Source of the DNA: Ruditapes philippinarum | Lineage: Eukaryota | Direction: 5' to 3' | Assembly (NCBI RefSeq): GCF_026571515.1 | Contig: NW_026865692.1 | Coordinates: 62,001 to 126,000, forward strand | DNA length: 64,000 nucleotides | Shown: piece by piece, positions 1 through 64,000 of the stretch | Numbering within the stretch: the first letter of the stretch is position 1 | Layout of the letters: the number at the start of each line of letters is the position of its first letter | Notes under the pieces: model-generated | Databases searched by the model: none | What the model was told of the DNA's origin: nothing | What the model saw: the letters and a program-made list of their open reading frames with translations, nothing else | Program-made: the position numbers and the translations under genes

Positions 1-584
1 TACTTAGTTTTCTATTGTAAACGATTTCAATAAAAAATCATCAAAAATAGATTTTTTTGGAATTATCCCACTTTTACCATTAAATTATAAATAAAATAAT
101 CTATTAAAACGTGTTTATACGTTGACTTGTATATGCTAGTAGCACATATCAAAGGGACGGAATACGTGTTTTTGTAGACAGGGTTGGAAAAAACAACAAA
201 ATTACACCAGCAGATATTAAAGACACCCGAGGAATATCATATCACTCTTCAAAGGAAACTCCTGTATTTTTTTTCAAGCATGGTCTTTAAATACCGGTAG
301 ACCTTCCGAAACTAGCATGATAGTTTCCACGCATGAAATAACTCTACCATCTGAACAGGGTTTTGATCTCTCTAACAACTAATTATTTATGAGAGTGATA
401 CTGTTAATATGTTTGCCCAATAACCGTACAATAATGGAATACAGAAGTGTGAAACTATTAATAATTGAATCAAAACATATCAGTTTCATATAACATACAA
501 AACAAAACAAAACAACAACAATTCAATACTTAAGTTAGAACTTTAAAAAATACGTGGCATTCAAGAAGCGAATTGGATCATCAA

Positions 585-1031
585 TTTATTACATGCTTTT
601 CGGTGGTTTATAGAAATATATCAGTGAAATAAAACTGGTAATTTCACTGTTTGAAACAGTGAAATTACCACTTTGGTAATTTCACTGTTTTGAATTTAAG
701 CCCCTAACGTTGTTTCAGTGAAATACCAGCGTGCACAGTACAGGGTACCAACTTAATGACGTGACGTCGTAAATGACGTCACGTTGTATTATTATTTGGC
801 GCGCTTTTCATTCAGTATTAGGTTTAATGTCTTTTTAAAACGTTTCTTTGCATATAATAAAAAGAAAATTTGTTTAGTTTAGTGTAAGATCGAAATATAT
901 TTCACCTTGTGAACAACAAAAGTTCATATTTCACTCGTGACTGCGCCACTCGTGAAATACATGTATACCTTTTGGTGCTCACTCGGTGAAATATATTCCG
1001 ATCTTACACTGAACTAAACAAATATCCTCTA
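585..1031 (-). mobile_element. ~441-bp hairpin-containing non-autonomous repeat, inverted copy of the units at 7005-7886
   Basis: Reverse complement is near-identical to 7005-7445. It contains a ~165-bp hairpin centred on cactcgtgactgcgccactcgtgaaata. Confidence 0.8.
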
Positions 1032-2041
1032 TGTATATTAAATATATAAATATTTTGAATGTCAATATTTAGTTCAACATACCCATATCACGGCAAAGGA
1101 AATCCGATCCAAAATCCATTTCCTTTATCTGAGACACATATGTTTATTTTCCGTCGTTGCCATGGGGATAGGAATTAGGCTTTAAACCCCAAGCAAAAGA
1201 AAACAAATATTTTAATTTTTCATCGCCACTTCAGTTCCCAAAACATTCTTCAGAAAAAAATAAAACGTCAACGTACACTTAACTACAACACGTGACGTAA
1301 TTATATAATATTTTTGTTAAGAAATAATATGACAAAATTTACATCCAGAATCAAAACAAACAGTCGAGTAAATATTCCACTTTTCCTTAAAAGAGAGTTA
1401 TTTCTCAATATCTATTTATAATATCACGGCTGATAATCAAGTTGCCCAGTTTCCCATTATCTCATGTTGTCGTCTGCTCACAGAGAAAATCAATAAAACA
1501 ATACGACAAACATGTCATGTTACAGAGTCATGTTTACAGTAAATGAAAGATAGCACCTGTAGAAATCGGTTGATAATAAATGCTATAGGTGAGTATATAC
1601 ATGTACATATATTGGGTAAATAAATGTCGGTGCTGAGCCGGTATAAACCGGATATTAAGCAACAAGTCTTTTAGTTATGTCAATGACTCAGCATTTAATA
1701 ATAATTCAATTAATAATTCAATTCCTCTCATAGAAATACAAATGTTTATGGAAATTACCGATGAATTCTTATAAAATTATGGTTTAGTGGCCTTTAAATC
1801 ATTAATAGCGTTATTAATAGTTTCTTTCATGAACATAATTGCTACCAGCAGAAAATAAAATGGAATTATTGAGAAACTCGTTCTGTTTTGATTTTAATAC
1901 GCAAAAGCCTTACACATAATTATCTTAATTAAAGACTTTCATCTTAAAAAGCTCACATGCTAAATGATAAGTATTTGATATAATACCAGACCGCCAGCAC
2001 AAGTAACAACAATAGTTGTACCTAGACGTAACTTTAAATTT

Positions 2042-2307
2042 GAGCCGCGTCACAACAAAACCAACGTAATGCGTTTCCGTTTGCGACCAGCACGGATCCA
2101 GACCAGCCCGCGCATCCGCGCAGTCTGATTCGGATCCATACTGTTCGCTAACAAACCCTATTACAATTAGAGAAACTGATAGCGAACAGCATGGATCCTG
2201 ATCAGACTGCGCGGATGCGCGGGCTGGTCTGAATCCATGCTGGTCGCAAACCCATTATGTTGGTTTTGTCGTGACACGGCCCATTTAATGTTTTAATGAC
2301 GCGGCTC
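2042..2307. mobile_element. Palindromic MITE family A (GAGCCGCG...CGCGGCTC), copy 1
   Basis: Long inverted arms gagccgcgtcacaacaaaaccaac / gttggttttgtcgtgac..., with the right end partly duplicated. The same element recurs about 10 times in the window. Confidence 0.9.
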
Positions 2308-2957
2308 ATATTTATATTCAATTAATGTAGGACAGGACTTCACATTTTCGGCTCATTCCCTCTCTCAGTGTTTCCAAAATGATCATTTATAGTGCAAACG
2401 ACCCCAAAATGAAAAGCTTTGTAACGCTTTTCGATCAAAACCGGCTAAGAATTGTACCAAAAATTGATTTCCATTTTAATTCTAAGTATATTTCTATTGT
2501 TATCTTTTGATTTTTTTCCCATTTTAAGTGCTTCACTTGACATTTATGTTTTCAGGCATTTGGACCTCTGTGGAGTTCCTTTAATATGTTGAACATTATA
2601 ACAGTTCTAATCATATAGGCCTAGAATATCGCGTTTATATAGATACCTGAAACAGTTGCACGTTGTTTTCCTCCTCTGGAATGAAGGCACTTCTGCATGT
2701 ATCTGGAAAGAGGTACAAGGTCTCTGTCAGAACTTTCAGAAAAAAACAAAAAAGAGTAAAAAAAAAACCCAAAAAAACCCAACAAACAAACAATAGCAAC
2801 GACACAAACAAATAAAAAACTGAGGAAGAAAAACATACAAAAGAATGAAAAAGAGCAAAATCTAGAAATGTGTTCATAGAACAATTCATAGCCCCCCCCA
2901 TTCCAATGTTTTGTCACAAAAATATGTATTCTTACTGCAAATTATAGTCTACGGACG

Positions 2958-3352
2958 ACAGCGTGACACCAGGACAACGTGACACCAGAACAACGTGAGA
3001 TCATAACAGCTGGACACCAGGACAACGAGACTCCAGAACAACTTGACATCGACACAGTGTGACACCAGAACAACGTGAGATCATAACAGCTGGACACCAG
3101 GACAACGAGACTCCAGAACAGCTTGATATCATAACAGCTGACACCAGAACAGCTTGATACCAGGACAAAGTGACACCAGAACAACGTGAGATCATAACAG
3201 CTGGACACCAGGACAACGTGACCCCAGAACAGCTTGACACCAGGATAAAGTGACACCAGGACAACGTGACCCAAGAACAGCTTGACACCAGGACAAAGTG
3301 ACACCAGAACAACGTGAGATCATAACAGCTTGACACCAGGACAACGTGACTC
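2958..3352. repeat. Minisatellite built from ~16-bp units (gacaccaggacaacgt / gacaccagaacaacgt / gagatcataacagct)
   Basis: Tandem repeat read directly. An inverted remnant (gtcacgttgtcctggtgtcaa) lies at ~3756-3776. Confidence 0.9.
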
Positions 3353-4770
3353 AAGCACAACGTCTATAAGTATCAAAAATAGGGCAATGTACAAGATACA
3401 TGTGGTGGCCGGTTGTTTTGATTTCGTCGCATGTGCAGTATGCAACCGAACAGCTACCTCGCTTGATATAATCCAAAGTCACAAGGGTTTTGAAGTCAAC
3501 GACTTTCATTTCTAAAGAAGGAAAATGTTTGTTTCTTTTATGAAAGAATATAAGACTGACTGTTTTGTTTACATTAAACATAAAGTCTATCAACCATGAT
3601 GTTGGTCATATATGAATGTTTTGTAAGTCAACGTTAAGTGAAGATGTTTTAGTGTTTGGTGTATCAACAAGTAGATACAAACCATCAACAAAGAGACGTT
3701 TATTTGAACTATGACATTTATATAATCAAGGAAAGCAAAGGACTTGTGTTCTGGGGTCACGTTGTCCTGGTGTCAATCACATAAAGGGTTACGAATAACG
3801 ACTGGTTGTTGTCCTCTTTAAAGATATGCGTGGAACCACAGCAATAATGTTCCATTTATACCAATAGATTATACCAGACACGTTCGGATGTCTTCGAGAT
3901 GTCACTAAAGACTTTTAAAATGTTAAAACGTGCTGTCAAATCAATAAAGATGTTGTATATTGGCAGTATAACTGTAGTTTTACGGGTTTTTTTATTGATA
4001 GTATATGTAAAGGAATTCGGATAACAACTAGACTTTCCCAGTATGCGCTTCTATATATCTTTTATTTTCACACATCAGCATAAAACAAAGCGATTCTCTG
4101 AAACAAATGATAAAGTAATTAACTAATACATTCATTTCTATTATGAACTTAACAAATAAATAATAGAATAGGATAATCAAATAATTATTTCTTAATAAAC
4201 AGAAGTACAGTTAAAATCCATAAAATAAATAATCGTATAAACATTGATTAAAATTAATAAATACTTCATTAGAAAATTATTTTTATCCGTAAACAAATAA
4301 ATAAATAAATCAAAATAATTTAAGCAGCTATCTTACCGACTATAATGTCTTTAAAAATACAGTTCCAGCTTTCACGTTTAACGCCGCTACATGTAACTGA
4401 TTCATGACAAACAATTACGTCAAAATGACGCGCTAAACTGTTCAGCGCGTAACGTTAAATAAATTGGCGCCAAACAACGTTTATCGTAAAAATATATTTT
4501 AATTAGAATCGGTAATAAACGATTCTAACAGTATAATTGTAAGTATATTTTGCACTGCAATGTCGAACGTACTAGAGATGTATGTTATCGCTTCGTTCTA
4601 GCAATGGCAACTTTTCGGGCCTTTTCGTAAGTCTTCGGATTATAGATAATAGCGAGTGTCGTTCTAGAGGCTATTTTTAGATATATTGTCAGTAACTGTT
4701 GTCATTAAGATAAGAAAAGCATTAAAATATCAGGTTTAAGAAATAAATTGAAAATCAAGATACTATTAAC

Positions 4771-7700
4771 ATGACGATATTATTAGCTATTGTGGCTTTG
4801 GTTTTACATAGAGCAGTGCCAGGTATTTTTACGCTTCCACTTCATCTATTTTAAATGTAGTAAGTGAGAATAATTTCACTCTGTATAAGTCATAACGAAT
4901 AATTACTGAACTAAAATATCTTCGAAACACGAAATAACAATATAAACGAGCATGTATATGCATATATACTTCATTTATAACTGCAGCAAAGGTAGTTTAA
5001 GGTTTATGGGATTTCAATGTCAAACTTCACCAAATGAGCCATCGACAGAAAAGAGTCATGCCAGACGGCTGGTCTGGGTAACTTCCGGTTTTAGAAGGTT
5101 ATGGGTTTCGACAAAGTGACTGAAATTTGTCCGGTCTTATTACTTATAGGTATGGCATACAAGAAGAGACATAGAAATGGGTTATAAGACATTAAAAGTA
5201 GAAGATTTATTTTAAAACTTATTTCTTCAGTTTTAAAAAAATCTGAAAGAGAGGGATGATCCAGCGGGTATAATGAAAACAACAATATCATATGAGAGAT
5301 AATGTAAAATTGCAACATTTAATATGTCCCCTAGCGCCGAATTAATCGGTATTCAATCTCAACTAACATGCCGGAGTCATTTACTATTTTCAGTCTATGG
5401 AGAGTGCCCCAATGGGTTTATTAGACATGATGATATGTGCTATCACTTTAGTCATGACACGGAGACGTGGATCGACGCCCTGGTAACTTTTTATTTACAG
5501 ATTTGTTAATACTACGGTGTCCCGTTAGGACCATCGCGACACACGAACAACATGAAACAACGAAAAACACCAAAATACGATGGTGATAGGTCAAAATAAA
5601 TAAACGACTGTGATGGATAGTCGGAGATACGATGATAAAATATCGATATAATTTCGTGTTTTTACCATCGTACTTTCGACCTTTCACCATCGTGGTTTCG
5701 TTGTTTCGTTATTTCGACTTTTCACTATCGTACTTTCGACTTTCCATCATCATGGTTTCGACATTTAACCGACAAGTTTTATTCAATTTTTCACAGAAAT
5801 AACAACATGAAAGTACACCTATAATGAGTAATGCGTATATATGCACAATCACTCATTTCATATTTTCTAATCTGTCCAATGATTCAGCTAATATTTAAGC
5901 AATCATTTAATTCAACGGTGATAGGAGTATTTTTGCCAGTTTTATTACGTAAGGTCTTACAGACAGTTCTTTGTTTTATGCTTACACATGCATGTATGAT
6001 AGACTTGATTAAAATATATCTTGATGAGGAACTCAAAACATATATTTGGCACCTGAAATGTAAGTAATGAGCTTCCAGCGTTTGCACCAGTGATCTGCCG
6101 ATATAAGTCATTCTTTTATCCAATCACACCCGTTAAGCATCGATTTCTTATTTTGAGTCCATAAAATCTATATTGTATTCCATCAAGCCTAGTATTTTTC
6201 CGAGTCTCAAAAAGTCATATCAAATTCATATTGTACTCTAAATAAAATTTCCTGTCTTCAATAGTTATTCTTGTTTAATGCAAAACACCTTTGAGTGTAA
6301 GTGTTTAATACAAAATACGTTTGAGTGTGAATGTTTAATGCAAAACACCTTTGAGTGTGAGTGTTTAATGCAAAACACTTTTGAATGTGAGTGCTTAATG
6401 CAAAACACCTTTGAATGTGAGTGCTTCATATGAAATACCTTTTATTCTTAGTGTTTTATACAAAGAACCGTTGTTTTTCAGTGTTTTCTTCAACTGGAGA
6501 TATGAAATAAAGAGGTCTTTATATAATGTTGAGTACAATACTAATTAAAGCGACTCGTCCAATAAAGGTTCCACAGCTGTGTAATGTTGTGTAATGAACT
6601 TAAAATGTAGGTCGTAGTGTTGTTATTATGATGTTTTCTTGGAACAGGTGACATGTGACAAGTTATTTGGAGCACAGTTAGTGGAAATAGAGACTGCCAA
6701 GGAGAATAATTATCTCGTCAATGAGTCATCTGTACTCAAAGGTGAGTCATTATAACATTGTCTGCATACGTTCATCATTCCTCTAATTATAACAGAAATA
6801 GTATTCTCTTGAAAGCTGCTTTGAGTTAAGCAGTTCAATCTACATTTGGTACAAAGTAGTTCAATCTAAATTCGGTACAGATGCTGGTAAAGTTCAATAT
6901 GAATATGGTACAATAAAGTTCAATAAAGATATGGTGGAACCCTTTTGTATCTTAATATAGGTCAAAAGACAAATATATATAAGTATTCCAAGCGTCAAAA
7001 AATATAGAGGATATTTGTTTAGTTCAGTGTAAGATCGGAATATATTTCACCGAGTGAGCACCAAAATGTATATTTCACGAGTGGCGCAGCCACGAGTGAA
7101 ATATGAACTTTTGGTGTTCACAAGGTGAAATATATTTCGATCTTACACTAAACTAAACAAATTTTCTTTTTATTATATGCAAAGAAACGTTTTAAAAAGA
7201 CATTAAACCTAATACTGAATGATAAGCGCGCCAAATAATAATACAACGTGACGTCATTTACGACGTCACGTCATTAAGTTGGTACCCAGTACTGTGCACG
7301 CTGGTATTTCACTGAAACAACGTAAGGGGCTTAAATTCAAAACAGTGAAATTATCAAAGTGGTAATTTCACTGTTTCAAACAGTGAAATTACCAGTTTTA
7401 ATTCACTGATATATTTCTTTAAACCACCGAAAAGCATGTAATAAATAGAGGATATTTGTTTAGTTCAGTGTAAGATCGGAATATATTTCACCGAGTGAGC
7501 ACCAAAAGGTATATTTCACGAGTGGCGCAGCCACGAGTGAAATATGAACTTTTGATGTTCACAAGGTGAAATATATTTCGATCTTACACTAAACTAAACA
7601 AATTTTCTTTTTATTACATGCAAAGAAACGTTTTAAAAAGACATTAAACCTAATACTGAATGAAAAGCGCGCCAAATAATAATACAACGTGACGTCATTT

Positions 7701-9003
7701 ACGACGTCACGTCATTAAGTTGGTACCCAGTACTGTGCACGCTGGTATTTCACTGAAACAACGTAAGGGGCTTAAATTCAAAACAGTGAAATTATCAAAG
7801 TGGTAATTTCACTGTTTCAAACAGTGAAATTACCAATTTTATATCACTGATATATTTCTATAAACCACCGAAAAGCATGTAATAAAAAGCAATATCTATA
7901 CTTCAATCCTGTCTTGATTTGTCATTTAGCCGAGTTTTGGATTGGCGGAAATGACATTCAAGTTGAAGGGGAGTGGAAATGGGCGACTTCCGGTGATGAC
8001 GTCACATTTACTGCTTGGGGTGGCCCGCCTAGCAACAGCCATGGTAACGAGAACTGTATAGAGATAAACACGTTAGTCTGGAATGACGATCAATGTGGGA
8101 AACAACAACGCTATATTTGTGAAAAGCCCCTGTAAGTTTTTTCGAGCATAAAAGCATTATTCACAATCCTCAAAACATAAATTGTCATAAAATAGGTACA
8201 AAGTGGCTTCTGGCGTTTTTAATACATTTAGATCTATATTTCTAAATGCTATTTTTAAACTTATATTTTGCACATCCGAGTGATCCGCCCGCATACTGGT
8301 TCTCGTTTCCATTTAAAATAGTGGAACACATACGGAAGTACGTGGGAACTGTTCATAGGATACAATAAACAATTATCAGCATTTTCAAAGAAATATTGGA
8401 TGTTGCCGATATCAACTTATATCAGATCATGTTGAATACAGATCTGGTCATGGGTTTTGTCATGATGATGATGATGATGATGATTTTGATGATGTTGTTG
8501 ATGATGGTGGTGATGATGATGATGATTCCAGGTGTCAGCCCTGCAGAAAATCGATTTATTTGGATTCTATTCTATTAAATTAAGCCAATCAAACTTTTTA
8601 GTCAGTCATTTGAACGGGAAATAATTGAGAATCAAGTCACGTGGTATTAAATGCTCTATCAGGCGGTGTAAGTCTTTATATTAAAATGATAATTTGTATG
8701 TCGCTGCCCTAGGACGCCAATCATTATGGTTGTCATGGTATTTCTCTGTATGTTTTCTCTCGTATTGTCTTTAAATCAACAGAATGCACGGGAGATGTGC
8801 GGTACCTGTCTGGGCTTTCCAAATACATTGTACCCGTTCTTTAAAAAATTAGGTGCAAAATGCTTAATGTTAAGCTATGAACATTTGAAATAGCTGATTT
8901 TAATTCGTGACAATATAATTAGATTCTAGTAACATAGTTTTCAATGTATTTATTCATTTCCTTTATTTTTAGTAACAATGAGCAAATAGTGGGACGAAAA
9001 TGA
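4771..9003 (+). CDS. Secreted perlucin-like C-type lectin, copy 1 (5 coding exons)
   Basis: Exons 4771-4822 (signal peptide MTILLAIVALVLHRAVP), 5394-5482 (ECPNGFIRHDDMCYHFSHDTETWIDAL), 6648-6741 (VTCDKLFGAQLVEIETAKENNYL...), 7930-8131 (FWIGGNDIQVEGEWKW...ENCIEINTLVWNDDQC...YICEKP) and 8973-9003 (NNEQIVGRK*). All introns are GT-AG with consistent phases 1,0,1,2. Six canonical CTLD cysteines, WIG and WND motifs; AATAAA at ~9039. Confidence 0.93.
6273..6445. repeat. 30-bp tandem repeat (gtttaatgcaaaacacctttgagtgtgagt), ~5 copies, intronic
   Basis: Read directly from the sequence. Confidence 0.85.
7005..7886 (+). mobile_element. Head-to-tail dimer of the 441-bp hairpin repeat (7005-7445, 7446-7886) in lectin-1 intron 3
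   Basis: Two near-identical units, each tagaggatatttg...gcatgtaataaa, joined with no spacer. Confidence 0.88.
8462..8526. repeat. (ATG/GAT)n microsatellite, intronic
   Basis: Read directly. It explains the poly-Met ORF 8396-8578. Confidence 0.9.
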
Positions 9004-9761
9004 AATGTGACTTTTTGCCATGGGTTTATAAAAACAGAAATAAAATGTTAGATATTATATACATGAGTTTTGTTTAGAATTTCTTTCTTTTACTCTAAAT
9101 AGAAAAACTTGCACATCTAAAATATAGCACATTAAAATATTGAGTATAGTATAGCTATCTTGAAACACCAAAATACCACCCACCCACCCCCCTCCCCGAA
9201 AATAAGAAGAAAATAGATAAAAATATAAAAATAAAATACATTTATGATGAAATTTTGAAGCACTTCGCACCTTTCTTTGCCGCAATTTCGTTGTTGTAGT
9301 CGATTATTTATTTCATTTGGTGATTAGATGATTGCAATTTAATGCTGGATTCAATACTGTATAAAGTAACTGATCTGACATATAGAAGAAGTCAGGCTTG
9401 TTTGGCACCAAGCCCGCGATTCCGTCTAAAAGGTTTATGGAACTATATAAATGCTCATTCTTTGAGTTAACGGCAAAATATTTATATATATTTATTTAAT
9501 GTTGCTTTAATGTGTTTAGCGCAACTTGCGATATTTGTTCCGTTGGTTTTGTCATTAAAGCGAAGCAAAATGGAACTTTAGTTCATCGATTGTTATATTA
9601 CGGTCATATAAATATTTAATAAGTTACATAATTATAATTATGAATTATTTGTCACTTGACCAAGTCCTAATAAATATCGGAGAATCTATTTATAGATAAG
9701 TCGTCTTAGAGATAAGAGGCCATGTTATGAAGTAACATTCAATCTTATAGGTATTACAAAC

Positions 9762-12563
9762 ATGTCGAGGTTATTAATTCTGATTGTTTTTGTATTAAAT
9801 TGTGAAGTTACAGGTAAATCTTTAACATTCATTTTCAAATGTAACTAAATATTTACAGATTAAAAACATATACTAGTATGTTTTGTTGGATGTACGTGTT
9901 AAAGTATTTTGTCATTGGCCTTTTTTAAATTTAAAGTCAAATTTCAGATTAAACAGTTATTCTCAGTATAACATTAGCGACAAAAGTCTCACTTTGAACT
10001 TAGTCACACGTTCGAGAAAAATAGGCACTTTTCGCCAGTTTCCGTGTTTCATACATACAACGATTCAAGGTAGGTCCTCTTCAAAGTCATTTTGCGAATA
10101 ACTTGGCTGAACGTTCCTATGAAACAAGATAAGTTGTATATGTAAAACATTTTATTCTCATAGACAAATCACATCTACTCAATTAAGAGGTATGTTTAGG
10201 GTTCATTTCATATATTGAATATAAGTATATGGGAAAATCAGTAGCGTTCTCAGACCTTCTAGAGAGACATAAACGTGTGGACAGACAATACGGTGTCTCT
10301 GTTTTGAACTGAAGCACACGGCCTGATAAGTATTGTATGTAACTGTAACACATACATGTAAGAAAAAAATGACTTTTCTTCACAACCTAATATATATAAT
10401 ATATAATTACTAAATATATATAATATGAAATTGTACGCAGTTTGTTTCGAGAGCATTCGTAACATCTCGGCTATTATCAATAATGGTATCCAAAGACGGA
10501 CGGAAAGGTCCGAAAAGTAGCGATCGTAACGAGAGGTACTTATTCGTGTTTTTTGTTGTTGTTTTTTTTCAGTATGTGGGGAATGCACTGATGGGTTTAT
10601 CAGGCACGGGGACTCGTGCTATCACTTCAGTCGTGACACAGAAACCTGGTTTGATGCCCTGGTAACTTTTTACCTTGTCCCTTCACGTTTGATCATAAGT
10701 AACCTTCTTTTAAATTTTGTCCTATAATTTCGTTTGACGATTCGCGTTTTTAACGATTAAATGTTCTATGTATTACTTAAATTTTGATGTTTCTGATAGT
10801 TTTGGTTTATACAGAATTTATTTTAGTTCGATTGTGTAGGAAGCCAATAGCTTATAGACACACTTTCGAATCCGTTTACTAACCAGGACTGAGCAATGAG
10901 TGTAAAGTTTGCTCAATGAAACAACGACTTGCCCCTGACGGGGTTTGAACCCATTCGACTAGCGATTAGTTACTAGGCCGACGCGTTAACCACTCGGCCA
11001 TGCCGCCACTGATAGTTTTGTTCTTGTAGCGCTCCTCACATAATCATATCGGATCATATTCTAGTGGCTCGTTTAAAGCCCGGCCAACTTCGGTGAACCT
11101 CGTCAGTTTCCTTGTATTACGATGTTGAAACCTATGTATATATTGACACGGCTTTCGATTCCGTTAATTTGATATTAAGTTAAAAAAAACACACATCAAA
11201 AGTGCCATGCCGATATTTTCCCGACCCGATATGTATCGCATTAAGTTTAAACATAGCATTACCATGCCTAAAATATAATGAATATGAACACCGTTATTTA
11301 TTTAAGATTTCCTGTGAAAAGATTTACGGTGGCCATCTTGCCGAAATAGCTGACGCGAAGGAGAACATGTTTCTACTCAAAGAGGTTGCAGCCCTTGGAG
11401 GTATTTATCCATTTCAGTTTTCTTGTTAAAAATATATCAAACAATATATATCTCAGGGGCCGTGGCCAAGTGGTTAAGGTCGTTGACTGCAAACCACTTG
11501 CCCCTAACCGCTGTTGGAATGAATCCCGCCAGGGACTTTGGATCTTTTTATGCGGGTAAGAAATCCAGCTAGCTTACGGAACGTCGTTGGTTCTACTCAG
11601 GTGCCCATTCTTGCCTGACATAATACACGGAAGGGCACCTAAGATCTTTCTTCACCAGTAAAACTGGATAGTCGCCATGTGACCTATACTGTATTGATGC
11701 GGACGTATTGAATAGAAGAAGAAAGAAGATTCTCCGTTTGAGTTTTGGTCTAACCTCTGAGTGCTGGTTCTATTTCATTCGATTTACTAATTTTTTTTGC
11801 ACTATATTTAATTTACCATTTGTAGGCATCAGAAAAAAATTGGGATAGTTCATCCGACTTCATTTGTAACGTTGGAGCATACGTTATTACGTCATTTCTA
11901 AAAAGAAAGTCAGGGGAATCATTTGGAGCTGTTATCATTTTGGAATAATTTTAAGATTGATTATTTCTTCTAGACCGTTATTGGATAGGCGGTAGTGATC
12001 TTCAGGTAGATGGCGAGTGGAAATGGTATACGTCAAATAGTGACATCACGTATAGCACGTGGTATCCTGGAAACCCTAGTGGTGGCACGGAGGACTGCTT
12101 GGAAATTGTGCATGGCCCTCACGGAACATCGTGGAATGATCTGACGTGTCATACATTCATAAAATATATATGTGAAAAACCAGTGTGAGTAGGAAAACTT
12201 TAAAAAATAGCGCATGTCAATCATACATGTACTGCACTTCATGATGTCAATGAAACAGAGTGTATTAGTACCCTGACAATGTTTACTTATGTATTACATT
12301 TATTCATATTTATCTAGATTAAGTCATGTTATTACATTCTTATATATTACCATTCTTTATAGACTAACACAATTATACATTATACACAAACTATACACTA
12401 CCCATTAAACACTTAAACTTTGAATGAACTATTCCAATCTCAAAGCCAGGCAGGCCCATTGCATAGGTTAAGCAGGTTAATTTCTTCCGCATAGTATCTG
12501 TTGTAGTAAACATTTATCAGCGTTTTTACTATTTTCAGAAACGATGAACAGATCGTAGGCTAG
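9762..12563 (+). CDS. Secreted perlucin-like C-type lectin, copy 2 (5 coding exons)
   Basis: Exons 9762-9813 (MSRLLILIVFVLNCEVT), 10573-10661 (ECTDGFIRHGDSCYHFSRDTETWFDAL), 11307-11400 (ISCEKIYGGHLAEIADAKENMFL...), 11974-12184 (YWIGGSDLQVDGEWKW...WYPGNPSGGTEDCLEI...WNDLTC...YICEKP) and 12539-12563 (NDEQIVG*). Exon lengths 52/89/94 and phases match copy 1. Confidence 0.93.
10805..11008 (-). mobile_element. tRNA-derived SINE (family B) with 12-bp target-site duplication
   Basis: Minus strand starts ggcggcatggccgagtggttaacgcgtcgg (A box) and contains gggttcaaacccc (B box). Flanked by ctgatagttttg at 10793-10804 and 11009-11020. Confidence 0.8.
11457..11706 (+). mobile_element. tRNA-derived SINE (family A, resembles molluscan Meta-domain SINEs)
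   Basis: A box ggccgtggccaagtggttaagg; core ccagctagcttacggaacgtc...ggttctactcaggtgccc...gggcacc. Homologous to 12848-13117 and ~49897-50110. Confidence 0.82.
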
Positions 12564-12847
12564 TTATGAATAAATTCAGTTGTTTATCAAAACATGTGGT
12601 GAATCTAAATAAAATTGTAAACTAAATATGCTCTCTGTTGTTCATATTAAAATCTACATAAATTTAAATATATATTTCTTTTTTTGCTGATTCAACTATT
12701 TTAAGATTATTTCTTTTGTCAAATAATTTAGTTTAAACTAATTTTATACTGAATTGTGTTAATTTGGAGATGAAAACAAGCCGGCTTTGTTTATTTTTGA
12801 TGTATTGTGTCAGAGTAAACACGTGATGTTTTAAGACTTTTGTATCT

Positions 12848-13117
12848 TTGTTTTGTTTTGGGTTTTACGTCACATCGACAACGTATAGGTCATATCGCGA
12901 CGTTCCAGCTTTACTACATGGTGGAGGAAGACATCAGGTGCCCTTCCGTGCATTATTTCAGGCACGAACGGGTACCTGAGTAGAACCACCGACGTTCCGT
13001 AAGCTAGCTGGATAGCTTCCTCACATGAAAGAATCCAAAGTCCCTGTCAGGATTCGAACCCACAGAGGTGAGGGGCAAGTGGTTTGAAGTCAACGACCTT
13101 AACCACTCGGCCATGAT
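12848..13117 (-). mobile_element. tRNA-derived SINE (family A) with ~10-bp TSD
   Basis: Reverse complement of the 11457 element, with B box gggttcgaatcc and an (AAAAC)n tail. Flanked by ttttgtatct on both sides. Confidence 0.85.
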
Positions 13118-13698
13118 TTTTGTATCTGTTAATAAGAACATATTGTCTGGGGTAAGAGTGCAAGCCTATTGGTCTCTATATAGACTTTAAAGAGAGAAGA
13201 CGTTAAGCTAAGGTAAAATAAAAAATAAGACCTCTTGACTTGGTATAAAACAACGCTCATCTATAGGAATTTCCCTAACAACGGAAGTAACATTTCGCGC
13301 AAGCGTAATCTATGAAATGGAGACAGCAAAGTCAATGCAAATAATCAGGGGTTGGTTCCGATGGATGGGGGTTACAATTAATGAAAATTAATATTTATGT
13401 ACGACTTAATCATGAATTAAAAAAAACACCACACAAACTTATATACATAGTTCATCTCCAAACCCACTAATACGGGCAATACTCTATACGAGTGCTGTAA
13501 CATTGATTAGTACTAATTTGTTCACCTTTATTAACAAATTACGTCATTCAATTGTGACTTGTTGGAGTGAAAAAAAAATAAGGACCTATAGAACAGACAT
13601 ACATGTATATACACTGACATCTAGTGGTGTTCAACCTTAAACACATCTGATAAGAGATTGTACCATAATTGGAACATATTTATTTTAGTACATAAGTT

Positions 13699-16600
13699 AT
13701 GCCTGTGTTACCGGTGTTTATGGCTCTTCTTGCCCTGTGCTGCCACACACCAGGTACTGTCACATACATTTATATCAATTATCAGAAATAGAAACTATAT
13801 CTCTACTTATATAAAACAATTTTACTACAAATATGTGTTCTGAAATATTGTCGATAACTTTTTGAACTAAATCATATTTCAAAATTCAGCTTAAGAGCAC
13901 TAATACATGACCTGTCTGATAATAGCTATATGGACATTTATATAAGTATGTTATATATGAATAATTTGTAAAAAATGCGGTCAGTGCCACTCAACTATTA
14001 TTCATAGTACAAGCTCAATTGGAAATATTTTCGTCAAAGGACGACAACCTGTGGTTAACAAACATTATTTAGGAGAGGTTATTATCATTATACGAGAAAG
14101 TTTGTTTGTGATGTTGTATTGTATGTTGTAAAGCTTGTTTAAAACCGACTTTTCTTTACTATATTCACAATAATATCTCAATTTAACATATACAGTAAAC
14201 TCCGCTTATAACGAACTCATTGGGACATTCAAAATATGTTCCTTATATCCGGAGTTCCTTGTAAGCATATAGCGAATTAGTTCTTTGTATCAAAGTTCGT
14301 ATAGGGAACAGATTTACATATAACGAACTGATTGTTTACCGTCGTCTGCCATTTGGGAGAGCATTTGATTAAGAAAAAAATAGTCTCTTTTTTTTCATTT
14401 TAGACACAATACCCATGAGCGTACTTTTTGCATATTGAAAATTGTTTGCTATTTCAGTTTTAGTTCTACTCCCTTTCTCATAGAATATCATATTTTGTTT
14501 CTAAACTCAGTGCTTTTCGATTTCTTTCCATGATTAAGAGTAAACAAGATTTTCGATTTTTCCTTCCTTTTATATTGAAGATCTTCTATTATATTTTAAG
14601 GGTGACTTTTACTAATGAAAGATGTAAATTTCTTTTCATTTCAATCAAGCGTACTTTGTAGTTTTCAATGGATTATGCTTGCAAAGGTGCTTGATTATGT
14701 TGAAAACCGGCTATAAATTATCATAAGCAAAACTATTAAAGAAAGAAAATAATAGAATAAATGGAATAACCATTTTACCTTGGTGACAAAAACTTATGCT
14801 ATAAATATCCTAAATAGAAAACTATTACGGACTGCTATACAAATTAATTTTTATAAATATATTGAAGTACAGTACATTCGACCGAATCTTAACCCCTGTC
14901 AATGAAAACAAAAGTTAATATTTACAGATAGCCAAAATTTTGGAGTTCGTTATAAAAGAGTAATTTTCGGTACATTTAACTAAATTTGGACTAAGAAATG
15001 AGTTCCTTATAAGCGATAATTACTTATAACCGTGTTCGCTATAACCGTATATTTTTATATTAAAGGAATAGGAATGGATGGATTGATGTCTGTCTTATAT
15101 AAATATTCATCATTTAAAAAGAGGTACCATGACAGTTTTTCTGTTGAAATCAATCCTATAAGTGAGAAATTCGTGTTTAAAGACACTATTTTTTACTTGA
15201 GAAATAAGTTCATTGGCGCCGCCATTTTGGCGTTCTATCATTCTCGCGAGACAGACGAGACCGAGATTGTGACGTGTTACACCCACTTCCGGTATAGGTG
15301 TACCCGCTGGTACAACTGAAATATATCTTGATGAAGAACTTATTAATCTTATTGCGTACATTATATATTATTTATGAAAACATCATATGAAACTGAATTG
15401 CTTTAATTAATTGAAGACGCCGCGACATTAATTATCATTTGTCCGATTTTCAAGCTTGCTGATGATCCCACCACATGATTTAAGCAATGACTGCTAAATT
15501 TTCAAAAATAAACCATCAATTTAATTTGGGTACTGTGAGAAACTTCTTCAAATTGACGATATATCCTTTTATTTTGTACTTAATTTTCGCTAGACAAGCT
15601 GTCCGAATAGGGTACATCGCCTGTCATGTATCTTTTTTTTTTCAGCGTAAAATATCAACTAAATCCAATATGCAGCGATCTGCTGAGGACGGGGAAAATT
15701 CGGGCTAAAATAAATTGTTCCTTATAACAGGAAGTTCGCTATATCCGTGTTCGCTATAAGTGAAGTTTACTGTACCCGTGTCGCTTTTGCAACTCTGTAA
15801 AATGGTAGGGCACGGCGATGTATATATATATTTTTTGACGAGATGTAATGTGATAAATAGAATATTATGGTTGTGTAAGAATATTATAGTCGTGTAGGTT
15901 CATTACTAAATTTATAACACTCTTTAAAATGAAATAATATCATGCTCGCCAATATATTCAGTATTGAATCTACACTCATTTAATATTCTCGTTATTTTAT
16001 TTTAGTACTAGGTCAATGTGGTGATGGGTTCATCAAACATGGTGATTCATGTTACCACTTCAGTCATGATACAGAAACATGGCTAGATGCCGAGGTAATC
16101 TTATTTTCTTCATCTGTTGTTACTGAATACTATCTGAAGAGAAGTTTTAGATTTTAGTTCGTACCAGAAAGATGCAAATACACCAGAAGATATCCGGTCG
16201 TTGCTGAGATACGAACCTTCCGCTTACAAGTAAAAATAACAACGCTCTTGACCACTGAGCTTCCCTTACGCAGTCGTAAGAGGTTGTTGTGATATATACT
16301 TATGAAAGTAGGTGGGCACACAACCGTAACAACTTTTATGTACTGTCTGCCAGCCAGGATAGTTGATCATGTTTGACAAGTTATATTAAATTCTAGCCTG
16401 TGAGGATACTGCAAACTTAGAAGACTATCAAATACAGTCACCCTAGTGAGCAGAAGCCGACCTTGTGAAATAATAACTTAACCGAATAAAATTACATGAC
16501 ATGATTTGTTAATAAAGATGGCCGCTTAAACACTTAAATTATTGAATATTTAAACTAATTGACTTTTTATGGTGTCGTTGACAGTATCTTTTCATGCTAA

Positions 16601-18461
16601 GTCACGTGTTTTCAGATTTCCTGTGAAAAACTCTACAGTGCTAATCTTGCCGAAATAACAGACGCCAGTGAAAACAATTTTATCATAAATGAAGTTAACT
16701 CCCTTGGTTGTAAGTTCAATTATCATTATAGATTAGACTTCTTTTCTTTTATTCACATCGACAAGTCTTTTTTTCGTTCATTTAAAGATTAAAAGAAAGT
16801 TTACTTTCTGGTAAATGAGTTAAAGAATGACATAAATTTTTCAAGCGCTTTATTTTCAGCTAAGAGAACTTTGCCTTTTATATATATTTTATGTTGTTTG
16901 TTTAATTTCTTTTAATAACTTTTAAGTTATTGTTAATGACCAATCTCTTACGCAGCGATCTCCCCTAACCAGTAAAGATATCTCTGCCATCACAAACGTT
17001 TAAATATCAATATTTTGATATTTTATAATTTTTAGCTTTTTAATTTATTTTTCATTATTTTGTATACTTTTGATAATTTTTTGATAAAATATAACGGACG
17101 TAGGTACAAAAAGTTTAAAATAATTAAATAAAACATAACGTGAAAAATGACGTTAGATTTTCTATGTAACGGTCGATATTTACATTTACGTCATGTGACT
17201 TTCCAATCTCCACGCTGTGATCTCCCCTTAATTCTTCGGCATAGATAGTTAGTGTACTTATAAAGGGAAGTAACCGCTGCGTGGAGTTTGGTGACTTTCA
17301 TCATCATGTGACGTCTGTGAAGGCAGTGATTACAATCTGCCAAGGGAAGTAATCACTGTGAGGAGTTTGGTTAATGACGTCTGCCAACAACTGATACACA
17401 GTATATACCATTGGATCTCATTTGTAACTTATTGAACTTATATAATCATCTTTGTTTCGTTAAGTATTGCACAAAAAAAAAGAAAAAAAAAAGGAAAAAA
17501 TGTAACTGTTTGTTTTAACAGTTCCTTACTGGGTTGGTGGAAATGACCTTCAAGTCGAAGGTGAATGGAAATGGTTTACGTCCAATGAAAAGGTCACATA
17601 CAGCACGTGGCACCCTGGTAACCCAAGCAATAGCGGTGGTAATGAAAATTGCATGGAGATTCTTGACGGCGATGGTTCTGGGCCAAAAAAACCTCTGTGG
17701 AATGACAAGGTTTGCCATGCTTTCCAGAGATACATTTGTCAGAAGACAGCGTAAGTTTTTTGTTTTTGTGACTTAAAACCCAAGGTTAGACAACAACAAA
17801 ATATTTGGTCAATGGTCAGAATTACATAGAAAAATGGTATGAAAGAAAGGTTTCATTATATATATTGGCTAAATATTCGTTTAAAAAGCGTAAAGCTAAA
17901 TTTCGATCTTTGAACTTTTCCCGATTTCTTTATCGTGACTAGAAAAAGTGCCTAATACGATAAAATTAAGTTTGTATATTGATGGAAAGTGAGCGGAATT
18001 TGCGAGCACTAATCGCTGTATATCATGTGTCTACCTATGAGCCTATGAAAGAGATTCATTGGTTTCTCCTTTTACCTTTTTTCCCGGTGTAGAGGTGGTT
18101 TGGGATAGGGGAAGAAGACATTTATTGATGAATTGTGGGATTTGAAATTTGTTTGTATATCATCCAAGTAACACATTGTACAGTTGGAAAAAACCGGCAC
18201 ATTTCGAATCTTCCCTCGTTTTACAACGACTAAAAATCTTTAAATTTTATTTAATTTATTAAAGGGAAAAAAATAATACTATCCAAATAATATGTTAGCA
18301 TAAAAAATGACAGAAGTATGTTTTATTCAAACAAACTTTAATTCGGAAAATTATATTCGATGCTAGTTTGCAAAAAAATGTATGAACATGTACAGTAAAT
18401 ATTAAAATTTGATTTATTTTTTATTTTCTGTTTCAGTTCGGTGAACGAAATTGTTGGATAA
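13699..18461 (+). CDS. Secreted perlucin-like C-type lectin, copy 3 (5 coding exons)
   Basis: Exons 13699-13753 (MPVLPVFMALLALCCHTP), 16006-16094 (QCGDGFIKHGDSCYHFSHDTETWLDAE), 16616-16709 (ISCEKLYSANLAEITDASENNFI...), 17522-17750 (YWVGGNDLQVEGEWKW...WHPGNPSNSGGNENCMEI...WNDKVC...YICQKT) and 18437-18461 (SVNEIVG*). Same phases as copies 1-2. Confidence 0.92.
14193..15772. mobile_element. Non-autonomous pogo/Tigger-like (Tc1-mariner superfamily) DNA transposon in lectin-3 intron 1
   Basis: TA TSD; TIRs cagtaaactccgcttataacgaa / ttcgctataagtgaagtttactg. CAGT...ACTG ends are typical of pogo/Tigger. No transposase ORF is visible. Confidence 0.8.
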
Positions 18462-19538
18462 ATGAAATATATGTTCACTTTTTATGTACAAATGTTGTTT
18501 AACATACATTATTTAAAATAAAATGATTATTGTGACGTTAACGTGGTAATAAATGTTTAAACTATAAACTTAAAGTATAAATAAAAAAAATACAGAATGA
18601 ATATTTATTATATAAATGATTAAAGAAAACAATAACTAGGACGACAGTTTTATGATAAAGAAGGGGATTCCAAAATTTTTACATTACCCCTGGGCCACCA
18701 TTAACAGTCAGTGCGACATCTGTCAACCACTCGTTAAAATATGACGTCACCGTCATAAGGTTATTTTTACAAAAATATACGAGATAGACTAAGCTAGACA
18801 AAACAGTGATTGTCCGCTATATGTATTATATCAAATTTTATAGAATTTATTCTGAACTAAACAGCAATAAATTTTATAAAATTTGATAAAGACCGATAAC
18901 TTGCTAACAGTTTGTCGCGTACGCATATCGGCAATGTTTTTATGATTGACAATTCTATATAAAAGATGTCTATTGCCTATGCCATATCTGTATGTTCATT
19001 TCAAATATGTCTATTGCCTATGCCATAACTGTATGTTCATTTCAAATATCACGCCTGGTAAATGATAGAGCTACCTTTTTTCGGAGGTATACGGTAAATC
19101 GCTCTATCGCTACTTCCGAGCTAGTTCATGTCGCTAAAACCAAGTGTCAAGTGTTTGCATTTTTTATATATTTTGTAAACTTTACACCATGCAAATATCA
19201 AAATTCGGAGAATGCTATGCCATGTAGATTTGATTAAAGTTTCTAGAAAACATAAAGCTGTTATAATTGTGTTTGAAATGTAGTTGCAGCGGCATTTCCA
19301 TGCAGTTAGCGAATTCAACGTTGAAATGGACTGTTTTATCATGAAACAGATTATTTTTCCTCCAATTTTCATCTAAACTGAGATTTAGATAAAAAACAAA
19401 TACGTTTCAAGTAGATATAAGGTCTAGAAATGAAGTAAAATTGAAATCAGATCAAAACAATAGTTAATAAAGAAAATATAGGATATTTGTTCTGCGAGAC
19501 AGTTTTGTCGTGAAGGAGGTAGTCTGTCGTCAAGGAGA

Positions 19539-19754
19539 TTTTTGTTTGTTTGTTTCATTTTACGCCTTTTCCCAACAGTATTTCAGTCATATAGGCGGGT
19601 AGTTTCCTAACCATCGTTCCTGGAGAGTTACACCAGTACTAGACAACTTTCCTCCGCGCTAAACTACCAAAGCATCTCCCGGGGATCGAACCCACGCCAG
19701 AGAGGTAACTGGATTAGAAGTCATCGACTCTAACCGCTTGACCACGGAGGCGGT
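19539..19754 (-). mobile_element. tRNA-derived SINE (family C) with (AAAC)n tail
   Basis: Minus strand reads accgcctccgtggtcaagcggttagagtcgatgacttctaatcc...gggttcgatcccc. Nearly identical to 47512-47732. Confidence 0.85.
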
Positions 19755-19934
19755 AGCTATATAGTTACGTACAATGCGTACGAGACAAACTATAAGCAAT
19801 TTGTTGGTCTTTTATCAAATTTTATAAAACTAATTGCTTCCATAAATAAAATATTTACAGGCTCTTTAAATACAAATACAGACGAATTTTAGCACAGACA
19901 GTTTCCACAGCCTCCGTTGATCTATAAAACAAAT

Positions 19935-20173
19935 GAGCCGCGTCACGACAAAACCAACGTAATGCGTTTGCGACCAGCATGGATCCTGACCAGCCTGCGC
20001 ATCCGCGCAGTCTGATCAGGATCCATGCTGTTCGCTTACAAACCCTATTACAAGTATACGGAGAAATTGATAGCGAACAGCATGGATCCTGATCAGACTG
20101 CAAGGATGCGCAGGCTGGTCTGGATCCATGCTGGTCGCAAACGCATTGCGTTGGTTTTGTCGTGACGTGGCTC
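19935..20173. mobile_element. Palindromic MITE family A, copy 2
   Basis: gagccgcgtcacgacaaaaccaac...gttggttttgtcgtgacgtggctc. Confidence 0.9.
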
Positions 20174-22291
20174 ATATTTACTCTGACGTTGACAACTTAT
20201 TCAGAACCTGTCTGTTTTAGTCTGTTTACAGACATTACTGTGTGTCAACAAATGACTGCTGATGATGGTTTTAGCTAATACACAATCAACAAGAACACAA
20301 AATAATGGGTGAACATATTCCCTTACAATCGTTTGTTTTGTTTATCTATATACAGTATAGACATTCATTATAATCAAAGTTTCACTATCATATATTTTAC
20401 TAATTTTTATTGAGACTCATCAATAAACACATAATACTCGATCATACAAATAATAAAACATGAAATACTAACATGGCCATTATGTTAGAATTATAATTAT
20501 ATGATAATTTTCATAAATACAATATATATTAAACTGTGCATTTAAGCATATATTCATGATAAGAAACAAAATACATTTGTTAATAATTGTCAATAAAATC
20601 AATTCTTATAGTAAAGCGAGTTGCTTTAAAAAAAGAGATGTAATAAGTATTGATATTTTTTAAGATATTTTTAACGCGCGTTTCACAGGGCCATGGTGTA
20701 ATTCATATTACAATGGTAATACTCGTATAAACTGCGTCTGTTAAATTATGGACTGATTTTTATTTTCATAAAAAAAATCGTGCACTATCATATTCAAGTA
20801 CATGTATTATAAACAAACTTTTAACATGTAATATGGCCTCCTATAAACGGTCAGTTGTTATATAACCCGTGTTTACAACTGATCATTGACCATACTGTCG
20901 GTAAATATAACCTGTATAATTAATATAACAATATATTGGGATACAGAACCGAATAGAACTGTTTTTATTTGTACATAGTATATCATCAAATCGTTATAAT
21001 TTTGAATTGAGAACGTATGCACAAAAAACTTAATTTTGGAGGCCATTTTAAATGCTAACTTGTGCACTATTTAAATAGTTATTAATTATACAGAGTGTTG
21101 ATGCAGTAATTGTAATAGCACCTTATTGGGACAGGCGATATCTGAGCTTTTCTCGCAAAATTTGTGTCAAATAACAGCAAAAATATTAACTTAATAATTA
21201 TACTACTTTGGATAAGGCAAAACTTGTAAAATACAGTACAAATCATCTGAAAATACAGCTTTTTACTGGTTGATAAAGCGAATGCAATGTCGTCTGAAAT
21301 AACCGATTTGTTTTACCTTATTCCATAAATGCCATAATGACATAAAATCGTTTGGAAAATTGAAAAATGATCAAGAGCTAAGAGTTTTCTCATATCCGGC
21401 GCATTAACCCTCAGAAATGAAAAATAATCTGTCTTTCCGTAGAAATGGGCAAAGCAAGTGTTTTATCATGTCCTAGCAATGGACTTAGAACATGTAAAAT
21501 GTTTATCACCTTAAGATAAAAACAATGAATGTGAAATATGTTTTTGGATATGTTAACAATGTGGTATTTTGAGTTTCATGCAAAATATCAAATTACTATA
21601 TAACTGTACAAACTGCCAAAATACAAAAGAAGCAAAATGCGGTTGGGATTTAATTTGTATCTCCATAGTAACTATAATGGGGCACCAGAAATGAAAAGAA
21701 AATCGGGTTTTAGAAGAAGATAAAATATGTTATGTCGAAGAAAAATATAACAAACAAGCCACACGATAAAACGTAACGTAACGTAACAAAACGTCAGCTC
21801 TTCGCATTGTGACGTTTTTTAACGTTATCTCAGTCCCTGTGGTCAAGTATACAGGCAGATTTAAACAGAAGGTTAACAAAATATCCGCCATAAATCTTTA
21901 TAATATTAATGATAATGATTTATTGTTTACTTTTCCATGTTATAAAGTATATCAGTCTAAACGTTTTATTATACCCAAGCTATTGTCAGTAAAGATGTTC
22001 ATTACATATAGCTTTACCCGTTGTATGACAGATTTACTTTCATTTAACCGAAGTTTTATTGCTGTAAGTGCATGTATACTCATTAAACAGTAAAGTAATT
22101 ACAGAAAATGTAACATCCTGACGGGTTGTCATATTGCGTAATGCTCGCATGTTTTTACTAGTAAAATAATTACCCGTGAGTCCAGCCTGTCAGACATAAT
22201 GCACGTTGAACTAGACACAATACATAGAAACATATAGACATAACTGACAGATCATCTAATTAAATTATTGCGCAATAATCAGCTGATTGTG

Positions 22292-22349
22292 TATATATAG
22301 TCAAAGAAAATAAACAACAAACACCACTGTAGTCACTGGACACCACCAG
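22292..22349 (+). promoter_or_regulatory. Probable TATA box and short non-coding first exon of the Gly-rich gene
   Basis: tatatatag at ~22292 is followed ~55 nt later by a strong donor cag|gtaagg. The next acceptor (ttcag at 23762) lies just upstream of ATG 23771. Confidence 0.55.
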
Positions 22350-23770
22350 GTAAGGTTTTGTTATATCCTTATATCACAGTTGTCTTATTTATTCTAGTAT
22401 ATTCCGCGTCTTACTACTTTACATATGACTTTTGTTGTTGTTTTGTTGTTGTTGTTTTACTTAAAGATTTTATCATTCAGCTAGATTGCTAACATTTTTT
22501 ATTAACTGCTGAGATTGAATGTCGACTGTTTATTTACATAATAATACTAATAATACAAACATATTTATATCATTTTACTTTGTACATCTTAAAAATAATA
22601 AAAATAATTGGGGTTAAATATGTTAATGTAAGATATGTAAATACCAACTATATAATTTGTTCACCGTGATTTTTTAATGAAAATAATTACTAAATATCTT
22701 AAATGATCTGTTTATACAACTTCTTTTCTTCGACTTTTTTAATGCAAATATCTAGGATTCGTTTGTTTATTCTAAGTGTATATATCTACTTCAAGATTTT
22801 TCAAACATAATACCAACTTTTTTAGTTGACTGTGATTATTTAATATAAATTCCTAAGTAAATTGTTTACATTTACAATTTTTTTATCATTTTTAAAATTT
22901 TTAGCAAAAAAAAAAAGAAAATATTTGTATCTCGTATTCGAATAACAAAATCATTTGTATTTTTGTAACACTGTTTATTTGAAATGGCGCACATAATTTA
23001 TATGAGCACTAGCTTATTTAATATGTATATAAAGATACGTTTTCCTAAAGTTTTCTTTATTTTCCGACCAAAAAGACAAACTTAAATGTATGTAATGAAA
23101 AAGTAGAATAACTTTTTTGTTTTAAAAGACATATAAAAACAGCCACGCGTTAAAATTATATATAAGACTAGTAGCCCTTTACGTTATTTCGAGATTTTCC
23201 TGCATTTTGAACAAGTATACTTACATACAATTCTCGTATATACATACCTTACTTTACATCTGTCGCTCTTCTTTTTTGAGGGGATGGGATGGGGGAAGAG
23301 GGGGTGGTGGTGTCATTTTAAAAATATCTTGATCTATAACTCTATAACCTGTATTTGTTTGGCTTTCCCGGGGATCACGCAAGGCGGCCTCCTCGCATCT
23401 CGAGTCAAATACAAGTTTCATATCAAAATATTCTTATAAATCAGTGCTAGCGAAACGAAAACAACGGTAACAGCAAGCTAAATGCTAAATACAAACCATG
23501 TATAGAAATAAATGTGTAAATGTAACATGAAACATGTTGTGTTGATTCTTTAAAGACTGATATGAAATAAAGATTTTAAAATATAGTAAAAGACATGAAG
23601 TTCAATAGTTAAAGGACATGTAGGGAAAAAAACTTGTAACCTATGTAAAGAATATCTACTCTATAATTGAATAAAACACGGTATTTTCCTTTTGTCCGTT
23701 TTTAGGTATAACCTTGTCGTTTCGTTTGTGTATATATACTTTTCATTTTCCCCCCATTTCAGACAACAAC

Positions 23771-25376
23771 ATGATCAAACACTTAGCCCTATTGTTGGTC
23801 GGCGCCCTCGCCGTCAACGCATCCTATTACAGCCGTAAGAGCAAAGGATATCCGATTAAAAAAGGATTCGGTGGCGGTTACGGCAGTATAGGTGGCGGTT
23901 ACGGCGGGAGTATCGGAGGTAGTGGATACGGAGGCGGTCATGGTGGTGGATATGGGAAGAAATATGGTGGTGGATACAGTGGTGGAATGATTAGTGGAGG
24001 AATCGGTGGATACAGTCGAGGCTACGGAGGTGGATACGGAAAAGGATACGGAGGAATTAGTAGCGGATACGGTGGTGGATCTGGATATGGTGGAATTGGA
24101 GGAAGTTACGGCGGTGGACACGGAAAGTTCGGCGGTGGAATTCGAATTGGAGGAGGTTTTGGAGGTTATTATCAAACTAATATTTTCTTTAGCTTTCGTC
24201 TTACACAAAAAGAAAACTTGAAGTTGCCAGCTTTCAAAGAATAAGGGGTAACCTGATATTATGCGTGTTCACGTTTTGAAAATGAATGCTTATTTTTATC
24301 AAAAGAGTGAAACAAAAAATTTGGACATGAAACCAAAACTTTAAAAAGTGAAAACTGGAGTCTCGATTTGATTTAGAATATTCATGAGAGGTATCTCTTT
24401 CACGCCCCACCGGCTAGCATTGTTAGATAAATATGTATTGCTATTAATATCTAACATTATCAAAACATGTTACATATGTTTTTCAGGATATCAGAGGGGT
24501 GGTATTGGAACAGGATATGGCAGTGGATACGGAGGTGGAGCTATCGGAGGTGGTATCGTCGGTGGTATCGGCGGTGGTATCGTCGGTGGTATCGGCGGTG
24601 GTATCGTCGGTGGTTACTACGGGGATGATGATGATGATTTTTATGGCAGATACACCATTGGCTATGGAGGTTCCGGTTCAGGTGTGTACGGGGGATACGG
24701 TAGAAGAACCGGTGGCTACAGAAAATATCCAAGCATCGGCAAGAAATATGGTGGTTATGGCGGAATCAGCGCTGGAATCGGAGGGTAGGCCTAAATTGAT
24801 TTTCTTTTTGTCATGCTAAAGTCAATAGCACTAATTATCATTATTATTTTTATTTCTAATTACCTGTGGTACTGAACAAGTTTCCTCTTTTAATTAAAAA
24901 AACAATTCGAGGCACAATTTTTGGTAAAATATTGCTCAAGATACGGTGCATGGTGTGCGTCGCGTGATCAGACTAAGAAATACCGCATTTATTATTTTAC
25001 TGCAAATCTGATTTGTTGCAGACCTTTGTGCTGTCAAAAATCCAGTAACAGGTTTATAATACATGGGTTATTTGATGGAAAAAAACAAGAACAGATTATA
25101 TATACATTCCTGTTGAAATTAGCCGAGGATTCGAAATAGAATACACACTGATATATAAAGTCTCATCAACATATTCTCATATCAAACATACAAAATTTCA
25201 GTTCTGGATATGGTAAAGGGTACGGCGGTGGAGCCGGCGTTTACGGCGGTGGAGCCGGCGTTTACGGCGGTGGAGCCGGCGGGTACGGTCAAAGTGGATT
25301 TGTATCAAGTGGAGTCGGTGGCTACAGTCAGGGTTATGGATTTGGAGGTGGAAAGAAATTTGGCGGAGGATATTAA
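23771..25376 (+). CDS. Secreted Gly/Tyr-rich (GGY) shematrin-like structural / shell-matrix protein
   Basis: Coding exons 23771-~24164 (signal MIKHLALLLVGALAVNA, then SYYSRKSKGY...GGGYG repeats; weak donor, boundary approximate), 24487-24784 (GGIVGGIG repeats, YYGDDDDDFYG, RKYPSIGKKYGG) and 25202-25376 (GGGAGVY repeats, ends KKFGGGY*). Phases 1 and 2 join in frame. Confidence 0.88.
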
Positions 25377-26054
25377 TTTCAACTTGTAAGATCTTTTTCT
25401 TTTCAAGCATGTTTATACAAAGAGAGGTAACAATAAAGATAACAAATTTCTGTATGTTAGACTTTTAGACACGAATGAATACTACTAGCATACTATCACT
25501 GTATCAATATAAATAGAAAATCACATGTCTCTTAATATCACTTGCCGGCCATGACTAGGAGTTTAAATCCCAAAGTGCCCTGTTTTTCATGCAAGATAAA
25601 TTTGGCTATGCACAACTTCATTTAAGGTACCAGGCACAAAGTCTCTGATTATAAAATTACATATAATCCACGATCTACACCATTCTAATCAGAAATGAAA
25701 AAAAATCTCAACATTACACTGACATTTATATGAGTTCAAGGTAATCTGAATTTATAAATAGATGTTCCATATCTTTAATTTCAGAAAGACCGATCTGTCT
25801 ACCAGGCGTTTGCTGTGTGGTGTTGTTATATTTTCCATAATTCCGTTATTTTAATAAAAAAATGTTTTTATCAAAATATCACTTTTTGTTGTATTTATCT
25901 CCATAGATACTGTTGTTTTGTATGTAATTTTTAATATGCGTTTGTTAGTAAAATGAGCAATAACTGGAACTAACGCATTCTTATGGAAGACATGATACAT
26001 TGATGTATCTAAAAGAAATACCAAGGTTGTAAAGAAAAACTTAAGTAAGTGCTA

Positions 26055-26302
26055 CTGTAATGCTTTCTCGCCATCGGCCAATATCGTAGCTAATCGGGTA
26101 TTTCCGGAACTTTATCTTTTCAAAGTCTTGGGTATTAAATTATTTACAATCACTCATCTTTTATCGCTATGTACTAACTTCCGATTTTAAACGGTTGAAA
26201 ATTAATGAATACTGAATATTGTGAAAAATAACGTTCCGGAAATGACCAATTGTTTACGATATTGGTCGATGTTAGAAATTATTTCGCGGAAAAGCATTAC
26301 AG
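26055..26302. mobile_element. ~250-bp MITE with TA flanks
   Basis: Inverted ends tactgtaatgcttt / aaagcattacagta, plus internal inverted ccaatatcgta...tttccggaac / gttccggaaa...tacgatattgg. Confidence 0.7.
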
Positions 26303-26348
26303 TAAAACTACCTTAAAATTGTTTATTATATATAAGACTGTTTCATTA

Positions 26349-26872
26349 AGTTCCAAAAGTGAGCTGCAAGACTAATTCTAGACAAAGATTATGACACTCC
26401 ATCTGCTGAACTTTTTTCTGAACTCCGCTGGATGACCTTTTCACAGAGGGTTGTTTTTCAAAAAGCTATTATGATGTTTAAAATAATGAATAATCAGGCG
26501 CCTTCCTATTTATTGAATAATTTCATTTTATCGTCAGATGTTCATACTCGAATTTTGCGTTCATCATCTGATTTTCAACTTTATACCCCTAGACCAAATT
26601 CTGAACAATTTCGTAAGTCTTTTGTTTATTCTGGATCTTGTATTTGGAACGGCCTTCCTGATTATATTAAGTCTGCTACATCTGTTAACCATTTTAAAAC
26701 CTTATACTTGAGGTTTTATCACGCATTGATGTATACAAATTGATAATCTCCTGTATGTATTTACATTTAGTATTTTAATAGTTTGAATATGTTAAATTAT
26801 ATTGTTCCTTGTTGAGGGCCTCATGGAAGATTGATATGTTTATCCAAATGAGTTCTCTCGTTAAATAAAGTC

Positions 26873-26912
<40 letters not shown>
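26349..26912 (+). mobile_element. 5'-truncated LINE (CR1/L2-group) 3' end with (TAT)n tail and 8-bp TSD
   Basis: Open frame AARLILDKDYDTPSAELFSELRWMTFSQRV...MMFKIMNNQAPSYL...FRKSFVYSGSCIWNGLP...FK is the typical post-RT C-terminus of CR1/L2 ORF2. It has AATAAA, a (tat)n tail, and tttcatta at 26341-26348 and 26913-26920. Confidence 0.88.
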
Positions 26913-26914
<2 letters not shown>

Positions 26915-27009
26915 TCATTATATATAAATCTCCATGATTAAAGCAAGCATTTCTACTTGTACGTCACGTAAATCATACAGCATGTCAATAAAATGACATT
27001 TTATAATAT

Positions 27010-27244
27010 GAGCCGCGTCATGACAAAACCAACATAATGGGTTTTCGACCAGCATGGATACAGACCAGCCTGCCCATCCGCGCAGTCTGATCAGGATCCA
27101 TGCTGTTCGCTATCAGTTTCTCTACTTGTAATAGACTTGGTAAGCGAACAGCATGGATCCTGATCATACTGCGCGGATGCACAGGCTGGTCTGGATCCAT
27201 GCTGGTGGCAGACTCATTACGTTGGTTTTGTCTCGACGCGGCTC
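27010..27244. mobile_element. Palindromic MITE family A, copy 3 (ATAT TSD)
   Basis: atat|gagccgcg...cgcggctc|atat. Confidence 0.9.
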
Positions 27245-27766
27245 ATATTATAAAATGTCATAACTCTTTCAAGAGGACAATTTCTTCACATATAGATATA
27301 CAATGCACTTCTTCTATACATCGACTAAGCTCTGACAACGAGTTTCATACCTAAGCTTCAGGTGGTTTTAAGAGAAATAGGACTTTATCAATCGCAACTT
27401 TTCGGCCCTTTCCGTAAGTCTCCGTTATTATAGATAATAGTCGAGGATGTTCCGATTGGACTATATTATCACTAATGGCCCTTCTGAGAGCAGCAATATC
27501 AGCATCAAATAATGACGTCAGGGAAAACCAGCCCCGCACATGACAAAAATGTACTCATTATTGGAATTACAAAAACAGTCGAAAGAAAGCGTATATGCGA
27601 CGTCTGTCGATTTCTTCTGCATAATATAAGGATCTGCTGAACTACCAAAAATAACTATGGTAATAATACTAAGTATCATATGTGATAAGTCGCCATGTTA
27701 TAATTATAATATGGACGTTGTCGGTGTGAGATACAGAATCTACAAAATTAATAGCAGACAATGTTT

Positions 27767-27993
27767 GAGCCGCGTCACGACAAAACCAACATAGTGCGTT
27801 AGCGACCAGCATGGATCAAGACCAGCCTGCGCATCCGCGCAGTCTGATCAGGATCCATGCTGTTCGCTATCAGTTTCTCTACTTGTAATAGGGTTTGTAA
27901 GCGAACAACATGGATCCTGATCAGACTGCGCAGGCTGGTCTGGATCCATGCTGGTCGCAAACCCACTATGTTGGTTTTGTCGTGACCCAGCTC
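27767..27993. mobile_element. Palindromic MITE family A, copy 4
   Basis: Same arms, with a small internal deletion. Confidence 0.9.
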
Positions 27994-28346
27994 ACTTAAT
28001 CGTTCAATAATAAAAATATTAGTATTCATCATATTAATGTTAATACTAAACCACTTAGAACTCTTTCAACACTTTTTTCAAGAAGTATTTTATATGAATA
28101 TTTAAATGATTTCCATTGTTTTTATCAATATTTGAAATGTCTAGGTTCTATAAATAGTATGCCTATTTTAGGCCAATTCACTTACACTGATTGAGTAGTA
28201 GTGGCTAAGATAGTTTTCCAGAAAATGTCCTTGCAGTCTGAAAGACTATTTTTGATGATTGCTGTGGATCGTAGTATTTGCATAATGAAATGTATTGCTT
28301 ATACTTCTATCAAATTCCAATTCACAGCAAGCCAATTACAAAATAT

Positions 28347-28582
28347 GAGCCGCGTCATGACAAAACCAACATAATGGGTTTGCGACCAGCATGGATCCAG
28401 ACCAGCCTGCGCATCCGCGCAGTCTGATCAGGGATCCATGCTGTTCGCTATCAGTTTCTCTACTTGTAATAGGGTTTGTAAGCGAACAGCATGGATCCTG
28501 ATCAGACTGCGCGGATGCGCAGGCTGGTCTGGATCCATGCTGGTTGCAAACCCATTATGTTGGTTTTGACATGACGCGGCTC
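28347..28582. mobile_element. Palindromic MITE family A, copy 5 (ATAT TSD)
   Basis: atat|gagccgcg...cgcggctc|atat. Confidence 0.9.
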
Positions 28583-28775
28583 ATATCTAGAATTGATGTT
28601 TATTCATTGATTGTTAGATTGCGGACTCGTATGGACAAATAAATGGTAGAGTAGATAGATATACCTGTGTTGCTATCATTTATATTATTTATATTGCCCA
28701 ATTCAACATAATGAAATTACAGTTCCGGGGGGGGGGGTCACCGTTTATGCGTAAATAGGTCAAGGTCATTTAGCA

Positions 28776-28985
28776 ATGGTGGCTGATTTGTACGGGGTGC
28801 CGGACGAAAATACGACAAAGTTAACGTTTCTGATATACTTTAAGTCAACATTTTGTTGTACTTTCGCGTCGCGGGGCGCAAATGCGAAAACACGAAAATA
28901 CGACACTCGCCACTTATATATTTTCGTGTTTTGGTCGGCGTCCCCGCGGAGCCGAAGTATGTCAAGGCATAAATCAGCCACCGTA
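28776..28985. mobile_element. GC-rich MITE with ggtggctgattt / aaatcagccacc termini
   Basis: Inverted termini. A related right half is at ~49247-49607. Confidence 0.65.
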
Positions 28986-29631
28986 TCATTGTGTTCTAAT
29001 AAACTCAGCTCACATACATCTATAAATTATACATGTATAGATTTAAATCTGACTCTATCTTTTTGGAGAAATAAGACGCAAGTAACACACAATTTTGATT
29101 CGATATTTTTTTATTACCTATAATTGTTATAATTTCTTTCATTTGATGTAATATGTTTCATTTTCTTTGGCCATACGCCATCGCTCTATCGCACTGAAAA
29201 ATAAAAATACAACATTGTGTATGTATAAGTGTGTGTTCTTCAAGGGATGATTTCAAATAAATTAACTAAATTTATAAATGTACCATCTAAACGTGATATA
29301 AGTTTAACCGTTCTTAATTTATAAAGTTATTGCTTCAAGATTGTAAAATGAACATTCATATTCATAATATTATTAGAATCAAAGTTCAGAAGTGACTGAT
29401 GGAACGATTTAAATATTTAAATAAGAGACATTAATATGAATACAACCTTGCAGGTTAAGTTCGTCTTTTTCTATACAGAAAAATGATGATTTTGAGAAAT
29501 CATATATAAAAAATATGCGTTTAGATAATCATGAAGCTAAATTATCATTTAACTAAAGATTTTAATACTTCATAGAACCTTTTTTTCTTCGTGTAAAATG
29601 TGTAAATACTAAATTGGTTTTGCTATATTAC

Positions 29632-29915
29632 GATCAGCATAAGTTAAGCTTAGCATAAATTTAGATCAGCATAAGTTAAGCTTAGCATAAATTAAGATCA
29701 GCATAAGTTAAGTTCGACATAAATAAAAATCAGCATTATGTAAGTTTAACATAAATTAAGATCAGCATAAGTTTATCTTATCATTTATTAAGATCAGCAT
29801 AATGTTAGCTTATCATTAATTAAGATCAGCATAATGTTAGCTTATCATTAATTAAGATCAGCATAAGTTAAGCTTAGCACGAATTAAGATCAGCATAAGT
29901 TAAGTTCAGCATTAG
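29632..29915. repeat. 32-bp tandem repeat (gatcagcataagttaagcttagcataaattaa), ~9 copies
   Basis: Read directly. The unit is itself two related 16-mers. Confidence 0.88.
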
Positions 29916-30077
29916 CTACGTTTAGATCTGGAACATGTCTAGCTAGTGTCGTTTTATTGAAGATTATCAAATCAATTTTTGACGACATAGTTTTGTAAAG
30001 TACCAGTATGTAAAGCTGAGTGACATGTTCACCGACACAAACTGAAACGTTGTAGATGTTCCGATCACAAAATACAT

Positions 30078-31420
30078 GTATAACTTTTATATTACATTAA
30101 TGTTTGGAAACGGGCATAAAAACATACCTATATAAACTTTAATATGACATTAATTTTTTTGGAAACGGGCATGAAAACATACCTTAAAATTTTCCACTAT
30201 ATAAACTTTTATATGACATTAATTTTTGGAAACGGGCATAAAAACATACCTTTAAATTTTCCACTATATAAACTTTAATATGACATTATTTTTTTGGAAA
30301 CGGGCATAAAAACATACCTTTCAATTTTCCACTATATAAACTTTTATATGACATTATTTTTTTGGAAACGGGCATAAGAACATACCTTTAAATTTTCCAC
30401 TATATAAATTTTTATATGACATTACTTTTTTGGAAAAGGGCATAAAAACATACCTTTAAATTTTTCACTATATAAACTTTTATATGACATTAATGTTTGG
30501 AAACGGGCATAAAAACATACCTTTAAATTTTCCACTATATAAACTTTAATATGACATTAATTTTTTGGAAAAGGGCACAAGAACATACCTTTAAATTTTG
30601 CACTATATAAACTTTTATATGACATTAATTTTTAGGAAAAGGGCATAAGAACATACCTTTAAATTTTCAACTATATAAACTTTTATATGACATTATTTTT
30701 TTGGGAAAAGGGCATAAAAACATACCTTTAAATTTTCCACTATATAAACTTTTATATGACATTTATATGTTGGAAAAGGGCATAAAAACATACCTTTCAA
30801 TTTTCCACTATATAAACTTTTATATGACAATAATTTTTTGGAAAAGGGCATAAAAACATACCTTTAAATTTTCCACTATATAAACTTTTATATGACATTA
30901 ATTTTTTGGAAAAGGGCGTAAAACATACCTTTCAATTTTCCACTATATAAACTTTTATATGACATTAATTTTTTGGAAAAGGGCGTAAAACATACCTTTC
31001 AATTTTCGACTATATAAACTTTTATATGACATTAATTTTTTGGAAAAGGGCATAAAAACATACCTTTCAATTTTCCACTATATAAACTTTAATATGACAT
31101 TAATTTGTTGGAAAAGGGCATAAAAACATACCTTTCAATTTTCCACTATATTAACTTTTATATGGCATTATTTTTTTTGGAAAAGGGCATAAAAACATAC
31201 CTTTCAATTTTCCACTATATAAACTTTTATATGACATTAATTTTTTGGAAAAGGGCATAAAAACATTCCATTAAATTTTCCACTATATAAACTTTTATAT
31301 GACATTAAATTTTTGGAAAAGGGCATAAAAACATTCCATTAAATTTTCCACTATATAAACTTTTATATGACATTAACTTTTTGGAAAAGGGCATAAAAAC
31401 ATACCTTTCAATTTTCCACT
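30078..31420. repeat. ~68-bp satellite array, ~19-20 copies, abutting the stop codon of the minus-strand lectin
   Basis: Unit tatataaacttttatatgacattaattttttggaaaagggcataaaaacatacctttaaattttccac; period 68 (e.g. 30781 to 30849). Confidence 0.95.
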
Positions 31421-34400
31421 TAGGTGCTTTCGTCACCACAGTCACAAATGAAGTTATTCGAACTTGTGCAACTGACGTCTTCCATCTTCCAGGTACTAAC
31501 ACTCTGCATTCTAATACAGTTGTTGGAAGTACTTCCGGTCGGTTTACCACTCTGCCAATCTAAGTCAGTGAAAAGTTCCCCAGTGGGCGCTTCAATAAAC
31601 TGACCCTCCTCCAGTGTATCCATGACACCAAAAGCTACATTACTTTGCACTGTAAATAGAGGAAAATTTGTTTTAAAAAGGTCTCGCAAACTTTTGATCT
31701 TGTTTAGTGATCGTGACCACTGTTTTTATTACCTGCAAAAATGTGACAGGAGTTACAAAATTTTACTCGTTAACAGGTGAAACAATAATGATGGTAAAAA
31801 GTATTTCATTTCCTTTTTCTTATTTATACATGTATATAAGCCGCGTCAGGACAAAACCAACATAATGGGTTTGCGACCAGCATGGATCCAGACCAGCCTG
31901 CGCATCTGCGCAGTCTGATCAGGATCCATGCTGTTCGCTTACCAACTCTATTACAAGTAGAAAAAAACTGATAGCAAACAGCATGGGTCCTGATCAGACT
32001 GCGCGGATGCGCATGCTGGTCTGAATCCATGTTGGTCACAAACGCACTATGTTGATTTTGTCATGACGCGACTCATATCTATTATTGCTTTCGATCGGTC
32101 TGCAAGCATCAGAAGTCATTATCAAAAACAGTACCCGTGAAAAGAGGTAATGCTTCACCTGGCCTTTATTTTGACGTCAAGTATTTTTTTTTATAAATCT
32201 CCTATGTTATCAGTACAATCTGCCAAGGGAGGTAATCACTTTGAGGAGTTTGATGTTATTAGAACAATCTGCCAAGGGAGGTAATCATTGTGAGTAGAAC
32301 AAAGACGCGTTGTGTAAAAGTGGTTCATTTTACTCTGTTAACAGCACAGGCACGAGTATCGGACCTGGGAAGAAAAAATATGACCAGATTGATAAAAAAA
32401 AACCGTGCTCATCTTAAAAGTGTAAAAAAAATGTAAATAATGACCCCCTTTAAAAATATACTGTAAGTTATGAGAAGGCCGGAAACTCCAGATTCGAGCC
32501 TACGGGCAAGGGATTCATTTCTCGGGCCGTTGTGAAAACAATTGGCCAGACAATTAAAAAAAACTATTATCACTATTTCACGTTTATATTAAGCTTCAGA
32601 ATGAGACCAACCCAAAGTCTCTAGCCCTTCCCGTTCATGAAATATCTATCAGGAAACGAGCGACTTCGTGCTGAAAATCCTTGGTAGACTGAATTTCGGC
32701 ACAACAATTCGGTACGTAAACATAGACTAATACATGTATGTCAGCTGACTACGGATCAAAATTACTTGAATTTACTAAATAATATTACTAAATACATTAA
32801 GATGAACAACTCACAGCCGTCAGCAGCATCTAATACACGCGAGATTCGAGTTTCAAACATTTACACGGTCTTTCAATCGCTTTCTACGCCATTAGGCATC
32901 TTGTGTGAAACGTTGCGGTTTTCGTTGCTATTGGCCAATCAGAAGACTCGTTACAAAATATCGAACAGCTGATTGACAATGGCGTAGAAAGTAATCTAAA
33001 GACCGTGGAAAGGTTTGAAATTCGAATTTTGCGTGCATCAGATGCTACTGACGGTTGTGAGTGGTCCAACTTTATGTATTTAGTAATATTATTTAGTAAA
33101 TTCAAGTGATTTTGACCCATACTCAGCTGACATACATGTATTAGTCTATGTTTACGTATCGAATTGCTGTGCCGCAATTCTGTCTACCACGGATTTTAAG
33201 CACGAAGTCGCTCGTTTCCTAGATATTTCATGAACGGCTAGAAGCTTGATGTTGGTCTCATTTTGAAGCTTAATATAAACGTGAAATAGTGATAAAACTT
33301 TTTTTTAATTGTCTGGACAATTGTTTTCACAACGGCCCGGGAAATGAATCCCTTGCACTTACGAACTTTCGCTTTACGTATATGCAGTATTTCGATAGAG
33401 TGGAAGTCAGTGCGCGAACATGCGCTTTGCCATATCTCGTTCAGTTACCGCTCACGTTTTAAACTCGGTTGCTATGAAGCGACACTAAGTGTACATGGCT
33501 TTTTCAACTAAAATATCAGACAGACACATTAAAACAATACACATAAACTACACATTGCATTTGAAATTGATAATCAAACAAATATCTCAATATTCTTACC
33601 GATTTAATGTATTGTTTACATGTGATGACAGCAACGCTGTGTGTTAGATTACTTTCGGTTCAGAAAATTCATTTGTTTACCATCAAAACTGATATGTTTA
33701 CCATAGGAACCATATATAGATAGAAAGCAAATTAAACAAAGGTAAAGAAAAAATTGTCCGTTTCTGAACAAAAAATCGAATAAATAAATACAAAGTCTTT
33801 TTAACATGTCCCTTCTTTGAGTTCATTTGAAAGGGGAATAATTTGGTGGAATTAGACAGGGAAACAGGGAGTTATCTTACATGGCTAGGGAATATGGCCG
33901 ACTGAAATCATGCAAGCAAGTTTGTAAGTGCCTTGCTCGTAGGCTCGAGTTTCCGGCCTTCTCTTAACTTCTAGTATATTTTTAAAGGGGGTCATTATTT
34001 AGATTTTTTTGTTTTTGTTTTTTTGACACTTTTAAGATGAACACGTTTTTTTTTTTATCAATCTGGTCATATTTTTTCTTCCCAGGTCCGATACTCGTGC
34101 CTGTGGTTAACAGTTCTTACTTTGTGAATGTTATAAATAGTGTATTATATTCGTGTAGGTTCATTACTTTATGTATTGAACTCGTTGAATAAAATAACAT
34201 TATGCTTCATAAAGGCTGGCATGACATTATTTTACTAATCTAATTCAATAAATTCAGTACTGAACATAATGGGGGACAGTAGTGGATTATCTTCCCTTGA
34301 TAAAAACCGAGGTTAACCAAAATGTAAATAGGTCAAAATATTTGGAATCCTTTGCTTTTATCGTTGAGTTTTATATAAGACAGGTTGACATATCTTAATC

Positions 34401-37400
34401 AATTATTTACATATGCATCAACAAATATGTAAACCTTAAGGAAAAATGTTTCATTTATGTCAGATTCTACATCTTATCGCAATATCTAATCTGAATATTA
34501 CAAATGATCATAATTAGCCCTAATTAATTTAGTTTGCTGCAAAGAAATAGGCGATAAAGTCCGAGAGTCCAATCTATTTATAGGGAGTACTCAGGGGAGG
34601 TTATTCACTACTGTCCCTCATTATACTTATTTAATATTATTGATAATAAGAATATTGTCACTGTCAAAGTTAAAGAAAGGTACAACTTTAGCTTAAACCT
34701 TTTCATGTGTTTTGGTCAGAAGTTTTACCGTTATATATTGCAGTGCAGGTGTTCGGTAGGTAACAATTAACTTAGCTGTTTCCATTTCATAATTTTTTAA
34801 TGAAGTAGCAATAGATGTCTTGACTTTTTCGACAGATACATTACTTTTATGATGACGATTTTTGCAGACTTCACAATTTATTTAACAAATTACAGGGCAG
34901 TCTGAATTTGTTACATACAATTACATATTGTAACAAATACGACGTACATTAATAATTGTTGGATTTTAGAAAAATAGATCCAAATAAAACAATAATAAAT
35001 ATGGACTTATAATAACGAATTGAAAATAGACTTAATTGAGCAACAAAATATAAAATGATATTCTGACTCTATCATATTTTTATAACATAGGTGACACAAT
35101 CTTGTACATTTGTATCTCTTTCTACATTACTAAATCTTTCTGGTTATGACTCTACACACTGTGAACATAATCGTAAACTGGTTAATCGTTACCTTTACTT
35201 CTCATTTGATACAAATATTTTCCAAATTAAAAATCAGTTTTACAAAGAACTGATATCATTACTCTATACCTCTACAATAAGAACTGATCTACGTAATGTT
35301 AGGCTAGATTTTTTTTCTCTAAAAAATTCGGAAAACCGAGATGAATAGAATTTAAACAGAATTTATTTCACTAGCATTAACATTGTTCAAGATATTATTG
35401 GGCCAGTGCTATATACTAATCTTTCATGAATTTAAAGTTGAATAACTCTATCCTTATCAATTAAAAATAATCCATAAATACATTTCTACATTATTTTCAT
35501 CAAATCACAGTCGTAAGAAAACAAAACACGCTATCGATGTTATAAAACAAATCCTGTTATGTAATTGGTAATATTTTAATGGAGGGGGTGAATATTATTA
35601 CATACCGCCAGTCTGAGATGCGAAACCTTGAATTTGTGTTTTTAAGGCCGCACTAGGCACAGCCATCTTGCAGCCGAGCGCAATGCAATAATTCTGAAAT
35701 AAAAAAAAAACGCACACTGTCATCTAATGCATTAACACCTTAAAATATATCAAATACATTATTTTTATTTATTTTTGCAATTTTCGTGTACAATTTAAAA
35801 TAGGCCTATTTCCCGAAAAGCTTTGAAGATATATTTGTTGTAAATCATAGTTTCAAGAAAGTGTAGACATTTTATGCAAATTTTGCCAATTTAATGGAGA
35901 AACAAGTATTGCGTAATTAAAGCGTGACTTCATTTTAATTAATGACAATGATATTGAGGATTTGAGTGCAACATGTACTCCCTATGTAAGTACAACTTAA
36001 GAAAAACAACAACTACGTAACTTTGCGGCTAATTCGGCTCAAACATCCGGAGAAGAATTACCCATAATAAAGTTATCTTCTAACCGACACCTAATATACA
36101 TGTATGTCAACCTAATATACATGTATGTCACTCGCTCTTTGCGCCTGCGTGAACAACAGATATATCTCACTTGACAATAATAAGTAAAATGGTAAAAATA
36201 AAAAATATCACCTCCCGGAAAGTACATCGCCTCACTCGTCCCTCAACCTCCATCCCCACCCCTCAAATAAATGCTGATGAAAACAGAAGAGACATTATAT
36301 ATCTGGATAATAATACTTACGTATGCATGCGTAAATTTCACTGTACTTTTTCCTGCAACGAAACACCGACCAGAAAATGCTGTGGAACCACTTGGGCCTA
36401 AAATGTCAATAAATATGTTTCAAAAAGAATGTTACGGGAACTGTTTGTGTTTTTTTACCGACCTAGAACATGAATATTTATAAATCGAGACATAACATCA
36501 CCGTAAAAAATATGACGCAAACTAATTTGAAGCAGCATCACTCCAGACTCCAGAGTCATTCTAATTTTCATGACAAGTTTTAAAATGTATTTATTAAAAT
36601 GTCAGATATTGTCGAGTGAACAAAGAAAGTAATTAACACATTAAAGCACGGACTAAAAAAATCTACGAAAATTACCAAAAAAAGCTTAAATATGCAAAAA
36701 TAGCCCACACTGCGTAAGTAACAGTAGAAAAATCAACAGTTAACTGATGGGACAAGGGAATGTGGTTTTGACTACTAATTTAATGGATCTTGACCATTTA
36801 TTGAAGAAAAATTTGGCTATTGATTGAAGGGGATTTTGACCATTGATTAGGAAACTTTTAACCTTTGGTTAAGGACATTTGTGCTACTGATTTAGGGGAT
36901 TTTGACCATTAATTCGGGGAGATTTTGACCATTGATTTAGGGGATTTTGACCATTGATTAAGGAGATTTTAGCCATTGATCGTGGAGATTTGACCATTGA
37001 ATGAGAGGATTTTTACCATTTATTATGGAGAGTTTTACTATTTATTGATAAGATTTTGACTACTTATCGAGGACAATTTTACCATTGATAAAGGGGATGT
37101 TGACAATTAACTGAGGGCCCTTTGACCAAATGAATTAGGAGATTTTGATTATTTTATTAAGGCTTAGAACAATATGCGACTGTTCCACTAATTTTATTCT
37201 TTTTTTTTTGGGACAAAATCTTGCATACAAACACGAACAATAGTAATAAAAACAGTCAAAGTCAACTTACAAGATGAAAATATCTCTCTGGTACAAAGCA
37301 GTACGACAAACNNNNNNNNNNNNNNNNNNNNNNNNNNNNNNNNNNNNNNNNNNNNNNNNNNNNNNNNNNNNNNNNNNNNNNNNNNNNNNNNNNNNNNNNN

Positions 37401-37493
37401 NNNNNNNNNNNNNNNNNNNNNNNNNNNNNNNNNNNNNNNNNNNNNNNNNNNNNNNNNNNNNNNNNNNNNNNNCACTCGGTTTGCACATATCAT
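31420..37493 (-). CDS. Divergent secreted C-type lectin-like domain protein (4 coding exons; exon 1 spans the N gap)
   Basis: Exons 37493-37271 (MICANRV[gap]FVVLLCTREIFSS, phase 1), 36397-36321 (CPSGSTAFSGRCFVAGKSTVKFTHAY), 35693-35606 (NYCIALGCKMAVPS...SQTG) and 31649-31420 (VQSNVAFGVMDTLEEGQF...DWQSGKPTGSTSNNCIRM...WKMEDVSCTSSNNFICDCGDEST*). GT-AG introns, phases 1,0,1 as in the other lectins. The split codon t|gc creates the first CTLD Cys. Confidence 0.8.
31838..32074. mobile_element. Palindromic MITE family A, copy 6
   Basis: Same arms, atat flanks. Confidence 0.88.
32345..34105. mobile_element. 1.76-kb non-autonomous DNA transposon with ~165-bp TIRs and 8-bp TSD (P- or hAT-like), containing an internal ~850-bp foldback
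   Basis: TIR cacaggcacgagtatcggacctgggaagaaaaaatatgaccagattg... and its reverse complement at the right end. TSD gttaacag at 32337-32344 and 34106-34113. Internal palindrome at 32507-33355. Confidence 0.85.
36770..37150. repeat. Degenerate ~21-22-bp tandem repeat (ggattttgaccattgattta)
   Basis: Read directly; lies in intron 1 of the minus-strand lectin. Confidence 0.75.
37312..37472. other. Assembly gap (161 N)
   Basis: Run of n characters. Confidence 1.
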
Positions 37494-37784
37494 TTCGTTA
37501 TCACTTGGTTCGCACTTAATAAACCCATTTTTTCAGAGTGTGAAGCAACATCTTAAGAAATAATTTTGTATACAATTTTGTGTTATATTAATAACTTTCA
37601 TATCAACATTGTTTTATATGTTTTCCGTCATTTATTATTAAATGGCCATTTCCCAAGTTTGTGTTACATTGATAACTATCATTTCAACATTGTACGACCA
37701 TTTTAATTTCAAAAGTGTAGGTGTTATTCTTGAAAATCAAATAGAGAAAATCTCATTAGGCAAAATTACAACAAATTGAAAATT

Positions 37785-38019
37785 GAGCCGCGCCATAACG
37801 AAACCAACATAATCCGTTTGAGACCAGCATTGAACCAGACCAACCCGCGCATCCGCGCAGTCTGGTCAGGATCCCTGCTGTTCGCTATCAGTTTCTCTAC
37901 TTGTTATAGAGTTCGTTAGAGAACAGCATGGATCCTGATCAGACAGCGCGGATGCGTAGGCTGGTCTGGATCCATGCTGGTCGCAAATGCACTATGCTGG
38001 TTTTGTCATGACGCAGCTC
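37785..38019. mobile_element. Palindromic MITE family A, copy 7
   Basis: Same arms, more diverged. Confidence 0.88.
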
Positions 38020-39398
38020 ATTAATGTTGACATTAATAATTTTATAGATTTGTTAACAGTGGTATTATTTTTGTATTTATTAATGATTGATTTGTTTGTT
38101 TGTTTATTTATTTATTTATTTATTTATTTATTCATTCATACTTTTATCCATCATTCAGTCGTCCGTTCGTTCTTTCCTTCCTTCCTTCCTTCATTAATTC
38201 ATACATACATACATTCATTCATTCATTAAATTCATTTCTTGTATGTAAGCATAGAAATTTTCGGAACAAAATATATTGTTGCTATTTTAAGAACGGTTTC
38301 GACAATTTAGTTATGATTTTGTGTATGTGCCATTTGCTCTAAAATAAATTTATAGACGATTTTCAAGTTTTCTTCTCAATACGTAGGAATAATTTTCATC
38401 AAGTGGTATGAAAATTTATATTTCAAGAGTGGCGGTAGCCACAAGTGAATTATGATAATTTTCATACACTTAATTTAAAATTTATATGTAAAACAAGGCC
38501 GCACGGAACCCTGTATAAAGCCACGTACTGCTCTATTATTGGTTATATTGTAGCTCTCTTTGTTTAGGTCTGAAAGTCGAAAAGTTGTTATGAGCGATGA
38601 GTACAATGGGCGAACATGTACTAAAATGTGTTGTTTTCAGTAAAAGAAACGCATTTTGAGTTAAATAGCAATGATATCTTGTGCACAAGTGCAAGTTTGC
38701 ATTTCCATCTTTTGTAAAGTTGCATAACGAATTAGTGCACCTTTAAAAAAAACGAGTACAATGGTCAAACCAAAAATGTGTACAAATGCCCCAAAGATTT
38801 TATTGCCTGTCCTATTTCGTCATTTTTTTCATTTAATTATGCCTGTTTCTCGCTTCCGTCTTTGAAATCATACAAATATAATACTTGAAAGTAGGAAGAA
38901 TTCTTAAATTAAATGAATTCAGTTTTCTTGCTATACATTCTCATCTTAATTGTATTCTGCTTTGATATCACAATTATTTTGGAAATAAAGTCAGCCGTTC
39001 TTATTTCTTTGTAGTTCAGACGCAGAAAAAGGTGTTCCTTTAAATGAAAAATATGTTTACGTATATCTATTGAATTTATACATGTATTGTATATTTTAAA
39101 TTTTAATATTGCGCTTATATTATCGTTAAATACGTCATTACACCATATTAAGTAATTCAATATATTTACATGAATCGAAAATTCTTATGTGTTTATTTGC
39201 CGGCATTACTGTCAATTATTAATTTTACATATATCAAAATATGAAAAAAAGTCTGCCAAAAGTATTGAGCCTAGTCAGACCGCGTGGATGTGCACGCTGG
39301 TTTGGTTTTATACTGGTGACATAGTCTGATCACTTCCGGTTCCGACAGGGTAAAAACTTAATTATTCATAAACAAATATGGTGACATAATTTATTTTC

Positions 39399-39429
<31 letters not shown>

Positions 39430-40652
39430 GAAGATTCGTCGTAAAGACTGCACGTACTTTAGAAAAAGAAATGAATACACAATTATATACGAATAAATGC
39501 ATACCTTTTATGTAAAAGATTATGATAAAATTATTTGCTTTTAAAATTAACAGAAAAAAACCTTACCTTTCATAGTTAAATTTTCCTTCTATTATAAAAA
39601 TATCTCTGAAATATTGTTGATTTTCATGTATATAGTAAAACACACTAGCTTCGACTGACCAGTTGTCATTTTTTTTACAATAAAAAATAATTGAATCAAC
39701 CCGAGGCTATGCTTTTCAATTAGATACACTAATTAAATGTTAAATGATAAAATCAAAAGTCTATATTATTCGTGTTCATCTTACAACGCTTAGATTTTAT
39801 CATCAGAATGACATAAACAACAATGAAGTTCGTCAATAAATGATTTTAAAAGATCGTTGCAATAATTTGTTTATGTTTATCAATTAATTAACATACAAAC
39901 ACGTTCTTAAACTAGCGAAGCTGATTCAATTCAATTCAAATAGTTTATTTTCGTCATCATCACAACAAATCCTTACAATTAAAATGAATAAAACTGATAA
40001 AAGTACAGAATAACATAAAACGTATAAGCAAAGTAAATGTATTTCAAAACAGATGAACATTTGAAAACGTAGCAATTTATAAACTGCACACAATTCTCTA
40101 TGTTTTGCAATATACATGTATATAATGGTGCGTGTAAAATAGAGAAAAATCGAAATCCCTAAAGAACTCCAAAACAAAAAATTGAAAATGTTGCTATCAT
40201 AAAAATTATGAATAGTTAACATATAGAAAAAAGAGTTACTTCGGGTAATTTCGAAACTTTTTTTAAAAATTTGTTCATAAAAGTTTAGGTGTCGATGTGA
40301 CAAGGCCATATTTTAACGTATTTTAATGTGAAATATATTTTTTTATTATTTTTGTTACATGGTTATATAAACAAGGTATGCAGCATATGAGTACGAAACT
40401 TGTGGGTATGTCCATTCTCGGTGTCAAATTCCACCGGGTGGTAATACCGTCGGATTTTCGCATGGAATCAATTCAATATATATTTTTCTATCAAAACTGA
40501 CTATGAACAGATCTTTATTTACATGTAAATAACCACTGCAAAGTCCGAAAGTAAGAATCCAACCAGGTCCGAAAGATGAGACCGTCATGACATGTACATT
40601 GTAGCCTGATATGTATGCTTTTTAAATGCATCAACAAAGAGATCAGATGAGT

Positions 40653-41805
40653 CACAGGAACTTGAAATTCTATCACTATTAACGATAATATGCAAAATAT
40701 ACCCCCTATACGAGGGTTGTCCCAAAAGTCCGTGACAAATTTTATAGCCGGTTCATTTTTAACGCCAATAGAAAATAATTCACACATATAACAGTTAAGT
40801 TTATTATTTAACATTACAACAAATCATTTACAAAAAATTTACTCTAGTTCCTTAGAAATTTTCAGTATTAACGACATTGGTTCGAGTTACCGGCGCACGT
40901 CAAATAATTTACATTTTGTTATGAATAGGCTGAAATTAATTACGTATATTTCAAATATCTGATAATGTGTCTGCACAATGTCACGTTGACTTAATTAGCT
41001 GCTATGTTAAAATAATCTCTGAAAATTTTAGTTAAATAACTTAAGAAACGAAAAAGATAGGAATAAATGAAAATATCTCATATAAAATAGGAAAGTTAAA
41101 ATGGCGCGGTTCGAAGAATTTGCGGCGCAGGAAACAGGTCACTCAGGTTTCATGACTATTTCGAGATGACACATGTTACGATTTTCATCAAATATACCAA
41201 ATAAGACAGTTTAGCAACATATCCTGAGCACTTGTGTACAAAAGGCATGAACGGAACCAGAGTTTTGCGCTACAAAAAGCGAAAATAAGGAAAACACGGA
41301 TAGGAAGACCGATCTTCGCCGCCTATTTCCTATAGCTAAAAACAGGTGTAACGAGACCGGAAGTTCGCGTATAGCAAAAATTAATGTATGCCATCCAAAC
41401 ATTCAACAGACATTAACAACCACATGATCTAAGTCAGAAAGTCAGAAATTGGTACCATTATTGCTTTGAAAGCCATTGAGAGTATTTGAGAAAGGCGCCT
41501 TATATAGATTTAACACGGTCTTTGACGTTGGACGTGCGCCGCAATTCAGTTAATTGCCATGGTGTTTATGGCATATTTTTGTTGTATGTTGATATTTTTC
41601 TATGAAAATTTGTGAAAATGTTTAAATTATATGGGTTTATAACATATTAAAATATCAAATTCGTACCTGTTTTATTTAGCTTTTAAACAATCTTGTCACA
41701 GAATATTGGGACAACCCTCGTATACTATAAAAAAATAGTATATAGGGGGTATATTTGGATATTATAATTAATATTGGTTATTTGATAGAATTTCAAGTTC
41801 CTGTG
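40653..41805. mobile_element. Small CACAGG-ended hairpin MITE (7-bp TSD) interrupted by a mariner-like element
   Basis: Arms cacaggaacttgaaattctatca...atataccccctata / tatagggggtatat...tgatagaatttcaagttcctgtg. TSD gatgagt at 40646-40652 and 41806-41812. Confidence 0.8.
40711..41720. mobile_element. 1.0-kb non-autonomous mariner-like element
   Basis: TA TSD; TIRs cgagggttgtcccaaaagtccgtgacaa / ttgtcacagaatattgggacaaccctcg. Confidence 0.82.
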
Positions 41806-42807
41806 GATGAGTCGAAAATACATGCAATTAAACAACTGGATTTTACAAACTTTTTAATGGTCTTATGCTCCACGAGTGGCACTAAGTCCTATGTGCTTGT
41901 ATTTAAAGAAATATTCCACATGTAGAGGTAATTCCTACCGGAAGTGTTCCGCGGCTTCCGTTTTACATTCATAGACATAGAGTGAAACGGGGAGCCACGC
42001 ACATGTTGCGGGAGAACACTTCCGATTTAGGAATTACCTTCTATTGTTGCTTAAGATACAGGCACCCAACGATATTACCATCCGGTGGAAAATTTTGACA
42101 CCGAGAACGAACATATCCACAATTTTCGTACTCGAGATGAAGTACTCGTCTTTTTCTGATCTTTCGTATTCAAGTATTGTATACAGATTATACAAGTTCT
42201 AGTAAGAACCATTGACCAATGTACATGTATATCTGTAACACAAGAAGTAAGGCTAACTACATATATTTCATTTTGAAAGATACTATATATATTTGCGTCG
42301 TGATTCTTGGAAAATCTTGAAACATTTAGTACTCTCGTGATCATCTGCTGTAAAACATTTAAACGTTATCAACGCATGTATTAAAATGATAAATATCTTT
42401 GCAAATTATAGATAAGAATTTAGAATATGGCAAGACCAGAGTATTATTGAGTATCATTATCGTGGACATTTATGCCTGAATCATCTTATTCCAACGCTAC
42501 ATTGTTTCTTCAGTTTGCCTGATAACAACAAGTACGCTTATGTTGACACAATTTAACAATTTAAAAACTATAAGTCAGTAAATATATTAAAGACACTTCC
42601 AGTTTACCTGTATCGAAACATCTGAAAGGCCTGTTGTAAACATTATCTTCTCTTGAACTTTGCCGTCCATTATGTCAAAGAGAACATTTGTCTCGTTTGG
42701 GTTACATACTTATACTTTCATTTTTTCTCCATAGATTGTGTGTTATCTGGATCGGATTCAATAACGGAAGTTAAATACATCCGGTAAAATCTAAACACAT
42801 CCGAATA

Positions 42808-43542
42808 AAACAAGAATTTGTAACAGAGTTACCAACGTCCCCCGCCTCGGGAAGTTTTATACGAAGCATAAAATTGTACTAGTTCAAAAGATTGAGGTAT
42901 GGATCTCAGGACATTCAGTCCAACTAGATCTGCAAATGCAACAATAAATTTGTACACAAAATCAAAATGAAACACGAAATTTAAAAATCTATCATGTTAA
43001 CCTTTAACCTCTAAGTGTGACCTTTACCTTGGAGGGTGTTGTGCATGACATAACGTCTTATCATTGAGACTATTTGTGCCAAGTATTTTCAAAATCCCTT
43101 GAACTATGAAAAAGTTATAGATTGGACACAAAGTATACCCTATAACAGACTATGTAAATCTTTGACCTTTAAGTGTGACCTTGACCTTGGAGGTAGGGAC
43201 ATTGATGTTACGCATGACATATCATCTAATCATTGTGACTTTTTGTGCCAAGTATTTTCAAAATCCCTTAATCTATGAAGAAGTAATGGACAATACACAA
43301 AATATACCAAATAACAGACTGTGTTTAGCTTTGACCTTTATGTGTGACCTTGACCTTGGAGGTAGGGGTACAGGTGTTGTACTTGACATATCGTCTTATT
43401 ATTGTGACTATTTGTGCCAAGTTATTTCAAAATCCTTTCATAAATGACAAAGTTATGGACCGGACACGAAAGTGTGACGGACGGACGGACAGAGCCTATT
43501 TCTATATCCCCCTTTTTTCTTCGAAAAGGCGGGGGACAATAA
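42808..43542 (+). mobile_element. Helentron/HINE-like non-autonomous element with internal tandem units
   Basis: Starts aaacaag. Contains ~165-bp tandem units with tgaccttgaccttg and tttgtgccaag, a (gacg)n microsatellite, and a 3' stem-loop tcccccttttt...aaaaggcggggga followed by aataa. Confidence 0.7.
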
Positions 43543-44179
43543 CGATCGTGATCGTTCCCCGCTTAAAACAAAACTATGGAACGCCTCAGCTGTCATTACT
43601 ACATAATTTCAATCAGTGACCACCTTAATTATTTTTTGTTTCACAGGTCTTCCATTATGAACCAATTCAACTTAATTACCATAAAAATGGTGATTTTCAT
43701 GCTACCCAGTGAGAGACAACTCGGCAAAATCTGCCATTAAAGAGAAAAATTGTGTAAAATGTTACAAATTTTTATTCATCTTCTTCACTGAACACAACAA
43801 AATTAATCTCGTTCAAACTTTATGCCACGAATAACATGAGATATTGCCAAGATAACATTTAGGTCTGTAACCTTATAACACAACCCTAATATACATGTAT
43901 GACATCATATTTCGTGTAACAGACTTACGACATTACATTAAATCATATATTACATTTTTGACAAATACTTCATCGAATTTTGCGGAAAAGACGTTGAATA
44001 TTACATTTTATCTCGTTCATTATATTTATGGCAAAACATCCTAAATTTCACATTTACAACATTGAACATTTTGTGGACAAGACGCCGACTTTACTTTTTA
44101 TTAGTGCATTACATTCACGGCAAATACTACCTAAATTACATTTACTATAGTACCTCAAACATGACACAAAATATGTCCG

Positions 44180-44557
44180 ATATTACATTTCACTCGTACC
44201 TTACATTTCACTTGTTCGTTACATTTAACTTCATTCCATTTCACTTGTTCGTTACATTTAACTTAATTCCATTTCACGTGTTCGTTACATTTAACTTCAT
44301 TCCATTTTAAATGTTAATTACATTTAACTTCGATACATTTCACTTGTTCATTACATTCAACTCGTTCATTGCATTTAACTTCGTTACATTTCACTTGTTT
44401 GTTTCATTTAACTTTATTACATTTAACTCGTTCATTGCATTTAACTTCGTTACATTTCACGTGTTTGTTTCATTTAACTTTATTACATTTCACTTGTTCA
44501 TTTCATTTAACTTCATTACTTTTAAATTCATTACATTTAACTCGTTCATTACATTTA
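44180..44557. repeat. Tandem repeat (acatttcacttgttcgttacatttaacttcatt-like) just 3' of the NLR-like stop codon
   Basis: Read directly. It explains the F/T/H-rich ORFs at 44062-44643. Confidence 0.85.
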
Positions 44558-44595
44558 AGACAAAACGTCCTGAATTTCACATTTACAATAAAGTG

Positions 44596-47500
44596 TCACT
44601 TCTGAAGTATTGTTCGAAATGCAAATGCATCATCATGACCTGAACATCTCAGGTTTGAAATAACTGTAAACTTTCCCGTAGAGAGCTCTATCATTTGTCT
44701 AAGGTCTTCAAAGCTGACACTTCCATCACCGGTTCCTTGCTTAACATCACACGATGCGATCTCCATAGTTACACAATGTTTGTATGTTCCTAGCTCGTCG
44801 ATCAGTTTCTTCAGTGCCCGACTTTCCAGCGAAATTTCAATAAGTCGTATATGTTTAACAGTGCGCCGTGTTGTTAAAGTCAACTCTTTGTCTCGAAGGT
44901 CCATTCCTTTTAATTGTAGGTGACAGAGATTGTATAAACGAGGCAATGTGTCTAGAATCTGATCAACTGTATCTTTCGAGTTAATAAACTCGACTACAAA
45001 GGTGTGTAGATTTGCCGCTGAGGTGATATAACTTGTTAAGAAAGAAGACAAAATAGGTTCATTATGGTCTGCCCAGAATTCCTCTAAAGCTGACGAGTTG
45101 ACCTTCACCCCTGAAGCAAACATGTCCCCAAGCCCGATGATCTTGAGGTTCTTGTGCCCTGAAAGATCAAACACGAACTGCCCGGACATACAGTCATCAT
45201 CAACGTGGTCAGCGCATTTGACACGCGCAATTTTAATCTGAGTCATCTCTTTATTCTGTTCCAACCAGTTGAAAAGCTTTGTAATTAGGTCGTGCTTCAA
45301 AGTAATACAAAACATGTCAATACATCTAATATTCCTCAATGATTGTAACATATTCAAACTTGTTTCAGAAATTTCAATGTACTTTTCATCATTATTCATT
45401 CCTCCATGAATAAGTAAACATTTCAGGGTTTTCAGAGATGCCGCTAGAAGGACCTCAACATCTTCTTTACTCGGATGACCCCACAGTTCTAGTTTTTGTA
45501 GCGAATTCATATCACGCATTTCAAGGTATTCCACTAATTCATGTACTTTTGCTTGTGCTAGCTTTCCTCCGAATTTTACAGACTTAACATTTTTGGTTTC
45601 TGTCAGGTCACATAATGCATTGACATATTTATTTTCCACATCGTTATCGAAATTCAGCAAAACATCTTCCAGCTGATAATGAGGCTCAAAGCCATTGTCA
45701 CGACATTCATTCACGCAGGCAACCATCATATTCTGAAAGTTTTCTTTCAATTCACATATCTCCCAGTAGTCAACAAACGAGTACGTGTTGTTCCGTAGCC
45801 TCTCCGTCAGGGCGTCGTTTGAAAGTGTGGCAACTATACTGTTCAAAACTTTACTGCTCACAGTAGGGTTAAGTCCACAGAGGAATACAAGGAAATTTGA
45901 ATTGGGTAACACAGAATTCAAATCTGGGCATCCTTTAACCACGACGTCAGCCGCATCATCTTGCTCCGTATGTGCTAGGTGTACAGCAGCGAAAAACTCG
46001 TGAAACGTTTTATGAATAAAGAACACACGAGTGTCACGAGCTGTGAGGCTTCTTTGACCTTTGACTTGCGTCAGGATCCCTGCTTTCAACCAAAACTCTA
46101 AGCACTCCGCCGACATTGCTTTCTTTGTCAGCTTTTCAGAAAAAACAAACTTATTTTCGATATCTTGGTTGAAGAGCGTAATGAAAGCTAAGTGAGATAT
46201 GTCTTCTATAAAAGGTGCATATCTACAGCAATACTCGTTGTCTTTGAAACATTCCGGCAGTTGTTTTATCGTGTTTCGTGACGCTGGTATCGGCTGCTTG
46301 GTCAGAAATTTCTGCAGCAAAAGTTCTACTATGTTACAATATAAACCACATCGGGAATCACCCATAGGTTTCTCGTCCAACCATAGGCACATCAAGTACA
46401 ACAGCAACATTGGACTATTCTCAAAGCCAGTGATGTTTCTTTTATTCACCGCCTCGTCAAAACCTTTCAGCTGTAACTCAGATTCACTTTCAGCTTCTTC
46501 ACCAAAACTGGCTTTCAATAAATTAGACATCAGCTTTTGTTTACCAGCAAAGTCGATCCCTTTCATTTCTAGTTGCTGGTCTATTTTGCTTTGCCGTATC
46601 CTTGCAACAGTGAATTTCCAAGGCCGAGTTGTAGTGAAAAATGCGCAGTTTTGTCTTGGTTTTCTAAATGGAATATGTTCCTTTGGGTGTGACCATTCAT
46701 CGAGGCCATCCAACACAATGAGGCAATTCTCTTGTGTTAACACTTTCTCTATAAATTCTCTTCTGTAGCTAGAAGCACGTGCAAGGTTTCTAATAATCTG
46801 TTGTTGTACAATATCATCAACGTCAAGAAGTACAGGGTCCGCTTCTTTCAGGGAAATGTAAAACACAAAATCAAACTCTTTCATAATGTCCTCCTCGTCC
46901 TGAGTAAAGTGACATTCCTTTTGCTCCGTTTCGTTTGCTTGGCACCATATTAAAGCCAGACGTTTTCCAAACACGGTTTTCCCAAGGCCAGCGTCCGCAC
47001 ACAGGTAAATCTCGCGATAACGTTCATTTTGTCCATAAAATATGTCCTTAGCTGACGGTAAAGAAGAAGCGCCTTGGTCAGAATTTCCTTTTTTGTCACC
47101 AGATTTCGCGATGGTTACTGTGGGTGGAACATAGAATTCTAGCAATGGACTGTCAATCTCCTCAAGCACTGGAGAGATAGATGTTGTGCCGTGTTGATCT
47201 TTGATATACTGGATGATGTCATGTTTTAGATCTTAAAATAGATTACAATGCAAATTTAAACTCAGCATCTCGTTAGTCTGTCAATCAATAAATATTGGAT
47301 TTCATGAGGTTAAAACTGTGGTTACTGTTAACAAATAATCTTTTTAAAATTAAGTGTTTTTAATGACAGCACTTGATGGTGTTTGATGATGTATATTTCT
47401 CTTTTATCAAAGGCAATAGATATGGTCTTTACAAATACACTTCTTCCGATAAAATTATGCGCATATTCTCAATTACAGTGTTCAAAATTACCAACAGCCG

Positions 47501-50500
47501 GCAACCAAACTTTTGTTTGTTTGTTTGTTTCATTTTACGCCTTTTCCCAACAGTATTTCAGTCATATAGGCGGGTAGTTTCCTAACCGTCGTTCCTGGAG
47601 AGTTACACCAGTACTAGACTACCTTCCTCCGTGCTAAACTACCAAAGCATCTCCCGGGGATCGAACCCACGCCAGAGAGGTAACTGGATTAGAAGTCATC
47701 GACTCTAACCCCTCCACCACGGAGGCGGTTGCCAACCAAACTAAGACTCTTTCTTGTGTATTTGACTTATGTATTTTGTATAATTTTAAATATCTCACCT
47801 TTCACTAAAGCATTATATTGATTTTGCAGACACTGGTTGACATCTCCCTCTGTGATAGTGATGGAATCATCCTTCAACTATAAAAGAATTACGTCTATGT
47901 TTAACAAATATTAGTAGAACTGTCGATCTTTCTAGGATCCAACAATCGCATCTTCTCGGTTATTTCCGTCAATTTTCCGCATACCGCATACCAGAGATTT
48001 TTGATCGACATAAACAGAACCAATCGGAACATCGGCTATTATTCCTTTAAAGCTGCACGCCTCCAAATGAGCAAATATCAAGTGCGAGATATTTCAATTC
48101 ATTATTTTCATAATTCATGTTTTTTTCTATGAGTGAGTTTCAATGAAAACCATACTTTTATTCAAATAATATGGCGGCTTTAATGGCCATAAAATACCTA
48201 AGATTCTTATATCATTTTGGAAACGTGTCATTTCCTTAGTAGAACTGTCGATCTTTCTAGGATCAAACAATCGCAATTTCTCGGTTATTTCCGTCAATTT
48301 TCAGATAAGAATTATTATTAGTAATAGCCGAGATGTTCCGATTGGTGATCCAACTGACTTGGAGCGGTTCGAACAAACAGCGGCGAGGGTCAAAAGATTC
48401 AGTCAATGACCGTTACCGCTCTGCCAAGGAGTCATACTGTTTTGTATAGATACATATGTATGTAACTTACTGTGATTATTTTCTGGAAAAATTGCGTTAA
48501 AAATTGCGACGGCAAATGCCGATTAATTTTATGTTTTTTTTTTTCCAGAAGTAAGGAAATGCCACTAACCATGTCTAATTTCAATCGAGCGTCCAACGAC
48601 TGAGAACTGTTTTTGAAATCTTGGCTGCATTGTAGAAGTTGTTGTAGTGCGCAGACGACATCTTCTAGTTGCTGGTCGGTTAGAGATAGCTCGCCATTAT
48701 GTCTCACACTATTTACAGTACTTCGTGCCTGTAACATACATGTACAAATATTTTTTTTCAAGTAAATTTTGAGAAATTTTATTTTGAAAATCATAAATAG
48801 ACGTTTGTTATAGGTGATACATTGAGAAATGGGTAGGCTGACTTTGGCTGTGTGTTTAACTTGTTGGGATGTAAAACACAAAATTGAAACGAGACAACAT
48901 ACAATCTGACGCCATTTTGATTTAAAATTCTTATTCTTAGATTAGAATTACTGATATAACAGTTTTCAAAATGAAATAATTTACAATCCCCTATCATTAT
49001 CAACTAAACATAGCTATCTATAATACTAAATTGGTGATGAGATTTGATTGTTTGATTCACGCATACCGGAACTAGCATACGGATTTGACATATGAGTCGC
49101 GTCACGACAAAACCAACATAGTGCGTTTGCGACCAGCATGGATCCAGACCAGCCTGCGCATCCGCGCAGTCTGATCAGGATCCATGCTGTGCGCTTACAA
49201 ACCCTATAACAAGTGAAACTGATAGCGAACAGCATGGATCCTGATCTCGTGTTTTCGCCCCGCGACCTCGCCAAGCGAAAAGTCGAGAATTAACAAGTTT
49301 AAATGGCGGGGTCGCGGATCGAAAACACGCTAATTAGCATAAATGAAACTTTTGCCTATATAATACAATATATTTACAATTTAATATTTAACAAATAAAA
49401 CTTCGCCCCGCGAGGGCGCGGAGCGATAATTTAGAAATAAAACGGAGGGGGCGCGGGGCGAAATTTAATGAAATAAAACTTCGCCCCGCGCCCCCGCTAA
49501 TTAGCGTGTTTCGTCCCGCGATCCCGCCAAGCGAAAAGTCGAGAATTACCAAATTAAAATGGCGGGGGCGCGGGGTGAAAACACGAATGGCACAAATCAG
49601 CCACCATAGCACAGTGGGTAACATAGTTAATTTAAACTTCTCATCCGAATGCGTGACGTGATAACCTTAAACTTATTTTCCCACCCGGAACGGTTGCGTT
49701 AAGAAATTTTATTTCTATGCTTACTCATTCATGCTAAGATAATAACTATCTAACATCATATATGCAGAATATAACTTCAATACGACGGTATGTCCTGTTT
49801 TGACAATGCATTCATGCATACTTAACATGAATTACTTAACATGAATTCAAATGATAAGTGCCTTTCAGAAGTTTGGGCAAGTAATATGATTTTATGCCAC
49901 TTGCCCCTCACCTCTGTTAGTTCAAATCCCGCCGAGGACTTTAGAGTCTTTCATGTGCGGAAGCTATCCATATAGCTTACGGAACATCAGAAGTTCTACA
50001 CAGGTGCCCGCTCGTGCCTGAAATAATGCACGGAGGGGCACCTAAGGTCTTCCTTCATCAGTAAAGCTGGAAAGTCGCCATGTGACCGCTGCTGTGTTAA
50101 ACCAAACAAAAAAGTTGATTTCATATGCAATTTACCATTAAAAGATTAGGTTCATATTTCCCTAAATAATCAGCTCATGCAATTATTTGGGATCTGTGTG
50201 AAAACAGTAACTTGTGTAATAACAGTTATCTGTGTAATAATAGTAATAATGTGTAATAACAGTAATATGTGCAATGACAGTAATTTGTGTAATAACAGTA
50301 ATCTTTGTAATAACAGTAATCTGTGTAATAACAGTAATTTGTGTAATAACAGTAATATGTGTAATTTGTGTAATAACAGTCATATGTGCACTTACATTAA
50401 TTTGTGTAATAACAGCAATCTGTGTAATAACAGTTATCTGTGGAATAACAGTTATCTGTGTAATATTTATAACAGTAATAATGTGTAATAACAGTTATCT

Positions 50501-51461
50501 GTGTAAAAACAGTAATATGTGTAATAACAGTTATCTGTGTAATAACAGTCATCTGTGTAATAACAGTTATCTGTGTAATATTTATAACCGTAATAATGTG
50601 TAATAACAGTTATCTCTGTAATTACAGTTATATGTGTAATAACAGTAATTTGTGTTATAACAATAATCTGTGTAATAACACTTACAGTAATCTGAGTAAT
50701 AACAGTAATTTGTTGAATAACAGTTATCTGTGTAATAACAGTAATCTGTGTAATAACAGTAATATGTGCAATTACAGTAATTTGTTTAATAACAGTAATC
50801 TGTATAATAACAGTAATCTGTGTAATAACAGTAATCTGTGTAATAACAGTAATCTGAGTAATAACAGTAATTTGTGCAATTACAGTAATCTGTGTGCTGA
50901 TAGTAATCTGTGTTATAACAGAAATCTGAGTAATAACAGTAATTTGTGCAAAAATAGTTATAATGAGTAATAACAGTAATAAAGTGTAATAAAAGTAATC
51001 TGTGTAATAACATAATTACAGTTATTATGTGGAAAGTAAGTATGCGACCAAAGTTTGTGTGATACCACACCATGTTTTCATGAAATTTTGCACAGACATT
51101 ATAAAGCTATGTTTCAAATCTTATGACATTGAACCGTCATGAAGCGATGCAATTTTTGCACGTCATCTATATAAGACAAAGATACATGTATGACTCAAAC
51201 AACTTAATGTATAGTAAATCAAGAGATGTATGGTGAAAATGGTATTTATCCAAAACATATATGGTTCGAAATCATGTAACTTTCAGCAAATTTTATTATG
51301 GATACTGTATGTCAACACAATGAGATAAATGTTTGATTCCAGTATCATGAAAATGGCTGACAAGCAGTTCAAGAGATATTTGACGAACAGGAAATTCATC
51401 CAAAAATAATCTCTCCGAAAACGTGCAACTTTAGGGCAATTTAAATTCCAGTGTCTCTAAG

Positions 51462-51498
<37 letters not shown>

Positions 51499-52639
51499 TT
51501 TTATTATGTTTTGCACTGATGAAGGCATATAGCCGAAACGTTTGCAATTAAATTAAATTACTAAATGTTCGTGTTTGTGTGGCGTGTCTGATTATTTTAG
51601 TGTCTCTAAGAGAAGATCAGTTTACGTATTTTTATCTATTTGACTCCAGTACATGTGTAATGACACTAACGCGCACGTGATACACACTGCAAACATGGCC
51701 TTTATTCAAAAACATGTATTATAAATACACTATACAAATCGTACTAACTTTCAGGCAGTATCTCAGTTTGTTTTTTTTTAAACTAGAACTCTGCTAGTCG
51801 GATGTGTCGCCTTGTGAACAATAAAGTTTAAGAGAAATGGCCAGGACAAAAATGGAATATGAAAATTAACAAAGGGCAATAACTCAAAAATTAAGAAATG
51901 CAGAGTACCGGTTCTTGTGCACTGCACTTCGGGTCATTACAAGAAGCATGCATACCAAGTTTGAAGTCAATCCGACTTATAATGACTGACTTATGCTCCG
52001 GACAAGCTTAGGGGAACGCTGACAACGACGCCGACGACAAAAGTAACCCCTAAATGTCGCCTTTTTCAAGGCGACACAAAATTGTGACCATAATGAATTA
52101 CTTACATTTTCACAGACGCAGATGTCTACGTCTCTCTTAAAATCCAAATGATTCATCAATATGTTGACGACGCCATTAAAATCGGTGTCATCAAACGATT
52201 TCTTGTCAAGATAACCGTCAGGTGGCATAAAGCATTTAGCATATTCCCAGTACGAGTTACACCAATATTCTGCATGTGTATTCTTCCATGACGGTTTTCT
52301 ATATACATGACTGTCGCATATTTTCTGTCTGATCTGATCACAGATTCCGCTTCGACATGGGCGTGGCTGGTATTGTTTATGGAATGGACAAGTCTTAGAG
52401 ACGTAATTACAGGACAATCTCGAGCACGGGACAACGCTCAATGTAACACAGCCGAAACAGTATATATTATTGCGCTTTTGTTCTTCTGACCGAACCTCAT
52501 CTAAAACTGTACGGTGAATGGTTTCCAGCTTATTGCAGACGACATCTTGCATTCCCGCTTTAGTGACAGATATCGCGAGGCTAGCTTTGATCCAGTTACA
52601 GAATCCCTTATCACCAAGTTTAGATTTATAGTCAGACAT
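44596..52639 (-). CDS. NLR-like protein: CXorf38/DUF4559-like (HEPN-related) N-terminus + NACHT NTPase + winged helix + degenerate LRR-like C-terminus, ~1135 aa
   Basis: Exons 52639-52106, 48728-48570, 47877-47799 and 47231-44596 (phases 0,0,1; total 3408 nt, open). Motifs: NWIKASLAI, W.N....W....WEYAKCFMP.DG, D..G...ILMN, VNSVRH; Walker A ADAGLGKT; Walker B CLIVLDGLDEW; sensor-1 TTTRP; winged helix FIHKTFHEFFAA; Leu-periodic C-terminus (LQKLEL, LKTLKCLLI, LYNLCHLQL). Confidence 0.88.
47512..47732 (-). mobile_element. tRNA-derived SINE (family C) with 10-bp TSD, in NLR intron 3
   Basis: Near-identical to 19539-19754. TSD caaccaaact at 47502-47511 and 47733-47742. Confidence 0.87.
49094..49246. 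mobile_element. Palindromic MITE family A, copy 8, truncated and fused to a GC-rich MITE half (~49247-49607)
   Basis: Left arm intact. The sequence switches abruptly after ggatcctgatc and ends aaatcagccaccata. Confidence 0.8.
49897..50110 (+). mobile_element. tRNA-derived SINE (family A), 5'-truncated
   Basis: ccacttgcccctcacc...ggaagctatccatatagcttacggaac...caggtgcccgctcgtgcctgaaataatgcacggaggggcacc. Confidence 0.82.
50205..51010. repeat. 18-bp minisatellite (aataacagtaatctgtgt), ~40 copies, in NLR intron
   Basis: Read directly. It produces the spurious NNSNLC / VITVIC ORFs. Confidence 0.92.
51781..52080 (+). mobile_element. Short Helentron/HINE-like element
   Basis: aactag start, aagggcaataactc core, gacgccgacgac microsatellite, 3' hairpin tgtcgcctt...aaggcgaca then aaa. 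Confidence 0.65.
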
Positions 52640-55600
52640 GATCGATCATTTAAAGTCGGCTTCATCAGTCAAATTTGAGTTATTTCCCCTTTTTTCTTCT
52701 CAAACTCTAGAAAATAAGATAACATAAAATTAAGATAGCTGGAACATTTTGTTAATGCAACTTATCCTTTAAAATTGAAATTGAATTTCATAACTTATCA
52801 ACACAGTATATAGAAGAATATCGAAAATCTCCAAAAGAGTTGCAACAGTATATATTCTTATTCATTCTCTACTACTTTGCAAATTAATCCTAGAGCACTT
52901 CAAGACCTTAATTACATTTGTTATTTCCAGAAACTTCCTTGCTCACATAGTCATTGTTTCTATATACGATGGAAGAAAATAAGCAAAACTATCCAACCAT
53001 GCGGTACAAAAAAAATAACTGATTATCTCCGACATCGTTCGTTTGTTTGTACGTTAACAAACCTGCCATTGAAAACCTTAGACAAAGTCTCAATGACACT
53101 GTATCATATTAAAACAATGACTCTTTACCAATAAACAATGACTTTCACCAATAAAACAATGAGTTTTCCCAATAAACACTGATTTAACCCCCCAAAAAAC
53201 ACACGAAAATCTACTTTAGAGTAAATTTATACACTGACAACTCTTTTTAAAGCATACGGAAATGGGAGTGCATGTATTACATGAGTCAGTGTTATAAATG
53301 ACGATTACATGCATGAGATCATTACATAAAAAAACTTTTATCACGAGGAAATGAAATGGGTGAGTAAATAAAATCCTTTAAATAAGCACTATGATAAATT
53401 ATGTAAATTCATTTTTTCTTCTTTTTTTCATGTCATGGGCACGTAAAGATTATATCTTAATATTATATAATTTTCATCCTAAAAAATGTAATGCAACCGT
53501 TTTCAAATGTGTATTTGTATGTACATGTATTTATGTTTCCCGCTATTGGAGAACTTGTGAATTTTGTAATAAATTATCTGAAATATCATCTATTTAAGTG
53601 GTTGTCCCTTAAAAACAACCTTCCGTCAAAGAATAATACCGCCGTCCAATTAAAACCGACTGTCAGTCACAGAATCCCGCAGCCCAATTAAAACCGACAG
53701 TCCGCCAGCGTCGTGCGTTTGATTCCCTTACTTAACTGAAACACTATGAAATCATTTGGTTCATAAACCTTATATGAAATTTCTATTGATATAAAATTAC
53801 TATAATTGTCTGATTTACTTACAAACAACGTGGTTGTATGAATAAAATAGAACTTACTACAGCACACTTCGAAACAAGGAAATATTTTCATTAATGAATT
53901 CAAATGTCAAATTGAAAAATGTATACATGTGTAAGTAAAATGGTACTCGAGGATTTGACAAATCGGGTTTTTGCTACAGTTAAATTGAGACAGAGGTCAT
54001 GATTGTCTTTACTATAACAGCATGGTATCAACCAGATATGATCAGTACCACACTGCTATGTTTTGCTTTACTATCACCGTTAAACAAAATTCAATTATAT
54101 TTATTTTAAAAAAAATCCAAAGAAACAAAACATTTAAAACATTTTTAGCAGACATACGCGAATGACTTGTGAGAATCAAAGTCAAAAGTATGTATTTTTG
54201 ATCTGAAATATCAGGCTGTAAGAAACTTTACAAACAAATAAATTAAAGCTACTATGATTCTGTTTGTTATATGTATTAATGTAAAGAACGAAGAACGAAG
54301 AAATCTGTACTGTATGTTAAAATAGTAAACTAAGTGTAAAGTAGACGTAGATACTATATGTATAAACATAGAAGAATTTCTTGTGCTCACAATTTATATA
54401 GAAAACACCCAGGAGAAATGAGCTTTCATTAAGTTTATTTTTGGCAACTTATAAGTACTTCTTCGTGGTCTACTTTTATGAAATAGTTCTCCTTCCTTCC
54501 GGTACGTGCGCGTTCGTTGATAGACACAGGACATCAGCAGTTCTAAGATAATAATCAGCAGAAGATTATTAGAACTTCGAACAGTGAAAGAGAAAAACCG
54601 AAACATTGTATCTTAAAATTGCCAAAATTGAAGCCAAGGGGTGACCCTACCACTAACCGCAGATCAACAGCCTCAGGTTCCATAATGTGCAAGATGAAAA
54701 ATGGCCATTAATTACACCGACTCGAGATTATAAATTAACGGTCCTGGGAGACTTGTGTAACAATTTAGAAGGATTTGTATCCCATCTTAGCACAATAACA
54801 GTGTCCGCATTTCTTAAGTTAGCAGACATAAAACAAGAACAACAGGTATGTTTGAAAAACAGGGTGTTACAATGAAACAATCGCAAAAAGGTAAAATTTA
54901 TTAATTGAAAGAGTATTATAAATTACACTATTAACTATTCATTAATTTCTATTCTACCTTAACATATCCACATTATATAAGCAGCTGTGTCATTCATGCA
55001 AACCGAGATTTATATATTTATGTTATTGTATCCACTGGGACAGAAAGATACATTTATGGTCCCAGATATCTAGAAATCTGCTATTTTGTGTATATCTAGC
55101 TTTGGGACGACGAAATATTTCGACTAACAACAAATCTAGCTCCGTGTCATCACGGACTTTAATTACTTCCCCAGCCTTTTAAATGCTAATAGCATTTTTA
55201 ACTACTGCATCTTACTGCGGTACTAACTTTTTGAACTCCCCTTGAGCAAGCTGCTTTAACGGTACTGCTGCGGATCGATAACGCATGCCATTTAAATAAC
55301 ATAGCTGTCTTTGTATGAATACTAATTTAAACAAAAGAAACGTATTTAAGCAGACGAATGCAAAAGAAAGTAAACGTTAAAGATATGTAAACAAAGCTAA
55401 CCTGCATAGTTTGTGTTCCTCGCTATAAATCTTTACATGTAGTGATTATGTACATCACAATCTCAACATTTCGGTCTTTTCCCGTCTAACTTCGGTAATA
55501 ATCGGAAAGCGGAAAAGGGGATATTGGGGCGGATCAAGTTTGTTCAGGCGAGGGGTGGCAAAACAAGCGTAGTTTCTCTTTTTTCACCTTGGTCATATAA

Positions 55601-56264
55601 AAAAATCAGAACTATTTTATATTTGAATTTTTAAACGTGGCACATTTTAATATGGAGAAGGTTTAAAACCATCATTCATCTAAGCTTAGGATTTTTTACC
55701 AGTCTTCATAAATTTGCAATGCTTATAATACAATGTAATAGATGATAAATTTTCTGATATTTAAAGAAAGTATACATTGATGTTAATAAAATATGTTAAT
55801 CTTATTTCATGAAGACATGAAAAAAGAAATGTTAGTTCTTTTTTCATTAATATTGTAAATGTGTCTGTGTATATAAATCTTTAAATATCTTATAATTCAA
55901 CTATTGAATGGCAATGTACAAATATTTTACAGATTATGTATTATTACGTTTTGTTTGTTTGTTTGTGACATCCATTGTGTACATTGATAGGCTATGATAA
56001 AGATAGGCTATGATAAAATTCAGATATTATAATTACTGCACAAATCCTTCAACTGCTTTGAAAAACGCTAAAGAACGAGATATAACACAAATGATGCCAG
56101 TTCATGCTGACTGTTGATAAACTGAATCTTATAAAATCCTAATTTGACAAGGCTGGTGGAGTCATCAAAATAAGCTCTGTTGAAGAAATATCTCATGCAA
56201 AAGCCTACTGATTTGAGACGGTTTAGCAAAAAGTTTTATTGTCTGCTCTCAGACAAAAAGATCA

Positions 56265-56715
56265 TAACCAGACATACAGATCACAGACAGACATACAAAC
56301 CGCAGACAGACACAGATTTCTGACAGACATACAAATTACAGATAGACATACAGATCGTTACCAGACATACAAATTTCAGACATACATACATATCACAGGC
56401 AGACATACATACAAATCACAGACAGACATACAGATCACAGAAGACATACACATTACAGACAGACATATAGACCACAGACAGACACAGATAGCTGACAGAC
56501 ATACAAATTACAGACAGACATACAGATCACAGAAGACATACACATTACAGACAGACATATAGACCACAGACAGACACAGATAGCTGACAGACATACAAAT
56601 TACAGACAGACATACAGATAGACAGACATACAGATCACAGACAGACATGCAGAGCACAATCAGACATACAAATCGCAATCAGACAAACAGATCACAGACA
56701 GACATACAGACTGCA
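56265..56715. repeat. Degenerate (ACAG/ACAT)n compound microsatellite
   Basis: Read directly from the sequence. Confidence 0.9.
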
Positions 56716-58409
56716 GGATGACATAAATATTGCAGGCACATAATTATAAACAGATCTTAAAAAAAATCTATATTTTATCTACTAGATAAACAACAACAAC
56801 AACATGTTTATTTAACCCTTCTTTTTGGGATCTAACTTTATTTCAATAATTATATAGTAATAATAAACAAACATGAATCATCAATATAATATGTCAGTAA
56901 GCAAGATAATAAACATGGAATTCAATTTAGAAAGAAGCATGTACCTGTCTTACAATATTTCAAATAAAGACAGACACACACTTCAATATTACCATTTTAC
57001 TCCACTGAGGTGTAAGGACTTGAAATTTGTTATCATTTTTTTTTTGTAACATAATTATGATGTAGGTTTGGATCAGTAATTAGTATGTACTACTTCCAAT
57101 CACTCCAATATGACCGATTTTGTTGTTACACATTATTACTTTCAAGAGTTTCGATGCTTTTGACTTAATACAAGGGAAACATCACAAACCATTTCTTAAC
57201 AATTAAATTTTTAATCTTTTGTATGTTTTTTTTTCATCTTAAAATGTATAAAGCTATATATCTGATACAAAAATTAGTGATTGAATCTTAAAAAATGCAT
57301 ACTTCCAAAATGTTTGTATGAAATGAATTTAGTAATTTATTGCCTTAAAGTTAAGGGCGCATGCACAAAATCACTGCTAAACGGATAAAACCCTACTTAG
57401 TAGCAAAATAATATTTTGTATGGGAACATTTTATTCTGAGGTCCTGAATGTCATAGATATACATGTACATTAACCTGAGTTCCTTAAAGGAAATCCACTG
57501 AGGACAAGAATGTCATAAAATATACATTCAAGGAGCTCCAGCTAGATAATCTGAGGCACATGAAATAGGAAAATATGCAAAAGATAAGGGTATACTTACA
57601 ATATTATTTAAAAATCTATTTTTGTGCATTTTTAGCATGTTTGATCTGAAGTTTTATACACAAGTTACAAGTTAAGACTTCTTAATTTTCCAAAAAAGTA
57701 TTTACAGTCCCTTGATGCCAAAAAGACTCAGTGGATCTCCTTAAATGTATATTTATGACATTCATGACCAATGTGGAGCTCCTTTAATGTATATCTATGA
57801 CATTCAGGACCTCAGTTTAATGTATATTTATGACATTTATATTGTCATATTTCCACTTGATATCTAATAGCACCTATATAATTGCATTTCCCACTAACTA
57901 CAGACATGTGAAATTTTAGTGCTACTTTAAAAAATGACTCGGATTGTTTCAAACATAAAGAAACTCCTGTTTAAGTGAGTGAATGAATTGCCACACATCT
58001 GTCTCTCAACAGAAAATAAACAACAAAAATTCGCCCAAAAATACAATGTTTGGTGATTAACGTCTAGTCATGTTCTTCCATGTCCTAAATTTCCCAATAT
58101 TGCATCAACCCAATAATCTCACAACCAAATTATTTACCTTAACTAATAGTTTCTATGTAATATATATACAGTTTAGGAGTACTGTTACTATTAACATTGT
58201 TATAAATAAAAAAAAAGATAACAAGAGCACCACATGCAGTGTTATCGCCCGTAGTTAAAAAAAACAACATAACTCCAAAAATATTGTCATCTTTTGAATA
58301 ATGGGCCATATAAAAGTTTTTTGAGTGACGTTGACCACAACTTCAAAGACCACACAGCAATCATAATATCTGAACAGACAAGCTAATAAAACATGTTACA
58401 AAAACATTT

Positions 58410-58636
58410 GAGCCGCGTCATGACAAAGCCAACATAGTGCGTTTGTGACCAGCATGGATCCATACCAGCCTGCGCATCTGCGCAGTCTGATCAGGATCCA
58501 TGCTGTTTGCTATCAGTTTCTCTACTTGAAATAGAGTTGGTAAGCCAACAGCATGGATCCTGATCAGACTGCGCAGGCTGGTCTGGATCCATGCTGGTCG
58601 CAAACCCATTATGTTGGTTTTGTTGTGACGCGGCTC
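58410..58636. mobile_element. Palindromic MITE family A, copy 9 (ATTT TSD)
   Basis: attt|gagccgcg...cgcggctc|attt. Confidence 0.9.
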
Positions 58637-58986
58637 ATTTGCTTGATAATTATACACCGAAATCCTGGCCCATAAAACACCCGTACCTTCCACATCAAAA
58701 ATAGATCACTTTGAACACAATATAGAATAATCTGAGCAAATTCTTTCCAATATGGCATATTGCCTTCTGTTCATCAAAGCACACTACTGCGAGTATAATT
58801 CCCTCCAATATGGGACTTTGCCCACATTATAATTTGAGTAAAACTCCCTCAAAAGTGGTACGCTGTCCACACTAAAACATAATAATCTGAGCAAAAATCC
58901 CTCGAATATGGCACATTAATACCAATGTTATAAAACACCACAAAAAATTGAACAATTACAGAACTGGTTTGAAGAAGTCAACCTAT

Positions 58987-61900
58987 TCATTTCTTTTTCT
59001 GCCTTTTCTTCTGTATTCTTTCAACATCTCCTGACTTTATCATATTTCTCCATTTGTCCTTCAGCATCACCCCTGTCCTTGTCGTATTTAAATATTCTTT
59101 TATCTGTGCCCATCTACCGACCCCCATAGTGTTTACGGCATCGTAAAACTCGTACATTTCTTCATCGGTCCATTTTCTCTTCTTGGTGCCTCCATACATA
59201 GATGACAGGTCAGATACAACCGCTGCAGATATATGTAACAAACATATAATACATATATTAAAACTTAGCTTCACATGGTTATACCCAGATGCCTATTTTA
59301 TTTATGATTGAAAAACACTTAGAAACTTTATCCACTGGTAAAAAGTAATTAGCAAAGTACTGTTATAAAAAAATACAAATAATGTTAATTCTAAGCTTAA
59401 ATTTCAGACTTTTAAACATAGACATTCAAATCAGTGTGAATTACCTCATATGAAACAATTATATCATGTTTTAGGAAATACTTTTTTTGCTCTTCTTTTT
59501 GCATAAAGTGAAGCAAAAACTTATACATGTCAATAAAACATTTGGTAAAGACAAGGGGGGATAATGCGAGCTTTTATAAATTAATAAGGACTGTATTTAA
59601 TGGCATAAAAGCATATCACTCATATGACAGGCTGAAAATAAATTTATCTGCAACTTTAATTCCTAGATGAATCAGTTTCAACTTTCTATAAACTTTTGTA
59701 GTATGCTTAAAAGTCTAGATGTATGTTTAAGTCTTCGAAATAATTGCATGGAAACCCGACTTATAGGTGAGTAAATGCATGGAAACCCAACTTATAGGTG
59801 AGTAAATACATGGAAACCCACTTATAGGTGAGTAAATACATGGAAACCAGACTTATAGGTGAGTAAATACATGGAAACCCAACTTATAGGTGAGTAAATA
59901 CATGGAAACCCACTTATAGGTGAGTAAATACATGGAAACCCACTTATAGGTGAGTAAATACATGGAAACCAGACTTATAGGTGAGTAAATACATGGAAAC
60001 CCAACTTATAGGTGAGTAAATACATGGAAACCAGACTTATAGGTGAGTAAATACATGGAAACCAGACTTATAGGTGAGTAAATACATGGAAACCCGACTT
60101 ATAGGTGAGTAAATACATGGAAACCCGACTTATAGGTGAGTAAATACATGGAAACCCAACTTATAGGTGAGTAAATACATGGAAACCCAACTTATAGGTG
60201 AGTAAATACATGGAAACCCGACTTATAGGTGAGTAAATACATGGAAACCCGACTTATAGGTGAGTAAATACATGGAAACCCGACTTATAGGTGAGTAAAT
60301 ACATGGAAACCCACTTATAGGTGAGTAAATACATGGAAACCAGACTTATATGTGAGTAAATACATGGAAACCAGACTTATAGGTGAGTAAATACATGGAA
60401 ACCTGACTTATAGGTGAGTAAATACATGGAAACCAGACTTATAGGTGAGTAATTACATGGAAACCCAACTTATAGGTGAGTAAATACATGGAAACCAGAC
60501 TTATAGGTGAGTAAATACATGGAAACCAGACTTATAGGTGAGTAAATACATGGAAACCAGACTTATAGGTGAGTAAATACATGGAAACCCGACTTATAGG
60601 TGAGTAAATACATGGAAACCCAACTTATAGGTGAGTAAATACATGGAAACCCGACTTATAGGTGAGTAAATACATGGAAACCCAACTTATAGGTGAGTAA
60701 ATACATGGAAACCAGACTTATAGGTGAGTAAATACATGGAAACCCAACTTATAGGTGAGTAAATACATGGAAACCCGACTTATAGGTGAGTAAATACATG
60801 GAAACCCAACTTATAGGTGAGTAAATACATGGAAACCCGACTTATAGGTGAGTAAATACATGGAAACCCAACTTATAGGTGAGTAAATACATGGAAACCC
60901 GACTTATAGGTGAGTAAATACATGGAAACCCAACTTATAGGTGAGTAAATACATGGAAACCCAACTTAAAGGTGAGTCAATACATGGAAACCCGACTTAT
61001 AGGTGAGTAAATACATGGAAAACTGACTTATAGGTAAGTAAAGATGTTATATAAAATCTTACAACGATTGTCATCTGCCACATTTTTTCTTGAAGAGGAT
61101 ATAACCGGTTCGTGTCTGTCAGCACGACCTTTATTTTTCCTGTATTGAAAGTCTGGACTTTCTTCTCCAGATCTACAATAAAATATAGCCAATAATTTAT
61201 TATATTATAATTAAACAAATTAAGCTGACCATTTTCATACTGGTTAGGCTCAGGCGAAATTAATAAGGTCCATTATGCCTCAGAAATGCTATCAATTTTA
61301 TTTATCAAAAACTTCTGATTTTTGGTATCTTAGTACAGTATCCAAAAAATAGGTTGTGATAAGTAGTTGCTGAGAAAACTATTTCGAAAATTTCCTACCA
61401 TTAATGTAGAAAATTAAACTAAGTCGGTAAACAGGAAGTGGATAAGCGACAGACCTGAAATTGAGCCTGTGGAACACGGCCAAAAATTAATCATTTGTTA
61501 GACGATGAACTATTTCTTGCTTCTTTCTCTGTTTGCAATTGGTATAATTATAGTGAATTATTATTTTGTATATAAGTCAAAATACTACTGTTTAAATTTT
61601 GTTGCCTTTATGACACATTACTGCATGTTCAGTGCTACATTCTTAAGTTGTTAAACATCTAATTTTTTTTAGTTTAGTTTAGCTCTAAATCCATTATTAA
61701 AACATGTTTCACATTGCTAAATTTTTAAAAAAATATGGATTTCTAAGACATAATGTGCCTTAAAGTAGAGAGATTTTCCATTGATAAAGTAACCACTACT
61801 TTGTTATAAGCATTAAGGGATACTGAGGCAAATTAATGACAAATACTAAAATGATCGTATGTACTCAAAATATGTTAAAATGACATTTTGTAAACAAATT

Positions 61901-63008
61901 CTCATTTTGAGGACATTTACAGAATAATGAATGAAAAATTCAAAACGAAGAAATGAAAATTTTGCCTGAATCTCCCTTTAATGCGCAACATCAACGCACA
62001 GGATCATTGTTTATAAGTTATATCTGTGAAAAATATTACTAAATTAAGTATTCCCTCAGTCGACTGACTCTACCCATTGATTCACATCATAATGTGCACT
62101 GTTAACTATTCAGTTCATATTTTGTAATTTTCTCCAAAAATGATTACTGAGCCGCGCCATGACAAAACCAACATAATGTGTTTGCGACCAGCATGGATCA
62201 AGACCAGCCTGCCCATCACTCAGTCTGATCAGGATCCATGCTGTTCGCTATCAGTTTCTCTACTTGTAATAGGGTTTGTAAGCGAACAGCATGGATCCTG
62301 ATCAGACTGCGTGGATGTGCAGGCTGGTCTGGATCCATGCTGGTCGCACACGCACTATGTTGGTTTTGTCATGGCGCGGCTCAAATGTTTTTTGTCCATA
62401 TTGAATGATGGACTTATCCATTTATGAAGCAGGGTATCAAACTCACATAACCTAGATTTAGACACAGTATGTAAAACTTGCTATAAAATGTATGTATCTT
62501 TTGTAATTACAGTAGAACCCGTGATTAAGACATCTCCAAATGAAGATCACATACAGTCGCAACCAGATAACCAGACAAATAAGGGTCACCATTCTGTTGC
62601 CTTGTTTGTAGTTTTACAATACACTAAATATGCCACCACTCCCCTCCCCCTGTTTATTTAACTATATCCTATGTGAGAAATGATCCAAAAAACATAGAAT
62701 ATATTGAAATACAAACCTGTCTGATGTAGACACTCTCTGTACAGGAGATACTGTAGATATTGGACTAGTTAACCTGCCAGATTCTTTTGTTGAAGTTGGT
62801 CGTTTGAAAGGAGATTTAGCCGCTGAATGCCCAGCTTTCGGAGTGGACGTCCTGGAGCTAGATGGATCTGTAGTTGAAGGTTTCCTTGCAGGTACTTTGA
62901 ACAATGAGGTCCCATTCTTTTGTGGAGTTGATGTCTTTGATAAGGGACTGTGTGACGCTGACCTATCTTTTCTAGGTGTCTTTGATGAACTGGATTGTTT
63001 TGGATTGA
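58987..63008 (-). CDS. 3' part of a telomeric repeat-binding factor-like gene (Ser/Thr/Pro/Lys-rich linker + C-terminal telobox Myb domain); 5' exons lie outside the window
   Basis: Exons 63008-62717 (NPKQSSSSKTPRK...SPVQRVSTSD), 61172-61063 (SGEESPDFQYRKNKGRADRHEPVISSSRKNVADDNR) and 59222-58987 (KKRKWTDEEM...GVGRWAQIKEYLNTTRTGVMLKDKWRNM). Phases 2 and 1 are consistent. VMLKDKWRN is the telobox signature. Confidence 0.82.
59747..61040. repeat. 31-bp satellite (tacatggaaacccaacttataggtgagtaaa), ~42 highly homogeneous copies, in the last intron of the TRF-like gene
   Basis: Read directly. Variation is almost confined to the cc[c/a][a/g]ac core. Confidence 0.96.
61265..61761. mobile_element. 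~500-bp MITE with imperfect TIRs (possibly Kolobok-like)
   Basis: aaggtccattatgcctcagaaat / atttctaagacataatgtgcctt, with (t)taa flanks. Confidence 0.55.
62149..62382. mobile_element. Palindromic MITE family A, copy 10
   Basis: gagccgcgccatgacaaaaccaac...gttggttttgtcatggcgcggctc. Confidence 0.9.
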
Positions 63009-63160
63009 CTGTTAACAAAAATGAATCAAAATGTTAAAGATGTTATCAATGATGTAATATTCTTTTCTCTTCATTTCAAAGTACACATACTCATTATGTA
63101 ACTTCCTGTTAAATTTTCAGGGTATTTTCTTTTCAAAATTTGAAACAAATATGCCATTAA

Positions 63161-64000
63161 AAACTAGAACTATCGCTGAATGCGATTCATACCCCCACCA
63201 ATGTCCTTGACAGAAGACGACTTGGAAAGGTGGTTAAGGGAATAACTAAAGTGGCGCAAATACATAAAAAGAAATTATCTCTGGTGAAAAAAAGACTAAT
63301 TGTACAGGTAAAAGTATAAATATTCATTATCAAATCATGTTCGAAACAGTTACAAATAACCTTTCATTTTCCCAATATTAAACTTTTTATAAGTCAATTT
63401 TTGACCTTAAAGTGTGGCCTTGACTTTCAGCTGGCACAAGGGTAAGATGGATTCTGCACATCGCCCAGTTGGGGTGAACATTTGAGTAAAGTTTGAAGAA
63501 AATCCTTCCATTAGTAAAGAATTTATAGAGCGGACACAACATATTGTCTAGTATTAATTGTATGTAAATTTAAAGACTTAAAAAGGGGCTTAACTTTGTC
63601 AAAATGCAATACAGAGTTATTGAAACTTGACCTGCATATCGTAATTGTGACACCACATATATCTTTTAAGTTTCAAGCAAATACCTGTGCTAGTTTCAGA
63701 AATATTCAAGTACGTGTTAAAATTTAACATTTTCTAAGTCAATTTTTGACCTTCAAGTGTGACCTTGACCTTTAGCTGGCACAAAGGTGACATGGATTCT
63801 GCACATAACCTTGTTGAGGTGAACATTTGAGTAAAGTTTGAAGAAAATTCTTCTTTTAGTGTAGGATTTATAGAGCAGAAACAACATATTGCCTAATATT
63901 TGATTGTATGTAAATTTGAAGACTCAAAAAAGGGGCATAACTTTGTTAAAATGCAATACAGAGTTATGAAACTTGACCAGCATATCTTCATTGTGACCTT
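63161..64000 (+). mobile_element. Helentron/HINE-like element with ~350-bp tandem units, runs off the window
   Basis: aactag start. Repeated block ...tgaccttgacctt...gattctgcaca...gtgaacatttgagtaaagtttgaagaaa...aagggg...aatgcaatacagagttat at ~63385-63735 and ~63735-64000. Confidence 0.65.

Follow-up and report, generated by a model that had tools for sequence, protein, structure and literature searches.

A transcribed clam NLR gene with a CXorf38-type HEPN head and a remodelled HEPN motif

The genome of the clam Ruditapes philippinarum contains a transcribed gene for an NLR of the known HEPN type, in which a DUF4559/CXorf38 head precedes an intact NACHT module and repeats modelled as LRR-like, and in which the HEPN motif has lost its canonical Arg and carries another one helical turn further along. 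The product is likely to be an immune effector whose RNA-cutting site has been rewired, or else a disarmed partner of such an effector. The layout itself has been described before; the novelty lies in how large the clam radiation is, in its division into canonical and Arg-shifted heads and in the conservation of the remodelled pocket. The gene lies on the minus strand at positions 44596..52639 of the 64,000-nucleotide stretch analysed (hereafter the window), which corresponds to positions 62,001-126,000 of the forward strand of contig NW_026865692.1 in assembly GCF_026571515.1.

Gene structure and domain architecture

Built from the window coordinates, the gene comprises four minus-strand coding exons (Table 1) separated by introns that are all of the GT..AG type, with matching phases of 0, 0 and 1. 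The spliced coding sequence of 3408 nt specifies 1135 aa with one stop and a frame open throughout, in agreement with the four-exon, in-frame model of around 1135 aa put forward in the initial annotation. The further proposal that exon 1 is spliced towards the NACHT exon stood as far as exon 3: exon 3 (letters 25-103), exon 2 (104-261) and exon 1 (262-799) are contiguous in a single 799-nt contig from run X1, which was taken as RNA by guess, and exons 3 and 2 are also joined in a contig from run X2. In run X15, likely to be DNA, the sequence continues past the exon-1 donor into the intron. None of the run contigs crosses the joint between exons 3 and 4 with at least 31 letters, the X1 contig having 24 letters left over; this joint is backed by the sequence together with full-length collinearity with the Mercenaria orthologues P0002 (60.6% identity) and P0003 (58.3% identity). 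Raw RNA reads are thin: in 4% of X21 the depth over the exon bins is approximately 0.4-7, and in X23 it is close to zero.

Table 1. Coding exons and functional features of the gene, in window positions
Feature	Position	Strand	Evidence
Coding exon 1, aa 1-178: N-terminal portion of the DUF4559/CXorf38 domain (long first helix, Cys/His insert, Asp153)	52106..52639	-	PF15112 E 9.3e-12; X1 and X2 contigs
Cys/His-rich insert: C61, C64, C72, C77, C84, H87, C95, C100, H111	52307..52459	-	Conservation in 221 domains
Asp153, likely partner of His188	52181..52183	-	Conservation; putative counterpart of D134 in human CXorf38
Coding exon 2, aa 179-231: motif helix and final head helices	48570..48728	-	Joined to exons 1 and 3 in X1 and to exon 3 in X2
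Remodelled HEPN motif V183-N184-S185-V186-R187-H188; Arg180 one turn upstream	48699..48716	-	Sequence; motif census
Coding exon 3, aa 232-258: linker helix	47799..47877	-	Gene model; contigs
Coding exon 4 (47231-44596), first part: NACHT module including helical domain 2 (end approximate)	45679..47231	-	PF05729; motifs; NLRC4 match of orthologue model
Within exon 4: Walker A; Walker B; sensor-1 Arg460; winged-helix His664	46975-46998; 46696-46722; 46624-46626; 46012-46014	-	
Coding exon 4, last part: divergent beta-alpha solenoid of LRR-like type (~aa 776-1135); stop codon	44596..45678	-	P0002 model

The N-terminus had been likened to CXorf38/DUF4559, and exon 1 does match PF15112 (DUF4559) with an E value of 9.3e-12 and 45.5 bits against a curated cut-off of 27, as did 24/24 relatives scanned. 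Pfam scans of the exons and of relatives likewise bore out the claim that the head is not a death fold, and PF18738, the DZIP3/hRUL138-HEPN head, gave no match up to E 1 on exons 1, 2 and 4 or on P0002. Seven residues of an insert in the head are near-invariant among 221 domains (C61 in 220, C64 in 220, C72 in 215, C77 in 216, C95 in 218, C100 in 221 and H111 in 217), and this insert is likely to form one or two zinc sites; a Zn ribbon inserted into the HEPN domain has been described for CXorf38 (PMC3710099). In human CXorf38, which has the motif RNEIMH, a dyad of D134 and H167 has been proposed (bioRxiv 10.64898/2026.05.28.728550). Asp153 is the putative equivalent of D134 and the likely partner of His188; the position is occupied by Asp in 216 of the 221 domains and in 20/20 distant paralogues.

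The NACHT module in exon 4 scores above the cut-off for PF05729 (E 1.5e-6) and, as the initial annotation had stated, retains its NTPase motifs, namely Walker A (ADAGLGKT), Walker B (LDGLDE), sensor-1 (TTTRP) and the winged-helix His in FIHKTFHEF. Downstream, the model of P0002 has strand-helix units repeating at 783-1138, which form a C-terminal solenoid, and the best structural match to the full-length model is closed NLRC4 (4kxf; E 8e-23, TM 0.45/0.55, approximately 1000 columns). A Pfam scan of the exons of the window copy returned no LRR match; the ESM Atlas rows for the tail are LRR clusters with scores of at most 0.82, which serve as a lead only. Judged by the orthologue model, the C-terminus is LRR-like and the gene has the architecture of a NACHT-LRR STAND protein. 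Neither this C-terminus nor the loss of the canonical HEPN Arg in the window copy had featured in the initial annotation.

Motif types, family size and descent

HEPN RNases are characterised by the motif R-phi-x-x-x-H, in which Arg occupies position 1 and His position 6. In the window copy this region reads A179-R-S-T-V183-N-S-V-R187-H188; the canonical Arg is therefore replaced by Val183, the His is present as His188, and the sole motif Arg, Arg187, adjoins that His at position 5. The head had previously been read as ending in a HEPN-like RxxxxH, which needs to be corrected in this respect. A single helical turn separates positions 1 and 5 of the motif helix (residues 175-189 in P0002 numbering).

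A census of the motif covered 221 heads, consisting of the window copy, 88 of 100 sampled genome loci and 132 of 178 database proteins, once 12 loci lacking a single match to exons 1 and 2 and 46 proteins lacking the motif-bearing part had been set aside. Arg was present at position 1 only (Arg1) in 50 heads, at position 5 only (Arg5) in 162, at both in none and at neither in nine, including one doubtful exon-2 match, although sampling followed the chosen queries and the ratio of Arg1 to Arg5 is not that of the genome. Arg1 is missing from 171 of the 221 sampled domains, and the canonical motif is found in 25 of the 89 genome heads. Position 5 is Phe in 40 of the Arg1 heads, and position 1 is Gly in 130 of the Arg5 heads. 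The latter also have Arg or Lys at position 2 in 134/162 cases, where the window copy retains Asn, and keep His at position 6 in 157 and the partner Asp in 160. Among 20 further DUF4559 loci in the genome, most of them more distant, 19 read R-N-x-x-x-H.

Both motif types belong to a large family. The initial annotation had suggested counting paralogues, and three profile or sequence searches of the clam's own genome, using exon 1, exon 1 of a canonical paralogue and PF15112, found 150, 150 and 128 places, respectively, among the matches listed, the canonical query having at least 150. Merged, these give at least 326 DUF4559 loci on 273 contigs, a lower bound on matches rather than a gene count, as it includes broken copies and possibly haplotigs, 2/89 sampled heads being at least 97% identical to a neighbour. 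Broken copies are common, with internal stops in several matches and split NACHT frames. Of 80 loci, 27 are followed by a NACHT exon no more than 10 kb downstream, and 10 of 20 remaining loci that were extended have one in the next 10 kb; the corresponding figure for the canonical set is 5/20 within 10 kb. Among database proteins of at least 700 aa, NACHT is present in 64 of 69 Arg5-type and 17 of 19 Arg1-type sequences. The NTPase motifs are intact in both types (89 NACHT modules on the Arg5 side and 20 of Arg1 type), the canonical-type receptors forming a NACHT clade of their own (19 sequences, support 0.90).

In a FastTree phylogeny of 117 heads, from which the motif columns were removed and which was rooted on the most distant group, all Arg5 heads fall in one clade (support 0.82) nested within canonical heads, indicating that the Arg5 form is derived. 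The studied genome shares it with Mercenaria, Mya and Dreissena, and the window gene is 54-65% identical to its Mercenaria orthologues in every domain, with the same V/N/R/H motif. The exception inside the clade is provided by the Dreissena proteins P0023 and P0024, which read RNEICH, with Arg1 present and Arg5 absent. Their exon 1 is 97-98% identical to that of an Arg5 gene, and their exon 2 is approximately 55% like Arg5 genes as against 35-38% like canonical ones; they may represent a second switch, an exon swap or a gene-model error. With a single Arg5 clade and one doubtful exception, the mutual exclusion of Arg1 and Arg5 amounts to one or two events, not 212.

Purifying selection acts on the head, the HEPN exon being the most constrained part of the gene. 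Among eight copies from the main Arg5 radiation, exon 1 has the lowest mean pairwise dN/dS, 0.14, the value being 0.25 in the NBD-WHD, 0.28 in HD2 and 0.34 in the LRR region (26-28 of 28 pairs usable, the pairs not being independent). Dereplication at 60% identity left 62 heads of the Arg5 clade, of which 62 retain Asp153, 59 Arg187, 58 His188 and 55 Arg180, on a par with the Cys ligands. All six Arg codons are used for the position-5 Arg among 62 genome copies without Arg1, of which 59 have this Arg.

Candidate functions of the remodelled site

The reading that we tentatively prefer, and to which we would give just under an even chance, is that of an NLR activated by oligomerisation whose CXorf38-type HEPN heads constitute a rewired, predicted RNase, the activity being extrapolated from NLR and HEPN biology. 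At rest, the receptor would adopt a closed, NLRC4-like shape, as in the model of the 60%-identical orthologue. On sensing a cytosolic ligand it would, like other NLRs, oligomerise, and the HEPN heads would thereby be paired to create a composite site, as modelled on the orthologue. This site is predicted to cut RNA by means of His188 and Asp153, with Arg187, one helical turn from the lost canonical Arg, replacing it as the source of positive charge; translation arrest or cell death would be the expected outcome.

This composite site was modelled as an ESMFold2 homodimer of P0002 residues 1-240 with Zn, a stand-in of approximately 60% identity, with the alignment unused and zinc lying outside the calibration. 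The homodimer scored 0.34, narrowly above the mark of 0.32, against 0.00 for the best control, with a pLDDT of 86 and runs agreeing in at least 66% of contacts. That mark was reached by 21/30 solved microbial homodimers, 0/23 microbial monomers and 7/16 animal homodimers, and the model's memory of solved HEPN dimers may have lifted the score above it. The modelled interface contains D154, R189 and H190 (D153, R187 and H188 in the window copy) at the two-fold axis, with cross-chain contacts 190-189' and 189-189'; position 1 is not among the confident contacts.

A rewired RNase is favoured by the observation that Arg1 and Arg5 never occur together and lie one helical turn apart, with Arg5, His6 and Asp all conserved. 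The intact NTPase motifs, the low dN/dS of exon 1, the use of six codons for the Arg, the interface of the dimer model and the Arg5-like exon 2 of P0023 and P0024 also argue for it. Counting against it are the few tree events behind the exclusion, the marginal dimer score, the change at position 2 in most Arg5 heads and the failure of fold searches to single out HEPN. The first Arg is essential in Las1, where position 5 sits at the base of the site and is thought not to be directly catalytic (bioRxiv 10.1101/760058). As far as the literature was covered, no CXorf38-family protein has been reported to act as an RNase, and such activity is a prediction.

As the main alternative, the Arg5 head may be unable to cut, binding RNA, nucleotides or a partner or just dimerising, such that the receptor is a sensor recruiting canonical (RNxxxH) executors or a decoy for pathogen inhibitors; we regard this as a realistic possibility, somewhat less probable than the rewired RNase. 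Sensor-executor and decoy pairings of this kind are found in paired plant NLRs. The absence of R1 from 162/162 Arg5 domains, with position 2 mostly Arg or Lys, fits such a role, and the large canonical-motif radiation in the same genome, with its own NACHT clade, could supply the executors. R1 is essential in the HEPN enzymes that have been tested (bioRxiv 10.1101/760058). In the dimer model, the Arg189-Arg189' contact could fill the groove instead of forming a site, and the basic pocket (R180, R/K184, R187) suits binding as well as catalysis. Yet the retention of His6 and Asp, in the most constrained part of the gene, exceeds simple decay, and no head-to-head sensor-helper gene pairs were noticed in an unsystematic look at the 10-kb stretches read.

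It is unlikely, by our estimate, that the remodelled pocket is a putative site for other chemistry or for a narrow substrate, such as one tRNA, a cyclic or 2'-5' oligonucleotide or another phosphodiester, rather than a general RNase. Positions 1, 2 and 5 changed together and were then fixed across Mercenaria, Mya and Dreissena, as would be expected of such a site, and changes to the motif shift the cleavage fidelity of Las1 (bioRxiv 10.1101/760058). Less probable still is the suggestion that the window copy is a decaying or non-immune paralogue in which the motif change is meaningless. The many broken family members and the low or near-zero raw-read depth in X21 and X23 point that way, but this reading has already been largely refuted by the 1135 open codons, by spliced contigs in two runs and by the Mercenaria orthologues with their matching motif and identity in every domain.

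As a broader form of the rewired-RNase reading, clams may possess hundreds of RNase NLRs that form two sister lineages, of which the first has the textbook HEPN site and the second an Arg moved by one turn (G/V-x-x-x-R-H); the probability of this we put somewhat further below even. If true, a working HEPN site would be scored as dead by the Rx4-6H rule, and an animal NLR would kill by cutting RNA.

Relation to known HEPN-NLRs

HEPN-NLRs have been predicted to correspond, in animals, to the bacterial STAND defence proteins that bear enzymatic heads; those parts of the related literature that were covered report no experimental test of any HEPN-NLR. The studied genome supplies a natural matched pair, in that canonical and Arg-shifted heads are each expanded on intact NLR bodies. 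The pair bears on whether animal NLRs act as RNases and on whether the Rx4-6H rule misses active HEPN enzymes, and is relevant to human CXorf38, whose activity is itself a prediction; were the shifted heads dead, it would point to a network of sensor and executor NLRs in these animals, a group that is both farmed and invasive.

The gene had been presented as possibly belonging to a little-studied receptor class, a novelty that was overrated, since CXorf38-HEPN-NACHT (PMC3710099), DUF4559-NACHT (PMC8298618) and DZIP3-HEPN NLR proteins (PMC9646362) are all in print. In 2013, CXorf38 was classed as a HEPN family, of the Swt1-like kind, that is fused to NACHT in cephalochordates and cnidarians (Anantharaman et al., PMC3710099); these fusions share with the clam genes the head family and its Zn-ribbon insert, the fusion to a NACHT NTPase and a proposed role in RNA-directed defence. 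By contrast, the family is called 'Active' there and the phyletic list, in the part covered, names no mollusc, whereas the clam lineage has lost the canonical Arg, fixed Arg5 and radiated. The same architecture was recorded in another clam in 2021, DUF4559 being present in 45 of 99 NACHT proteins encoded by Corbicula fluminea 'NLRP' genes, although the covered part of that report gives a domain count without a link to HEPN or RNases or an analysis of the motif (PMC8298618). Searches of the open literature, from which subscription journals are mostly absent, turned up neither the two clam lineages nor the change from Arg1 to Arg5.

Likewise, HEPN-NLRs have been noted in nine invertebrate taxa (PMC8662601), and the pearl oyster has more than 50 NACHT proteins with the sister DZIP3-HEPN head, Rx4-6H being kept in 194/202 of its DZIP3-HEPN proteins (PMC9646362). 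These resemble the clam genes in combining a HEPN head with NACHT and LRR, in the lineage-specific expansion in a bivalve and in the proposed antiviral RNase activity (PMC9646362, PMC8662601), but the pearl oyster uses a different HEPN family (PF18738), whereas the clam heads are of the CXorf38 type and of two motif types. In the orthologue model, the order NBD-HD1-WHD-HD2-LRR and the closed state are those of NLRC4 (PDB 4kxf), from which the clam protein differs in having a putative enzyme as its head where NLRC4 signals through a CARD, at a sequence identity of approximately 12%.

DUF4559 copies and subfamilies in the clam genome

Around 60 exon-1 matches, among those listed in the search of the clam's own genome, are 80-95% identical to L106, a paralogue of the studied gene with the canonical HEPN motif (R-N-x-x-x-H), and, judged on sequence, the canonical-motif copies close to L106 are a young burst. 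The same motif is present in a distant subfamily (L151-L157) in which a single exon holds most of the DUF4559 domain and is followed by very long single-exon frames of 1000-1650 aa, against which the NACHT profile found no match. Another subfamily (L158-L163 and L167) is missing most Cys ligands of the Cys/His-rich insert within the head; its motif is canonical in L158-L163 and not in L167, and no NACHT exon lies near these loci within the genomic stretch read at each.

Head domains with other predicted partners in bivalves

In a predicted Dreissena protein of 485 aa (P0021), an Arg5-type head, having lost the first-position Arg and carrying one at position 5, is joined to a peptidoglycan-recognition amidase domain (PF01510, profile match E 1.4e-17) in place of NACHT; as a predicted gene model, this may represent a HEPN-PGRP sensor-effector fusion. 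A single predicted Mercenaria protein of 1419 aa (P0035) has two stretches of DUF4559 together with a Death domain, and DZIP3-HEPN also matches it weakly; this mixture could be the product of a merged gene model.

Intronic repeats and neighbouring genes

Sequencing-run depth reaches up to 1e5-1e6 over the short repeats in the studied gene's introns. Elsewhere in the window, the Gly/Tyr-rich protein exons, which had no Pfam match, encode a product that resembles shell-matrix glycine-rich proteins.

Coordinates of features in the window and of example loci in the clam genome
Feature	Position	Strand	Basis
Very high copy short repeats, introns of studied gene	47540-47900, 49000-49370, 49740-50100, 51570-52070		Read depth
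AT-rich tandem array, intron 1 (between coding exons 1 and 2)	50150-51020		
Gly/Tyr-rich protein exons, signal-peptide-like start	23675-24800	+	Sequence
C-type lectin exon	31420-31725	-	PF00059, E 5e-4
Myb-domain exon	58987-59292	-	PF00249, E 3e-13
L151-L157 examples	G000:C3171:16500-26499; C5236:8900-18899
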